A stretch of DNA of 57,858 nucleotides from a virus (lineage: Duplodnaviria > Caudoviricetes). The position numbers and the translations under genes were made by a program. The stretch is taken from positions 1 to 57,858 of the IMG/VR virus record IMGVR_UViG_3300021197_001375; one strand, written 5' to 3'. Positions 1 to 57,858 of the stretch are shown here, in pieces (the first letter of the stretch is position 1; the number at the start of each line of letters is the position of its first letter). The notes beneath the pieces were generated by a model, which was not told the origin of the DNA, made no database searches, and saw nothing but the letters and a program-made list of their open reading frames with translations.

Positions 1-371
1 AAAGTCTCAAGCATCTTGAGGCAAGACTCAAGCCCCAAGCTGTGAGGTTCAAGCTTCAAGCCACAAGCATCAAGCTCCTTGATAACCTTCCCCTCATAAA
101 GTTTTACAAGGTTAAGGGAGAGGTCCTTAACCAAGATAAATGTATTGCTCGGATGTCGTATATGAAATGATATTTGATGTGGAGACAGGCGTATCTTGTT
201 TGTCTTTGTTACTTTTAATTCGACAGTGAAAAAGTGGCCAAAACTATTACAGCCCAGTAGATCAGGAGTCCCCCATGCAGCGCTATTTTCCAAGCGTGTA
301 AATGATAATTTGCAATTATTTTCAATATTGAGCGTTTTAATTTCATGCCATAGTTTCTTTTCTGGTTTCAC
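1..371 (-). CDS. VRR-NUC/Holliday junction resolvase-like PD-(D/E)XK nuclease, truncated at window edge
   Basis: Not in ORF track. GTG at 371 with GAGGTG SD; translates MKPEKKLWHEIK...GTPDLLG...FTVELKV...LSPHQ. Confidence 0.75.
   Translation of the reverse strand, partial: MKPEKKLWHEIKTLNIENNCKLSFTRLENSAAWGTPDLLGCNSFGHFFTVELKVTKTNKIRLSPHQISFHIRHPSNTFILVKDLSLNLVKLYEGKVIKELDACGLKLEPHSLGLESCLKMLET
8..75 (+). repeat. Degenerate 7-nt-period CAAGC array
   Basis: CAAGC at 8, 29, 36, 50, 57, 64, 71 (CAAGA at 22), all in the same mod-7 phase. Confidence 0.8.
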
Positions 372-395
372 TACTACACCTCATTCATTTGTCAA

Positions 396-926
396 TCATT
401 TTGAAAAAATTTGTACAGTAATTCTAGGCACGATAGGACTAAGAACAGGGTTAACTTTGTGAGTGACTGGAGCTTTTACAAGCACTAAAGAATTACCTAC
501 AACAGGTAAAAAACCATGACCATTTCCATCGGTAAACATAAACTCACCACCCCATTGTTCATGCCATTTATTATTTATGTAATAAGTTGCTCCATAAGTC
601 CATTTGCCATCATTGTGCCAATTAATTCCAGAGTTTTTTTCCATGTAATGAATAGTAGTTCTACTCTCCGCAGTTCCTAATTGAAAGTAAGGATTATGTT
701 TAACTAAAGTTTTTAATGTTTCAAAAGGTTTATAATTATCCACCTCAGTGCGTTTAGGAGGAACAATATTATTCCATAAAAATTCTGGCCAAACTCCACC
801 ACTACTATGTAAATTTATTTGTTTTCTTTCTCTAATGATAGCATTGTGAATACCCTTATAGGTTTCTTTATCTAAAAAATTATGAATCCACCAGAGTTTA
901 TCTGGAATAGAATAAGCTAAGTGCAC
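396..926 (-). CDS. 2OG-Fe(II) oxygenase
   Basis: WHND (HxD), W..QWGGEF, HKVNPV, PRITV; likely GTG start at 926. Confidence 0.85.
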   Translation of the reverse strand: MHLAYSIPDKLWWIHNFLDKETYKGIHNAIIRERKQINLHSSGGVWPEFLWNNIVPPKRTEVDNYKPFETLKTLVKHNPYFQLGTAESRTTIHYMEKNSGINWHNDGKWTYGATYYINNKWHEQWGGEFMFTDGNGHGFLPVVGNSLVLVKAPVTHKVNPVLSPIVPRITVQIFSK

Positions 927-1522
927 GGTTGCCCTTGACGTAAAAAACAATTAATAGCATAACGAGTGCCTTCAGTAATAGGTTCTGTGCCATGTATCCA
1001 AATAGGTTCTGCAGGAAATATCATTGCATCTCCAGTCTTAAATGATTCTTTTATTTGACCATTAAAGAATCTAAACTCACCACCTTTATAATCCTCATTC
1101 AAATTTAATGTACAGGATCCTCTTGTATGAGGACCAACATCAGTGTGATCTTTAATTAAACTTCCTTTTTGATATCTAAGTATTCTTATATTATCAGAGG
1201 AATTTATTAAAAGACTATTAAAACTAGGACCTATTTTTGTAGTTGTAATATGTACAACATAGTTAGTAACCATTATACCTATGTATTGTTTACATATATT
1301 TAATGCATAAGTTATATCTTCATTGGGATTACTTATTTGAGACAAATTTAAACAATCAAAATTATCTTCCTCTAATTTGTTTGTTTCATACTTATAACTA
1401 TTTTCTTTGTGAAAAAGATTAGGGTATTTTTCAAATATTTTTATTATCTTTTGACAATCCTGTTTAGGAACTAATCCATTAATTCTATATTTTAAATCAG
1501 ATATCTTATGATCATATGTCAT
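917..1522 (-). CDS. 2OG-Fe(II) oxygenase (prolyl-4-hydroxylase-like)
   Basis: DHTD, LNEDYKGGEF, HGTEPI, GTRYAI. Confidence 0.9.
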   Translation of the reverse strand: MTYDHKISDLKYRINGLVPKQDCQKIIKIFEKYPNLFHKENSYKYETNKLEEDNFDCLNLSQISNPNEDITYALNICKQYIGIMVTNYVVHITTTKIGPSFNSLLINSSDNIRILRYQKGSLIKDHTDVGPHTRGSCTLNLNEDYKGGEFRFFNGQIKESFKTGDAMIFPAEPIWIHGTEPITEGTRYAINCFLRQGQPCT

Positions 1523-1743
1523 ATTTTTTTAATTACTTTACCCATTTTCCAAGTTTCAGGGGTAACAGTAATAGCTAGTCTATGAGATTCTCTTACTCCA
1601 ATTAATTTATTTTCTAATAATTTTACACCGGTAATATCATAGAACTCTCCAGTGGGTAATATGACTTGAACTCTAGCATTCTTAGCTACTTCCCCCTGCA
1701 TAAATTTATCTAATACTTGTCTTAATACCTTTCCAGTAAACAT
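1519..1743 (-). CDS. Hypothetical protein
   Basis: ORF with likely start MFTGKVLRQ; ATGA overlap with next gene. Confidence 0.65.
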   Translation of the reverse strand: MFTGKVLRQVLDKFMQGEVAKNARVQVILPTGEFYDITGVKLLENKLIGVRESHRLAITVTPETWKMGKVIKKI

Positions 1744-1781
1744 AGGTTGATTTATAGACGAAGTTATACTAAATATCAAGT

Positions 1782-1937
1782 ATGATAGATAAAATGATTT
1801 ATAACACTTTGCTTTGGGTTATGGGATGGTCAGGGCAAATTAACTCTTGGGCTTGGCGTAAGCACGCAAAGATAATTGAAAATAAAAGATTAAAAGAAAA
1901 CGAAGAGTACGTAAAAGAATTACAAAGAAAATTATAA
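1782..1937 (+). CDS. Small Trp-rich hypothetical protein (51 aa)
   Basis: MIDKMIYNTLLWVMGWSGQINSWAWRKH...; TAATG coupling to terS; below ORF-track cutoff. Confidence 0.65.
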   Translation: MIDKMIYNTLLWVMGWSGQINSWAWRKHAKIIENKRLKENEEYVKELQRKL

Positions 1938-2458
1938 TGGGTTTACCTAAAAAATTAACAGAACAGCAAATGAAATTTGCATACGAACTCGTTACAAATG
2001 AGGGAAGGAAAACTGCAACAGAGTGTGCTGTTGATGCAGGCTTTGCAAAAGACTCAGCAAGACAATATGCAAGTAAATTACAAAATCCAAAACTATACCC
2101 GCTTGTAGTTAAGTATATAGGTGAACTTAGAGAAGAGTGGCAAAAGAAATATGAAGTAACTTATGAAAAACATATTGCAGAGTTAGGACAAATTAGAAAA
2201 GATGCTCTTAAAAAAGGAGCGTGGTCAGCTGCAGTGAACGCTGAGGTAGCACGTGGGAAAGCTGCGGGTCTATATATAGAACAAAAAATAATAAGAACAG
2301 GGAAACTAGAAGACTTAACAACAGAAGAATTAGAATCCAGAATGAAGAAGATAATTGATGATTACTCACCCATTCTAGAAAACGTCCCGTTTGAGGAAAT
2401 AAAAGGGCAAGTCCTAGAAGAATCAGAAACCAAAAAAGAGCCAACAGAGTCAAACTAA
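1937..2458 (+). CDS. terS: Terminase small subunit-like protein
   Basis: LTEQQMKFA...ATECAVDAGF...ARQYASKL HTH pattern typical of Terminase_2 proteins. Confidence 0.7.
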   Translation: MGLPKKLTEQQMKFAYELVTNEGRKTATECAVDAGFAKDSARQYASKLQNPKLYPLVVKYIGELREEWQKKYEVTYEKHIAELGQIRKDALKKGAWSAAVNAEVARGKAAGLYIEQKIIRTGKLEDLTTEELESRMKKIIDDYSPILENVPFEEIKGQVLEESETKKEPTESN

Positions 2459-2965
2459 ATCCTCATAGTTATCAATGAATAAAGTAGATGTGTATCTTTT
2501 TAAGTTAGGAACATTACTAGCATGTTGAGAGTGGACCCAATTAGATGGAAATAAAATAGATCTATTTTCTTTAAAGCCTACATGAATATCTAAGACACAA
2601 TCATGTAAAACTCCATGGTAAAAAACAGTTCCATTACTAACAGAAGTCGGACCTTTTAACATAATTAGAATATTTACTTTAGCGTTGTCTACATGTGGTT
2701 TAAAATGATCTAGATTTCTTTGATCAATACCTGATTCTTTTATACTATTTATTTTAAGTTTAAATTTTAATTCAGCTTGTTTTATAAATAATTTTTTTAA
2801 ATCTTCATCGTTGCTAAAAGACCAACGGTTTCCGTAAAAATTTTTTTTATTTTTTTCAGTGGTGTTATCAAAATACTTTGGAGTATAATAAGCCTTAGTT
2901 AAAGCAAAATCTTGAATAGATATCAGATCTTTTTCATCAAAAAAATTATCTACTATTTTAATCAT
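2450..2965 (-). CDS. 2OG-Fe(II) oxygenase (tandem paralog 2)
   Basis: Likely start MIKIVDNFF; PHVD, NGTVFY, HSQH, RYTST. Confidence 0.85.
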   Translation of the reverse strand: MIKIVDNFFDEKDLISIQDFALTKAYYTPKYFDNTTEKNKKNFYGNRWSFSNDEDLKKLFIKQAELKFKLKINSIKESGIDQRNLDHFKPHVDNAKVNILIMLKGPTSVSNGTVFYHGVLHDCVLDIHVGFKENRSILFPSNWVHSQHASNVPNLKRYTSTLFIDNYEDLV

Positions 2966-3485
2966 CTTTTGTTTTATAATTATCAATAAATAAAGTGGCT
3001 GTATATCTTCTAATACCTTCTTGTGAGCTAGCATGGGGACTATGATAGTAATTAGATGGAAATAAAATAGCCCTGTTTGGTCTAAAACCAACATGTATAT
3101 CTAATTCACCATCTGTATAAAAAACAGTTCCATTAGTAACTGCAATTGGCCCATGTAACATAATTAAAATATTTAATTTAGCTATATTAGAATCAGTGTG
3201 GGGTTTAAAACTATCTAGGTTTTTTAAATCTATACCACTACCATTAGCTACAGAGTTTATTTTTATCTTAAATTTTTCTTCCGCTTGTTTAATAAAAACA
3301 TTTAAAAGATTTACATCGTCTTCGAAAAAAAATCTGTTTGCATAATAATGCTCCATATTTTCTACATTAGTATCTTTATCATAGTCGTTGGAATAACTGG
3401 GTGTAAAAACTAACTTGGTAGTTATATGGTTTATAATATGTAAAAACTTTTTATCATCAAAAAAGTTATCTACAATTTTAATCAT
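2958..3485 (-). CDS. 2OG-Fe(II) oxygenase (tandem paralog 1)
   Basis: MIKIVDNFF; PHTD, NGTVFY, HSPH, RYTAT. Confidence 0.85.
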   Translation of the reverse strand: MIKIVDNFFDDKKFLHIINHITTKLVFTPSYSNDYDKDTNVENMEHYYANRFFFEDDVNLLNVFIKQAEEKFKIKINSVANGSGIDLKNLDSFKPHTDSNIAKLNILIMLHGPIAVTNGTVFYTDGELDIHVGFRPNRAILFPSNYYHSPHASSQEGIRRYTATLFIDNYKTKDD

Positions 3486-3897
3486 GTTCTGTTTTATTTA
3501 AATCATTTTTTAACATTTCAACAATCCAAGGATTATCTCTAAACACACCCATCATTACATTAGTAAGTTGATTAACCACCGCCTCCTCATGTTCTTCTTT
3601 TTCAAGAGCAGCTTTTTCTTGATTTAAACCAGAAACTTGTACAGCAGCATGCATAATTTCATGAACAATTGTGTTAGCTCTTTCTTGCCCACAAAGATCA
3701 TGTTGTACATGTATTACATTCTGCCTGTAATCATATTCACCAAAACAATCAGTCATCTCCCATTTTTTATAATCTGGTCTTACATATTTAATTTTTATGT
3801 CTTTGTATCCAACCCTCACATGATTGGGTAGGCCTTTAACCTCAACGGGTATAAGTCTGGTTTGTTTAAAATGTTTATTATTTTTTTTTCTCATCAT
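3478..3897 (-). CDS. HEXXH metallopeptidase-like protein
   Basis: TIVHEIMHA followed by EHEEAVVN. Confidence 0.6.
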   Translation of the reverse strand: MMRKKNNKHFKQTRLIPVEVKGLPNHVRVGYKDIKIKYVRPDYKKWEMTDCFGEYDYRQNVIHVQHDLCGQERANTIVHEIMHAAVQVSGLNQEKAALEKEEHEEAVVNQLTNVMMGVFRDNPWIVEMLKNDLNKTEHD

Positions 3898-4522
3898 TAA
3901 ATATAAGTTCTTTATTAATATTTTTTAATATTAAATTTCCAGATATAGAAACTCTTTCACCTTCAGTTGTTTTAAATGGGTAAACCCAATGTGGTAATAC
4001 AGCAGGGAAAATAAACATATCTCCTACTGAAGGTAAGTGTGAATGTGTTTGTAAAAATAATTTATCTCTACCAGAATCAAAAGGCATATTAAAATCAAAG
4101 GTTATACAACCTGGACCAGGGCTATTTGCTACACTAGTTCTACACTCTTCATCTAAACCCTTAGGTATTTCCGTATAGATTACGAAAGATAAATCACCAT
4201 CATGGGTGTGTGGTGGATTGAATTCATTTTTCACTTGACGATTAATCCACGCTGTTAATAATTCAAAACCACTAGTTAAATGTTTTCCCCTATAACTATA
4301 ATAACCTTGAATATAACTATTTAAATAAGGAACTAACAATTTAAAAACTTTATCTGTATCTAGAGATTTTTCATTTTTTAAATGGCCGGCTAAATTATCT
4401 CTATAATCTTCATTACTTTTTAATGATTTAAAAGATTCTATTTCTTCTGGAAGTAATTTATAATGACATACAAATGGTCCCCAATGTAAAAAATTATATT
4501 CTATTCTTCTTATATCTGTCAT
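3878..4522 (-). CDS. 2OG-Fe(II) oxygenase (HxH type)
   Basis: FNPPHTHDG, FPAVLPHWVYPF, ERVSISGN. Confidence 0.85.
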   Translation of the reverse strand: MTDIRRIEYNFLHWGPFVCHYKLLPEEIESFKSLKSNEDYRDNLAGHLKNEKSLDTDKVFKLLVPYLNSYIQGYYSYRGKHLTSGFELLTAWINRQVKNEFNPPHTHDGDLSFVIYTEIPKGLDEECRTSVANSPGPGCITFDFNMPFDSGRDKLFLQTHSHLPSVGDMFIFPAVLPHWVYPFKTTEGERVSISGNLILKNINKELIFNDEKKK

Positions 4523-4578
4523 AATTTCCTTCCATAGAGTTTTATATATGAGAAACAGGTTTTGTAAAAACTGTTTTC

Positions 4579-4691
4579 ACGCGCGCGCGTAGGGAAAACC
4601 CTGTAGCACTGTGAAGCACCATTGTAGCAGCATTGTAACAGTAATTTATCTAGTAATATCAATACTTTAAAGCCATTGTAGCATTGTATCA
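4579..4691. repeat. Iteron-like CATTGTA(g/a/t)CA repeats plus CG palindrome; candidate replication origin
   Basis: Repeats at 4620, 4631, 4674, 4682; ACGCGCGCGCGT at 4579-4590; AT-rich spacer. Confidence 0.5.
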
Positions 4692-4741
4692 CTATATTTT
4701 TCAAATTTTTTTTTCCCAACATAAATCTCATACAGAATACT

Positions 4742-5494
4742 CTATGGGTTCTTGGTCCCTGAGGCCTGTTGCTTGTAGTATTGTCCCACTCTACCTAGCC
4801 AAATCCACATAAAGTGTTGAAATTCCTTACCATGTGACACGTACCTTAGAACATCGCCACCTTTAACACTAATTAGAATCACTCCAGATTGTATATTCGT
4901 ATTATACACGTAATTGTGAGCCACAGCATATGCTGCGCACTGTATGAAATAATCGTCTATCCATTCACGCTTCTTGTATTTATTGCTTTGTTTAAAATCT
5001 ATGATAGACTCCCGGCCTTCATAGATTCCAGCAACGTCTGAGGCGCCCGCATACAATCCAGGGTACCAAAGGGGCATTTCCAACCCCCACACCTCTTCTA
5101 AAGGGCTGAAATGGCCTCTATCAATGATGTTTTGAGCCATGGTGCCTGCTTCCTGACCTAATTGTGATAGATCCATATGACCCTCACCTTTTATATATCC
5201 TTCTAGTATTCGGTGCATAATAGTACCTCTAGCGGCAGCATCATCACGTATTTTGTCTGCCTTAATTTCGCCTTCTCGTTGCCTCCATGCTGCCAGTTTT
5301 GCTTTACTTTCCTCAGACTTGGTTGCTCCTAATATAGTTGTAACACTTGGTAATTTTTCATCATTTATATCGTAGACCCGACCAGACTCACTATCGACTC
5401 GTTTAATAGTTTTATATTCAAACTTTGGTTTACCGTCCCAAATAGTTTTCTTTCCAATATTATGATATTCTTTTATATCTTCGTCATTCATCAT
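4742..5494 (-). CDS. PD-(D/E)XK exonuclease (RecB/Cas4-like)
   Basis: PSVTTIL, RGTIMH, YAGASD, IIDFKQS, QCAAY. Confidence 0.85.
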   Translation of the reverse strand: MMNDEDIKEYHNIGKKTIWDGKPKFEYKTIKRVDSESGRVYDINDEKLPSVTTILGATKSEESKAKLAAWRQREGEIKADKIRDDAAARGTIMHRILEGYIKGEGHMDLSQLGQEAGTMAQNIIDRGHFSPLEEVWGLEMPLWYPGLYAGASDVAGIYEGRESIIDFKQSNKYKKREWIDDYFIQCAAYAVAHNYVYNTNIQSGVILISVKGGDVLRYVSHGKEFQHFMWIWLGRVGQYYKQQASGTKNP

Positions 5495-5928
5495 TGTTTT
5501 TTTCCTAACTTGTAGTCTTGAAGGTGGACTACATTTTGTCTTGTTAATTTTTCATGGGTGTAATGTTCAATGACTTTTTGTACCTTTTCTAATTTGGTAT
5601 GCGACCAAGGCCATATTACACAGCAAACATAATAAGCATCTCTAAAAGTACATCTCCATCTATATTGTTTTAAATAAGGTGTACCATCAACACGTTTACC
5701 TTTTCTAGGTTTATCAGTAAGTGTACCAACGTTTAAGATTTCATGGACCCATGCAAGAACGCTACGATCAGTCATCGTTATTTCCATCGACAGTCTTAAA
5801 CTATTGGACAAACGATAACCAGGTTTGCCCCGATGTCTTTTCTTTCTTTCAATTCCTCTACGCATATGTATTGAACCCTCTCCATCAAAGAGGCCGGCAA
5901 TATATGCTGCATCAGTCTCTGCTATCAT
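5491..5928 (-). CDS. Single-motif LAGLIDADG endonuclease-like protein, free-standing
   Basis: AYIAGLFDGEGSI motif; likely ATG at 5928. Confidence 0.8.
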   Translation of the reverse strand: MIAETDAAYIAGLFDGEGSIHMRRGIERKKRHRGKPGYRLSNSLRLSMEITMTDRSVLAWVHEILNVGTLTDKPRKGKRVDGTPYLKQYRWRCTFRDAYYVCCVIWPWSHTKLEKVQKVIEHYTHEKLTRQNVVHLQDYKLGKKQ

Positions 5929-6095
5929 CAAACGCCCGCTTTCCGTGCACGTACTAACGGGTCGCCAAAGGCTCGAATACTGCAAGTTGCCGTAAAGGTC
6001 TCACATATGTAACCTCCAGAGGTGTTTAGCGCGTAGCATTTTTTGACACCTGGAGCTCGTCCTTTTCTATAAGTTAAAATTTTATTTAGCATCAT
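5928..6095 (-). CDS. Possible 55-aa ORF overlapping structured RNA
   Basis: GAGGTG SD and TGATG coupling to the LAGLIDADG gene, but atypical GC-rich codons. Confidence 0.4.
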   Translation of the reverse strand: MMLNKILTYRKGRAPGVKKCYALNTSGGYICETFTATCSIRAFGDPLVRARKAGV

Positions 6096-6195
6096 GTTTA
6101 ATAATCCACCTCAAAGCTGTAGTTGTCGGATCAAAGCCATCAAACTTTGCACTACAACCAGTTAATAATACGAATACAATTATAATTCTAATCAT
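6082..6195 (-). CDS. Small lipoprotein (37 aa)
   Basis: MIRIIIVFVLLTG-CSAK lipobox; ATGA coupling to upstream gene. Confidence 0.65.
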   Translation of the reverse strand: MIRIIIVFVLLTGCSAKFDGFDPTTTALRWIIKHDAK

Positions 6196-6851
6196 TGTGT
6201 CCTTTCCAACATACATTTATTATTACTCATCTCTTGTGTATAAAAACCAAAGTGAGTTAAAGTATGTGCTATTTTACTCATTTCATAACTTTTATGGTCA
6301 TCAAATACAAATCTAGTACCAATAGTTGACCTAGATGCAAAAAACATCACTTCTTCCAACACTTTTTCTGTTGTATGTGGGCCATCAAAATGCACAAAAT
6401 CGTAAACATTCATTACCTTTTTATTGCCATTTAGATAAATAGGAACACCATTACCAAAAGCATTAAAGTATTCTCTGTCTTCTAATTGGTATAAAATAAA
6501 ATTTTCATGAGTTTTAAAATTACTTAAAAAAGTTTGTTTCATAGAGTTAGGATATGTAGGCACCTTAGGTGTGCCATCTTCATTTACTAACATCTTTCCA
6601 TCAAAGTCTGTCCAGTATGCAACTGTTCCTTTTTCATGATCTATTTCTTTATCAATATGTTTATAAATTAAATCTCCATAAGGATCTATTCCAATATGAA
6701 AATAATTTTTACCTTTTAAAGAATCAGTAATAACATAAGTTCCATACCCCTCTCGTACTCCTATCTCTGCAGTCAAATAAAAATCTTTAGGCTTTAAATT
6801 TTTAACCCATTGACTTAGAAGATTATAATCTTCACTATCTCCCTTTATCAT
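6192..6851 (-). CDS. Class I SAM-dependent methyltransferase (Methyltransf_24-like)
   Basis: AEIGVREGYG, IGIDPY, VHFDGPH, FVFDD. Confidence 0.8.
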   Translation of the reverse strand: MIKGDSEDYNLLSQWVKNLKPKDFYLTAEIGVREGYGTYVITDSLKGKNYFHIGIDPYGDLIYKHIDKEIDHEKGTVAYWTDFDGKMLVNEDGTPKVPTYPNSMKQTFLSNFKTHENFILYQLEDREYFNAFGNGVPIYLNGNKKVMNVYDFVHFDGPHTTEKVLEEVMFFASRSTIGTRFVFDDHKSYEMSKIAHTLTHFGFYTQEMSNNKCMLERTQ

Positions 6852-6940
6852 AAAATTAATGCTCCTAATATAAAACCAAGACAGAATGTAATTAGGCACA
6901 TTTTTCTTGGTGTGATTACATATTTATTGAATAATCTCAT
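6848..6940 (-). CDS. 30-aa single-TM microprotein
   Basis: MRLFNKYVITPRKMCLITFCLGFILGALIL; GGAGG SD; ATGA coupling. Confidence 0.5.
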   Translation of the reverse strand: MRLFNKYVITPRKMCLITFCLGFILGALIL

Positions 6941-7079
6941 CTTCTTTCTCCTCCACTTCTATTTCACCTTGATTGTTACAGAACTCACAATCAGCCCATT
7001 GTTCTTCACGTGCTTGTTCAAATGGTACACGCACAAAACCATTACCATTACACACTGTGCATATTATTTTTTTCTTCAC
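6924..7079 (-). CDS. DnaJ-type zinc finger microprotein (51 aa)
   Basis: CTVCNGNG...CEFCNNQG; GTG start with AGGAG SD. Confidence 0.75.
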   Translation of the reverse strand: MKKKIICTVCNGNGFVRVPFEQAREEQWADCEFCNNQGEIEVEEKEDEIIQ

Positions 7080-7368
7080 TTAGTTTCTCCTGTATAAATT
7101 TCCTAGCTTTCATTCTAACGTATTCATGATCAAAACCTGCATAGTGACAAACCAATGCAAAATCTCTGTTTGGTTCTAAAAAATATGCTTGAGCTGACTC
7201 TGCATAATTTCCTTTAGCGATACCAAAACTTTTGTTTCGCCAGTGTCTACCTACGGCATCTTCTAACGCAACAATTAAAACATTACGCCAAAGACTTCGT
7301 TCAGGATCTAACCCTTCTCCAACAACGTTAACTGCTCTTGGAAATGCGCTTTGTTGTGATCTTGCCAT
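7048..7368 (-). CDS. Hypothetical protein
   Basis: 106-aa ORF in a tightly packed operon. Confidence 0.7.
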   Translation of the reverse strand: MARSQQSAFPRAVNVVGEGLDPERSLWRNVLIVALEDAVGRHWRNKSFGIAKGNYAESAQAYFLEPNRDFALVCHYAGFDHEYVRMKARKFIQEKLSEEKNNMHSV

Positions 7369-7519
7369 TTAACTTTTTTACTTTCTCATCTACTAACATT
7401 CTTATTACTTGTGCTCTTGATAGAGTGACTCCTGGTGCCAGAAGCTTGGTCATCTGATCAATCTTATTATAACACGCATGATCAACTGCGAGACTTTTGT
7501 ATTTGCTTATATCAGTCAT
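7328..7519 (-). CDS. Ribbon-helix-helix DNA-binding protein
   Basis: Alternating strand YKSLAV, helix A, then SRAQVIRMLV helix B; AAGGA SD. Confidence 0.65.
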   Translation of the reverse strand: MTDISKYKSLAVDHACYNKIDQMTKLLAPGVTLSRAQVIRMLVDEKVKKLNGKITTKRISKSS

Positions 7520-7586
7520 TTAGTATATCCTTTCTTATTAATATCTAAAGATATAGGATATTTATATAATTTTACAAGGGTTGTCA

Positions 7587-7850
7587 ATGAAATTTTTTTT
7601 AACATTATACATGTGTTCTGTAGTAGGGGGCTCCTGTATAGAAGTACCTCAAGAAAAGTACGAATATGATAGGTTTTATAAGACTCATTATAGCTGTGTT
7701 CAACAAGGCCTTGGTAATTCGTATGAAATATTGTTTAATGGTGATGTTTTTGCTGCTGATCAAGTAGAGTCTTTAGAGTTGTATCCAAAATTTGTTTGCG
7801 ATAAAGTAATGGTTCCACCGAAGAAACCAGAGAAAACCACTGAGCTTTAA
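7587..7850 (+). CDS. Secreted/periplasmic Cys-containing hypothetical protein
   Basis: Hydrophobic N-terminus MKFFLTLYMC; four Cys. Confidence 0.6.
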   Translation: MKFFLTLYMCSVVGGSCIEVPQEKYEYDRFYKTHYSCVQQGLGNSYEILFNGDVFAADQVESLELYPKFVCDKVMVPPKKPEKTTEL

Positions 7851-7932
7851 GCTTTGGATCTTTGGTCTTATTATATTCTATAGCTAGCTTATCTGCCTTG
7901 TCGGTTATATTTTTTAAAATTACGTTTTTCAT
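7735..7932 (-). CDS. Hypothetical protein
   Basis: 65-aa ORF; C-terminal part overlaps the convergent gene. Confidence 0.45.
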   Translation of the reverse strand: MKNVILKNITDKADKLAIEYNKTKDPKLKAQWFSLVSSVEPLLYRKQILDTTLKTLLDQQQKHHH

Positions 7933-8017
7933 TTTTATTTAAATTCTTTTTGTGGCGACCCGGACGTTTACGAGGTTGTGGACGAGGAACGTAATGTGTA
8001 AATTTTTGTCTAGCCAT
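7889..8017 (-). CDS. Small Arg/Lys-rich protein (42 aa)
   Basis: MARQKFTHYVPRPQPRKRPGRHKKNLNKNEKRNFKKYNRQGR. Confidence 0.6.
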   Translation of the reverse strand: MARQKFTHYVPRPQPRKRPGRHKKNLNKNEKRNFKKYNRQGR

Positions 8018-8073
8018 TAGCTTTATAAAGTAAATCTATAATTCTTTGATTAGTTTTAGTAGGAATTTTTGTG

Positions 8074-8304
8074 TCAATCTTGGTTATCATTTTTTTGTTT
8101 TATATATTCTTTATCTCTCTCTGTAAGTTTTAAATACTTTATACTACCATTGATGTGTTGTCTAGTATCAGCTCCACAATTTGTACATCTATAATACTCT
8201 GAAACTATAGCTACTAATATAGTATCTTCTTCACATTCTTCACAAATACCATGAACAGTATCTATTTTATGAAACACTTTAAATGCTTTAGACAACTCTA
8301 CCAT
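8074..8304 (-). CDS. Zinc-ribbon protein
   Basis: CEEC...CTNC. Confidence 0.7.
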   Translation of the reverse strand: MVELSKAFKVFHKIDTVHGICEECEEDTILVAIVSEYYRCTNCGADTRQHINGSIKYLKLTERDKEYIKQKNDNQD

Positions 8305-8770
8305 CTTTCCATTCCATATCCGGAAGTCCTTCAGTGTATTTTTTTCCATCAAAGGTTAAAACTTGTTTTCTGTTTGAATCTGATTCGTGATAAGATATGT
8401 GGACCCATCCCCCTGCAGGATCATCTTTGTCGTAGTACTCCATGATCAATTGATCGAAGTCTACGTTATTTTGTAGCCAGTAAGCTGTCTTAATGTTGGG
8501 CACGCCAAAGATCTCTAGGTCGACCGCCTGGCCCTTCGCGTGCTGCGAAGTCTTTTTGCTGCCGATCGCTTCACACAACGCCTCGCTCCGGTATCCGCTG
8601 GTAATCGTAACAGGTTTGTCTGCCCACGCACGTAGCGGTTCTAAAATTTCATAACAGAGATCCCCTAAACTTTTAATTTCACCAGCCCCTGGTGTGTTAT
8701 CAATGCCCTTACGTTGAGCAGTCATCGATTTGGTCATCTCTTTTAAACTAAAGTGTTTTGAAAGTTGCAT
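8288..8770 (-). CDS. Endolysin, peptidase M15A-like
   Basis: ITSGYRS, SQHAKGQAVD, WVHISY. Confidence 0.9.
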   Translation of the reverse strand: MQLSKHFSLKEMTKSMTAQRKGIDNTPGAGEIKSLGDLCYEILEPLRAWADKPVTITSGYRSEALCEAIGSKKTSQHAKGQAVDLEIFGVPNIKTAYWLQNNVDFDQLIMEYYDKDDPAGGWVHISYHESDSNRKQVLTFDGKKYTEGLPDMEWKDGRVV

Positions 8771-8898
8771 AAAATTTTTTTATTTCCTTTTCTATTATAT
8801 AGTTTTTTTGATTTAATTACACGAGATTTATACTTAGGAGTCCTGAGTTCTTTTGCATATTTATTCGAGTATGAGTTTTTTGATTGATTTTGAGCCAT
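8743..8898 (-). CDS. Small basic protein, ArfA-like pattern (51 aa)
   Basis: NKYAKELRTPKYKSRVIKSKKLYNRKG; fills the gap before the endolysin. Confidence 0.5.
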   Translation of the reverse strand: MAQNQSKNSYSNKYAKELRTPKYKSRVIKSKKLYNRKGNKKILCNFQNTLV

Positions 8899-9079
8899 CT
8901 ATATTATCCTCTAATTCTGCCATAGATTTTATGCATTGATACTTAACATGTCCATCAGGTTTTGTTCCACGCTTTGCAACCCTCTTACCTTTTAAACATT
9001 CGGACATTGATAGCTGTATACGCGCTTCCTTAATCTCTCCTTGTACAATCATAAGTAATGCTACCACTAACTCTGTCAT
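8861..9079 (-). CDS. Hypothetical protein
   Basis: 72-aa ORF, two Cys. Confidence 0.7.
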   Translation of the reverse strand: MTELVVALLMIVQGEIKEARIQLSMSECLKGKRVAKRGTKPDGHVKYQCIKSMAELEDNIDGSKSIKKLILE

Positions 9080-9457
9080 TTAATACTCTTTTCCATTTTC
9101 TCTTACCTTATCTTTTAATTCTTCAATATCAGCTAGTGCTTTATCTAACTGTTCTCTTAAAAATTGTATATTAACTTTGTTAGTCATGTTCATCTCTTGA
9201 GTCTGTTCCATTTTCTCTACGGTCTTGTAAAGATCCTCAATTAAAAATATCTGTTCCTGATCGACGGGCACTTGTTCACTTTTTTTAAGCAAATCATTTT
9301 GAAACAGCTCACGTGATGTCTCCAGCGATACTAACCTGGCCGTCAACTCGGTGTATGCAAACACGCCGGCTGCGACGAGTAAAATCAGAGAGGCGACCGT
9401 TTTCATCGGCATCTGCACGGCAGCGGATTCTGATATATTTAAAGGTTTATTACTCAT
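9080..9457 (-). CDS. TM plus coiled-coil protein (possible lysis accessory/spanin)
   Basis: One TM segment then heptads; near endolysin. Confidence 0.55.
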   Translation of the reverse strand: MSNKPLNISESAAVQMPMKTVASLILLVAAGVFAYTELTARLVSLETSRELFQNDLLKKSEQVPVDQEQIFLIEDLYKTVEKMEQTQEMNMTNKVNIQFLREQLDKALADIEELKDKVRENGKEY

Positions 9458-10019
9458 TTTCTTTTGGTTTTGGTAATGGTAATGTTATATTTTCTTCTGT
9501 CAAGTATTTAGGTATTTTTTTACTAGGGCCTATAAGTTTATCTCCCATTAAATTGACTTCTGGGTTCTCTTTTTTATATTCATCTTTCATATCATCCCAC
9601 AAACTTTGAGAATCAGCTGGTCTAGTGTTATCTCCTGTAGGATTAACACCTCTACATTTTGCCACCAATAAATCAAAGTTAGAATTGTATGCTAAACTTG
9701 GATTACTATTAACCCTACCACACATTTTCATTAACTCTAATTGTTGTTTGATTGCTACGTTTTCTTTTGAAGTTTTACAGTCTGTGCCTAAATATTTTCT
9801 GTAAGTAAATCTAAGATATTGATCTTCATGTGTATTACTATCACTATAATTATAATCAGTATCACGTCTTTCTGTACTAACTTCAAATTCTCCACATCTT
9901 ACACCATACTCGTTAAGATATTCGTTTTTAGGATATGCAGGACCAGCACAGAAAGCTAATGTAACCAACAAGGTAATTAATATTCCGGTAAAATAATAAT
10001 TCATCTTGGCTATCTCCAT
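9450..10019 (-). CDS. Exported Cys-containing hypothetical protein
   Basis: N-terminal signal/TM segment; several Cys. Confidence 0.6.
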   Translation of the reverse strand: MEIAKMNYYFTGILITLLVTLAFCAGPAYPKNEYLNEYGVRCGEFEVSTERRDTDYNYSDSNTHEDQYLRFTYRKYLGTDCKTSKENVAIKQQLELMKMCGRVNSNPSLAYNSNFDLLVAKCRGVNPTGDNTRPADSQSLWDDMKDEYKKENPEVNLMGDKLIGPSKKIPKYLTEENITLPLPKPKENE

Positions 10020-10025
10020 AATTCA

Positions 10026-10325
10026 TTACCTGTTTAAATCCTTGATATCATAGTCGTGTTCTCTGACTTGATCTGCTAGTTGTCTGTATAAATTTTCTGC
10101 CATCTGCCACGTAGATTCAGCAGAGGTTAATCTTGTGTTTTGATCTACAATTTTATCTTCAGCAACTTTTAAATCTCTTTTAAGATCTACGATCTCTTGT
10201 TGGTTTGAGTTAATAGTATCTGTAAGATTAACAATATAACGAACGCCAGTAAAAGTTCCGACCAAGACTGATGCCACGACCGGAACTAATACAAAATTCT
10301 TTTTTAATAGATCGGCTAAATTCAT
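10026..10325 (-). CDS. TM plus coiled-coil protein
   Basis: N-terminal hydrophobic helix then long heptad run. Confidence 0.6.
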   Translation of the reverse strand: MNLADLLKKNFVLVPVVASVLVGTFTGVRYIVNLTDTINSNQQEIVDLKRDLKVAEDKIVDQNTRLTSAESTWQMAENLYRQLADQVREHDYDIKDLNR

Positions 10326-10552
10326 TAGTCTTTAATCCAAAACCAACTTTTAATTTTTTGCCATATTTTTTTAATCATATTTTTCTCCTTATGTGTATGT
10401 GGAACATCTCCGTCTTTATGCGCATGAGTTACGCCATCATCGTGAGTATGCTCTACATAATTTTCCCCATGAACATGTCCACAATGCGGACATATTCTAT
10501 TTTTATTTATGGGTGCTAATACAAAACCCATTCCGCAGTTTTCACACTTCAT
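10325..10552 (-). CDS. Zinc-ribbon/His-rich protein
   Basis: CENC...CPHC then HVH, HTH, HAH, HTH. Confidence 0.65.
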   Translation of the reverse strand: MKCENCGMGFVLAPINKNRICPHCGHVHGENYVEHTHDDGVTHAHKDGDVPHTHKEKNMIKKIWQKIKSWFWIKD

Positions 10553-11196
10553 TTTTTTTTCTCCTCAATTTCGTAAAAGAATCTATCAGTATCCTCTGTT
10601 CTCCAGGCTCTACTATCTTCTACATTCCACTCATTCGTTTGCACTTTCCAGTCAGGGATTGTATCTTTTACAGTAAAAGAAGGTATATCCCATATACATC
10701 TGTTGTTAGGTTGTGCAGCAAAATTGCCATCATCTAAAGCAATTATGTGAGCGCACTTATGTTCGTGCGGGATCTCCGAATGATCAGTGTCAAGTATGTT
10801 ACTCTCTGGATGAGCAAAGTCAACCGTAAATAAATATTTCCCTGGATGCCATTTCTTATCTTTTCCTATGTATTTTCCAGCTTGTCCATCTAATATGTCC
10901 CAACGATGGACAGAAGGATAATAAGAAAAACAATTCCAGAGCTGTAGTTCATCAAGTCGTCTTGCGGGCACTCGGGATGGCTCAAATCCCTTTTGAATAA
11001 ACGCGCTAATTGGTAGGCGATAAAATATTGCGCCATTTTCCATAATAGCATGAAAAAGTATAGCCCTTCCAGTAAGAGCTGATAAGCCAAAGATAATACA
11101 GTCTTCAACTTCGCCATGATGTTTTTGTAGATCATAAAGATACTCCTTTTTTATTTGTGCATAAGTCGGTGGTATGTTTACATTTAAATAAGCCAT
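10549..11196 (-). CDS. Phage hypothetical protein
   Basis: 215-aa ORF MAYLNVNIPP...HEHKCAH...AQPNNR. Confidence 0.75.
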   Translation of the reverse strand: MAYLNVNIPPTYAQIKKEYLYDLQKHHGEVEDCIIFGLSALTGRAILFHAIMENGAIFYRLPISAFIQKGFEPSRVPARRLDELQLWNCFSYYPSVHRWDILDGQAGKYIGKDKKWHPGKYLFTVDFAHPESNILDTDHSEIPHEHKCAHIIALDDGNFAAQPNNRCIWDIPSFTVKDTIPDWKVQTNEWNVEDSRAWRTEDTDRFFYEIEEKKK

Positions 11197-11202
11197 AATA
11201 AA

Positions 11203-11649
11203 TCATTTTGTTTGTTTTACTGCCCCTACTAAAACTTGTTTTTGTTCGTAGGATGGAACTGCATAATGCAATATTTTAGCATCAAAAACAATTATTTTTC
11301 CTTTCTCTGGTATAAATTTTTTATTAACTGGTTTTTTTAAATATGTATACCCATCTGCGTCATTTAAATACAATATAAAACTGTATTCATCAGGTGGATG
11401 AGTATGTTCCTCTTGATATCCACCTTTGTCATATTTTATATAATGTATATGAAAAACATTTTCATACATTTTATTAGCAGGGATTATTTTTTTAAGTAAA
11501 TCAAAATTAAATAATTTAATTATATTCTCAGTCTGAAATCCTTTATGAGTGCAAGTAACATTTGAAACACTTGGACCATCATATTCTTTTATTATTTGTA
11601 AAATTTGATCAACTATTTTATTATCTATCTTATATTCTAAACAGAACAT
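11203..11649 (-). CDS. 2OG-Fe(II) oxygenase
   Basis: QEEHTH, SFILYLND, HYAVP. Confidence 0.8.
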   Translation of the reverse strand: MFCLEYKIDNKIVDQILQIIKEYDGPSVSNVTCTHKGFQTENIIKLFNFDLLKKIIPANKMYENVFHIHYIKYDKGGYQEEHTHPPDEYSFILYLNDADGYTYLKKPVNKKFIPEKGKIIVFDAKILHYAVPSYEQKQVLVGAVKQTK

Positions 11650-11650
11650 T

Positions 11651-13588
11651 TTATTTGATAGACCCCCAGTTAGGCCCTGATTCATAATCAACCTTGTTAG
11701 GAATTTTTAAGTCTACTGCATTTTCCATTACATCTTTTATTTTAGCTGCTTCTAAATCATTGATAACAGATATATCTAATTCATCATGCACCTGAATATG
11801 TGGTGTAATACCTTCTTTGTATAATTCTAACATAGCTTTCTTAGTCATGTCAGCAGCGGATCCTTGTATTAATTTATTTAACGCCTTGTATGTAAATGCT
11901 CTACGTGTAGGATTGTTATGCCAATAATTTTTTTTAGGATTACCATCTTTATCATTTAAAGTTTCTCCTTCATCATTTTTTAAATGTGGACCCATTTTTT
12001 GTAAATCTTGCATACGTTCTTCATCCTCTGGTGGAATATATTTTCCCCAATCTGATCCTCTAAGTATAGGTTCATATTTTGGAAAACGACAACGTCTGCC
12101 TAACAAAGTTTTAATCTGACCTTTTTTAGTTCCGGCTTTCATAACTTCATTCATTAATTGTTTTACAAAAGGAACTTTAGTGTGATACTTATTAAATAGT
12201 TCTTCCGCTTTAAATTTAGATACACCTAACTCTGCTTGTAATTTAGCTTTACCCATACCATAGAACAAACCCAAATTGATCACCTTTGCTTGTGAACGTG
12301 GTATTTCTGCCATTTCTGCTACGATTTTGTGAAAGTCGGTCGAAGGGTCTGTGTCATAAGAATCAGCAATTGTATTTACAGATGGCAATCCATAACGTAA
12401 TGCATAGTGTGCTACAAGTCTTGGTTCTTGTTGCGAGTAGTCAAAACAACCCCACTTACAACCTTCTTCAGGTATAAATAAACTTCTTATCATTGGACCT
12501 AACACAGGATCTCGTGCAGGAATTTGTTGTAAGTTTGGATTTGAATATGAAAAACGTCCAGTGATAGTTCCGCCATCATCCGATCTAATTTGATTTATCT
12601 CAGCATGTATTCTACCTTTGTGTTCAAATTTTAATATCGTATCTATAAACGTTGTATTTATTTTATTAATCTTTCTTGCTTCAGCTATCTTTTGTATGAT
12701 AGGATGTGTATGATTAGAAAGGAAATTTTTAGTGAATGAAGGCTCATTGGATTTTGCAGTACGTTCGTAAGATAAATTTAATTTTTGAAAAACTTTTTCA
12801 ATTGATCTTGCTGCCCATATTTGAATATCTTCTCCTGTTTGTTTTTGAATTTCTCGCAATAACGATTGCTCTTGTGCAATCAATTCCGTACGCAAGTTAT
12901 AAGCTCTTTCAGTATCTACACGAACGCCTAAAAAACGCATGTCAACGAGACAAGGAAAAAGATCCGTTTCTAGATTAAAAATATTTTCTAAATCATTCTC
13001 AATCATTAATTTTTTTACATGTTGCCAAAGTTTAAAAGTTAGTTCGGCATCTTTTTCTGCATATGCTCCTACTTCCTGTGCAGGTAGCCGCCACATATCC
13101 GCTTTAGCATCTAGTCCTCTTGATTTAGCAGCTTCATTTAGTGCTCTTTCATTTTTACCTTCATTTAAAAAATGCCAAGACAAAGTATTCAGCGTATAAG
13201 AAAATCTGTTTTCATCTAAAAGTGAACATGCAATCATAGTGTCGACTACTAAACCATTAATTTTTAAACCTAAATTACGTATCCATGATACGTCATACAT
13301 AGCGTTATGAAATATTTTTGTAGCAGGGCATTCAAGAATATCTTTAAACCATTCTAAAGTACGTTTACGATCCATGTTTGGACCTTCCCCATGAGCTATT
13401 GGAAAATACCATTTATCATTATAAGTAGCGACAGCTATACCTACAACTTCTCCATTATTTATAACAGCACCTGATCCTTTTGATTTTAAATCTGGATCTC
13501 TTGTTTCTAAGTCAATGGCTATTTCATCATAAGATCTTAGATCTGGATATTCTGTAGGTTGTACCCATTCTGTTTGAGGTAATATCAT
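11651..13588 (-). CDS. polA: Family A DNA polymerase with 3'-5' exonuclease (Leu762 type)
   Basis: IDLET, HNAMYD, DYSQQEPR, KVINLGLFYG, QVHDEL. Confidence 0.97.
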   Translation of the reverse strand: MILPQTEWVQPTEYPDLRSYDEIAIDLETRDPDLKSKGSGAVINNGEVVGIAVATYNDKWYFPIAHGEGPNMDRKRTLEWFKDILECPATKIFHNAMYDVSWIRNLGLKINGLVVDTMIACSLLDENRFSYTLNTLSWHFLNEGKNERALNEAAKSRGLDAKADMWRLPAQEVGAYAEKDAELTFKLWQHVKKLMIENDLENIFNLETDLFPCLVDMRFLGVRVDTERAYNLRTELIAQEQSLLREIQKQTGEDIQIWAARSIEKVFQKLNLSYERTAKSNEPSFTKNFLSNHTHPIIQKIAEARKINKINTTFIDTILKFEHKGRIHAEINQIRSDDGGTITGRFSYSNPNLQQIPARDPVLGPMIRSLFIPEEGCKWGCFDYSQQEPRLVAHYALRYGLPSVNTIADSYDTDPSTDFHKIVAEMAEIPRSQAKVINLGLFYGMGKAKLQAELGVSKFKAEELFNKYHTKVPFVKQLMNEVMKAGTKKGQIKTLLGRRCRFPKYEPILRGSDWGKYIPPEDEERMQDLQKMGPHLKNDEGETLNDKDGNPKKNYWHNNPTRRAFTYKALNKLIQGSAADMTKKAMLELYKEGITPHIQVHDELDISVINDLEAAKIKDVMENAVDLKIPNKVDYESGPNWGSIK

Positions 13589-13827
13589 TTTTTTGTATCT
13601 TTAATTTTTAACATTTCTAATTGACAATAATGTATAATTTTTTCTAAGTCTTGTATGCCTCCCTTACGTTTGTATCTACAAACATATTTAATAATATTAC
13701 CTTGAAAAAAAGATAATTCATTTTTAGAAATAAATTCGTATGGCTGAATAGGAAACTTGGTGTAGTGATTCCCACCTACCTGGGTGTATTGTGGAAATGA
13801 TTCTTTAAATATATCTTTATTTGTCAT
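13585..13827 (-). CDS. DUF3310/T7 gp1.7-like protein
   Basis: QVGGNHY, GNIIKYVCRY..KGGIQDLEK. Confidence 0.85.
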   Translation of the reverse strand: MTNKDIFKESFPQYTQVGGNHYTKFPIQPYEFISKNELSFFQGNIIKYVCRYKRKGGIQDLEKIIHYCQLEMLKIKDTKK

Positions 13828-15251
13828 AGTTCGTACTCCTTTAATTTCTTTTTAGCTTTTAATTTATATAGATTATTTCTCGCTCTCGTAATGCCAACAT
13901 ACCACACTCTATGCTCCTCATCTTGTTTGTCAATACTTAATCGTACTCCTTGCTGAACTTTACTACCTTGATGCAAAGATAAAATTACATTGTCTTCTTC
14001 ACCACCTTTTATGGCATGAATTGTTGATAACCATATACGCGCTTTTTCATTTAATTTTTCACCTGATGAAATTAAATTTCTTAAATATAAAATTTCTTTT
14101 TGATCTGCTGCAAACTTATCATACCAAGGAACTTTAATATCCCAGTTGCCATTTGGTATATAATCTTTCACTGCATTTATTTCTTTTTCATTTAATATTT
14201 CATCCATACTCCATTTTGTATAAGCGGCAGCTGCTTCATACATACCTACCTTAAAACTTTTACCTTTGTTGCTTTGATAATAATAATTTTTATTTTTTAA
14301 ATCTTTCATAATATCTAACAAATTACTTTTAGTTCGTGTTAGTATTAACCACTTACCCTTAGATAAATCCACCTGGTGTAGATCAGAAATATATTTTGTT
14401 TCTCCTCTAACTTTTCTAGGTAGATAGCTCTTATGTTTCCTGATGCCTGATATACGACTTACTGGTATGGTTGATTGTTCTTGCACAGCTTTTGATATAC
14501 GTTTTGAATAACGTAAAATTTTTTCTTTAGCAGGTTCTTTTATAAATCTATTAACATCAGCTCCAGCCCAAGCATAAATGGCTTGATCATCATCGCCTGC
14601 CAAATAAATTTGATCACAATGTTCTTTTAATTTATCATACAATTGCCATTGTAATGGTGATAAATCTTGTGCTTCATCAATAAATATAGCTTTAAATTGT
14701 GGTATTTTATCTGAATCAACCACTTGTTTTATCATGTCATTGAAATCTAAAATGGTATTTTTTTCTTTATAAGTTTTTAAATTAATATGAATGTGTTTTA
14801 AGGTATCCCAATCAATATCTTTTTTATCATGTTCATTTTTGTCAAACTCTTCTCTAATATCTATATCTTTATTAATTGCTTTTTGAATCATTTGAAAATA
14901 TGGATTGTTACATGTTAAGAAATGTGTCTCTTCTTCATTGTATTTATCAGTGAAAGAAACTCTAATACCTAATTTTTTACCTAAATCTTCGTAATGATAA
15001 GGTTGAATTACATCTTCATCTTTTAATCCAAGTAAGTGATAACAAAATGCGTGTATAGTTTGAAAATATGGAACTTTCTTTTCTGATACACCTATCCTTT
15101 CTCTTGCTTCTTGTGCAGCTTTTTTAGTAAAAGCAAAATAACCTATCTTATGTAAAGGCACACCTTTACGAACATAAGCTTTAACACGTCTAATTAATCT
15201 AAAAGTTTTACCTGTACCAGGTGGTCCGTATATTTTATTGATCTTTTCCAT
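13824..15251 (-). CDS. SF1 UvrD/Rep-like helicase
   Basis: GPPGTGKT, DEAQD, GDDDQAIY, STIHAIKGGE, YVGITRAR. Confidence 0.93.
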   Translation of the reverse strand: MEKINKIYGPPGTGKTFRLIRRVKAYVRKGVPLHKIGYFAFTKKAAQEARERIGVSEKKVPYFQTIHAFCYHLLGLKDEDVIQPYHYEDLGKKLGIRVSFTDKYNEEETHFLTCNNPYFQMIQKAINKDIDIREEFDKNEHDKKDIDWDTLKHIHINLKTYKEKNTILDFNDMIKQVVDSDKIPQFKAIFIDEAQDLSPLQWQLYDKLKEHCDQIYLAGDDDQAIYAWAGADVNRFIKEPAKEKILRYSKRISKAVQEQSTIPVSRISGIRKHKSYLPRKVRGETKYISDLHQVDLSKGKWLILTRTKSNLLDIMKDLKNKNYYYQSNKGKSFKVGMYEAAAAYTKWSMDEILNEKEINAVKDYIPNGNWDIKVPWYDKFAADQKEILYLRNLISSGEKLNEKARIWLSTIHAIKGGEEDNVILSLHQGSKVQQGVRLSIDKQDEEHRVWYVGITRARNNLYKLKAKKKLKEYEL

Positions 15252-15936
15252 TAGCTTTCTTAAATCCATCTGCTAATGATCCAGTCCAACCATATGATCC
15301 ATGGTGCGTGGTTTTACCATCAACAATTCCATAAAATTTAAAACCAGATTTTCTAATTAAATTACAAAAATTAACATCTTCACCCCACCATGTGCCGTCT
15401 TTACTAAAAGTTGTATCCCAAAAATTATAAAAATATGTATTTGCTTTTTCAGATATAATCTCTTTTTGTTTTATTTTTAAATGTGGATTGTCTTTGATTA
15501 ATTTTTCATAAACTTTTCTATGAATTAAAGTTAACCCTGCAGGTCCAACTTTTAATTCTACAATACCTTTTTCATCTATTTTAATATCCAAAGGATTGTC
15601 AAACTCTACAGAAAATTTAACAACGTTATCTTGTGTTTTTTTTCTGTATGGCACACAGATAGCATCCTTTTGAGCTATGATCATACGCCCTACTACGTCC
15701 GGTTCAAACTCCATATCTGCATCTACAAATAATTGATAATCAAAACCTGATTCTAAAAACATTGCAGTCAATACATTTCTACCATAACCTACGTATGGAC
15801 ATTTGAATGTTCCAATCTCTGCTTTTATTTTTGCAAGAGTAAATTTATTAAATAACTTAACCAATGATAAACAAGTTGATACCTGCATTAAATCATATGT
15901 TGGCATTGATATATAAACACTAGGTGCTTTCGTCAT
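15235..15936 (-). CDS. GT-A-like glycosyltransferase
   Basis: FVDADM DxD motif, GEDVNFC. Confidence 0.7.
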   Translation of the reverse strand: MTKAPSVYISMPTYDLMQVSTCLSLVKLFNKFTLAKIKAEIGTFKCPYVGYGRNVLTAMFLESGFDYQLFVDADMEFEPDVVGRMIIAQKDAICVPYRKKTQDNVVKFSVEFDNPLDIKIDEKGIVELKVGPAGLTLIHRKVYEKLIKDNPHLKIKQKEIISEKANTYFYNFWDTTFSKDGTWWGEDVNFCNLIRKSGFKFYGIVDGKTTHHGSYGWTGSLADGFKKANGKDQ

Positions 15937-17561
15937 ACTATATTCTCCTTATCTTCTATTTCTATTATTTCTTCTGGTACTTCCTCTTTTTCTAAACCTT
16001 CCTTAGGAAGTTTTAAAACTCGTAATGGTGGAAAAGAGTCTTCGTTATCTCCTTTAGGAAATCTTTTTTGACAATCAAATTCGCCTTTAAAATATTGCTT
16101 AACCATTGTAGCCGTTCGTGCTCGCTCTTGATTCCAATCACCTCGTTTTAATTCATCATAAAATTTATCATATATAAAATAAAAATGTTGGTCTTCGTGT
16201 AAAACAGAACCACTTTTAAACGCAGCGTATGTTCCAGCTTTGGGTCCATTAACATAATTAAATAATTCTTTCTTTAACATATCAATAGGATTTGTCCCTG
16301 CTGGTGGTTGTATTGTTTCCATTGTTGCCCACAATCCATTTAATATATTTTGATATTCTTTTTCTTTTATACTTGGTGGGTATGTAGTTGTATGATCTGC
16401 AATCAAACTACGCATCTGTTTCATTTCATTAAATTGTTTTATACTTTTTGCATGTACTTGAACTATTTTATCTGCAGCTACCTCTACATTAAAAAAATAT
16501 TCATGATCAGGCTTGTACATTATTCTAATTAAACCTGATACAGATGGCCACTGCGAATCAAAGTGACCACCAATACCAAATTTTCTCTTAAGACACGTTC
16601 CCCTCGCGCAATAAGATGAAATAGGTAAATCATTACACTTGAATCCTGCAGTATCTTTTTTCCAATATTTTATTTTTTCTTCTACTTTAGAATCTCCCCA
16701 TACGTCATCATAAACAATATATGCCCTAGCTGCTTCTAAAACTTTTTTACCCCAGTTCTCACTAAATTTTTTTTTAGCAAACACCATGTAGTTATATAAA
16801 AATCTATCTCTTTCATCTTTTAGTTTGTTGCTTGATTCCTGTATCTCTTTGCAAATCATCTGTAAACAAGGAGGGCCGTCAGAAAATTCTTCGGGACCAC
16901 CCGTCAATACTTCTTTTATTTTTTTATTACTTACTTCTTGCAAGCTATCTTTTGTTTGTAAATTAGCCTCTATTACTTTTAAGAAATAATTTAAATCCAT
17001 TTTACTGCCATCAAGTTTAAATGCTTTTCTATCTTCACTATTAAAGTAAGGTAAGTTTATAAAACTACCTGTAGTTCGTTCGCCATTTTGATTTTTACCT
17101 AACGTTGTTTGTTTAGGAAATATTTCTGTTTTAGCTGGTAGACCAAATAAAAATAATAGATTAGATAAAAATTCTCTAATTAAAGATGCAGGTACTTTTT
17201 CTTTTGTAAAAACATATATGTGTAGTCCACCACTTTTAGATTCTATAGGTACGACTGGTAAATTTTTAGACTCAATAACTTTTAAATATTTTTGTAAATT
17301 AAATTTTTCATAATCATCTGGATCGATATCTATTGCACCAAAACTAGCATTACCTTCATCATCACAAGCTTGTAATCCTATTGATTTTTTACCTTTTAAA
17401 TGATCTTCGTAATCTCTTTCTGTTATATTTCTTTTAGCCCAACCATAATCTCCAGGATCAAATTTTAATTTGTTAGTCTTAGGGTCATGGTATCCGTTAT
17501 GTACATTACAGAAACCAAAATCTCTTTTTAATCCGCTAAAATATTTTTCAAAATCTTTCAT
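15933..17561 (-). CDS. AEP primase-polymerase
   Basis: AIDID, SKSGGLHIY, INLPY; C-terminal accessory domains. Confidence 0.85.
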   Translation of the reverse strand: MKDFEKYFSGLKRDFGFCNVHNGYHDPKTNKLKFDPGDYGWAKRNITERDYEDHLKGKKSIGLQACDDEGNASFGAIDIDPDDYEKFNLQKYLKVIESKNLPVVPIESKSGGLHIYVFTKEKVPASLIREFLSNLLFLFGLPAKTEIFPKQTTLGKNQNGERTTGSFINLPYFNSEDRKAFKLDGSKMDLNYFLKVIEANLQTKDSLQEVSNKKIKEVLTGGPEEFSDGPPCLQMICKEIQESSNKLKDERDRFLYNYMVFAKKKFSENWGKKVLEAARAYIVYDDVWGDSKVEEKIKYWKKDTAGFKCNDLPISSYCARGTCLKRKFGIGGHFDSQWPSVSGLIRIMYKPDHEYFFNVEVAADKIVQVHAKSIKQFNEMKQMRSLIADHTTTYPPSIKEKEYQNILNGLWATMETIQPPAGTNPIDMLKKELFNYVNGPKAGTYAAFKSGSVLHEDQHFYFIYDKFYDELKRGDWNQERARTATMVKQYFKGEFDCQKRFPKGDNEDSFPPLRVLKLPKEGLEKEEVPEEIIEIEDKENIV

Positions 17562-17568
17562 AATAAAT

Positions 17569-17600
17569 CAGGGCGCTTCTACTCTCGCTTCAGCGCCCTG
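17569..17600 (-). terminator. GC-rich hairpin after SSB-like gene
   Basis: CAGGGCGCT...AGCGCCCTG followed by ATTTATT on the minus strand. Confidence 0.55.
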
Positions 17601-17628
17601 CTTGCAAGTGTACTTAACAAGTACTCGG

Positions 17629-18399
17629 TTATACAATGTCTCCAGTATTTTTAGATGCTTCGTATTTTGGTTTTGCTGCACCTTTAGATACTGATTTCTG
17701 AAGTTGTTGTGCAACTTCATATACTTCAGCATCTTGTTTTTTACTGACATCAAGATTTCTAACTCTTGATGGTTTGTAGACATGCCAGCTTTTACTACCT
17801 GCTGTCTTACCCATAGTTTTTAAATTATAAACTGCTGAGTATGCAGCTGGATTAAAAGAACCCTCTGAATCTGAGAATCTAAGATTCTTAATCAGATTAT
17901 TAAGTTCTCTTGCTGGTGTAAGATTAGAAGATCTCATAGCCATTACTGCAGGTCTTGTCTCTCCATCTACTAACGCTAGTACATAGAAGTATGCAGTCTT
18001 TTCTACATAGTTACCATTTGGTAATCTATATCTTCCATTTCTTTCTTCAACAGCATCTGCTGGAATCTCTAAATGAGTTCCGACTGGAGCTGAAACACTA
18101 TCGCCTCTCTCCTGCCATTCAGGGTATCTAGTTTGTGAATGTGCAACAACCACATCTAGTCCCTTGTTTCCATCAATAAGTTGCGTGAAGCCTGCTGCAT
18201 ATATCATGCCAGGTTTAGCACCATCAACGTACTTTGGATCTCTCTCATTACATTCTGGTGAAAGTTGATGAAGAATTTTTAAGATCGGAGTTGATACATC
18301 GTCTGATCTAATTTCTTCAGTTCCTTTGCCACCATCTGCTCTAAGATTAATAGTTGCAAGTGATCCTGCACTATTTTTTTTTACTACTTCTTTATCCAT
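17629..18399 (-). CDS. Putative ssDNA-binding/annealing protein
   Basis: PILKILHQLSPE...GAKPGMIY pattern; position next to primase and helicase. Confidence 0.55.
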   Translation of the reverse strand: MDKEVVKKNSAGSLATINLRADGGKGTEEIRSDDVSTPILKILHQLSPECNERDPKYVDGAKPGMIYAAGFTQLIDGNKGLDVVVAHSQTRYPEWQERGDSVSAPVGTHLEIPADAVEERNGRYRLPNGNYVEKTAYFYVLALVDGETRPAVMAMRSSNLTPARELNNLIKNLRFSDSEGSFNPAAYSAVYNLKTMGKTAGSKSWHVYKPSRVRNLDVSKKQDAEVYEVAQQLQKSVSKGAAKPKYEASKNTGDIV

Positions 18400-18431
18400 A
18401 TTTACTCCTTAATGTTTGTTAGTTTAGTAGT

Positions 18432-18992
18432 TTAATTTTTGGTTTTTATTTCCGTTTGATTTCCTTCAAACGTATTGAACAACTCTGCAGGTATACTGCC
18501 ACCTCTTTGATGATAGTCCCGCAAAGTTGTTCTAAGGGTTCCGGCATGAACTGCAATTTTCCGATCGGGCTCATAACCTTGTCCTCGTGCAAGTAGAGCA
18601 TATTGCTCCGCTTGGTTGTCTTCGTTAAGACCAAACTTAACTGTGATTTCATTTTTCACAATTGCGCCTAGTCCATTGTCTCGAAGCCATTTATGTGCAT
18701 CTTCTTTTTTACTAGTAATAATAGAAGCACCAAATACATCTTTGACGGATATTTCTGATCCGTCTTTTAATTTTAATGTTTTGAGATTTAACTGACTCAT
18801 TAAGTCAGGTATAATTATATTAGAATAATATTTTTCTCTTTCTTTTAATTCTTTCAGTTTTGTTTCTTGATTAATAACTTCTTGTTTTATTTCTTGAAGC
18901 GTATTAATTTCATTTGAGAGTTCGTCGGGATTTAAGTTTGACACCTGATTCGGTGCATCTTTTCTTAGGTCGATGGTCATATCTTTCTCCAT
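18432..18992 (-). CDS. Replication-module hypothetical protein (N-terminal coiled coil)
   Basis: 186-aa ORF downstream of a promoter. Confidence 0.7.
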   Translation of the reverse strand: MEKDMTIDLRKDAPNQVSNLNPDELSNEINTLQEIKQEVINQETKLKELKEREKYYSNIIIPDLMSQLNLKTLKLKDGSEISVKDVFGASIITSKKEDAHKWLRDNGLGAIVKNEITVKFGLNEDNQAEQYALLARGQGYEPDRKIAVHAGTLRTTLRDYHQRGGSIPAELFNTFEGNQTEIKTKN

Positions 18993-19036
18993 ATAGGTTT
19001 GTTAGTTTAATAATTAATAATAATATCGCACTTACC

Positions 19037-19064
19037 TATATAGAGATTTAATAAGTTGTGTCAA
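19037..19064 (-). promoter_or_regulatory. sigma70-type promoter for replication operon
   Basis: TTGACA-N16-TATATA on minus strand. Confidence 0.55.
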
Positions 19065-19065
19065 C

Positions 19066-19401
19066 TTATTTTTGATAAATATTTATTTCGATTGGATAAT
19101 AAGTTTTTTCTTGACGGTCCCATTTTAATAACTTGTACTTACCATTAGTTGTGTCTGAAACTAAAGAACATACTACACCTATGATAGCAGGGTCACCTGA
19201 CAATAAAAGATAGTCTTCTTCAGTATAGTTTTTTAGAAGTGTTCTAAGTTTCATAACTAAAGGACCTGGTGAATGAATCATTTGTGAAAATTCTGGAAGT
19301 AATGACACAATATCACCATATTTCTGTGCGCCTACAATATTATATTTAGGCTCACCTTTACCGGTTCCTGGAATGTCTTGTATTAAATAAACTTTGCTCA
19401 T
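19066..19401 (-). CDS. Small alpha/beta (Rossmann/CARF-like?) protein
   Basis: MSKVYLIQD...DYLLLSGDPAIIG. Confidence 0.6.
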   Translation of the reverse strand: MSKVYLIQDIPGTGKGEPKYNIVGAQKYGDIVSLLPEFSQMIHSPGPLVMKLRTLLKNYTEEDYLLLSGDPAIIGVVCSLVSDTTNGKYKLLKWDRQEKTYYPIEINIYQK

Positions 19402-19429
19402 TGACTTTTTTACTTTCATACAATATATA
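19401..19429 (+). promoter_or_regulatory. sigma70-type promoter for SNF2 helicase
   Basis: TTGACT-N17-TATATA. Confidence 0.55.
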
Positions 19430-19452
19430 ACAATTAGAAAGCAAAAGTAAAC

Positions 19453-20892
19453 ATGAATTATAAATTTAAAACTAAGCCTTATCAGCATCAGTTAAGAGCT
19501 TTAGAACGTTCTTGGGACAAAGAATACTTTGCCTATTTTATGGAAATGGGTACAGGTAAATCTAAAGTATTAATAGATAATGCATCTATGTTGTATGATA
19601 AAGGTGATATAAATGGTCTATTATTGATAGCACCTAAAGGTGTTTATAAAAATTGGTATAAGAATGAAATACCTACCCATATGGTAGATCATATAGAAAA
19701 AAAAGTTGTTCTTTGGGAAACCTCTAATAGCAGTGCAGAACAAATTAAAAAATTAAATAGTTTATTTTCAACTGGAACTGATTTTCATATTTTAATTATG
19801 AATGTAGAAGCTCTTTCATATCCAAAAGCTACAGAGTTTGCTAGACGTTTTTTAAGTTCTCACAAAGCTATGATGGCAATTGATGAATCTACAACTATTA
19901 AAACACCCACCGCAAACAGAACTAAAAATATTTTAAGATTAAGACCTTTAACTAAATATAGAAGAATATTAACTGGCTCACCAATAACTAATTCACCCTT
20001 AGATTTATATACACAGGCTGCTTTTTTAGATAGTTATCTTTTAGGCTTTGATTCTTTTTGGGCATATCGTGCTCACTATTGTGTAATGAAAACTATGAAC
20101 TTAGGATCTAGAACTGTATCAGTGCCGGTAGGTCCTAATAAAAGAAACTTACCTGAACTAGAAGAAAAAATAAAAAAATTTAGTGAACGTGTTTTAAAAG
20201 ATGATTGTTTGGATCTTCCTAAAAAAACTTATGTTACTAGAGAAATAGATCTTACAGGTATTCAAAGAAAATTATATAATGAAATGAGAAAATATGCTTT
20301 GTCACAATTAGATGGAAAAGTTTGTTCAACTTCTACAGTAATGGTGCAACTATTAAGATTGCATCAAATATCTTGTGGCTACCATGCAAATGATGACGGA
20401 ACTGTACAAGAATTACCATGCAATAGATTAACAGAGTTAATGGATATTTTATGGGAGCTTTCAGGTAAAGCTGTTATATGGTCTTTTTATCAAAAAGATG
20501 TTGAAAGAATTATACAAGAAATAAAAAAACAATTTGGTGAAGAATCTGTTGTTGATTATTATGGTTTAACTCCTCAAGATGAAAGACAACAAAACATAGA
20601 AAAATTTCAAAACAATCCTAAGTGTAGATTTTTTGTAGGTACAACTCAAACTGGTGGTTATGGTATTACTCTTACCTCTGCTAGCACTATGATATATTAT
20701 TCTAATGGTTACGATTTAGAAAAAAGATTACAGTCAGAAGCTCGTATTGATCGTATTGGTCAAACTAAACCTATGACTTACATTGATCTAGTTGCAGAAG
20801 ATACAATAGATAACAAAGTTCAAAAAGCTTTACGAACTAAAATGAATATAGCTAGTGATGTTATGGGAGAAGAACTTAAACAATGGATATAA
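19453..20892 (+). CDS. SNF2-family SF2 helicase
   Basis: MEMGTGKS, IDES, LTGSP, QSEARIDRIGQ. Confidence 0.93.
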   Translation: MNYKFKTKPYQHQLRALERSWDKEYFAYFMEMGTGKSKVLIDNASMLYDKGDINGLLLIAPKGVYKNWYKNEIPTHMVDHIEKKVVLWETSNSSAEQIKKLNSLFSTGTDFHILIMNVEALSYPKATEFARRFLSSHKAMMAIDESTTIKTPTANRTKNILRLRPLTKYRRILTGSPITNSPLDLYTQAAFLDSYLLGFDSFWAYRAHYCVMKTMNLGSRTVSVPVGPNKRNLPELEEKIKKFSERVLKDDCLDLPKKTYVTREIDLTGIQRKLYNEMRKYALSQLDGKVCSTSTVMVQLLRLHQISCGYHANDDGTVQELPCNRLTELMDILWELSGKAVIWSFYQKDVERIIQEIKKQFGEESVVDYYGLTPQDERQQNIEKFQNNPKCRFFVGTTQTGGYGITLTSASTMIYYSNGYDLEKRLQSEARIDRIGQTKPMTYIDLVAEDTIDNKVQKALRTKMNIASDVMGEELKQWI

Positions 20893-21076
20893 GCCACTCT
20901 ATTAAAACTAGCGACACAGCCCCCACCGTGCCCAATAATACCCAATAGATCTTGTCTATCTTGCCGCCCAATTCGTGAATTCCTTTGTGCATATGCACAA
21001 TATCTTTTTTAACACCTTTAATATGGCCATAAAGAGATACTATATGCTCTCTAGTAGTTTTAGGTTCTATTGCCAC
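20876..21076 (-). CDS. Coiled-coil plus C-terminal TM protein (XhlA/holin-like)
   Basis: Heptads then IYWVLLGTVGAVSLVLI. Confidence 0.6.
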   Translation of the reverse strand: MAIEPKTTREHIVSLYGHIKGVKKDIVHMHKGIHELGGKIDKIYWVLLGTVGAVSLVLIEWLISIV

Positions 21077-24000
21077 TATGTTATTAATCCTCTTTGACGT
21101 AATCTTATTAATTGTTCTTCCGGAGATAATAAAGATTGCTCTATTGGTGTCAATCCTTGTTGTGTCACATTAGGCTGTTGTAATTGTGCTGTTTGTATTA
21201 CCTCTGGATTAGGATTAGCGTTTGCCACTGTTTGAGGTAAAGGTGGTGTTGGTATTTCTGGTATTAAATAATTTTCTAAATTTAAAGGAGCTGATGATTC
21301 TACAAATCCTCCTTCTTCAAAATTAGGTATTTCTTGTGTAAATAATAATGGTGAGTCTAATGATATATTTCTCATGTCAGATACCATTCTTCGTAAAATA
21401 GGTCGCGCTACTACATAAGGATTTACTCCACCAAGATTTCTAGCTATTTCTCTAAATCTTTCTTCAATATCTTCTGATGGGAAATATGGATTAAATCTAC
21501 CTGTTCTTAAATTGTAAAAATTTTTATCTGAAATTTGTCTTTCAGTAAACGCAGTATACAATTGATTAGTTCCTACACCTAAAGTTTCTGCTGCATTAAT
21601 ATCTTTTTTAATGTTTTGCATAACATTAAATCTAGAATTATTAGATTTTGCAAATCTAGTTATAATGTCGTTTACTTCTACAGGTCCACCTTTTAATAAT
21701 CCAAAATAACCACCAGTAAATTCTCTTCTAGATTCTCTAATACCCCTTTGATAATTAGCTATTTTAAATCCCATTGATTTTAATGGATCTATTTTGATAG
21801 GACGTAGTCCCATAAATCCTGCTATTTCTGGACCAACATCTAATAGATCTCCTCTTTTTGTTGGAGTCTCTGTAGCTGCTTGAACTAATCTAATGTATTG
21901 TTTGTATGATGGTGCTAAGGCATTTCCTAAATGTAAAAATCTTATAGCTGCCTTATCACCTGCTGATGTTTGTTCTGTATATAACTGTCTACCGTCCGCA
22001 GTTCTACCACCTCTAATAGTTAAATCTGCTGTTGCTTCTGTCCAAATAGATTCTGCAATAAAAGGATTCATTATTTCTGCACTAGCTTCTCCGATACCAT
22101 TTACAAATCCTGTAAGTAACTGTTCTTCTGTTAACTCACCCTCTTGTATCTGATTAACAACAGTTCTTAATGGTCTACCAATTATGTCATACGCATTACT
22201 GTGACTAAAGTCTATGTATCTTAATTCACCATCTTCATCTTTAATAGGTATCAATGTAGAATTTTTTGACCACTCAGGTACAAATCTTCGTAGTGCATCC
22301 ATTTCATCTTGTGTCACATCATATAAAGCCATAGCTCCCTCAGTTAAAGCTACTGGTACACCTGTGGTAAATGTTGCCATTCCTAATAATCTTGTAAGAC
22401 CTGTTTTATATCTACCAGTTGTTATAGCATTATTTTTAACAACTCTTTCTGTTCCATCTTCTAATATTTCTGTAATACTTGAACCTATATTGCTTCCTTT
22501 AACCCTGATGCCTGGAGCAGGTATGTGTCTCATTTCATTTAAACCCTGTTCTACAATGTTTGTAGTTGTTCTAATCATTTCAGATGGAAACGACATAAAG
22601 TTACCAATCGGTAATAGTCTTGCTGTTCTTACAGCAGAACCAACGAATGCATAGTTAGGCACAGTGTTTTTAACTATGTTAGCTGCCTCTGTTTTTAGTG
22701 CAAAGTCATTTAAGAATTCATCGTAAGTTCCTTTGAATCCATTTTGTTTGGCTCTATTAAATTTTATATTGAGTTCTGACTCAGGTAAATTAATTACATT
22801 TCTATTTACTGGTCTACCATTTACTCTGTAGTTTTTTAATCTTTTTAATTCAACTACATAGTTTGCAATTTTAAACGTGTCGTCCTCTGCAACGTATTTA
22901 CCTTGAGCAAAGTCTCTTACCTTTCTCATGGTGTTCATAAAAGGACTAACAGTTGTATCTATATTTGCAACTTGTTGACCTAATCTTACATCTGTTAATA
23001 AAGCTTTTAAATCTGATATTTGTACCTGTGAGTTTACAACACCTAACTCTAATAATTCTCTATAAGCTTCTTGTGCTTTAGCACTTGGTGGACCAAGTTT
23101 TAATAAACCAGATGTTTCAATACCTTCTTTAAATGCATTTGTGTAAAACTCAGGGTCAAACAACGTACCGTTAGCACCTGCAAAACCAAACGCACTAAAC
23201 ATATTACGTAAGTGTGTAGGTATAGAGAACACAGTTTTTGCTAATTGTGATATTCCTTTTGGAAATAATAATAAGTTTCTATACATCCAACTAACAACAG
23301 CTTCAGCTCCTTCTTTACCTTCACCTCTTACAAAACCTTGAAGACCACTTGCTATGTTGTTTGCATTTTTTAAAGCTTCTGCTATTTCAACAGTTGTATA
23401 TTTACCAGCTGCAGGGTTTATAAACTTACCTGATCCAGGTAGTTCTTTTACAATCTCATCTACCGGCACCATTTTTATACCTGTAGTATTAGATCTTAAT
23501 GCTTGTTCACCTGCTTCTTCACTAGCCCAGAAAAAACCTCTACCCCCTGCTTTTTGTACCTCATTATTTTTTGCAACTACACTAGATAAATAAGCTGTTG
23601 TTCTTGCAACAGAAGATAAGTTTGTCATTGCATTATAAATAGAATATCTTGGATCTGTTACTTCACCAAGTAATTCTCTAATTTCTTTTGGTGGTAATGC
23701 AGTGTCATCAATAACTTGTGCTACAAAATCTGCACCTGGTCTGCCTTCCATAGTTTTAGTTATGTAGTCGTTAAAACCAAGAGCTTTAGGTTTACCTTTG
23801 TTTCTAACTGCATTTAATAAACTTTCAACTTGTACCTTTGCTTCTCTAAAATATTTATCACTGGTTGCTATATCAAAACTTGTATCACCAGCTTCTTTTG
23901 CTATCTGTTCTCTAAAAAATCTTATAGCTGATTCTTTAGCTTCATCAGTAGGTGTGTATCTATTAAAGAGTGTAGAAAAACCTTTTCGTGGTTCTTCAAA

Positions 24001-25218
24001 TATTCTGTATGTACCACCTATCCAGTTAGTAACTCTGTCCTTTAATAACGTTTGTAAATCAGAAACACCTTTATTTAACTTACCTCCTTGAGCATTTGCA
24101 TCTAATATATTTACTAGTTTTACGAACTCTTCTCTAGCATTATTAATACCACCAATTAAGTTACCTTTACCCTCTGCAGATACATTTAAGTTATCAAACT
24201 GCTTAATTAAATCATCTAATGCATCTTTGTTTAAAGGTTTTCTAATATTGCCACTAAACAAAGCTTCGTTAAGCCCTGTTAAAAATTTTGTTTTCTCTGC
24301 CTTACCTGCTTTACCAATAAGATTTTCTGCATCTGGATAAAAGCTATCTACCTCTTTAGTAATGTTATCTACAATCTCTTTTGCTCTATTTTGATCAGAA
24401 GCTTGTAATGCCTGTTTAACATTTTCTTCATCAAACAATTCTTTTGTTAATCCTCCTCTAGGACTAAAAGGAGCTCTGACATATTTGTCTAACCACCTTG
24501 CAAATCTAGAATCGCTGTAAGCTAAGTCTTTGCCTCTTGATGCTAGGAGCTTGGCGCTTTTACCAACACCATAAACGAAAGGTGTAAATGCAATAGACTC
24601 AGCTCCAAACTTTAATCTGTTAGCTAGTCTTCGAGCAGCTTCTTCTCTACCGTACCCTTCATCTCGATCTAATTGTGTAGGTCCACCTTCAAACATATCA
24701 CCAAACGTTCCTATTTTTTCAACGTCAGCAACAAAAGCTTCACCGGCTGCACCACCCATTAGACCTACAGCAAATCTTGGAACTTTTGCTTTATCATTTA
24801 ATTCTTTTGCTTTATCTAATGCTGTGCTTAATTTTGCTCTATCTTTTGTTTTTTTAAAACTAGCAAAAGCATTTGTACGTTTAGCTTTTAGTGCTCTTGC
24901 TGTTATATTTCTTGCAAGTTTATTAGCTGCTTTAAATCCTATTGTACCTGGAACTCCTACTTGAATTAATGCTTCAGTAAGTCTTCCTAATGCATTTTCC
25001 TCTGCTACTTCTTCAAAAGGATTTAAGTCATCAAAAAATTTATCTACGTCTGCTGCAAGATTTGTATCTGCACCAAGATCAATAAGTTCTGCTGCTAATG
25101 AAAAGACTCCTTCAGGTATTTTAATTATACCTGACGCAATACCTGCTGCTACAGATGTATACCAAGATGTATCATTGTCTTGTTCTGTTTTTGTTAGAGG
25201 TAGAAATTCTTCTGCCAT
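21076..25218 (-). CDS. Large internal virion/ejection protein
   Basis: 1380 aa, helical Ala/Gly-rich, Cys-free; at end of structural operon. Confidence 0.75.
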   Translation of the reverse strand: MAEEFLPLTKTEQDNDTSWYTSVAAGIASGIIKIPEGVFSLAAELIDLGADTNLAADVDKFFDDLNPFEEVAEENALGRLTEALIQVGVPGTIGFKAANKLARNITARALKAKRTNAFASFKKTKDRAKLSTALDKAKELNDKAKVPRFAVGLMGGAAGEAFVADVEKIGTFGDMFEGGPTQLDRDEGYGREEAARRLANRLKFGAESIAFTPFVYGVGKSAKLLASRGKDLAYSDSRFARWLDKYVRAPFSPRGGLTKELFDEENVKQALQASDQNRAKEIVDNITKEVDSFYPDAENLIGKAGKAEKTKFLTGLNEALFSGNIRKPLNKDALDDLIKQFDNLNVSAEGKGNLIGGINNAREEFVKLVNILDANAQGGKLNKGVSDLQTLLKDRVTNWIGGTYRIFEEPRKGFSTLFNRYTPTDEAKESAIRFFREQIAKEAGDTSFDIATSDKYFREAKVQVESLLNAVRNKGKPKALGFNDYITKTMEGRPGADFVAQVIDDTALPPKEIRELLGEVTDPRYSIYNAMTNLSSVARTTAYLSSVVAKNNEVQKAGGRGFFWASEEAGEQALRSNTTGIKMVPVDEIVKELPGSGKFINPAAGKYTTVEIAEALKNANNIASGLQGFVRGEGKEGAEAVVSWMYRNLLLFPKGISQLAKTVFSIPTHLRNMFSAFGFAGANGTLFDPEFYTNAFKEGIETSGLLKLGPPSAKAQEAYRELLELGVVNSQVQISDLKALLTDVRLGQQVANIDTTVSPFMNTMRKVRDFAQGKYVAEDDTFKIANYVVELKRLKNYRVNGRPVNRNVINLPESELNIKFNRAKQNGFKGTYDEFLNDFALKTEAANIVKNTVPNYAFVGSAVRTARLLPIGNFMSFPSEMIRTTTNIVEQGLNEMRHIPAPGIRVKGSNIGSSITEILEDGTERVVKNNAITTGRYKTGLTRLLGMATFTTGVPVALTEGAMALYDVTQDEMDALRRFVPEWSKNSTLIPIKDEDGELRYIDFSHSNAYDIIGRPLRTVVNQIQEGELTEEQLLTGFVNGIGEASAEIMNPFIAESIWTEATADLTIRGGRTADGRQLYTEQTSAGDKAAIRFLHLGNALAPSYKQYIRLVQAATETPTKRGDLLDVGPEIAGFMGLRPIKIDPLKSMGFKIANYQRGIRESRREFTGGYFGLLKGGPVEVNDIITRFAKSNNSRFNVMQNIKKDINAAETLGVGTNQLYTAFTERQISDKNFYNLRTGRFNPYFPSEDIEERFREIARNLGGVNPYVVARPILRRMVSDMRNISLDSPLLFTQEIPNFEEGGFVESSAPLNLENYLIPEIPTPPLPQTVANANPNPEVIQTAQLQQPNVTQQGLTPIEQSLLSPEEQLIRLRQRGLIT

Positions 25219-25229
25219 TTAACCTCCTA

Positions 25230-26087
25230 TTAAATATCGCCTATACTCGTCAAATCTACATTTTCAAAACTTTTAACTGAATCTTTTCTTCTTTGTTTTT
25301 CTAATTCTTCTGCTTTTTCTGTTCCAGGAAACAGACTGTATGGGTTATCTGGTTTTATAACTTTTTTGTTTTTATCTACTTTTGCAGCTTCGTCAGCTAC
25401 AGTATCATATGTATCTATATTAATTACTTCTACACCAAACCCTTCTGTAGTTTTTCTAATTCGTTTAAATTGTCCATCTGTTATGTCGTAGTATATATGT
25501 CCTACTTTCTTTTTAGTTTTGAAAGTTTGTGAATTAATATCACCATGTCTATCTCCACCTACTAAACCTTTAAAACTATCACCAAAAATTTTGTTGGCTC
25601 TTGTTTCTAGGCCGCCTTTTTCATAATTATTTCTATTTGTAGCTTGTGTTAAATTACCTTCGTACAAATCTAAAAACGTTGGAAGTAAATCAACACCTGA
25701 TTTCATACCTGCAATATCTCTTTTAAGTTGTCTTTCAGCCATGCTTTCACCTAACTGAATACCAGCTAATTTTCTAGCTTCTTCTCGTTCTCTTGCATCT
25801 TTTCTACTAGCTAAAAGACCAGCAACTGGTTTATCAGCTGCAGCAACTATGTTTCTCATAGTTCCACCAGGTAAAGTACTTGATGCTAAAGATGGTCCAT
25901 ACGTTAATAAAAAATCTGTAAGCGGATCACCTTTTTGAACAGGCCCCATTCGTTCAGTAATGATAGCATCTGCTTCATCGTAAACGTTTCCTTTTTTTGC
26001 ATAGTTTTGTCTAGGTGAAATGTTTTCCATGATACCAGTCATAGCTTCTCCACCTTTTCTAAACATTGGTCTTCTAAATACTTTCAT
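25230..26087 (-). CDS. Putative ejection protein
   Basis: Position; N-terminal FRRPMFRKGG. Confidence 0.6.
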   Translation of the reverse strand: MKVFRRPMFRKGGEAMTGIMENISPRQNYAKKGNVYDEADAIITERMGPVQKGDPLTDFLLTYGPSLASSTLPGGTMRNIVAAADKPVAGLLASRKDAREREEARKLAGIQLGESMAERQLKRDIAGMKSGVDLLPTFLDLYEGNLTQATNRNNYEKGGLETRANKIFGDSFKGLVGGDRHGDINSQTFKTKKKVGHIYYDITDGQFKRIRKTTEGFGVEVINIDTYDTVADEAAKVDKNKKVIKPDNPYSLFPGTEKAEELEKQRRKDSVKSFENVDLTSIGDI

Positions 26088-26911
26088 TATTGAAATGCCC
26101 TATATATCCCTGCTAATGTTGCCCCTGCTCCTAATGCTGTTTGCGCTGCACTTGGAACAACTTGTTGTCCTATATTTGTTTGACCAGGATAACCAGATAT
26201 TAAACTAGCAACCCCTGTACCTAATTGTGATGCAGCAGTTAATGGTTGTTGTAATTGTTGTAAAGCTAATTGTTGTTGCGCTTGTAAACCTGCTTGATCA
26301 GTTGCTTGTTGTAAACCACCTAAAGTGGTTAATCCAGAAATTTCTCCAGCTGCTAATTGTGGAGTTAATCTTGCAAGTGATGTTTGATTAGCTAATGCTT
26401 GTTGTGCAGCTTGTTGTGCTTGTACAAATCCTTGTTGTTGTAACTGTGCTTGTAGTGCTGCTCGGTTCCTGTCGCTTGTTGCTTGATACTCGGCTAGTTG
26501 AACACCTTCTCTACCACCACCAAATGCACCAGCACCAATTGCTGTTGCTCTTAATCCAGGTAAACCTTTTGCTGCTTGCACATCAAATTCTGTAAGTGTT
26601 GTATCAATTACATCTTGTTGATAAGGTGATTTAAAACCTGATATTAAAGTTTGTAACTCAGCCCCTGTTTTTGGAGCAAGACCTGCTGCTGTTTGTAAAA
26701 AAGGTTGAAATCCTCCAAGACCACCTGCTTTACTTATAGCGTCTTGACTTAAGGCACCAAGACCAGCTACATATTGTGGTCCATAAACTTTACTTAAATC
26801 AGCTGTCTTAAAACCACCAACTGCTTTTTGTAAATCATCTAAATATGTTTTTCCCGCTGCTTCAATAAATGGTGCGGGTCTCGTTATCTGTGATACTGTT
26901 TCTGTTGCCAT
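26087..26911 (-). CDS. Gln/Ala-rich DNA transfer (pilot)-like protein
   Basis: GAGAFGGGREGV, Q-rich helices, hydrophobic C-terminus. Confidence 0.65.
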   Translation of the reverse strand: MATETVSQITRPAPFIEAAGKTYLDDLQKAVGGFKTADLSKVYGPQYVAGLGALSQDAISKAGGLGGFQPFLQTAAGLAPKTGAELQTLISGFKSPYQQDVIDTTLTEFDVQAAKGLPGLRATAIGAGAFGGGREGVQLAEYQATSDRNRAALQAQLQQQGFVQAQQAAQQALANQTSLARLTPQLAAGEISGLTTLGGLQQATDQAGLQAQQQLALQQLQQPLTAASQLGTGVASLISGYPGQTNIGQQVVPSAAQTALGAGATLAGIYRAFQ

Positions 26912-28233
26912 TATACTACTTTGCTCTCCAATCTTTTCATAGTGTCATACATAAGTTGAGCACCTTTATCTATATCTCCACCTCCTGCTGCTCTTACAGC
27001 ATCGGCGGTAAATACGAATTCGTTGTTTGATAACATCGCTGGGATATCATCTGCTTTTTCTTTTATACCAACTGGTGGAATAAATCCACCTGTTTCTCTT
27101 AGATCTAGTTCTTTAACTCCTTTAGAATTTACGTTTATTGGTAGACTTTCAATACCTGAAGCCATTTCTACTTTATCTTCAGTGCCCATAGCATAACCTA
27201 TTCTTCCGCCTTGAGCTTGTTTAGCTCTTTCTTTTATTATTTTTTTAATATCTTCTGGTTCATAACCTAATAAAGGTGCTATTTTTTCTGCTATTTTGTC
27301 TAATGTGTCAGGTAATATTCTTAATTTTTTTATTATTGGATCTTCATCACCATCAGCATAACCTATACGTCCCCCATCTGCTGCCTCTTGTTTTTGTTGC
27401 ATAACTTTTTTTCTACGCAGATCTTCTAAATATTCTTTATAGAGTTGTTCCGCACCCATTTTTCGTTCTATATCTTTTCGCTCTCTCATGTACTCTTCAA
27501 AAGAAGGAGTTCCCTCTGAATAACCTATACGTCCACCATTAGCTCTATACTCTGCTGTGTTCTCTTGTACAAACTGAAATACTTCTTCATCTGTAGCATT
27601 AGGATTTAAATTTTTGTATCCTCTTGATAAATATCCTTTTATTGATTCTACATCGACTTCTGCATTTGGATCGCTTGTATCTAGTCCACCTGCTTCTGCT
27701 GCAGATATTGCAGCTGATCCTAAAGATCCTATTGCAAATGCAGCTAGTGTACCTTTACCTTTATCACTTAAACCTGGAATACCAGGAATGCTTGGTAAAC
27801 TTAAACCTCCAAAAAAATTACGATATGTGCTGCCTTGTCCAAATCCAGCTGTGCCACCAAACATCTTAGGTGCATAATACAATGCAGCTGCAGTTAAAGC
27901 AGTTTTACCTAAATCTGATTTAGCAACTTTTTTAACACCTTTGGCTACGCCTTTAACAGCTTTACCAACAGACTTAACAATACTACCTAAACCGTATTGT
28001 GCTCTACCACCTACTGCTAAGCTATCTCTAGCTGCCTCTTGTAAAGACTCATATTCATCGTCTGTTAAATCCGATAAAGGTTTTTTATATAACATTAAAG
28101 ATAATGAATTTAATTCAGCCATTGGATCTGGGTTGGAAGCCATCATTTGATTAGGTCTTAAATCACCCTTCAATGTTATATCTGGTGCGCCTGCTTTGAA
28201 ATCTTTTGCTTGTATAGTATCTGTTATTGCCAT
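26911..28233 (-). CDS. Putative internal virion protein with AxGGRIGY repeats
   Basis: Three GGRIGY plus AVGGRAQY; C-terminal DDIPAMLSNNEFVFTADAVR. Confidence 0.7.
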   Translation of the reverse strand: MAITDTIQAKDFKAGAPDITLKGDLRPNQMMASNPDPMAELNSLSLMLYKKPLSDLTDDEYESLQEAARDSLAVGGRAQYGLGSIVKSVGKAVKGVAKGVKKVAKSDLGKTALTAAALYYAPKMFGGTAGFGQGSTYRNFFGGLSLPSIPGIPGLSDKGKGTLAAFAIGSLGSAAISAAEAGGLDTSDPNAEVDVESIKGYLSRGYKNLNPNATDEEVFQFVQENTAEYRANGGRIGYSEGTPSFEEYMRERKDIERKMGAEQLYKEYLEDLRRKKVMQQKQEAADGGRIGYADGDEDPIIKKLRILPDTLDKIAEKIAPLLGYEPEDIKKIIKERAKQAQGGRIGYAMGTEDKVEMASGIESLPINVNSKGVKELDLRETGGFIPPVGIKEKADDIPAMLSNNEFVFTADAVRAAGGGDIDKGAQLMYDTMKRLESKVV

Positions 28234-28286
28234 AATTTTGTCTAAATTTAGTTTATAGGGCAGGCGTACTTATCCTGAAATATCAC

Positions 28287-28315
28287 ACTTTATTTGATTT
28301 TTTTCGTATCGTCAA
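28287..28315 (-). promoter_or_regulatory. sigma70-type promoter upstream of ejection genes
   Basis: TTGACG-N17-TAAAGT. Confidence 0.45.
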
Positions 28316-29177
28316 TAGCTGGTTTTAGGTTATCAAAGAACCTACCACAGAATTGATGTTCACCTACATGGGTTATATAGTCCATAATATATAGATATAC
28401 TTTACCACCCATATCAGTCCACCTTTGACAAAAACCAAAATCTTCTCCAAAATAACGTTTAGTTTCGGTGTCGTGTATCGTATCAAATAAGTTATAAAAA
28501 TTAAGTTTTTTTTCTTCTTTACCATTAATATTAGTAGGCTGAAATATTTCTAACTCAGGATGATGTTTCATCATTTTTTCTAATACTGTTCTTTTAATAA
28601 GCATACATCCTGTTGGAGCATGAGTTGCTTCTACAATACCTAACTTAGATTCAATGTGATCTTGATCTTCTAATTTTATAGGAAATGTATATCCAGGTTT
28701 TCTTAATTCATCAGGGTTTTTAGCCCTATCTTTTTGTTGAAATATTTTGTCCCAATCTAAAGACTTCATAGGATATGGACATGCTATTACATCTTTATCT
28801 GCTTTTAACATTGTCTCAATAGTTTGAAAATTAAAATCAATATCTGAATCTATAAATAATAAATGTGTATAACCATCTTCATGATTTAACATTTCAGCTA
28901 CACATAAATTTCTACCTTGAGTAACCAATGATGACTTCATTATAGTAAAGCTTACTAACATCTTTCTAAGTATACAGTCTTGTTGAAACTTTAATACTGC
29001 TTGACAATAATGCATTGATACATCGCTGTGAACTGGTGTGCATACCATTATCTTATAAGGTGATTTAGATTTAGGTTGTGGTTCTGATAAATCTATAACC
29101 TCAGCACCTGTATTAGATTGTTGAATTGTTTGATAAGTATCTTCATTAAACCAGATAGGTTTATTAGGATTTTGCAT
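28290..29177 (-). CDS. GT-A-like glycosyltransferase
   Basis: FIDSDI, GEDFGFC; similar to 15235-15936. Confidence 0.7.
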   Translation of the reverse strand: MQNPNKPIWFNEDTYQTIQQSNTGAEVIDLSEPQPKSKSPYKIMVCTPVHSDVSMHYCQAVLKFQQDCILRKMLVSFTIMKSSLVTQGRNLCVAEMLNHEDGYTHLLFIDSDIDFNFQTIETMLKADKDVIACPYPMKSLDWDKIFQQKDRAKNPDELRKPGYTFPIKLEDQDHIESKLGIVEATHAPTGCMLIKRTVLEKMMKHHPELEIFQPTNINGKEEKKLNFYNLFDTIHDTETKRYFGEDFGFCQRWTDMGGKVYLYIMDYITHVGEHQFCGRFFDNLKPAIDDTKKIK

Positions 29178-30108
29178 TAATTACTCCATTTAAAAAAGTT
29201 GTCCACTGCATAGCTATTCTATTCCAGTTATAATAAATATGTGTGTATCTTGATTGAGAATCTAAATGATCTTGAATTTGTTTGTGATGAACACTTTTAG
29301 CTGCTTCTTCAATTCCAAAACCAAATTTTTGTGCAAGAGCTCTATTATTATTATCAAAAGGAATATACATTGGAAACTCTGCACCTGTTTCATATAAAGC
29401 TCCAAAATCGGTTGTTATACAATATAAACCAGCGGCCATACATTCAAGTAGAGATATACAAGATGTTTCTTCAAAAATACTTGGATAAACATACATATTA
29501 TAATTTTTTAAATTTTCTTTAATATAGTCATTTGATTTGTAACCAATATAATTTACGTTAGGTAGTTTCTCTGCTTGATTATAAAGTTCTTTATATTCAT
29601 GATCATTTTGGTCATAAAAATTTTTTCCATAAACTTCTGTTGAGGAATATACATCCAAAGTTATCAAAGGGTTTTTAACTAATTGCATAGCACCTAACAA
29701 AACAGATAGACCACGCCAAGGTGTATTTTGATGTATAATTTTTAAAGGTTGTCCTTCTTTATAAGCAGGGGCTTTTTCTATTTTATCAATACCATTTTTA
29801 ATGACTACACATCTATTTGTAGGAATATTAAAATGATATCTAAATTTTTCATACGTCCAATGTGAATTAAAAACATACCAATCATATTTATTATGATTAG
29901 CTGGATTAGAAAACCAAGGGGCTAAGTTTGGTTGATCATAAGAATTTTTTTGCCAAAGTATATTTGGCTTAGTTGAATGTAATGGTATTTTTTCTGGCAC
30001 CGAAGTACAAATCTGTACTTGATCTAATAATTTATTATCGACATGTTTTCTTAAATAGTCGAATTGTAATTCTGTTCCGCCTTTAGGGTTTTGGTTTTTT
30101 ATTATCAT
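29164..30108 (-). CDS. GT-B (GT4-like) glycosyltransferase
   Basis: GGTE, PWRGL, YPSIFEETSCISLLECMAAG. Confidence 0.85.
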   Translation of the reverse strand: MIIKNQNPKGGTELQFDYLRKHVDNKLLDQVQICTSVPEKIPLHSTKPNILWQKNSYDQPNLAPWFSNPANHNKYDWYVFNSHWTYEKFRYHFNIPTNRCVVIKNGIDKIEKAPAYKEGQPLKIIHQNTPWRGLSVLLGAMQLVKNPLITLDVYSSTEVYGKNFYDQNDHEYKELYNQAEKLPNVNYIGYKSNDYIKENLKNYNMYVYPSIFEETSCISLLECMAAGLYCITTDFGALYETGAEFPMYIPFDNNNRALAQKFGFGIEEAAKSVHHKQIQDHLDSQSRYTHIYYNWNRIAMQWTTFLNGVINAKS

Positions 30109-30274
30109 TCATCACTTTCTGGAAGACTTCTAAACCTTTATTAGTTACCTGTACAGTAACGTCTTGTACAATATCAGATCCTTCTTTCTTCTCTTTATAT
30201 GTTTCACCAGTTTTTGTATTTCTATATGTTACTATAGTTGTACAATCTATCTTTGTTAAATTATCCGTTTTCAT
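30083..30274 (-). CDS. Hypothetical protein
   Basis: 63-aa ORF in operon. Confidence 0.65.
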   Translation of the reverse strand: MKTDNLTKIDCTTIVTYRNTKTGETYKEKKEGSDIVQDVTVQVTNKGLEVFQKVMNDNKKPKP

Positions 30275-30611
30275 TCTCTCTATTTATTAAAGCATAACTT
30301 ATTAGGCCTTGTATTTTATTACTACCTGTAGCTGCTTGCACGGTTATAGCATCCCCTGCTTCTAAATTCAAGCCTTGAGGTGAAGCATTTATTTGAGTTT
30401 TAGCTGCTACGTCATCTCTAAAAAATTCATATTCAGTGCTTGAATCAGATGAGTCAACGAAATTCATATTTACTAAAATAGCTGATGATGCATCATTGTT
30501 TGCACAATATATACTTTTAACTATAATTGTTCCATCGGTAGGACAAGTAAGAACTGTAGCCTTGCTTGTATCACTTTGTTTAAAACCTTGATTTTTATAA
30601 AATATACTCAT
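30261..30611 (-). CDS. Beta-rich virion structural protein
   Basis: IVKSIYCAN...LNLEAGDAITVQA; structural context. Confidence 0.6.
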   Translation of the reverse strand: MSIFYKNQGFKQSDTSKATVLTCPTDGTIIVKSIYCANNDASSAILVNMNFVDSSDSSTEYEFFRDDVAAKTQINASPQGLNLEAGDAITVQAATGSNKIQGLISYALINRENENG

Positions 30612-30772
30612 GATAAAAAGTAATTAAATGTATCTAGTTCGTTTTTTAAATCTTTTTGAAAAGAAAAATTTAACTGATTTTGTAAAGTAGTCAAGGACTC
30701 TAATATCTGTCTTTGATTTTCTACATCATATTCTTGTTTTGGTTCAGGTATATAGTTTGTTATCTTTGCCAT
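30608..30772 (-). CDS. Small coiled-coil structural protein (54 aa)
   Basis: MAKITNYIPEPKQEYDVENQRQILESL...; start/stop coupled on both sides; not in ORF track. Confidence 0.7.
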   Translation of the reverse strand: MAKITNYIPEPKQEYDVENQRQILESLTTLQNQLNFSFQKDLKNELDTFNYFLS

Positions 30773-31329
30773 TATCTGTTTCTTCCAAAAGCTCTACCTG
30801 CTTCTTCATAAGAAGTTGATTTACCTGCAGGTGTTGAGAAACCTCCTTCACCCCCAGTAGCACCTTGTCCACTTGTTTCTTTAGCAAACTTTTCAAATTT
30901 ATCTTGAAATCTAGCTCTATTTTTTTCTCTCGATACTCTGTCAAAAAATTCAGCTAAAGTTTTAGATCTTCCAAAAGCTGTATTTTGTAATCCACTACTA
31001 AAGTTTTGTAGACCTTTTAATCCTCCTCCACCAATAAAAGATCCAACAGGACCCAATACAGAAAAAGGATTAAGAAGACTTAAAAGACCTCTGCCGTTAG
31101 TAATTTGTTTAGCTTTTTCTATGTCATCTTTATCATCTTCTTCATTAGCAACTCCATATAAAGGATCAATAGGTGGAAGACCAGCATCATCTAAAAACAT
31201 AGCAGCATAAGGGGTTGTAGTAATTCCTCCACCAATCATATTAGATATGTTAGACATGTTAGGTCTATTAAAAGGATTAATTTGATTTGATCGTAGTGAA
31301 GCAAATATTTCTAAATCATCTGGTTCCAT
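30772..31329 (-). CDS. Hypothetical low-complexity virion-associated protein
   Basis: 185 aa, Gly-rich, TAATG coupled. Confidence 0.6.
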   Translation of the reverse strand: MEPDDLEIFASLRSNQINPFNRPNMSNISNMIGGGITTTPYAAMFLDDAGLPPIDPLYGVANEEDDKDDIEKAKQITNGRGLLSLLNPFSVLGPVGSFIGGGGLKGLQNFSSGLQNTAFGRSKTLAEFFDRVSREKNRARFQDKFEKFAKETSGQGATGGEGGFSTPAGKSTSYEEAGRAFGRNR

Positions 31330-33293
31330 TATCTTCTACCGTCCGGTTGTGCATCAAGTCTTAGTGTTCCATATCTCCAGGTTTCACCTGTAGAATCATT
31401 TTCTATTTTAACAGAAACTAATCTGCCTCGAGCTCGTGTATCTACTTTATCAGTAGTTTTAGTAACTGTAAAGGGTCCAAGTGGAGAGCTCACAGCCACA
31501 TCGTCTGGATAAGAACTTACAAATAATGTAACTTTAGCATTACCCTCTTGATATTTAAAATCAGGTATAAATCTTCTTACAGCCATAAAAAACTCACCAT
31601 CTCCCCTGTAATCTGCAACACCTGTTTGTTGACCAAGAGCACTACGTCTAGATGTTATGTCCCAATCTCCAGATTTAATAAATGCAGGGATAGCTGTAGT
31701 TGCTGTACTATTAACTTGATCAGTTCCTTGTTCGTGTTCATAATAAATACTTGCTCCATATTTATTTGTAATTCCTAATATATCAGGAAATACAGGTGTT
31801 AATGTATCATCATAATCTGTTGCATATGGTTTATCAAACACACCTTGATCTTGATATGTAGTTCTATCTAATGATGAAGTTGTCCAAACATTTTCAGCAT
31901 AATTGTATGTTACGCATCTATCTATTTGATCGGATCCATCTTTTGGATAAAACCAATTTACTTCTGTGTATAAATTGTTTGGACCTGCAAAAATAACATC
32001 TCTTGAATCAAAGTTTAATCCTAAATTATCTCCGTCTGTGCTAAATACAAAATCTTCTACTAATGAAGGTAATGACTTAACTGTTCCATCATATGCAAAA
32101 AATCCACCTTGTGATCCCATCCAAAATACAGATCCATTAACAAAGGTTGCTGCGTGTTGACCAATACATCCACAATTTGTACCAACTTGTCTAACACTAA
32201 ATGTAAATGGTGGACCTACAAACTGTATAACATATGCAGCTAAATCAGTTATGACAAAAACATAATCTTTACCTTGAATAGCTGCTCGTATTTCATTACC
32301 TGTATCTAATCTAAATGTACCTGCAGTATTAGTTGATGTTGGTGTATATGTATTTAAATCTTCTTGATTAGAAAATCTTACAAACATTGGATCTTGTGTG
32401 GTAACATCTCCAATAGTTGTTTCAGTTCCAAAATGAAATAAATGTCTATCTCTATCGGATACTAATGTAAATCTAGTTTTTGTAGGATTAGCTGAAGTAG
32501 AAAAACCAGAAGTAGATTGTGAAGCTCGTATAGTTCTTGGATTTGTAGCTGCTGCATTCCATGTAAAAGTTTTCCCATTAAATATAGTTGCAACTAATAC
32601 TTGACCAAAGTTATCAAGACTCCAGTTTCCTGGATCCAGAGTCACGTCACTTGTAGCTCTAGCTGTTCCCCATGTAGATGCTCCCCATGTAGATGTACTC
32701 CAACCAAAACCTGTTGTTTGAGTCGTTGGTCCAACTTCAACATATGGATTAACAGTTGCAGCACCGGCTGCTGTCATACCTGATCCTCCTTCATTTCTAA
32801 CTGCTTGAACCGTAAACTTATCTATGTCAGGAACGGTTAATATTTCATAAACTTTTTCTAATTCTGAAGCGGTATAATCAGATGCTCCCGTAACTGTCAC
32901 ACTAGATAAAGTTACATATCTTCCAACAGCTAATCCATGTGATCCTTTATTTATTGTTAATGTATTAGAACCATTAACTGTAGTTAGTGTGCATCCTGTA
33001 ATAGCTGTATCTAATGGAGTAATGTCATAAAAATCATTACCATAATATATAAATAAACCTTGAGATGTTCCAATTGCAGTATATTTTTCCCCTGCAAAAC
33101 TAGTAAAACTTACTTGAGCTCTTGCAGCCCCTGGTAATGTTAAATTAGCTGCGGTTAATTGTAACCAACCCCCTATTTTTTCAGGCATTCCATATCTAAA
33201 TCTTACAAAATCACCATCAGTCCATTGACCCTCTGCCCCTGATTCGGTATCTTGTTTATTAAATCCTGGCTTGAATTTTAATTTTTGTAGCAT
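31329..33293 (-). CDS. Tail tubular/nozzle (head-closure) protein
   Basis: 654 aa beta-rich; VRFSNQED, C-terminal QPDGRR; podovirus tail context. Confidence 0.7.
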   Translation of the reverse strand: MLQKLKFKPGFNKQDTESGAEGQWTDGDFVRFRYGMPEKIGGWLQLTAANLTLPGAARAQVSFTSFAGEKYTAIGTSQGLFIYYGNDFYDITPLDTAITGCTLTTVNGSNTLTINKGSHGLAVGRYVTLSSVTVTGASDYTASELEKVYEILTVPDIDKFTVQAVRNEGGSGMTAAGAATVNPYVEVGPTTQTTGFGWSTSTWGASTWGTARATSDVTLDPGNWSLDNFGQVLVATIFNGKTFTWNAAATNPRTIRASQSTSGFSTSANPTKTRFTLVSDRDRHLFHFGTETTIGDVTTQDPMFVRFSNQEDLNTYTPTSTNTAGTFRLDTGNEIRAAIQGKDYVFVITDLAAYVIQFVGPPFTFSVRQVGTNCGCIGQHAATFVNGSVFWMGSQGGFFAYDGTVKSLPSLVEDFVFSTDGDNLGLNFDSRDVIFAGPNNLYTEVNWFYPKDGSDQIDRCVTYNYAENVWTTSSLDRTTYQDQGVFDKPYATDYDDTLTPVFPDILGITNKYGASIYYEHEQGTDQVNSTATTAIPAFIKSGDWDITSRRSALGQQTGVADYRGDGEFFMAVRRFIPDFKYQEGNAKVTLFVSSYPDDVAVSSPLGPFTVTKTTDKVDTRARGRLVSVKIENDSTGETWRYGTLRLDAQPDGRR

Positions 33294-33340
33294 ATAAATC
33301 GTTATATATTACTTATTTAAATTATGAAAGAGAGATTATA

Positions 33341-33946
33341 ATGGAAAAAACTGTAAATATCACTAACTTTATTGGCGTCTATGATGGTTATATTCCAGAG
33401 TCGGAATGTGATAAAGCTATAGAATTTTATGAAGAAGAAGATAAATTTAGAAACACTGTAAATAGAATTGATACAGAAAAATCTTCGGCCCTAGTAAAAC
33501 AAGATCAACAATATTTTGCTACTCGTAAAAATCTTGAAACATGGTGGGAAACTTTAAAACCTATGATGGTTAATTTTGATTTAGCTTGGAAACATTATAT
33601 AAAAAATACAGGTGCTGATGTATGTTATAACACTGATATAAATGGTGATAATTTTTTTTATACTACTTTAAAAATTCAAAAAACTTTACCTACAGAGGGT
33701 TATCATATTTGGCATATAGAACATGGAAAAGGATATACAAATGAACCAAGAGCTTTTGTATATTCAATATATTTAAATGATGTAGACGATGGAGGAGAAA
33801 CAGAGTTCTTACATTTTTCAAAAAGAGTAAAACCTAAAAAAGGTAGGATAGTTATATGGCCTGCTGGTTTTCCTTATGTTCATAGAGGTAATCCACCTTT
33901 AGCAGATAAAAAGTATATTTTAACGTCTTGGATGATGTGTAGATAA
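33341..33946 (+). CDS. 2OG-Fe(II) oxygenase (HxE type), inverted within tail module
   Basis: WHIE, YLNDVDDGGETEF, HRGNPP, KYILTSW. Confidence 0.9.
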   Translation: MEKTVNITNFIGVYDGYIPESECDKAIEFYEEEDKFRNTVNRIDTEKSSALVKQDQQYFATRKNLETWWETLKPMMVNFDLAWKHYIKNTGADVCYNTDINGDNFFYTTLKIQKTLPTEGYHIWHIEHGKGYTNEPRAFVYSIYLNDVDDGGETEFLHFSKRVKPKKGRIVIWPAGFPYVHRGNPPLADKKYILTSWMMCR

Positions 33947-34315
33947 TTAAGATGTGTAAGATGTAGGTCTTGCACCTAATCTAGCAATTTTATCAGCTTC
34001 AGATTCATCTTCAATATTATCATTGTCCCAATCAGATTGTAATTTTGTTAAATGAGCGCTATCCCATCTAGTAATAAAATCTTGAAAATCACCTAAGTTT
34101 GCATCTTCCCAAGTAGAGTGAGGAGTTTGATCTCTATATTCTACAGTATCACTAGGATTACCTGTTCCGTATTGAATAGCCCAAATGTTTGACCACTTAG
34201 CTAATCCCCAAAAATCATTATCAACAATTTTATATCCATTTCCAGCTCCATCACCGTTTTGTTTAATAACAAGCTTGTCTTCAAATACTACTGTCCATGC
34301 TGCGTTTGTTGCCAT
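33947..34315 (-). CDS. Tail fiber assembly-like protein
   Basis: Follows collar gene; IWAIQY motif. Confidence 0.55.
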   Translation of the reverse strand: MATNAAWTVVFEDKLVIKQNGDGAGNGYKIVDNDFWGLAKWSNIWAIQYGTGNPSDTVEYRDQTPHSTWEDANLGDFQDFITRWDSAHLTKLQSDWDNDNIEDESEADKIARLGARPTSYTS

Positions 34316-34323
34316 AATTTCTC

Positions 34324-34923
34324 CTATGTCTTAATAATATAAATAATTGTTAAATAAGGTTGAACAACAGAACTTGCTGTACCTGTAAATGTTGCACTCA
34401 TATTATGAGAGTGCCCTGTCCCTGTACCTGAATTGTTAGTAGTAACAGAATCATCATTAGTATAAGTTGTTGATGGTTGTGTCGGGCCTAAAAAAGCTCT
34501 TCTTGGTGCTCCATTAGGATTATGTGTACCTCTTAAAGGACCCCATGAGTGACTGTGTGAAGCAAGTTGTGCTTCTGTTAAAGTTGCATTAGCTGTTGAA
34601 CCTCCAACGTTTCCAGTTGCAGATACAGTATTTGCTCCACCTGTTGAAGCTAAAGCTTTTGTTCCAGATTTACCCATTGCAATGTTATCTTGCAAGTCAG
34701 GTAATTTAAAAGTAGATGAGCCATCTCCAGCTCCATAAGTTGTGCCTACGATTGCAAATAATGCAGCGTAAGTTGATCTTGAAACTAGTGCACCATTACA
34801 CTCTAAAAATCCTGTTGGTACAGATGAAGCAGACCACGGCACAATAGTTGCTGTAGGAATTCCTTCGATACCTGTAAGGTTTGCTCCTGAAAAATCGTAT
34901 TTAGTTGCTTCGTAATTTGCCAT
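34324..34923 (-). CDS. Tail collar domain protein
   Basis: PTGFLECNGALVSRSTYAALFAIVGTTYGAGDGSSTFKLPDL. Confidence 0.9.
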   Translation of the reverse strand: MANYEATKYDFSGANLTGIEGIPTATIVPWSASSVPTGFLECNGALVSRSTYAALFAIVGTTYGAGDGSSTFKLPDLQDNIAMGKSGTKALASTGGANTVSATGNVGGSTANATLTEAQLASHSHSWGPLRGTHNPNGAPRRAFLGPTQPSTTYTNDDSVTTNNSGTGTGHSHNMSATFTGTASSVVQPYLTIIYIIKT

Positions 34924-34924
34924 A

Positions 34925-35626
34925 TTATTTCTCCGTGTAAGTCCATCCTGTTGTAGCGTCACCTGAATATACTAATCCAAAAGCGGCACCTTGTGTATTA
35001 ACAGTTAAATCTGCTGCTGCATTAGCTATGTTAGAAGAGTTTCTACCAACAGTCAATGCGTTACTATTAAAATCATAACCTTGATCTACAAAATTTACAG
35101 TATCGCCCGTAGCTGGCGACGCAGGGAGTGTAATTGTTACTCCTCCACCATTTGTGTTTACTAAAAGTTGAGCACCAGCTTGCACTGTTTCAGCTGCTGA
35201 AACTACTCTCCAATTTCTTTGTTCAGATAATTTTACAATGTTTGTACCATCAGAATATAATACATAGTTATTTCCTTCACATAAAAGAACACCTGTACCT
35301 GATGAAGTTTTAAAAGTTAAAGTGTAACCTGCATGGTCACATGCATTCTGCACTTGATAAACTTTTTCAATTGAATCTGGAATAGATACCGTTCTGTTTG
35401 CTGCTAAAGTACCTGTTAATTTAATAACATCGTTTTTACCATTTGATAAAGCACCATTTGTAAAAGTTAAAGATCGGTTAGCATTAGTTAAGTTAAAAGT
35501 TGTAAAACCACCAATAGCTTGTTCTAAAATTAATAAGTTTGTATTTGTAATTTGACCCCAAGTTCCCGAGTTTTCACCGGTTGCTTGTACTGTGAGTTTT
35601 AAATTAGCAGATGTTGAATTCGCCAT
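34925..35626 (-). CDS. Tail fiber/tail-associated protein
   Basis: TGENSGTWG; ITLPASPATGD...LTVGRN. Confidence 0.7.
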   Translation of the reverse strand: MANSTSANLKLTVQATGENSGTWGQITNTNLLILEQAIGGFTTFNLTNANRSLTFTNGALSNGKNDVIKLTGTLAANRTVSIPDSIEKVYQVQNACDHAGYTLTFKTSSGTGVLLCEGNNYVLYSDGTNIVKLSEQRNWRVVSAAETVQAGAQLLVNTNGGGVTITLPASPATGDTVNFVDQGYDFNSNALTVGRNSSNIANAAADLTVNTQGAAFGLVYSGDATTGWTYTEK

Positions 35627-35647
35627 TTTTTAATTCCTTATACGTTC

Positions 35648-35676
35648 ATTTTATTAAAAATATGAGTTTCTGTCAA
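35648..35676 (-). promoter_or_regulatory. sigma70-type promoter for tail fiber genes
   Basis: TTGACA-N17-TAAAAT. Confidence 0.6.
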
Positions 35677-35681
35677 ACTCA

Positions 35682-36509
35682 TTATGCAGCCACCTCTGTC
35701 CATCCTGGAGGTGTTATAGGCGCTGAACCTGTATTAACTTCATTCCAAATTAAAGCACTACCAGATCCTTGGTTCATAGTCAAGCTTAGACCTGTAAGTT
35801 CAATATCTATATGAATTGCAACAGAAACTGAAGCTAATTGATTGTTTAATGAAAAACCTGTTGGTACAATATTTTGACCAGGAACACCTACAGCTGTACC
35901 TAAAGCAGCTGTCATTGCAATACCTGTTGGAGTTGCTCCAGCACCTGCTAAACCTAATACAGTTCCTATATTAGCAACCATTGCTTGACCAAGTGCATTT
36001 GCATCTGGTGCAGGATCTACATTACCTAAAGTTGCTTGTGCAACGTTTAAAGTATTAAGAGTTAAAATTGAATCTCCATTAATATTTGGAGATGTTATGG
36101 CAGCCGTCATTGCAATACCTGTTAAGTCTACATTTGCAAATTGACCTTCAACTCCCCATGCATTAACATTCCAACCTTGTCTACCCCAACCTGTTTGGTT
36201 AAATGCATCTATGGTTCCAAGACCCATAGACATTGCATTACCAGTTGCCATTGCATCAGGACCAGCGTCTGCTGTTCCTAAAGCTGAAGTCATTGCTATA
36301 CCTGTTGGAAATGCTTTTCCAACAATATCTAGAGTTACAGAACCAAGAGTAGTTGTTAATGGTAAACCAGTTGGTATTGGATTTGTATCAATGATAACAG
36401 TTTCATTTCCAAGAGCTGTAGTTAATGCTTGGCCCGTAACTGAAACATTAACGTCTCCTAAAAGACCCCAAGTTCCAAGACCCCAGGTTTGTTGACTCCA
36501 TCCCGCCAT
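35682..36509 (-). CDS. Repetitive fiber-like virion protein
   Basis: TGIAMTxAL/I repeats and WG..W clusters. Confidence 0.65.
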   Translation of the reverse strand: MAGWSQQTWGLGTWGLLGDVNVSVTGQALTTALGNETVIIDTNPIPTGLPLTTTLGSVTLDIVGKAFPTGIAMTSALGTADAGPDAMATGNAMSMGLGTIDAFNQTGWGRQGWNVNAWGVEGQFANVDLTGIAMTAAITSPNINGDSILTLNTLNVAQATLGNVDPAPDANALGQAMVANIGTVLGLAGAGATPTGIAMTAALGTAVGVPGQNIVPTGFSLNNQLASVSVAIHIDIELTGLSLTMNQGSGSALIWNEVNTGSAPITPPGWTEVAA

Positions 36510-36528
36510 AGGAGATTACCTCCTACGA

Positions 36529-36966
36529 TTAACCAGAGATCCTTAGAATCGCTGCTGTTGACGTATTAGCCGGAAACTGAATTGTAAAAACTCCAGATGT
36601 AGCTGTTTTATCTGCTCCAAAATCTAAAACTGCCACCGCTGAATTTGAGAACGATGTGTTATAGATTAAAGCACCTCTAGCAGTAATAGTAACGTTCGTA
36701 AACGATCTGTCTGCGAAGTCTACTCTTGCTACACCAGCTGTAATTGAAGTTGCGTTATTAACTAACTTTCCACCACCAGAAGTATATTGTCCCGAGTTTG
36801 GAACTTGGTTTCCAGTTGTGAAAGAAGTTGTAGCTGAGTTTAGAGTTGCTGAAGAAGTATAAAGAGCTATTTTAAAAATATCACCAGCTGGCGCCGCAGT
36901 AAAATCTTGGTCACCATCTAATAATTGCTTTTTAAAAGAGTTTGCAATTGCTTGTGTTATAGCCAT
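36529..36966 (-). CDS. Virion structural protein
   Basis: FKIALYTSSA...ITARGALIYN...LDFGADKTAT. Confidence 0.7.
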   Translation of the reverse strand: MAITQAIANSFKKQLLDGDQDFTAAPAGDIFKIALYTSSATLNSATTSFTTGNQVPNSGQYTSGGGKLVNNATSITAGVARVDFADRSFTNVTITARGALIYNTSFSNSAVAVLDFGADKTATSGVFTIQFPANTSTAAILRISG

Positions 36967-36977
36967 GTTATTTTCTC

Positions 36978-37628
36978 CTATTTTCCTATACGAGGAACAC
37001 CACTTTGATATTCATCTCGTCTTCTTCTTCCCATTTGTTCTATTGAGAAGCCTTCTACCGCTTGTTTATACCTTCCTTCGTATAATTGCAAGAGATCATT
37101 TGGCCCTTTTAAAAAACTAAAAGCCTCAACTAGGCATGCATACAAAAGTCCGTTGGGAAATTGCAGACTTAAATATGTAGTAGAAACTGTACTCGATAAT
37201 CCAGCAGGTTTCAAGATATAATTTAACTGAATTGTGTAAGTAGCATCTGGAGTAGGAGCCACAACTACCGTGTCTTCATCCCAGTTACTGTAATATTTAG
37301 GCACCCCTTGAGAGTTTAAATTATTAAATTCTGACATAAAACTTGTATCTCTATATTGTAAAAAATCTCTATTATCAGGATTAGCTGTTCCATCAGAATC
37401 TACGATTTGAGCCGATCTAATAACTAATAGATTATCAGGTGTATCTATAAATCTAGTTCCAGCTATTAAATTAGCATTCACATATCTTCTATTATTATCA
37501 GAGTCAACATCCCTTAAAATTCTAAATTCTGCATTCTCAATAAAACCATTTACGATAGTATCGGTTAGAACAGTTGAAGTAACTTCCGTATAATCTCTAA
37601 TTTTTTGTACTAATTCTGTGTAAGTCAT
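36978..37628 (-). CDS. Tail adaptor/tubular protein
   Basis: MTYTELVQKIRDY...APTPDATY...LLYACLVEA. Confidence 0.7.
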   Translation of the reverse strand: MTYTELVQKIRDYTEVTSTVLTDTIVNGFIENAEFRILRDVDSDNNRRYVNANLIAGTRFIDTPDNLLVIRSAQIVDSDGTANPDNRDFLQYRDTSFMSEFNNLNSQGVPKYYSNWDEDTVVVAPTPDATYTIQLNYILKPAGLSSTVSTTYLSLQFPNGLLYACLVEAFSFLKGPNDLLQLYEGRYKQAVEGFSIEQMGRRRRDEYQSGVPRIGK

Positions 37629-38395
37629 TATGTTATTTGTATCATACCTCCCATGCCTATGCCATGAATATAACATGCATAGTAATAAGTCCCTGCAACA
37701 GATGGAGTCCATTCTAGATATCTTTCACTTGCAGCATTAAAAGTTGTTGTGTTCGTATAATTTGATTCACTACTAGCCCCATCTAAATAATAAGAAACAT
37801 TTGAAGATACTATTCCACTTCTTAAAGTAGAAATGCTTGTTGAGTTAGAAGTTGTAATAAATAAAGGGTGATTATCATTACTACTATTATCTTGTGAAAA
37901 TTTAATTACAGTATCTTTAGGTATTGATAAACTCATATCTCTTGATGCATCAAGATAAAAAGCATTTCCTGTCCCACCTACAATATATAAAGTCCCTGTA
38001 GCTACAGTGACTGCATAGCTTACTGCAGAAACACCGGCTATAACTTGACCTAAAGATATTGAAGCTTCTCTTCTACTATTTATTTGTCCAGGATCTTCAG
38101 GAACCATACTACCACTACTTAAATCTTGAAATGCAAAATCACCTGGTAGTGTTAAATTAGCAACCATATTACCACCACCAATTTGATTAGTTGGAAAGTT
38201 TTGAGGTCTTGCTTGTTCTAAACCTTGTGGATCAGCTACAAAAGGTTTTGGCTCTAACTGTGGTTGCTTAGGTTCATATTCTGAAAGATGTACAAATGCA
38301 CCATTCCATTCTGTAACCATTTCTCTCCATGGAAATGCTTGACCACTTCTATCTGATATTGCTAGTGCGTATTTTCCTTTTGCAAATTTTGACAT
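37628..38395 (-). CDS. Structural protein with C-terminal cupredoxin-like motif
   Basis: AISDRSG N-domain; C-terminal YYYACYIHGIGMGG. Confidence 0.6.
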   Translation of the reverse strand: MSKFAKGKYALAISDRSGQAFPWREMVTEWNGAFVHLSEYEPKQPQLEPKPFVADPQGLEQARPQNFPTNQIGGGNMVANLTLPGDFAFQDLSSGSMVPEDPGQINSRREASISLGQVIAGVSAVSYAVTVATGTLYIVGGTGNAFYLDASRDMSLSIPKDTVIKFSQDNSSNDNHPLFITTSNSTSISTLRSGIVSSNVSYYLDGASSESNYTNTTTFNAASERYLEWTPSVAGTYYYACYIHGIGMGGMIQIT

Positions 38396-38931
38396 TACAT
38401 ATCTCCTACTTTTACAGGTAGTCTCTTATCTACATTAGTATTTCCTTCATTTAATTTTGCAAACTTTTCTAATCTTTCATTAATCCATTCGTTTTCATCT
38501 GCATTAGCTGTAGTTGGTTGTAATACCATTGTTATTGTAGCAACAGGTAAACTAGCTAAAAAACTTAATCCCTTTGTAGCTAATGGAGTTAAACTTCCAG
38601 CTCTTGCTAACATTGTTTGAAGTATATTTGTTTTTGCTTTACCAAGTGTTTTATCATCTAAAATTACTTGTGAATAATTTCCACCAAGTTCTTTATATTT
38701 TGACATTGGTATTTTTAAAGATTTCACTGTTCCTTTTAAATCTTTAATAAGTTTTCCTTGTGACATAGAACCCCCTTGAGCTATATGTTTAGCAAAGTTT
38801 TTGTCTGGTGTAAAAAACCTACCACTTCTTTCGCCAAAACCTTTAGACATTTTAGATCTTGAAGGAGCGTCTCCTCTAAATAATTCAATATCCCCTTCTC
38901 CTAAATCAATTAATTCTTCTATGCCTGCCAT
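38395..38931 (-). CDS. Hypothetical protein, possible ADP-ribosyltransferase-like fold
   Basis: ELFRGD...GRFFTPDKNFAKHIA. Confidence 0.45.
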   Translation of the reverse strand: MAGIEELIDLGEGDIELFRGDAPSRSKMSKGFGERSGRFFTPDKNFAKHIAQGGSMSQGKLIKDLKGTVKSLKIPMSKYKELGGNYSQVILDDKTLGKAKTNILQTMLARAGSLTPLATKGLSFLASLPVATITMVLQPTTANADENEWINERLEKFAKLNEGNTNVDKRLPVKVGDM

Positions 38932-39866
38932 TATATCTCCGGATAATAAGTTTTAGGTGAAATATAAATGCTTGCAGGTGATCCATCTTCTTGCAATGCT
39001 CTTTGTAATTCATCCTCATAAATTAATTTCATTTCTTGAATTCTTTGTGGTGCTTTTTTCATAGCCATATAATAAGCTAAACCTGCGCACATACATGGTA
39101 CAAATCTATTAACTACATCAGCTTCATTAGTATATTTACCTGCATCTTGAATTCTTTTAACATAATAAAAATAAATGTAGTTTCCAGCTTGTGTACTACC
39201 TGGTGTCAAATATAAAGTAATAGTAACTTTATCTATAAATCTTTGAACAAAATATTGTGATGGTTGACCTGTAGCAATTTTATTTGAAAAAGCTTGATAT
39301 TGTGATCTGTTAATCTTTGATAAAGGTGTATCTACATCACTTGTATTCCTGAAACTAGCTTCAAGAATATCTGAAACCATATCAACAAAATTTGTAACTG
39401 CATCTCCAGATGCATGGCCTGCAGCCGTTGTATCATCTGCTCCTCGACCAGATGCTTCACAAATTATATTATTACCAGAAATAGAAGTATAAATAATTAC
39501 TTCAGAATTAATCCTAATTTTACCGGTAGCATTCATATTTTTTGTAGATGTTACAGGAATAGTTGTTGCACTTGATGAAATACCAGAACTTAAAGTCGTA
39601 GTTATTCCATTAGCATTTCCATCAGATGGTGATCTAAAAATTGTATATTCGTTTTGATTAGCTGCTAGTGTAATTGCAGTTCTTGCAACTTCCCAAAAAT
39701 GCAAGCCTCTGTTGTCCCATTCTTGAAACATTATATTTAAAGAACGTCTTGCTGATCTTAAATCATTACCTGAGTAATCAAAGAATCCTAATCTTTCAAA
39801 AGACTCAGTTATAATATCATCGATCGAGAGAAATTTCTCGAATGTACTTGTGCCCGAAAAAGCCAC
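38931..39866 (-). CDS. Head-tail adaptor protein
   Basis: RSARRSLNIMFQEWDNRGL; GQPSQYFVQR; GTG start with GGAGG SD. Confidence 0.7.
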   Translation of the reverse strand: MAFSGTSTFEKFLSIDDIITESFERLGFFDYSGNDLRSARRSLNIMFQEWDNRGLHFWEVARTAITLAANQNEYTIFRSPSDGNANGITTTLSSGISSSATTIPVTSTKNMNATGKIRINSEVIIYTSISGNNIICEASGRGADDTTAAGHASGDAVTNFVDMVSDILEASFRNTSDVDTPLSKINRSQYQAFSNKIATGQPSQYFVQRFIDKVTITLYLTPGSTQAGNYIYFYYVKRIQDAGKYTNEADVVNRFVPCMCAGLAYYMAMKKAPQRIQEMKLIYEDELQRALQEDGSPASIYISPKTYYPEI

Positions 39867-39875
39867 GTAAACCTC

Positions 39876-40178
39876 CTACGAGTTGCTTCCGCCACTATGA
39901 AACACGGTTAACTTCGTAACCTGCTCTGTAGTTAAAACAGAATTAAGATTAGTTTTAAATAGAATAGGTGTAGGGAAAATTACAGTTTTAGTTTCCACTA
40001 CTGGACCATGATCTATTTTAACTTTGGAAGTTGTTCCATCTTTTAATTCTATTACTCCTCCAGTTGCTGTTCCAACATAATGTATTCCGTAAGCTCTAGT
40101 TCTACCAGTCTGAATAGTTTTAGTTTCAGTAGTTACGTTGCTCGCTACTCCATCTTGTGTTGATCCAAATGTTGTCAT
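39876..40178 (-). CDS. Small virion structural protein
   Basis: 100 aa beta-rich; AGGAG SD. Confidence 0.6.
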   Translation of the reverse strand: MTTFGSTQDGVASNVTTETKTIQTGRTRAYGIHYVGTATGGVIELKDGTTSKVKIDHGPVVETKTVIFPTPILFKTNLNSVLTTEQVTKLTVFHSGGSNS

Positions 40179-40202
40179 TTATATTTTCTCCTTAAAATTT
40201 TA

Positions 40203-40222
40203 TGTGGGCCCGAAGGCCCACA
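40203..40222 (-). terminator. UUCG-capped hairpin (terminator/processing)
   Basis: TGTGGGCC-TTCG-GGCCCACA on the minus strand; weak U tract. Confidence 0.6.
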
Positions 40223-40236
40223 AAATTATTTAACTA

Positions 40237-40788
40237 TTAACTGAATGGTGTAACAAATGCACCATTACCAATTAATTGAGCTTCTATCTGCCAAGTTAAA
40301 CCAGCGACTGCTCTACATTTAATGTGAGCACCACCTAGTCCACCTCTAGTAGTAGCATCTAAAGTTAGTGTATCAAGAGATGCTGCAAAAGCAGTTACTG
40401 CCCCTGGATCGGTAGCTGTATTATTATAAATAGCCATTCCTACGTATACATCAGCTGAAGCGTGACCAGCTGCAGTTCCTGCATTTAAAACAAATGTGTT
40501 TCCACCTGTTAAATTTGCAGTTACAAGAAATTCGTATTCTAAACCAACATTGTTTTTAGTGTTTGGATCAGATCCTGGACCTGAAACACCAGAATCAGCT
40601 GTTGCTACGATTGCAGGTAAATTAAAAACAGTATTAGCATTGCCAATAGTTAATACTTTACCTTGGTATTTATTTATGTTTGTTTTGCTATCAGATACCG
40701 TTCCTGTGATAGCTTGTATCATTTTAGGACCTGCTCCTATAAAACCATTAAGTGATTTTACTGGGCCGTCAAACGTTGTTTGTGCCAT
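40237..40788 (-). CDS. Capsid decoration/fiber-like protein
   Basis: MAQTTFDGPVKSLNGF N-terminus; GGAGG SD; downstream of MCP. Confidence 0.6.
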   Translation of the reverse strand: MAQTTFDGPVKSLNGFIGAGPKMIQAITGTVSDSKTNINKYQGKVLTIGNANTVFNLPAIVATADSGVSGPGSDPNTKNNVGLEYEFLVTANLTGGNTFVLNAGTAAGHASADVYVGMAIYNNTATDPGAVTAFAASLDTLTLDATTRGGLGGAHIKCRAVAGLTWQIEAQLIGNGAFVTPFS

Positions 40789-40873
40789 AATTATATCCTC
40801 CTAGTTTTCCGAACGTAGTCTCTAGGCCGTCGACTATACGCGTCTACGTTCTAATTAATTGTATAGTGATTAT

Positions 40874-40902
40874 TTTATATACTAGATTTTAATAGAGTGC
40901 AA
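40874..40902 (-). promoter_or_regulatory. sigma70-type promoter
   Basis: TTGCAC-N17-TATAAA followed by a structured leader. Confidence 0.55.
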
Positions 40903-40946
40903 GAGAGCCTTATAAGAAAGTGCGATTTCAGCGATGTAGCTTTTGA

Positions 40947-41156
40947 TTAAGTAGCTACAGAAACTTGTGGAGCTGCGTCTTCGACAGTATTCTGTCTGTG
41001 AGCAATAGCTGCTTCTTCCAGCTTAATGTCAGTAATGACTTTTTTAACCTTGTCATCAATTCTGACCATTTCAAGAGTATACTTACCATTGTCAATATGC
41101 TCTTGTTCCCACTTCAACTCCAAGGACCTTTTTTGTTTGTATAGGTCTTGTATCAT
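40947..41156 (-). CDS. Hypothetical protein
   Basis: MIQDLYKQKRSLELKWEQEH... Confidence 0.65.
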   Translation of the reverse strand: MIQDLYKQKRSLELKWEQEHIDNGKYTLEMVRIDDKVKKVITDIKLEEAAIAHRQNTVEDAAPQVSVAT

Positions 41157-41349
41157 AGATAACTTCCTCATAAGTTATTCTGTTAACTCGGTCATCGTAA
41201 GAATTTCCGAGATATTCCCAGTTTATACTCTTTTCTCCTAATTTGTCAAGGATGGACTGCTCAAGAGAAATAGCATTATCTTCCGCTAAAACGTTAAATT
41301 TTGCGTAATAATCATATGCCCATATTTTTACTGTGAAGTTTTTTTTCAT
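41092..41349 (-). CDS. Hypothetical protein
   Basis: 85-aa ORF after the MCP terminator. Confidence 0.65.
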   Translation of the reverse strand: MKKNFTVKIWAYDYYAKFNVLAEDNAISLEQSILDKLGEKSINWEYLGNSYDDRVNRITYEEVIYDTRPIQTKKVLGVEVGTRAY

Positions 41350-41370
41350 TTTATCTTTCTATTGTAGAAA

Positions 41371-41395
41371 TGAGGCGGGATTATGTCCCGCCTCA
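41371..41395 (-). terminator. Intrinsic terminator after major capsid gene
   Basis: 10-bp stem TGAGGCGGGA/TCCCGCCTCA followed by TTTCT on the minus strand. Confidence 0.75.
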
Positions 41396-41408
41396 AATAT
41401 CTTATCTA

Positions 41409-42320
41409 TTAAGCACCTTCAACACCAAAGATACCTCTGTAGTCAGAGACACCAAATTTGTATCTCTCTCTAGCTTTGTATCTTACGTTTCCAGTATCGA
41501 AGTCACCTTCCATCGCTGTTCTGATAGGTGTTCTTTCGAAGTACTTCATACCATTAGGCACATCAGTGATAATGTAGAACGCATCCGTGTCAGTTAAAAA
41601 GTTATTAACTCTGTAACCTTGTGGAATCATTCCCATTGACGCGATAGCGTTAATGTCATTATCAGCAGTTGACGTTCTACCTTGAGACTTCATAAGTCTT
41701 TCAGCAGTGAATTGAAGCTCACTTGGAACGATCATTTTAACTCCTCTTGCAGCAATTTTTAGACCTCTTTCGTCTGTCATTTGCGCAATATCGATTAATG
41801 ATTGCTCTAGTGAAGTTTCATTCAAGTCAGCTTGTGCAGCTAACGTGTTTGATACAGTGCCCGCGATTGTTGGGTGAGCAGTGTTAAATAAAGAAACACC
41901 ATCACCTGAATCAAAATTATTCGTAGTTGGTAAACCTTGAATAAGCGGATCTACTGATTTGATTTGTTTAGTATTCGCCATAGATCTAGCTAATGCTTTT
42001 GTATATCTAGACGCAAGTCTATCGTACAAGTTATCCTCGATCGCTTCTTCAGTGATCGCGAATGCAAGCGCAACTGTTTCCATAGTGTATCTTGCAGTAT
42101 AAGTCTCTTGAGCATTGTCAAAAGTTACTGCAGAACCTTCTGGTTTAACTGCTGCATTTGCAAAACCAGATAACATAACTTCTTCTTCAAACGCCCTGTC
42201 TGAAGTTTCTGTTACGTATATCTCAGCATGCTGATTTTCATAACGTTTATATTCCAGTCCGAATAGTGCATTCAGGCCTGGTTCTAGTTCTTTAACTAGT
42301 TGTCCTCGTGATATAGCCAT
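41409..42320 (-). CDS. Major capsid protein
   Basis: MAISRGQLVKELEPGLNALFGLEY...FAITEEAIEDNLY...YKARERY; strong SD, followed by terminator. Confidence 0.9.
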   Translation of the reverse strand: MAISRGQLVKELEPGLNALFGLEYKRYENQHAEIYVTETSDRAFEEEVMLSGFANAAVKPEGSAVTFDNAQETYTARYTMETVALAFAITEEAIEDNLYDRLASRYTKALARSMANTKQIKSVDPLIQGLPTTNNFDSGDGVSLFNTAHPTIAGTVSNTLAAQADLNETSLEQSLIDIAQMTDERGLKIAARGVKMIVPSELQFTAERLMKSQGRTSTADNDINAIASMGMIPQGYRVNNFLTDTDAFYIITDVPNGMKYFERTPIRTAMEGDFDTGNVRYKARERYKFGVSDYRGIFGVEGA

Positions 42321-42342
42321 GTTTTATCTCCTATTCTCGCTA

Positions 42343-42933
42343 TTATATACCTAGGTTTTTATCGTAACCATCGTAGATATGCTCGTTAATTTTAACAACT
42401 AAGTTAAGATTAGCAGCACCAAGTGTATTGTTTTCTACGTCGTTAGATATACCTGTTACTTTTAATTGAGCCGTACCAGTTGTAGATGTACTGTGATTTA
42501 GTTCCGACTTAGAAACATTATTCGCAGAATTTCCAGCTGTTACTTCGATGTTGTAATTCTTGAACACATCTGTCTGCGCGTGCGCAGTAGCTTTGTTCGA
42601 TTGAATTTCAAATCGTTCGTACGGATCGTCTGCTACGAAAGCTTTGATATCACTAGCAGCTATTGTACCTGCATAATGATTAGCAAACGTAGGCTTGCTT
42701 GTTGTTGGATCAGTGTAAAAAACCCCGTTGAGTGATCCCACGATGAAAGCTTCAGAAGCTGCAGCTTGGTGAATTGTACCAGCCGCTGTTGCTGAAACCG
42801 CATCTTGGAAGAAGATCTTAGTAGTATCACCTGATGATATACTATATTCTCCTAAACCCTGGTTGTCTCTATTCTGACCGACTTTGCCAATAGCTCTTAA
42901 GCCAAAAGCAGCGTCTTTGTTTGTTTTTGCCAT
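42343..42933 (-). CDS. Capsid-associated (decoration/minor) protein
   Basis: NKDAAFGLR...FVADDP; directly upstream of MCP. Confidence 0.65.
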   Translation of the reverse strand: MAKTNKDAAFGLRAIGKVGQNRDNQGLGEYSISSGDTTKIFFQDAVSATAAGTIHQAAASEAFIVGSLNGVFYTDPTTSKPTFANHYAGTIAASDIKAFVADDPYERFEIQSNKATAHAQTDVFKNYNIEVTAGNSANNVSKSELNHSTSTTGTAQLKVTGISNDVENNTLGAANLNLVVKINEHIYDGYDKNLGI

Positions 42934-43015
42934 AGAGGCCTCCTATTAAATGTACCTGCCCCGAAGGGCCTCCAGTACGGGTTTATGTTATCTCGATGGT
43001 TTGTGAATTCCTAAA

Positions 43016-43480
43016 TTAGGATTTCTTTGAGCCACCAAAAGTAACACGCGATTGTCTATCAATATTGATAGGCATGCTTGGGTGCTCTTCCTTCATAAGA
43101 TCGTTGTCCATTGCTTCAACTTTTTCACTATGTTGTTTTGCATAGTAATCTTGTCTTTGCTTCGCGATCTCTTCCGGTACCCTAGCGAGCACTAGGCCGC
43201 CAACACCGATCACTCCCTTGTATTTGCCGTCTTCGACAACTGGATAATCGCCATCAGGATATTCATCAGATCTTACTAATTCATATCCAGATCTTATTCT
43301 TCCTTGGATATTTTTTGTATCCTGGAATCCTAAAGATTCAGCTCTTAACCACCTATGTCTAAAACCTGTAGGCGCAGGGGGTGCATCTAATGCAGATGGT
43401 GGAGTCCAAACTTTTTTGTGAGATGTTTTTTCTCTTGTTTGACTCGCACGTGAGGTTTTCTTTTCATTTTTATTTTCCAT
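43016..43480 (-). CDS. Head-module hypothetical protein
   Basis: WTPPSALDAPPAP...IGVGGLVLAR. Confidence 0.7.
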   Translation of the reverse strand: MENKNEKKTSRASQTREKTSHKKVWTPPSALDAPPAPTGFRHRWLRAESLGFQDTKNIQGRIRSGYELVRSDEYPDGDYPVVEDGKYKGVIGVGGLVLARVPEEIAKQRQDYYAKQHSEKVEAMDNDLMKEEHPSMPINIDRQSRVTFGGSKKS

Positions 43481-43484
43481 ATGC

Positions 43485-44486
43485 TTAAGCCTCCTTCGTG
43501 ATGTTTAATTGTTTCGCATATTCTTCAAGTGGCACACCTAATTTTTTAGCGATTGCTACCTGTGATGGTGTGAGCCTCACAGTTTTGCGACCAGATTTGG
43601 TACTTCGCTTCGCTGAAGCTACTGTTTGTACCGGAGCAGGTCGTATATTTTCTCCCGAACTATTATTATTACCAAATTTGTGCGGGAATTCAAGTCTTAT
43701 TCTTTTATCTATTTCAGAATAATACTCGTCACTTGATGGGTCAAAACCTTCCTGTTCTGTTAACTTCTTATGAAGATCAAAAGCAGTGTAAGTCATAGCA
43801 GAATCCTGACCAAACCACGTGTTTTTATCAGCCCACGCGCTTGCTTTAGGATCTGGTGTTCCTTGTGCTACTGGTTTTCTTTGTAAGTTAATTTCAGGAG
43901 TAGGTTTCTCCTTTTGTTGTTTTTCAAAAGCTTCCTGGGCTAATTTAGTTTCAGCCAATTTAGCTTTTTTGTATCCTAACTCAGATATAGATGCCAAAGC
44001 TTCTGCCTCAGCTCCAAGATCATTTGCTTCTCTTGCTGCTGCTAGTTTAGCTTGTGCGGCTGCTACACCTGACGTAATACTCTCTTCGGTTACAGCAACA
44101 AAGTCTGGTTGTAATTTAGAAAGTTTTGCATCTGCTTCTTTTTTATCACTCATCACTTTTTGAGCATAAGAAAGAGCTTCATCTTTTTGACGCTCTGCTT
44201 CTCTCCATTTCTTAGTTAACTTTGCTATTCTCTTCTGTACACTATCAGAGTAGTCTTTTAATTCTGTATCATCTTTCTTGTCCTCTAACTTAGTTTCTCT
44301 TTCATTTTCATAAGTTTTATCCTCTGATTGTTTTTCTTCAACCACAGGTCTTACTGTTGGCTCTTCAACTGAAGCCTCTTTCTGTTCTACAATATCCTCT
44401 TCTTTTGTTTCAGGAACATCGACATCCATTGCTGGACCAGAGGTATCGAGTTCAACTGTTTTTTTCACTTCTTCAGTGTCTGGCAT
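43485..44486 (-). CDS. Capsid scaffolding protein
   Basis: Acidic N-terminus, coiled coil, C-terminal LTPSQVAIAKKLGVPLEEYAK. Confidence 0.75.
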   Translation of the reverse strand: MPDTEEVKKTVELDTSGPAMDVDVPETKEEDIVEQKEASVEEPTVRPVVEEKQSEDKTYENERETKLEDKKDDTELKDYSDSVQKRIAKLTKKWREAERQKDEALSYAQKVMSDKKEADAKLSKLQPDFVAVTEESITSGVAAAQAKLAAAREANDLGAEAEALASISELGYKKAKLAETKLAQEAFEKQQKEKPTPEINLQRKPVAQGTPDPKASAWADKNTWFGQDSAMTYTAFDLHKKLTEQEGFDPSSDEYYSEIDKRIRLEFPHKFGNNNSSGENIRPAPVQTVASAKRSTKSGRKTVRLTPSQVAIAKKLGVPLEEYAKQLNITKEA

Positions 44487-44504
44487 AGTTTTCTCCTTCT
44501 ATGT

Positions 44505-44969
44505 TTAATATTGATGAAGTATATCTTCGGGGTTATCTATTTTTGCTAATACTTCATCATCATTTAGCAATCTAACTTCACCCCCGTCAATTTGAATTCT
44601 TGATCCTGCATAACGTGCAAAAATTACCCAATCACCTTTTTTACACCAAGGTCCTTCGGGATATCTTTCTTTATCATTATAACAGTCTGGACCTTGAGCT
44701 AATACAAGACCACAAGTAGATCCTACTTGTTGTCTTTCTAAAGTTTCTTGTCCAAGAAATAAACCACCCTTAGTTTTTTCTTTCATTTTGAAAGGAAGAA
44801 TTAACATTCTCCAACCGGTTGGTACTGGTAATTTTGAAGATTCTTTTGTTTTTAAACGTTCGTAAGCATCGACTTCTTTGTCGTTTTGCTCTTTATTTTC
44901 TTTATCATACTTTTCAGCCAAAGCATATTTAATCTTTGGTGTTGAGTTTGATGACTGTTCCTTTTTCAT
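44505..44969 (-). CDS. groES: GroES-like co-chaperonin
   Basis: PTGWRMLI, KTKGGL, GDWVIFARYAG, LLNDDEVLA. Confidence 0.88.
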   Translation of the reverse strand: MKKEQSSNSTPKIKYALAEKYDKENKEQNDKEVDAYERLKTKESSKLPVPTGWRMLILPFKMKEKTKGGLFLGQETLERQQVGSTCGLVLAQGPDCYNDKERYPEGPWCKKGDWVIFARYAGSRIQIDGGEVRLLNDDEVLAKIDNPEDILHQY

Positions 44970-45159
44970 CTTTTTGCTCCTTTTCATTTAGCAGGTTAGA
45001 GATATCCTGTAAAATTGTTAAACACGTATGTGCTTGTCCTAGCATATACTTATATTTTTCCATATTGTCAACTGTGCCTGACATCATACTTTCTCCGATA
45101 TTGTGATATTGGTCTTTCAAAGATCTCTGTATTTTATTTATTAGTGTAAGTTCATCCAT
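44929..45159 (-). CDS. Hypothetical protein
   Basis: VDNMEKYKYMLGQ; upstream of groES. Confidence 0.7.
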   Translation of the reverse strand: MDELTLINKIQRSLKDQYHNIGESMMSGTVDNMEKYKYMLGQAHTCLTILQDISNLLNEKEQKDEKGTVIKLNTKD

Positions 45160-45471
45160 TTAACATTTCCATCGTTTGCGTGCCTGTCTCAATCTAGAGT
45201 TAGGATCTTTTGCAGCCTTTGGAAATTTTTTCATTTGGCCTGCGCTTCTTGCACAGTACGACTTACGTCGATTTGCAGCTTTTGATCCTGGCTTAACTTT
45301 TCCAGTCACGGCTGTTTTTAGTTTTGAACCTGGATTTTTTCTTCTATAGGCAGCGACACCAGCTCTTGTCATACCTGCTCCAGACTTTGTAGATCTAAAG
45401 TTCTTTTTATTTCTCGCAGGCATAGTGCCTTTGTTATATAATTCTCTTGGCATTTGTCCTCTTGATATCAT
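45160..45471 (-). CDS. Small basic protein
   Basis: RRKSYCARS...DPNSRLRQARKRWKC. Confidence 0.75.
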   Translation of the reverse strand: MISRGQMPRELYNKGTMPARNKKNFRSTKSGAGMTRAGVAAYRRKNPGSKLKTAVTGKVKPGSKAANRRKSYCARSAGQMKKFPKAAKDPNSRLRQARKRWKC

Positions 45472-45623
45472 ATTCTTTGTAACTCCGGATTTTTAGATAA
45501 TATATTTTTTTCTGCTCTTGGTCTAGCAACAGAATCTTTACTTCTTTTTCTAAGTTGAGCAATTGCAGATTCTTTTAACTGTTTTTGTTTTTTTAATTGT
45601 TTTAAATCTTTTTCTAAATTCAT
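45468..45623 (-). CDS. Small basic protein (51 aa)
   Basis: MNLEKDLKQLKKQKQLKESAIAQLRKRS...; ATGA coupled at both ends. Confidence 0.65.
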   Translation of the reverse strand: MNLEKDLKQLKKQKQLKESAIAQLRKRSKDSVARPRAEKNILSKNPELQRI

Positions 45624-46027
45624 GATATTTTTGGCATCCTAAAACCAGGGTTAGAATAATATTTTGCGTAAGATTTATTTCCAACTTTTACTCCACCTAA
45701 ATCTCCAGATACATAACTTCCAATATAATTTTTTTGTGCTTGTCTAACCATAGCATCTCCACCGTCTGCTTTTTTAGTTCTCTTTGCAAACGTTGCAGCT
45801 CTACTAGGGGTTGGCCCAGTATTTGCCTTGGCTTGTTTTCTCTTTACGGCACCCGCACGTTGCCCTTTGGACATCGCTCTTGCTTTTGCAATAGGCACGC
45901 ATTTTGGATATTTTTTTCTTTTTTCTCCACCACTTCGACCACACTTGGGGTATGAGCCATCCGATCGCTTGTTTGCAATATCTACCCAATTCTCTTTTAC
46001 CCATGCTCTTAAACCTTTCTTGGCCAT
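45620..46027 (-). CDS. Small basic protein
   Basis: GLRAWVKENWVDI...KYPKCVP. Confidence 0.75.
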   Translation of the reverse strand: MAKKGLRAWVKENWVDIANKRSDGSYPKCGRSGGEKRKKYPKCVPIAKARAMSKGQRAGAVKRKQAKANTGPTPSRAATFAKRTKKADGGDAMVRQAQKNYIGSYVSGDLGGVKVGNKSYAKYYSNPGFRMPKIS

Positions 46028-46221
46028 TAGACCTCCGTCATCATAGTCATGTCTTCATCAACAATTAATCCACCATCAGCAGCTTTTTTTCTTTTCTTCT
46101 TGCCACCTGGTGTAACTTTACCAGAGCAAACAGCAGATGCATACATATTAGCATACGCGCTTGGGTACACTTTAAATTTTCGCTTCGCTGCAGCTTTACC
46201 TCTTGGACATAGTTTTGCCAT
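46027..46221 (-). CDS. Small basic protein
   Basis: KRKFKVYPSAYANMYASAVC. Confidence 0.75.
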   Translation of the reverse strand: MAKLCPRGKAAAKRKFKVYPSAYANMYASAVCSGKVTPGGKKKRKKAADGGLIVDEDMTMMTEV

Positions 46222-46664
46222 TATGAATTTCTCCCTCTAGCTTTTTTGTTCATACCTTTTTTACAGATTCCACCACCTCTTAAAACTGCTCTTCCACCTG
46301 ATCGATAACCACCCATAGCTTCTGGTATTACTTTTTTAAATTCACCTGTTTGTTTAACTACTTTAGGATCTTTTAAAGTATCTTGAAAATCCGATAATCT
46401 TTCATTTTTTTTCTGTAATTCTACTCTTTTTTTATTTAATCTTTGTTTTTTTGATTTTGGATTAAAAGTTGCTTTAATATCTTTTTTAATTCCAGTAATT
46501 GCACTATCTCTACCTTTTATATAATCGTCTTCAGTAAAGTCTGCATCTTTGTAATCTTTTTTTAAACTTGCAATTTTATCTTTATTGCTCTTATACATTT
46601 TATCAGTTCTTCTTTGAGCTGCTTTTCTAGATTCTTTTAATAGTTCTGATTCTGAATTAGCCAT
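46221..46664 (-). CDS. Basic hypothetical protein
   Basis: Lys-rich; C-terminal YRSGGRAVLRGGG. Confidence 0.7.
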   Translation of the reverse strand: MANSESELLKESRKAAQRRTDKMYKSNKDKIASLKKDYKDADFTEDDYIKGRDSAITGIKKDIKATFNPKSKKQRLNKKRVELQKKNERLSDFQDTLKDPKVVKQTGEFKKVIPEAMGGYRSGGRAVLRGGGICKKGMNKKARGRNS

Positions 46665-46798
46665 TATACTTTACCTCCACGTCTAAAATATTTTTTTCCT
46701 TTTAAAGCCTCCAAACGTGCAGAAGGCTTTGTAGGTTTCTTCTTCTTCTTTTGTTGCATCATCTGCAACATTTTCTGAAGTTTTTTTTGACGAGACAT
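46664..46798 (-). CDS. Small basic protein (44 aa)
   Basis: MSRQKKLQKMLQMMQQKKKKK...YFRRGGKV; TAATG coupled at both ends. Confidence 0.65.
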   Translation of the reverse strand: MSRQKKLQKMLQMMQQKKKKKPTKPSARLEALKGKKYFRRGGKV

Positions 46799-47145
46799 TA
46801 TCTATTGATTTTGCCTTTTTTCTTCATCTTGCTACCGAATTTTCCGTAAGACTCATCTCTGCTAGCTTTTAATTGTTTAGCAGTTCTTTTCTTTCGGATT
46901 CTCATAGCGATAGATTCGTCTTTTCTATCTTTGTAACCTTGTTTTTTCTTACCAACTTTTTTCACAGATCCTCCTTTTCTGTACATTTGTCCGCCTCTCA
47001 TTCCCATATCAGGTGAATAAAAACCAGACTCTTCATCTCTTCTTGCAGTGCCAGAAATCATTTTTCCGCCACCTCTTTTCATTGCACGTCCACCAGAATT
47101 AAAACCAAATCCAGGGACTTGTTTGTTGAATCGTTTATTAGGCAT
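46798..47145 (-). CDS. Small basic protein
   Basis: K/R/G-rich; KQGYKDRKDES. Confidence 0.7.
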   Translation of the reverse strand: MPNKRFNKQVPGFGFNSGGRAMKRGGGKMISGTARRDEESGFYSPDMGMRGGQMYRKGGSVKKVGKKKQGYKDRKDESIAMRIRKKRTAKQLKASRDESYGKFGSKMKKKGKINR

Positions 47146-47531
47146 TATTTTTTTCCTCCGTTCCTAAAAATTTGTGTACCCTTTATACCATAAATACTCG
47201 CCACGACAAGGATCCACAAATTGGTGAACCATGACGGGAGCTGTGAGAACATATCAAAAAACAATTTGACTTTGTCCATTGCTGTCGGATCATCTGATAC
47301 GACTGCCCAAGCCAGCACCAACACGGGCAAACTTAAAATTATGAGGACGGCCTCGTCTTTCCAGTCTGATTGTCGGGCTTCTAAAAGTTTTCCCTGGTAA
47401 GCTTCCTCACCCTGGGCCATCTTAGTAGCATGCATCAGTTGTGCATCTGACATTGCCATCTTCGTTCTCTGCTTGTTAGCATAAATTTTACTTCCAGCAG
47501 AAACGGCTAGTTTAATTGCCGATAACCACAT
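47145..47531 (-). CDS. Holin-like membrane protein
   Basis: SDWKDE followed by two hydrophobic segments, LPSWF, ASIYGIKG. Confidence 0.7.
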   Translation of the reverse strand: MWLSAIKLAVSAGSKIYANKQRTKMAMSDAQLMHATKMAQGEEAYQGKLLEARQSDWKDEAVLIILSLPVLVLAWAVVSDDPTAMDKVKLFFDMFSQLPSWFTNLWILVVASIYGIKGTQIFRNGGKK

Positions 47532-47532
47532 A

Positions 47533-47730
47533 CTAGTACCACTTAGCTGTTTTCTTTTTGTCCTTAAGCATTCTTCTAGTACCTCTTACTTCTGTTTCAT
47601 CTCCAGTTGGTATGTAGTTTCTTTGCATACCATCTGCAGTAGTTACAGATCTAGGGTCCAACTCAATGTTTTGAGATGGAATGCTTACGTCAACTGACTG
47701 TGTAAAAAACTTATCGTCTTTTTTTGCCAT
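47533..47730 (-). CDS. Hypothetical protein
   Basis: 65-aa ORF with AGGAGG SD. Confidence 0.7.
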   Translation of the reverse strand: MAKKDDKFFTQSVDVSIPSQNIELDPRSVTTADGMQRNYIPTGDETEVRGTRRMLKDKKKTAKWY

Positions 47731-47738
47731 ATGTCCTC

Positions 47739-48011
47739 CTATTTTTTTCTTAACTTCTTCAATGTTATAGCAAAACGTGCTCTTTGTCCAAGCTTTCCAG
47801 GTTTTTTAGCCGCTGTTTTTAGTTTTGACGCTGGAATTGTTTTGCCTTTTTTAATTCCTAAAGATTTTCTTAGTGATCCAGGTTTTTTTATCGCTTTTTT
47901 AATAAATTTAACTTTTCCACCTTTTTTATATTTTTCTGCAAGGTTTGGATCAATATTTCTTTGTACTACTTCCGGTAATTTACCGAAATTTTTGTATTGT
48001 TTCTCTCTCAT
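47739..48011 (-). CDS. Small basic protein
   Basis: FIKKAIKKPGSLRKSLG...GQRARFAITL. Confidence 0.75.
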   Translation of the reverse strand: MREKQYKNFGKLPEVVQRNIDPNLAEKYKKGGKVKFIKKAIKKPGSLRKSLGIKKGKTIPASKLKTAAKKPGKLGQRARFAITLKKLRKK

Positions 48012-50518
48012 TATCTATTCTCTCCTTCATATTTTTCTATTTCGACACTTGGCATCATTTTATCCACATTTGGAATAGATTTGCTCAAGATTGTCTTTTC
48101 AATTGATGTATTAGCTCTTAGTTTTGCTAATTTTTCATTTTGATCCAACTTCTCATCAGTGTTTTGTTGATTCATCATGGCTTTCATACGATCGAGATTA
48201 ATTTTTTCTTGTCCTTCTCGTTTTTTACGCTCGTTGTCCATAGCTCTAAGGTCTAATTCTCTTGCTCTTAATTTAGCGATAGGGTCATTTCCAAAACCTG
48301 AAGTAACTTCTCGCTCTTCTTTTAAAAATTCTTCCATCATTTCAGCAATCAACACAGCTTTTCTAGACTCTAACCTTTGAGTCATTGCTTGAAGCTGCTG
48401 TGCAACTTGTGGATTCTGCGCTGCCATCTGTTGCATTTGTGCTAACTGTGGAATTTCTTGTGCAAACTCTAATTCAATTTGTTCTTGTGCCATCAAACTT
48501 ATGTGTTCCATAATATTTTTTTCCATTGCAGCTGTTATCATTGGATTATTTTTAGCAATATTAGTTGCCATAAAATTTAAATGCGAAGTAATGTGTGCTC
48601 TATGATCTTGACCAGGAAACGCTTGAAAAGGTTTACCTGCTAGAGCCATAATATTTTCTAACGCTGGGTCCATTGGTTGAGGCTGTTGTGGTTTAATTAA
48701 TACTTGATCAATATTTTTTACACCCAACGCTTCATACATATTTCTATATGCTTGATATAAATTATGCATTTGCGGATTTGACGTTGCCAGTTGCAACTCC
48801 GTTTGCGCGAGGGAAATACGCTGAGTTTGTGAAAAGATGTTGGGATCCGCAACTGGCACAATATCTACCCGATCATCAAAGTCTTGTTGTTTAATCATTC
48901 TTTGACCCCCAACTACGTCGTACGGATACTCCGGTGGTAAATATAATTTGAATACTCTTGCTAATAATTTAAATTCTTTTTTAAGAGCAGAATAAATTCT
49001 TTTGTGTATTGCTGACATTGTTCTGCTACCTCTTTCAAGAAGAGCAACAGTTGTTCCTACAGCAGCTTGTTGATTGCCATCACCAATTTGTAAATCTGCA
49101 ATCGATGCAAATCTTTGACCAGCTTGTACAACGATACCCATTAATGATAGTAAAGTTTGAGATGGTTCTTTAAATGGTAACATCATAAATGAATCTTTTA
49201 AATTACCACCAGGTGCATCTACATCTCTAAACTCACCAGGTTGTATAGATTGCGCATCATCTCTAATTCTAATGCCACGCATTTTAAATCCTGCGGGTAG
49301 GTTGGAAAGCGTACCCGCATCCAATAATTGACGAAGAGCTGCTGTTGCAGTTCTAGACAGACCACCAATCATATGGATGAGACCGAAGCCATAGAAACCT
49401 AGTCCAGGTAAAAATTTAAAATGAACAAAGTAATCTATTTTGTTTTTGTTCGGATCTCCAATTTGATAATTTCTTCTAATAGCTAAAACTTTTCTTGTAG
49501 CTAATTCTACAGTTACGATGTAAGGAATTTTTATTCCAGATGGTTCACCCGTTTCTTGATTAACATCTTCAAAACCTTCAAGATCTAAATTAACATGACA
49601 TTCTATTAAAGTATAAATGTCATCGTCTTTAGATTTTCTTTGACCTTCAAGTTCTCTTTCTTTTTTCTCTACATCAGATTCTTCATAACCAGGTGTTCCT
49701 AATTCTATATCTAAATAAAATCCACCTACTTGTTGTTTTCTTAAATCGTTTTTAGAAACTTTAACCCGGTGAATGACTGCCTCTGCATCGTCTAATGAGG
49801 TAGCCGAATAAGGGACAATCAAATCATCTGCAGGGACGAACTTTGATATAGCTCTTCCTTCAAGTTCATCGTAATAAATTTTTTTAAACGCTGAACCTGC
49901 AAGAGGTAAATAGAAAAGCATTGAATCAAAGTCAGGCTCATATTCTTTCATTTTTTCCATGAGCTCAAAATTCATATAATCTTTAACACGTTCTGCTTGT
50001 TCTGCTTTTTCTGGACTCGGTGCTCCAACTACTTGCGTTCGGACTGGTCCATTAGCTGGGAGTAACTCTTTATAAGCGAGCGCTTGAAACTGTGTAACAG
50101 CTTCAGCCAAAACCGGGTGAGTTGCCCCCGAGGCACCTTGAAACGGTTCCGTTCGCATGTCATATTTAAATCCTAACAGGTCAAGACCTTTTGTGTAAGA
50201 TTGTTCCCAATCTTTTCTTGACATGTTATAGTCCATATACTTTTGCGTCAAGTCACTTCCTAATTCTCCTAAAACGTCATCTGGTAAAAATTCTGCTAAA
50301 TTTGCGTAGTGTTCATCACCACCTTCTGGTGATGCTGCATTTGGATCAAAATCTATATCAACTGATCCATCTTCTTGTTCTATTACTTCAACGGGTCCTT
50401 TAGATGTTTCTTCTGCAATCGCAATTTCTTGCGCTTGATCTACTATCTCTTCTTCACCCGGAATTGTTACTGAGCCCCTTGGACCTTGCGTCAGGGACTT
50501 GTCTATTTTGTCTGCCAT
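48011..50518 (-). CDS. Portal protein
   Basis: 835 aa; GSAFKKIYYD, PGLGFYGFG, PGEFRDVD; Q-rich C-terminal helix; near TerL. Confidence 0.88.
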   Translation of the reverse strand: MADKIDKSLTQGPRGSVTIPGEEEIVDQAQEIAIAEETSKGPVEVIEQEDGSVDIDFDPNAASPEGGDEHYANLAEFLPDDVLGELGSDLTQKYMDYNMSRKDWEQSYTKGLDLLGFKYDMRTEPFQGASGATHPVLAEAVTQFQALAYKELLPANGPVRTQVVGAPSPEKAEQAERVKDYMNFELMEKMKEYEPDFDSMLFYLPLAGSAFKKIYYDELEGRAISKFVPADDLIVPYSATSLDDAEAVIHRVKVSKNDLRKQQVGGFYLDIELGTPGYEESDVEKKERELEGQRKSKDDDIYTLIECHVNLDLEGFEDVNQETGEPSGIKIPYIVTVELATRKVLAIRRNYQIGDPNKNKIDYFVHFKFLPGLGFYGFGLIHMIGGLSRTATAALRQLLDAGTLSNLPAGFKMRGIRIRDDAQSIQPGEFRDVDAPGGNLKDSFMMLPFKEPSQTLLSLMGIVVQAGQRFASIADLQIGDGNQQAAVGTTVALLERGSRTMSAIHKRIYSALKKEFKLLARVFKLYLPPEYPYDVVGGQRMIKQQDFDDRVDIVPVADPNIFSQTQRISLAQTELQLATSNPQMHNLYQAYRNMYEALGVKNIDQVLIKPQQPQPMDPALENIMALAGKPFQAFPGQDHRAHITSHLNFMATNIAKNNPMITAAMEKNIMEHISLMAQEQIELEFAQEIPQLAQMQQMAAQNPQVAQQLQAMTQRLESRKAVLIAEMMEEFLKEEREVTSGFGNDPIAKLRARELDLRAMDNERKKREGQEKINLDRMKAMMNQQNTDEKLDQNEKLAKLRANTSIEKTILSKSIPNVDKMMPSVEIEKYEGENR

Positions 50519-50642
50519 TTGTTTTCTCCAATTTAACTGTTTTAACAGTATTATAATTAATTTTCAACCCCTGTGGCGTGGGTCCTGATTCAGGCGGCAG
50601 GAGCCAGGTCTTAGGGTAATTTGATGTTTTTGATCTGTTCAT
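50454..50642 (-). CDS. PPESGPTPQGL-containing ORF, possibly a +1 frameshift extension of the upstream gene
   Basis: In the +1 frame across the CCC TAA end of the 708-aa gene; overlaps portal start. Confidence 0.5.
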   Translation of the reverse strand: MNRSKTSNYPKTWLLPPESGPTPQGLKINYNTVKTVKLEKTNGRQNRQVPDARSKGLSNNSG

Positions 50643-52737
50643 TGTATTTCCCGAATGTTGATTGTCCTACTTCTTCAAAATCATCTGACATCTGTGTTAA
50701 ATCTTTTGCTCGCTCTTGTGCAGCAAATTCTGGATCTACTCTTCTTTTTGCATTGTTGAGTGCTACCTCTGGATCTCCAGAATCTAAAGCCATGGCTTGG
50801 TCAGCAATGGACAATTCTATGCCTTGTTCATCTGCTAAAACTCTAGCATCAAACAAAGCTTTAGTTCCTACTGCATATCCTATTGGCTTAATAACTTTGC
50901 CTACTCCTTTTAAAACTTTACCTGTTCCTGAAAGTATTTTATTTTTTAACCTACCTTTTTCTAAGGCTTTTGCATCTGTTCTAATTTGTCTTTTTAAACT
51001 ACTAGCTTGGTCAGTTGATAATTGTTCTAATTTTAAAGCTGGATTTGTTTTACCACTACCGCCAAATTTTTTACCCACAAATCTAATAGGTGTTCCATAT
51101 TCGTCTGTTATGGGAACTACTCTATTAAAACCAATTAATTTTTTATATTCACTTGGTAATTCTTTAATTGCATTCTTAACAACTTTTTCTCCAGCGTCAT
51201 TTAATATATCTATTTTTTTTAAATAACCTTCTGGTTGAGTGTTGATTAAATCTGAAATTGAATCAGCTATGTTGTTTAATCTTGTGTTATATGGAGAAAG
51301 TGTTCTATTCATTTTTCCTTTAATAATTGCAATGTCATTTAAATCTAAAGGTATCTCTCCACCAATATTCATTATGTGGTGAAACTGAAATTTTTTAGTT
51401 CCTCTACCTTCAAATGGCGCTGTTCTAGCTATTCTTTGTTTTCTTGTTGTTTCTGTTTCTGTAGCAACTCTATCTCCCTCACCTCTACCTTCAAATGGAT
51501 TTGAAAACTCAACCTCTTTGGTAATTAGATCTCTTAAACCAGAATCCATAAATCCTGTTCGACTTGAGTACCCTGAAATTTTTATTCCCTCGGGTGCATA
51601 TTTTTTTGCAATCTTTCCCGCCTCTTCCATACTATCTAAAATTCTATTTTCAGGGAGATTACTAAATTTTATAAATTCAGCTTTTGCTTGTGGATTGTTT
51701 AAAATAATTTGAGCAGGGGAAACACCTTTACCTGTTGCTATAAAATTAGGTCTGTTTTTTAATTTTACTAGATCTGCTTTTTCATCAATAACTCGTTCTA
51801 AAGAAGTTGCTGATCTTCCAGTTTTTGCTTCTTTTGAATCAGGGAAATATTTTTTAGTTAATTCTCTAGTTCCTATACCTTTATAATAATCTTCTAATAT
51901 ATTATCTAAATTTGCTAAAGCACCTTTTCTAATGTCACCCATAAAATAAGATGTTTTTTTAGTTAAATTTTTAAAAAATTTTTCACCTTTTTCCTCACCA
52001 ATTATTCTTTGTAAAGAACCGTATGATATTTCTTTTCCGTTATTTAGTTTAAGAACATCTGGATGCCTTCTAATTTCTGTGGGACCTAATTCGTTAGTTT
52101 CAGCGAGTTTTATAATTTTATTAAATAATTTGGGTTTTTTATTTTTAAGTTGTCTTGCTTCTGCTTTTGCAGGTGTAGATACTGCAGTTTTTTTAACATC
52201 TGCTAATAACTCACTATCTATAAAATTTTGAGCACTCGTTTTTGTATCAAAAACAACACCCTCAGTAGTTGTTCTTACAAAACCTGGAAGGTTTTTTAAT
52301 TTATTAAAAGGTATATCTCTAACACCCACCCTACTTTTTACAAAATATTTCCCTGGTTTATTAGAAAACCTTTCTGCTAATTTTTTAATTTCAGCAAACC
52401 CTTCTCTTGATCCTAGGTCTTCTCCTTCAAAAGTACCGCCACCGATTGCAAAATTTTCTCTTTTGTAATTTTCTATTGTTTCTTTAATTTCTGTTTGGGG
52501 TAGTGATTGATAGATTCCTGATGCCTGATCCTCGGTAATTTGTCCTTTGGTTATAGCCTCTTGAAGATAGAAATCAAAAAGACGTAATGTAGATTCAGGG
52601 TCCAGGCCTCTTGAAGCTTCTTTTAGTGTATTTAATTTATCTTTAAAAGTTCTTGGTGTAGGTTTTTCAGAACCATTGGCAAATGGTTTTCGCCTGACCA
52701 TATGTGCATAGGCTTCATTATAATGATGGAGTTTCAA
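50611..52737 (-). CDS. Large putative internal virion protein with HNH-like segment
   Basis: FQFHHIMNIGG...LNDIAII...N; FANG/FAIGG motifs. Confidence 0.6.
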   Translation of the reverse strand: MKLHHYNEAYAHMVRRKPFANGSEKPTPRTFKDKLNTLKEASRGLDPESTLRLFDFYLQEAITKGQITEDQASGIYQSLPQTEIKETIENYKRENFAIGGGTFEGEDLGSREGFAEIKKLAERFSNKPGKYFVKSRVGVRDIPFNKLKNLPGFVRTTTEGVVFDTKTSAQNFIDSELLADVKKTAVSTPAKAEARQLKNKKPKLFNKIIKLAETNELGPTEIRRHPDVLKLNNGKEISYGSLQRIIGEEKGEKFFKNLTKKTSYFMGDIRKGALANLDNILEDYYKGIGTRELTKKYFPDSKEAKTGRSATSLERVIDEKADLVKLKNRPNFIATGKGVSPAQIILNNPQAKAEFIKFSNLPENRILDSMEEAGKIAKKYAPEGIKISGYSSRTGFMDSGLRDLITKEVEFSNPFEGRGEGDRVATETETTRKQRIARTAPFEGRGTKKFQFHHIMNIGGEIPLDLNDIAIIKGKMNRTLSPYNTRLNNIADSISDLINTQPEGYLKKIDILNDAGEKVVKNAIKELPSEYKKLIGFNRVVPITDEYGTPIRFVGKKFGGSGKTNPALKLEQLSTDQASSLKRQIRTDAKALEKGRLKNKILSGTGKVLKGVGKVIKPIGYAVGTKALFDARVLADEQGIELSIADQAMALDSGDPEVALNNAKRRVDPEFAAQERAKDLTQMSDDFEEVGQSTFGKYNEQIKNIKLP

Positions 52738-52738
52738 A

Positions 52739-53272
52739 TTAAACTCCTAAGATACCGGGTAATCCTCCAACGGCAACACCAGCTCTAGCTTGACCTTCTT
52801 CCATTCTTAAGAAGTCATCTATTTCCATGATTGGAAATCCTGGCATTTGTTCGTTCATATTGTATTTGTAATTTTCGTAAGCATCTAAATCTTCTTGACT
52901 ATAATTACCTGGCATATACTTAGCCATTCTCATTTCTTCTGTATCTCCTCCACCAGAAGACATTTCAAAATAAAATTCTTTTAGTTCATCAATACTTCTA
53001 GGTCTTCGTTTTTTTCTTTTGATAAATTCTTCTACGATAGCTTCCATAGTTACTCTTGGATCAATTGTTTTTGCTGATGCTTGCATGATACCTTCTTTTT
53101 CCATAGGTCTACTTCCTTTTAAAATTTTTTCAAAATCACCCATGGGATCCATGCTGATTTCTTTTATTTGTATGTTATTCCTTTTTATGTAGTCCGTCAA
53201 GGATTCTCCTGCTTCAACTCCTACACCAGAATTGTAAGAATCTATTACATCTGCGTAACTTTCAAATTCCAT
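52739..53272 (-). CDS. Acidic Met-rich hypothetical protein
   Basis: Ends VAVGGLPGILGV; coupled to terL. Confidence 0.65.
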   Translation of the reverse strand: MEFESYADVIDSYNSGVGVEAGESLTDYIKRNNIQIKEISMDPMGDFEKILKGSRPMEKEGIMQASAKTIDPRVTMEAIVEEFIKRKKRRPRSIDELKEFYFEMSSGGGDTEEMRMAKYMPGNYSQEDLDAYENYKYNMNEQMPGFPIMEIDDFLRMEEGQARAGVAVGGLPGILGV

Positions 53273-54747
53273 TAATAATACGTCCTTTGTTTAGGTGGAA
53301 TTATTTCATCCTGATAGTCTTCAGGGTGTTGAATTAGGCCACCTTGCCTAAATCTCATTACAGCTTGTGTCATTGAGTCTACCAAGTCATCGTGATCGCC
53401 ATAAGGAAAAGCTGCGCATTCCTCAATAACTTCTTGTGCAAACTCCATTTCTTTGGGCGCCCATATCAGTCCCGACTCAAAGAGCGGAGATACTGCGTTT
53501 ACCCTAGTATGCTTATCATTGCCTCTACTAGGTGTAAAATTTATAACAGGAATTCCCATCTTACGCAACTCATAAGTTAAGGGTAGTCCAGAAGCTTTTG
53601 ATTCTATGATGACTGTTTCTGGATTCCAGTAGCCGTATTGTTCAAGCGCGACTCTACGCAACTCAGGAAACTCATATCGTTCTTTCACTGCATCTAATAA
53701 AATTAAATTCGGTGGACTATCTTCATCTGGACGAAAAACTCCCCACGTTGTAATTGCAGAAAAGTCTGCGGTTTGTTTTTTCATAAAAGCTGTATCATAA
53801 GATTGTATTACATGTTGAAGAGGAGGTAGATCATCCTCTTCCCAGGAACGCCACCATTCTCGTTTTATCAAAGCTCCTTCTTCTGAAGTAGGATTTTGCA
53901 TATACTGTGCATTCCATTTTGATAAAGGAATAGAAGCTTTAACAGATTCTAAATCTTTTATTTCCCAATACTCAGGCCAAACAGGTTTACCTGATGGAAG
54001 GATAGCAGGAAATTCTACAATGTCCCATTGATCAGCTTTAATTTCTTTTTGTGCATTAAGTAGTCTACCTGTTAAATCTTTTTCATTCCAACGAGTCATG
54101 ATTACTATAATAGATCCACCAGGTTGAAGACGTTGTCTTGGTCCTGATGTATACCATTCGTAAGTTCGTTCTAATGCTTGTGCATTCATTGCATCTTGTT
54201 CAGAATGTGGGTCATCAATAATTAAAAGATCTGCACCCCTTCCTGTTATTGCCGAACCTACACCCGCTGCATAATACTCGCCTCCTTGAGCTGTTTCCCA
54301 TTTGCCGGCAGCTTGTGAGTCTTCTCTCAGTTTTGTATTAAATACTTTTTGATATTCAGGGGAGTCAATCAAAGCTTTAGCCTTACGACCAAACCTTACA
54401 GATAATTCTGTTGTATTAGTAGATTGAATAATTTTTAGTTTAGGATTTCTACCTACCATCCACGCAGGTAAAAGATAAGATCCAAATTCAGATTTGGTAT
54501 GTCTTGGTGGCATATTAATAATTAATCTTTTTATTTCACCAGATGCTAGCTTATTAAATTTTTCTGCAATTTCTTTGTGGTGTTTACCTTCTATAAAATC
54601 AGGCCAAACATGTTTAACAAAAGTTAAAAAATCAGTTTGAATAGATTGTTGTTTTTTCTTTTCACCATATTTATTTGCTAATAATGCAAACTGTCTTCTG
54701 ACATCAGCAGGTAGCTTATCTAAGTTCTGTATAAATTTTTCATTCAT
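53272..54747 (-). CDS. terL: Terminase large subunit
   Basis: MPPRHTKS Walker A, LLIIDD Walker B, HDDLVDS nuclease motif. Confidence 0.95.
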   Translation of the reverse strand: MNEKFIQNLDKLPADVRRQFALLANKYGEKKKQQSIQTDFLTFVKHVWPDFIEGKHHKEIAEKFNKLASGEIKRLIINMPPRHTKSEFGSYLLPAWMVGRNPKLKIIQSTNTTELSVRFGRKAKALIDSPEYQKVFNTKLREDSQAAGKWETAQGGEYYAAGVGSAITGRGADLLIIDDPHSEQDAMNAQALERTYEWYTSGPRQRLQPGGSIIVIMTRWNEKDLTGRLLNAQKEIKADQWDIVEFPAILPSGKPVWPEYWEIKDLESVKASIPLSKWNAQYMQNPTSEEGALIKREWWRSWEEDDLPPLQHVIQSYDTAFMKKQTADFSAITTWGVFRPDEDSPPNLILLDAVKERYEFPELRRVALEQYGYWNPETVIIESKASGLPLTYELRKMGIPVINFTPSRGNDKHTRVNAVSPLFESGLIWAPKEMEFAQEVIEECAAFPYGDHDDLVDSMTQAVMRFRQGGLIQHPEDYQDEIIPPKQRTYY

Positions 54748-54979
54748 AAAATTTTTTCGCAAAATTTTTTTACAAGTATTTTGAAAACTTATAAAGTATT
54801 TTACCACTATCTATCTAAAAATCCAGCAAATCTAGTGTAGGTTGTGGGACCCCTAGGCTAGATATAAAAAACATTTTTTAGGAATTTGCAAAATTAGGAA
54901 TGGCTCTGGGACCACTACGCGTGGCGTGGCGCTGGCTGGCGCCACAACCTATAGTTGATGCGTTTACTGCATACAACTA

Positions 54980-55168
54980 TTAATCTAAAAGGGTCATATA
55001 AGCTTGAGGATTTAACCTGCTAAACTTAGATAAACCTTTTTGCATTGCATCATACTGCTCAGTTTCTTCTGCATGTTTAATTAAATGATAAAGAGCAAAC
55101 TCTTCTTCACTTAACATCTCAGATTGACCAGAGTATGGGTTTGTTGCTTTCATATTTCTAATTGTCAT
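54980..55168 (-). CDS. Early hypothetical protein
   Basis: ATNPYSGQS...NPQAYMTLLD; ATG 7 nt after a -10 box. Confidence 0.65.
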   Translation of the reverse strand: MTIRNMKATNPYSGQSEMLSEEEFALYHLIKHAEETEQYDAMQKGLSKFSRLNPQAYMTLLD

Positions 55169-55171
55169 ATC

Positions 55172-55204
55172 TGGGATCATATAGGATAAGTCAAGCATTG
55201 TCAA
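55172..55204 (-). promoter_or_regulatory. Early promoter with TGGGAT-N4-TAGGAT operator
   Basis: TTGACA-N17-TATGAT; operator at 55172-55187. Confidence 0.7.
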
Positions 55205-55511
55205 TAGCCTGTATTCTTTTTTGTTTATATGGATTGCCATGATAATCGGTGTGAGTTTCTACAACTACATCTATCGGTGTTTCTTGTGGCTCGGTCCTTG
55301 GGTGTAGTCTAATGAATTCTTCCCAATGTGCATACAGGAAATCAGTATAACAACCTTGACTACAAAAATGTGAGAAGTAATTTCTTTCGTTCCATGAGTC
55401 CTGTTTTATCTTTCTGGTCCTCAATACCTTAGAACCCTTAACACCTCTTATTCTATCCTGTGTATGATTAGTATGACACTTAGGACCATGGCACCAATTA
55501 TAATCACTCAT
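55191..55511 (-). CDS. Early Cys/His zinc-finger protein
   Basis: WCHGPKC...FCSQGC. Confidence 0.65.
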   Translation of the reverse strand: MSDYNWCHGPKCHTNHTQDRIRGVKGSKVLRTRKIKQDSWNERNYFSHFCSQGCYTDFLYAHWEEFIRLHPRTEPQETPIDVVVETHTDYHGNPYKQKRIQAIDNA

Positions 55512-55582
55512 CTGGACCTTGCCATTTCCCAAACGCAAACAACAATCATAAACATAAATAAAAGTTTTATTTCTATTGGCAT
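55508..55582 (-). CDS. 24-aa TM microprotein
   Basis: MPIEIKLLFMFMIVVCVWEMARSR; TAATG and ATGA coupling. Confidence 0.5.
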   Translation of the reverse strand: MPIEIKLLFMFMIVVCVWEMARSR

Positions 55583-55767
55583 TAGTGCCTCACTTTCCAC
55601 GATTGCGACGCTGTTCTATAACCATGATTATCTAAATCATAATAAACATAATATGGTGTTCCATTTTTTGCAACTCCATATCTGCTTTTATCATCGTGCT
55701 TTCCTTTTCTAGTTATGTGTTTTTTGTGCTTACTTGCCCAGTAAGTAATGTAGAATGTTTTAGTCAT
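55582..55767 (-). CDS. Early hypothetical protein
   Basis: 61 aa, GAGG SD, own promoter. Confidence 0.7.
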   Translation of the reverse strand: MTKTFYITYWASKHKKHITRKGKHDDKSRYGVAKNGTPYYVYYDLDNHGYRTASQSWKVRH

Positions 55768-55788
55768 ATTTCTTTCCTCTCTTTCTGT

Positions 55789-55821
55789 CCCTATCCTATA
55801 CTAAATAGGATAGGGTGTCAA
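55789..55821 (-). promoter_or_regulatory. Early promoter with palindromic operator
   Basis: TTGACA-N17-TAGGAT; CCCTATCCTAT-N5-ATAGGATAGGG palindrome. Confidence 0.7.
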
Positions 55822-55825
55822 TAGC

Positions 55826-56761
55826 TTAATTTACACTTTGTTGCATTTGTTGTCTTGCAATAGCGATCTTTTGATCTCTAGTTAAAACCTCTTTATCTTC
55901 CAAAAGATTAGCCAGATTTTCTGGTGAATAAATTGAAAGTGCCATTGAACTACTTTCATTTAACATTGTTTCATTTAAAACAACTCCGACTTTATCTGCG
56001 AGTGCTTTTGCTTGGTCAAATGTTCTGTAAGATTTTAAACCTAATCTTACTTTTTGCATTTTGTCCTCAACATAATCATACATTTGTTGATGTTCTTTGA
56101 TTACATTGTCAGCACTAGAAACATACATCTTAAAAAAGTTTAATGTATTTTCATCAACTTTAAACTGCCTTGAATGACAATAATTACTTCCTATTGTCCA
56201 AAGTTTAAAATCATTTTCCCATTTATCTTTAGGATATTCTGTTCCTGTTGCATCATTCCTTGAATGATTAAAACCCAAAAATTTATTTACTGCTGTTTCA
56301 TCTGCATAATATTTTGGATTTCTTTTTGAGTAGTCATTATTAATAGATAAATTGAAATCAGGATTAAGACCTTTTGCTTTCATGTCATCACGATAATATG
56401 CTCTTGCAAAGTTTTTACCCATATTAAATCTTACATGAACTTCATCTTTGCTTTCATACTCTCTACCCTCATCATCAACTTTCATAATTGGTTTTTCAAC
56501 CCAAAAACAATTATCTTGATACAACTCGCCACCACTTCTATTGTATTTAGAAATCATTCTTCTAATTGTATCAATGTCCTCTTGGGGTTGATGAAACCTT
56601 ACAACTTTCTCAATCTGCTCTTTTGCCTTTTCACGCATAAGATCGTATTGTTCTTTTGCTTGTATCAATTTATCTTTTACTTTATCTTCGTAAAAAGATT
56701 GAAATTGATCTGCAACAACTTTACGTTTATCTGCGTTTAATGTTATTTTTTTAGTTTGCAT
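55826..56761 (-). CDS. Early hypothetical protein (311 aa)
   Basis: AAGGAG SD, own promoter; no motif recognised. Confidence 0.8.
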   Translation of the reverse strand: MQTKKITLNADKRKVVADQFQSFYEDKVKDKLIQAKEQYDLMREKAKEQIEKVVRFHQPQEDIDTIRRMISKYNRSGGELYQDNCFWVEKPIMKVDDEGREYESKDEVHVRFNMGKNFARAYYRDDMKAKGLNPDFNLSINNDYSKRNPKYYADETAVNKFLGFNHSRNDATGTEYPKDKWENDFKLWTIGSNYCHSRQFKVDENTLNFFKMYVSSADNVIKEHQQMYDYVEDKMQKVRLGLKSYRTFDQAKALADKVGVVLNETMLNESSSMALSIYSPENLANLLEDKEVLTRDQKIAIARQQMQQSVN

Positions 56762-56779
56762 ATTTCACTCCTTTATTTT

Positions 56780-56812
56780 GTCCCAATATATCCTATATAA
56801 AATATATGTCAA
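56780..56812 (-). promoter_or_regulatory. Early promoter with TAGGAT-N4-TGGGAC operator
   Basis: TTGACA-N16-TATATT; operator at 56780-56795. Confidence 0.6.
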
Positions 56813-56915
56813 ATATTATTTTCGGCACAACCTATACGTGTATGGTCTAGTTTAGAATTATTCTAATGTAGTTTTTTTATAATATATACTAACCACCATC
56901 CCCAGCCACCGTCCA

Positions 56916-56944
56916 AGTATATAGGATAAATTAGGATATGTCAA
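56916..56944 (-). promoter_or_regulatory. Strong leftward early promoter
   Basis: TTGACA-N17-TATACT; TAGGAT-AAAT-TAGGAT in spacer (56922-56937). Confidence 0.8.
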
Positions 56945-56998
56945 TCCATTAGAGTGTCCACAATGGGTCTAATAAAAAAATATTTTTAAAATAAATAT

Positions 56999-57027
56999 TT
57001 GACTCCTAAGTTATCCTATGTTATAAA
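56999..57027 (+). promoter_or_regulatory. Strong rightward early promoter
   Basis: TTGACT-N17-TATAAA with TGn extended -10; operator at 57003-57018. Confidence 0.8.
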
Positions 57028-57032
57028 GCGCT

Positions 57033-57194
57033 ATGACTGATAAAAATAAAATAGATAAAATACACGACAAGTTAATTCTTCAGGCTAAGAAATTAGCATT
57101 AGTAGAATTACAAATTAAAATAAAAGAAGATATTGAGAAACTTGATACAGAATTAAATTGTATTGATTCCGATGAGGATGAAATACCATTTTAG
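57033..57194 (+). CDS. 53-aa coiled-coil protein with SSB-type acidic C-terminus (DEDEIPF)
   Basis: MTDKNKIDKIHDKLILQAKKLALVELQIKIKEDIEKLDTELNCIDSDEDEIPF; directly after promoter; not in ORF track. Confidence 0.75.
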   Translation: MTDKNKIDKIHDKLILQAKKLALVELQIKIKEDIEKLDTELNCIDSDEDEIPF

Positions 57195-57200
57195 ATAATT

Positions 57201-57608
57201 AGATGGGACAGCAAAAGTTTAAATGCTGGGGTTATGGACCACCTCTGAAATTGGGTGGAGAGATCAAAAAGTTCCAGTCCCCGAAGCCATCTTTTATCAG
57301 GCGGGGAACTTAGAATTAAAGCTATGCCCCGCCTGATCCCAGATCCATTAGGTTATTACCGATAATGCGTGCCGGCGCCCTAATGGATCTGGGATCAGTT
57401 ATCCAAGACCCCGCTGGATACAGTTGGGGAAGAATGCATAGATAGATATGGATCTGGACTATGCCTGATCAAGATCAGCGGGCTAAGTCCGAAAGGGTGA
57501 AGTTTTGGGAACCCCTGTCCGAAAATCCACTTTAGTGTGGGTGCTGATCCCAGATCCTTGGTGATGCGGCTTCTTAAATCGTATGCGATCCAAGGATCTG
57601 GGATCAGC
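57201..57608 (+). ncRNA. GC-rich non-coding array of stem-loops (candidate ncRNA cluster)
   Basis: Perfect 20-bp (57333-57352/57379-57398) and 19-bp (57543-57561/57590-57608) stems with a shared 14-nt arm, plus four other stem domains. Confidence 0.6.
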
Positions 57609-57623
57609 CCTGAGTGGAAAGCT

Positions 57624-57670
57624 TCAAGCGTCAAGCTTCAAGCGTCAAGCGTCAAGCTCAAGCCACAAGC
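57624..57670 (+). repeat. Tandem (N)TCAAGC heptamer array
   Basis: Seven CAAGC copies with period 7,7,7,7,6,7, running into TTGACA. Confidence 0.9.
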
Positions 57671-57699
57671 TTGACAGCTGGGCTGGGATATGATAGGAT
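57671..57699 (+). promoter_or_regulatory. Early promoter with TGGGAT-N4-TAGGAT operator
   Basis: TTGACA-N17-TAGGAT; operator at 57684-57699. Confidence 0.7.
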
Positions 57700-57720
57700 A
57701 AAATTATAAAGGAGAAATAT

Positions 57721-57855
57721 ATGATTAAAAAAAATAATGATCCATTTGGTTTTAACAAAGCCATTAATTGGGAAAAATTAGAAGATCCAAAAGTATTAAA
57801 AGAATTAAAAAAACTTTTTGATGAAGAGGAGAAAAAAGAAAATGAAAACAAGTGA
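57721..57855 (+). CDS. Early hypothetical protein (44 aa)
   Basis: AAGGAG SD; MIKKNNDPFGFNKAINWEKLEDPKVLKELKKLF...; next ORF (ATG 57842) truncated by window. Confidence 0.7.
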   Translation: MIKKNNDPFGFNKAINWEKLEDPKVLKELKKLFDEEEKKENENK

Positions 57856-57858
57856 AGC

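What the first reader, a model, noticed from the sequence alone, without database searches (positions are those of the whole stretch)
57296..57608. Interlocking hairpin array with a repeated 14-nt arm and unique structured inserts: candidate novel system
Seen: CTGATCCCAGATCC occurs at 57333 and 57544, with reverse complements at 57385 and 57594. These form perfect 20- and 19-bp stems around unique 38- and 36-nt inserts; one apex is T-shaped (ATTA-CCGA-TAAT plus GCG-TGCCGG-CGC). Other stems reuse the same junction bases (57296-57337, 57393-57470, 57473-57549), so adjacent folds are mutually exclusive. Twelve GATC sites fall in this span, mostly in pairs 7 nt apart, the same period as the adjoining CAAGC array. 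Each arm contains the TGGGAT operator half-site, and 11 nt match the promoter at 55169-55179. G-U-compatible pairs favour a plus-strand RNA from the 56999 promoter. Inference: a modular small-RNA cassette array (constant processing stems, variable payloads, e.g. RNase III-released anti-defence or decoy RNAs), or DNA cruciform/recombination sites that shuffle inserts. It is not CRISPR, because the repeats alternate in orientation.
Basis: partly seen in the sequence, partly recalled or inferred. Interest (0 to 1): 0.85.

Follow-up and report, generated by a model that had tools for sequence, protein, structure and literature searches.

The report
Hypervariable RNA hairpin cassettes in pelagiphages
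The two long hairpins belong to a previously undescribed family of conserved stem-loops, with a constant stem and an ever-changing top, that sit as shuffled cassettes in one non-coding locus of the ocean's most abundant SAR11 phages and most likely act as RNA.

Summary
The window is a near-complete HTVC023P-type pelagiphage; its TerL is 87% identical to that of HTVC027P. The two hairpins (57333-57398, 57543-57608) are members of a family found in 67 of 68 related loci, at 1-5 units per phage. I collected 247 distinct units in 191 apex families.

- **Constant stem.** The outer stem is constant and carries a conserved U.U mismatch at position 9. The helix is held at 17-21 bp whatever the size of the top.
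- **Pairing.** Covariation is strong: 95.7% of cells are paired, and the score is 0.363 against 0.123 in shuffles.
- **Strand.** Wobble pairs are strand-specific: 98 G.U against 3 A.C. The pairing strand is the coding strand of the downstream GP88 gene in 142 of 143 loci. This points to a single strand, most likely RNA.
- **Mobility.** Units move as cassettes: 111 of 153 same-family pairs have unrelated flanks on both sides. They are never inverted, show no target duplications, and occur nowhere else in the genome.
- **What is absent.** No Rfam family matches, and the phage encodes no integrase, resolvase, reverse transcriptase, Y1 transposase or RNase III.

Processing and any anti-defence role are untested. 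The GATC, operator and promoter-match arguments are incidental. Function is unknown. My best model is a recognition or processing helix, possibly for host RNase III, that presents variable structured RNA modules.

The parts
56999..57027 (+). Sigma-70-like promoter (TTGACT, 17 nt, TATAAA), divergent from the 311-aa gene; the likely start of the transcript that carries the hairpins.
   Evidence: Read from the sequence. The consensus scan did not list it because the last base of the second hexamer is A. Relatives carry TTGACA-17-TATATT at the same place.
57033..57194 (+). Small ORF of 53 aa between the promoter and the structured region. It is present only in some relatives.
   Evidence: L004 and L048 have it; most loci go from the promoter straight into structured RNA. 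No Pfam or PHROG match.
57203..57295 (+). 5' structured domain that begins GGGAC. In this form it is shared only with the 99%-identical relative L004.
57296..57337 (+). Hairpin abutting unit 1. The core is 57301-57306 / 57327-57332. A 5-bp extension overlaps the first bases of the arm.
   Evidence: core pair probability 1.0. Found in 6 loci. Compensated versions occur in HTVC027P and 023Pt_psg01.
57333..57398 (+). Hairpin unit 1: 20-bp perfect stem, constant arms, unique structured apex.
   Evidence: I1. Covariance model: 55.6 bits, E 2.7e-14. Apex shared only with L004 and L098.
57399..57464 (+). Linker module A: two predicted small hairpins.
   Evidence: Found only in L004 among the viral loci. 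Present in contigs of RNA libraries X17, X18 and X19.
57465..57478 (+). 'Empty' arm pair, CTGATC-AA-GATCAG: the outer heptad halves of a unit with nothing between them.
   Evidence: AAA in L004; also present in L023.
57479..57542 (+). Linker module B, a mobile module shared at 97-100% identity with five otherwise different loci.
   Evidence: L004, L023, L032, L152, L185. In RNA-library contigs it sits in a different order relative to module A.
57543..57608 (+). Hairpin unit 2: 19-bp perfect stem, constant arms, apex not seen in any other locus.
   Evidence: I2. Covariance model: 54.8 bits. Apex has no match.
57619..57672 (+). CAAGC heptad array that closes the structured region and overlaps the -35 of the next promoter.
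   Evidence: 10 matches of CAAGCNNCAAGC in the window against 0.07 expected. It holds the same position in relatives.
57671..57699 (+). Promoter (TTGACA, 17 nt, TAGGAT with TG) of the downstream small ORF and GP88 operon.
57721..57855 (+). Small ORF of 44 aa.
57842..57858 (+). First 17 nt of the GP88 (PF17338) gene, cut off by the end of the contig.
   Evidence: Identical to the start of the GP88 gene in L006. GP88 lies downstream of the units, on the same strand, in 142 of 143 loci.

Best explanation
The two hairpins are units of a conserved, strand-specific stem-loop family that acts as single-stranded nucleic acid, most probably RNA. They are transcribed from the sigma-70-like promoter at 56999, as part of a long mosaic non-coding transcript or leader that runs towards the GP88 operon.

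Each unit is a helix of about 19 bp. Its outer 13 bp are constant: two CTGRTCC heptads with a central U.U mismatch inside a locally two-fold CCUGG/CCUGG core. Its inner 4-8 bp are unit-specific. Its top is a hypervariable, itself structured, module of 13-114 nt.

My model is that the constant, length-ruled helix is a recognition or processing platform for a dimeric double-strand-RNA protein. The host's RNase III is the simplest candidate, because the phage encodes none. The helix would present, or release, the variable tops. After a central cut, the linker modules could also be released, since they would then be closed by the complementary half-arms. The conserved arms are also the only homology between otherwise unrelated neighbours, so recombination between co-infecting phages reassorts whole units.

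- **Shown:** the hairpin, its covariation, its strand asymmetry, its orientation, its confinement to one locus, and cassette-like shuffling with fast turnover.
- **Inferred:** it is RNA (about 0.8); the constant helix is a protein recognition or processing site (about 0.5); the protein is RNase III (about 0.3).
- **Unknown:** what the payloads do.
For: **Family.**
- 67 of 68 related loci with at least 600 nt upstream hold one or more units. Among 61 loci with at least 1200 nt, 1 has no unit, 31 have one, 23 have two, 5 have three and 1 has five.
All 117 new loci encode relatives of window proteins.

**Pairing.**
- Over 148 units, 18 pairs: 95.7% of cells are paired against 83.5% in shuffles.
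- 13 pairs change on both sides, in 328 cells. The covariation score is 0.363 against 0.123 (0 of 500 shuffles reach it). Slid controls give 0.047-0.074.

**Single strand.**
- Inside helices there are 98 G.U against 3 A.C, binomial p 1e-25.
- No locus mixes T.T and A.A orientation.
- The pairing strand equals the GP88 coding strand in 142 of 143 loci. The 311-aa gene is on the opposite strand in 125 of 126.

**Ruler.** In 162 of 191 units the helix is 17-21 bp (median 19). Helix length does not correlate with unit length, r 0.009.

**RNA-like company.**
- Flavobacterium-1 RNA (RF02976) lies in the same locus of HTVC027P (90 bits) and of L206 (104 bits).
- An H-type pseudoknot occurs with 4 and 5 compensated stem versions and invariant loops, in 13 distinct instances.

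**Transcription context.**
- Promoters lie upstream and there is no terminator-like site.
- The genes just downstream in HTVC027P, gp34 and gp33, are highly expressed at 6-9 h after infection (PMC12753301, section 12 read).
- Contigs of RNA libraries from three studies carry modules of this region.

**Shuffling.**
- Of 153 same-family pairs, 111 have unrelated flanks on both sides.
- 202 of 205 locus pairs whose flanking gene is 88-93% identical share no apex family.
Against: - **No direct proof of an RNA.** The laid runs are contigs, which cannot show strand, ends or level, and DNA can be present in RNA libraries.
- **Single-stranded DNA is not excluded.** It tolerates G.T too. The authors of the 224-motif paper state that ssDNA and RNA structures cannot be reliably told apart by sequence analysis (PMC5737381, passages read).
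- **The outer arm is unusually conserved.** 145-148 of 148 units agree at most of the outer arm positions. That is more than RNase III is known to need (my recall). It fits a sequence-specific protein or concerted evolution as well.
- **Palindromic hexamers are enriched in the tops.** 132 of 191 tops carry one, against 84 +/- 6.7. This could point to a DNA-level origin.
- **The GC island is not specific to the hairpins.** In relatives it extends over the GP88 operon, so high GC alone does not argue for RNA structure.
- **The fold energy does not pick a strand**.
- **The window's own two stems are perfect palindromes** and carry no strand information.
Confidence: 0.55

Rival explanations
1. **Single-stranded-DNA recombination sites of an integron-like cassette system.** The hairpins fold in one DNA strand, as attC sites do, and an unknown host or phage recombinase uses them to insert, excise and reorder non-coding cassettes at this one locus.
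For: - The anatomy resembles attC: units of 50-114 nt, a conserved outer stem, a conserved unpaired position and a variable terminal structure.
- There is a single orientation, a single locus downstream of a promoter, and a variable number of units.
- Cassette-like reassortment occurs, and the left flank is kept more often than the right (18 against 4).
- Turnover is fast.
- An 'empty' arm pair lies at 57465-57478.
- RNA-library contigs show module order permuted at the arms.
- Strand-specific G.T tolerance also fits ssDNA.
Against: - The window genome (95% complete) has no tyrosine or serine recombinase, Y1 transposase or reverse transcriptase.
- HTVC027P is described as lacking lysogeny genes (PMC12753301, passage read).
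- The arms do not carry the attC core boxes as I recall them.
- No ORFs lie between units.
- The stems are long and nearly perfect rather than imperfect with extrahelical bases.
- The tops and linkers are themselves conserved structures with compensated changes and a pseudoknot, which a recombination site does not need.
Confidence: 0.12
2. **Selfish hairpin-forming mini-elements (REPIN- or MITE-like)** that pile up in a permissive non-coding hotspot. The constant arms are the ends recognised by a mobilising enzyme, and the phage gains nothing.
For: - The constant arms are inverted.
- Whole units are found in unrelated contexts.
- Copy number varies.
- Modules are shared at 97-100% identity between diverged loci.
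Against: - Units never occur elsewhere in the genome.
- Their orientation is always the same.
- There are no target-site duplications: the distribution equals the re-paired control.
- No transposase is present.
- Compensatory changes occur inside the arms, and helix length is tightly held.
- At least one unit is present in 67 of 68 loci of a streamlined lytic phage, which argues for selection.
Confidence: 0.08
3. **Double-stranded DNA protein-binding sites**: a pac site with methylation-sensitive GATC repeats as in phage P1, a replication origin with iterons, or operator palindromes at the border between the replication and structural modules.
For: - It is the densest GATC cluster of the genome.
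- It lies between terS (1937-2458) and terL (53272-54807), at a divergent promoter region.
- The heptad periodicity is shared with the adjoining CAAGC array.
- HTVC027P encodes a putative methyltransferase.
Against: - The inner GATC is replaced by GGTC/GACC in most units.
- Unit-specific stem extensions are always complementary.
- The 98 to 3 excess of G.T over A.C cannot arise in duplex DNA sites.
- Compensated double changes occur at arm positions 3, 5, 7, 10-14.
- The number and content of sites change completely between close relatives.
Confidence: 0.04
4. **A purely cis-acting leader.** The hairpins stabilise, time or anti-terminate the transcript of the GP88 operon, and the variable tops have no function of their own.
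For: - The hairpins lie between a promoter and the operon, on the same strand.
- There is no terminator.
- gp34 and gp33 of HTVC027P form a temporal class of their own (PMC12753301, section 12 read).
Against: - The downstream genes have their own promoter after the CAAGC array.
- The tops keep internal structure through compensated changes, and recurrent motifs such as UUCUAGA are enriched (18 apex families against 1.6 expected).
- A known free-standing RNA family sits in the same locus.
Confidence: 0.15

Closest known systems
Integron attC sites and cassette arrays
   Same: - Hairpins of similar length, with conserved outer stems, a conserved unpaired position and variable terminal structures.
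- One strand matters.
- The arrays sit in one orientation at one locus behind a promoter.
- Cassettes are reassorted between genomes.
   Different: - No integrase is present.
- No ORF cargo lies between the sites.
- The arm sequence is different.
- The stems are long and nearly perfect.
- The host is a lytic phage.
- The cargo is itself structured non-coding sequence.
RNase III processing hairpins of phage T7 early transcripts (recalled, not tested here)
   Same: - Phage-encoded hairpins of about two helical turns with a central irregularity.
- They are strung along an early or middle transcript.
- A host enzyme does the cutting.
   Different: - T7 sites separate protein-coding cistrons and are not sequence-constant.
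- They do not carry hypervariable tops.
- Cleavage here is untested.
REP / BIME / REPIN elements
   Same: - Short palindromic units in alternating orientation, with variable linkers.
- They form hairpins in transcripts.
- Their sequence is kept constant by a dedicated mechanism.
   Different: - REPs are scattered over bacterial chromosomes and depend on a RAYT (Y1) transposase, which is absent here.
- These units are confined to one locus.
- They show compensated arm changes and a helix of fixed length.
CRISPR arrays
   Same: - A constant repeat alternates with hypervariable inserts.
- The array sits at one locus behind a promoter.
- Content turns over rapidly.
   Different: - The repeats here are inverted, not direct.
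- The inserts are GC-rich and structured.
- No cas genes are annotated in the relative HTVC027P.
Phage-borne structured RNAs of unknown function: Flavobacterium-1 RNA (RF02976); GOLLD and ROOL
   Same: - They are structured non-coding RNAs carried by phages.
- Flavobacterium-1 RNA lies in this same locus in HTVC027P and in L206.
   Different: - The window has no match to any Rfam family.
- The hairpin units are a separate motif.
- They are modular and hypervariable rather than one conserved fold.

Membership tests
Any Rfam 15 family | Score at or above the family's gathering threshold | tested here: not met
   There were 0 matches in the whole window. At E up to 10, only sub-threshold microRNA-precursor models matched, the best being mir-769 at 26.8 bits against a threshold of 57. 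That reflects a generic long hairpin.
Integron attC site | Adjacent IntI tyrosine recombinase | tested here: not met
   PF00589 gave 0 matches in the 95%-complete genome. The control matched in 14 of 14 genomes.
Integron attC site | Conserved core boxes at the two ends (RYYYAAC and GTTRRRY, recalled) | tested here: not met
   The ends are CTGATCC... and ...GGATCAG in 145-148 of 148 units.
Integron attC site | Sites separated by gene cassettes | tested here: not met
   Units lie 0-120 nt apart with no ORF between them.
Integron attC site | Folds and recombines as single-stranded DNA of one strand | not testable with these tools
   The strand asymmetry fits both ssDNA and RNA.
CRISPR array | Direct repeats with unique spacers | tested here: not met
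   The repeats alternate in orientation and pair with each other.
REP / REPIN | Many dispersed copies, and a RAYT (Y1 transposase) | tested here: not met
   Units occur only at this locus. PF01797 gave 0 matches.
MITE | Terminal inverted repeats flanked by a target-site duplication | tested here: not met
   The distribution of abutting direct repeats equals the re-paired control: 192 of 245 units have none, against 189.8 in the control.
Invertible segment / shufflon | The segment between inverted repeats is found in both orientations | tested here: not met
   One inverted against 73 direct apex matches between distinct units. No locus mixes orientations.
RNase III substrate | Double-stranded RNA helix of about two turns | tested here: met
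   The helix is 17-21 bp in 162 of 191 units, median 19. The outer A-U, G-U or G-C pair is present in 84 of 148 units.
RNase III substrate | Staggered cleavage in the helix | not testable with these tools
   The laid runs were contigs, which show no ends.
Retron or DGR RNA | Neighbouring reverse transcriptase | tested here: not met
   PF00078 gave 0 matches.

The most novel reading that the evidence does not exclude
This is a cassette system for structured non-coding RNAs. The constant inverted arms serve both as recombination joints and as RNA processing or recognition helices. Through them, the most abundant phages of the ocean exchange, reorder and display a hypervariable repertoire of small structured RNAs. 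It would be an RNA counterpart of an integron or a CRISPR array, driven by an arms race with SAR11 hosts or with competing phages: decoys, sponges or specificity tags.
Probability: 0.2. Interest if true: 0.95.

Novelty: new variant of a known kind. Interest (0 to 1): 0.78.

Why it matters

A locus in these phages that keeps a strictly conserved helix while replacing its structured tops almost completely between close relatives is a clear signature of diversifying selection on non-coding sequence. It gives a concrete and abundant target for studying RNA-level phage-host or phage-phage conflict in SAR11, an organism with very few protein regulators and no CRISPR (the latter two points recalled).

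It also re-attributes an Rfam family, Flavobacterium-1 RNA, to pelagiphages. And it offers a natural example of a constant-stem scaffold that carries interchangeable RNA modules.

Tried and rejected
- **Rfam** at gathering and at permissive thresholds: nothing for the window.
- **tRNA / tmRNA:** none.
- **blastn of the region against 50,697 phage records:** no match. The relatives are too diverged outside the arms.
- **Pattern scan of bacterial and archaeal genomes:** 84 stretches, about the number I expect by chance (roughly 67, by my own equal-frequency arithmetic).
  - Most lack any stem extension or are unrelated palindromes.
  - Five look real, on short low-GC marine MAG or SAG contigs.
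  - Four of those five encode pelagiphage proteins.
  - So there is no sign of the element in host chromosomes.
- **HTVC023P itself:** no unit in the 15 kb fetched.
- **RNA-library contigs** (X15, X17, X18, X19): they cover parts of the region, but contigs cannot show transcription, strand or ends. Parts without cover mean nothing.
- **DNA inversion and target-site duplication:** both rejected.
- **Phage-encoded recombinase, reverse transcriptase, RNase III:** none found.
- **GP88 fold:**
  - Foldseek gave no match at E 0.001 or better.
  - VIA-align's best rows are radical-SAM enzymes at Z 5-6.5. That is too weak to name a fold.
  - The PDB sequence profile search gave nothing below E 0.5.
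- **Literature:** searches with HTVC023P; pelagiphage + noncoding RNA; pelagiphage + hairpin; and pelagiphage with inverted repeat, structured RNA, riboswitch or small RNA gave no description of this element in the held library.
- **Flavobacterium-1:** the term is not in the main text of PMC5737381. Its supplement, and Table S3 of PMC12753301, could not be opened and may bear on that motif and on expression of the region.
- **Tool availability:**
  - The look-up of sequencing runs failed twice as busy before it answered.
- **Complex prediction:** no job was sent, because no candidate partner protein is defined.
Full report
**1. What the window is.** The window is one IMG/VR virus record of 57,858 nt, classed linear and 95% complete. 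Its large terminase (53272-54807, minus strand) is 86.6% identical to that of Pelagibacter phage HTVC027P, 70% to phage 023Pt_psg01 and 61% to HTVC023P. It is therefore an HTVC023P-type pelagiphage.

In HTVC027P the corresponding place lies at the border between two modules:
- the replication module: primase, helicase, DNA polymerase A, a putative methyltransferase, exonuclease, small terminase;
- the structural module.

In the window the finding lies between a 311-aa gene of unknown function (55826-56761, minus strand) and the end of the contig. The contig breaks 17 nt into a GP88 (PF17338) gene.

**2. The observation.**
- The 14-nt arm and its reverse complement are where stated, and the stems are perfect over 20 and 19 bp.
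- The 10-nt arm core occurs exactly only at these four places in the genome.
- Twelve GATC sites fall in 57296-57608 against 1.2 expected, the densest such stretch of the genome.
- The region is a GC island. It folds with z about -8 on either strand.
- No Rfam family reaches threshold and there is no tRNA.
- The exact sequence is held by 14 DNA runs, so it is not an assembly artefact.

**3. Relatives.** I fetched 80 loci by the flanking 311-aa protein and read the 1.5 kb upstream of that gene in the window's orientation.
- 67 of 68 loci with at least 600 nt there carry one or more units of the form 5' CTGATCCC(T/A)G ... C(T/A)GGGATCAG 3'.
- Among the 61 loci with at least 1200 nt, 1 has none, 31 have one, 23 two, 5 three and 1 five.
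- The cultured phages HTVC027P and 023Pt_psg01 each have one. The 15 kb fetched from HTVC023P has none.
- A pattern scan of viral contigs hit its limit at 120 stretches. All 117 new loci encode relatives of window proteins, GP88 in 94 of them.
- The same scan of 596 Gb of bacterial and archaeal genomes gave 84 stretches, about what chance predicts (my arithmetic, about 67). Only five look like units, and four of these five sit on short contigs with pelagiphage genes.

The element is therefore confined to one clade of phages. Within a genome it is confined to one locus.

**4. Anatomy of a unit.** Across all viral loci I found 294 units, 247 of them distinct.
- The outer 13 bp are constant and read as two heptads, CTGATCC-CTGRTCC.
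- Position 9 is a T.T (U.U) mismatch in 86 of 95 units of the first set. The rest have A-T (4), T-A (4) or G-C (1).
- Beyond position 13 the helix continues with 4-8 unit-specific pairs.
- The helix is 17-21 bp in 162 of 191 units (one per apex family), median 19. Its length does not depend on unit length, r 0.009.
- The remainder, 13-114 nt with a median of 33, is the top.

**5. Is the pairing selected?** I tested an alignment of 148 units, one per apex family of at most 100 nt (148 of 191 families).
- The 18-pair helix has 95.7% of cells paired, against 83.5% in shuffles.
- 13 pairs change on both sides, in 328 cells.
- The covariation score is 0.363 against 0.123 (0 of 500 shuffles reach it). 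The same structure slid by 1-3 columns gives 0.047-0.074.
- Compensated changes occur even inside the 'constant' arm: G-C to A-U, U-A to C-G, C-G to U-A or G-C.
- The inner GATC of the window's arms is GGTC/GACC in most units. Position 11 is G-C in 88 units and A-U in 58.

GATC as such is therefore not what is conserved.

**6. Which strand, and DNA or RNA?** I treated all non-Watson-Crick pairs alike.
- Helices contain 98 G.T against 3 A.C.
- No locus mixes T.T and A.A orientation.
- The strand on which the wobble pairs work is the coding strand of the downstream GP88 gene in 142 of 143 loci. It is opposite to the 311-aa gene in 125 of 126.

A duplex DNA site or a cruciform would not show this asymmetry, so the element works as one single strand. 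That strand is the one read from the promoter beside the 311-aa gene. In most relatives this promoter is TTGACA-17-TATATT; in the window it is TTGACT-17-TATAAA at 56999. No terminator-like site follows.

In HTVC027P the two genes just downstream on this strand, gp34 and gp33 (GP88), form a temporal class of their own and are highly expressed 6-9 h after infection (PMC12753301, section 12 read). The hairpin region itself was not annotated there, and the supplementary table could not be opened.

Contigs of RNA libraries from three studies carry modules of the region. Contigs cannot prove transcription.

I put RNA at about 0.8. Single-stranded DNA remains possible, as the authors of PMC5737381 stress for such motifs (passage read).

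**7. The tops and the neighbours.** The 247 distinct units fall into 191 apex families, defined by 8-mer sharing of at least 25%.
- Within families the sub-helices of the top keep pairing through double changes (families 8 and 10).
- Motifs recur across unrelated families: TTCTAG in 18 of 191 (1.6 expected) and TCTAGA in 15 (1.8 expected). Palindromic hexamers occur in 132 of 191 tops, against 84 +/- 6.7.
- One apex family is the same H-type pseudoknot that follows the last unit in many loci. It has 13 distinct instances, 4 and 5 compensated versions of its two stems, and invariant loops.
- In HTVC027P, and in a scaffold labelled as a Flavobacterium single-cell genome, the locus also holds Flavobacterium-1 RNA (RF02976) at 90 and 104 bits. 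That is 2 of the 40 loci scanned.
- That scaffold encodes GP88 at 87% identity and TerS at 77% identity to pelagiphage proteins. This Rfam family is thus at least partly a pelagiphage RNA.

The locus as a whole is a mosaic of structured modules, closed by a CAAGC heptad array and the next promoter.

**8. Cassette behaviour.** I compared units of the same apex family in different loci.
- Of 153 pairs, 111 have unrelated sequence on both sides, 20 the same on both sides, 18 only on the left and 4 only on the right.
- Tops are never inverted: 1 inverted against 73 direct matches.
- There is no target-site duplication.
- Turnover depends on how far the flanking gene has diverged:

| Identity of flanking gene | Locus pairs | Result |
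|---|---|---|
| at least 97% | 4 | all 4 have identical unit sets |
| 93-97% | 3 | none shares any family |
| 88-93% | 205 | 202 share no family |

- The window's linker module B (57479-57542) is 97-100% identical in five otherwise different loci. Apex 1 is shared with two loci and apex 2 with none.
- In two RNA-library contigs, modules A and B stand in the opposite order, joined within arm sequence.
- The window also holds an 'empty' arm pair at 57465-57478.
- The genome encodes no tyrosine or serine recombinase, Y1 transposase, reverse transcriptase or RNase III.

**9. Mechanism.**
- **Shown:** a length-ruled, sequence-constant helix with a central U.U, selected on one strand. It carries hypervariable structured tops and is reassorted as a cassette at one locus.
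- **Inferred:**
  - The mismatch lies at the centre of a locally two-fold CCUGG/CCUGG core, 8 bp from the bottom and about 10 bp from the top of a helix of two turns.
  - That geometry suits a dimeric double-strand-RNA enzyme such as host RNase III.
  - A central cut would free the tops as small hairpin RNAs.
  - It would also leave each linker flanked by complementary 8-nt half-arms, so that linkers too become stem-closed RNAs.
  - The arms are the only homology between unrelated neighbours, so ordinary recombination between co-infecting phages would reassort units without a dedicated recombinase.
- **Unknown:** what the payloads do. Their diversity and turnover suggest conflict, but nothing here tests it.

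The main rival is an attC-like single-stranded DNA recombination site. Its anatomy and genetics are strikingly similar, but three of its defining features were tested and not met.

**10.
- The 'interlocking' stems are real. They follow from the fact that any 3' arm can pair with any 5' arm. The unit-specific extensions show which register is selected, and in the computed ensemble the unit stems dominate.
- The particular overlap of the neighbouring hairpin with unit 1 is not conserved in HTVC027P or 023Pt_psg01.
- The operator half-site and the 11-nt promoter match carry no weight.

**11. Verdict.** The finding is real, conserved and undescribed in Rfam. Searches of the held literature also turned up no description. 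I file it as a new variant of a known kind: a phage-borne structured non-coding element organised as a cassette array. The bolder reading, an integron- or CRISPR-like system for RNA modules, remains open at about 0.2.

Noticed in passing
window 57619-57672 and 1-100: CAAGC heptad arrays: 10 matches of CAAGCNNCAAGC against 0.07 expected. They stand directly upstream of TTGACA promoters, and the last repeat overlaps the -35. In relatives two or three such arrays occur per locus. They are often read through by small ORFs with a conserved INHWRWLE-like segment, so repeat number would change the reading frame of the tail.
   Followed up: partly
window 57842-57858; relatives such as L006:2515-3114: The contig ends 17 nt into a GP88 (PF17338) gene that follows the hairpin locus in 142 of 143 loci. 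The protein has seven invariant cysteines. Its model is confident (pLDDT 94), and its best structural neighbours are radical-SAM enzymes at a weak Z of 5-6.5 (QueE, spore photoproduct lyase, viperin).
   Followed up: partly
L001:3265-3385 (HTVC027P) and L206:652-771: Flavobacterium-1 RNA (RF02976) lies in the same locus. The scaffold labelled as a Flavobacterium single-cell genome encodes pelagiphage GP88 and TerS, so the family's name and host attribution probably rest on a phage fragment.
   Followed up: partly
relatives, e.g. L005, L008, L025, L039 after the last unit: An H-type pseudoknot module with invariant loops (AAGCAGAA, TGAGAA, TTGCGCGAC) and 4 and 5 compensated stem versions, in 13 distinct instances. 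It has no Rfam match. It also occurs as the top of one unit family.
   Followed up: partly
tops of units in many loci: The UUCUAGA-type motif and other self-complementary hexamers are strongly enriched in the tops, and many fall in predicted loops. This could mean loop-loop pairing between units or molecules, or a DNA-level origin of the hairpins.
   Followed up: partly
window 57465-57478; RNA-library contigs of X17 and X19: An 'empty' arm pair, CTGATC-AA-GATCAG. Contigs from other samples carry modules A and B in the opposite order, joined inside arm sequence.
   Followed up: partly
window 57671-57704 and 55161-55190; relatives: A recurrent promoter type with a GGATA...TAGGATAA element after TTGACA. 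The sequence GCTGGTC in its spacer also ends nearly every 3' module of the structured region. A GACCAG or CTAGAA stretch precedes the first unit.
   Followed up: no
window 57033: The ATG of the 53-aa ORF lies about 6 nt after the -10 hexamer of the 56999 promoter, so this ORF would be translated from a leaderless mRNA if it is a gene.
   Followed up: no
L207, L219, L220, L230, L232, L238, L253, L261, L266 (Blastocatellia MAGs): The pattern scan picked up unrelated hairpins built from CCTGATT-type heptad repeats in several Blastocatellia genomes.
   Followed up: no
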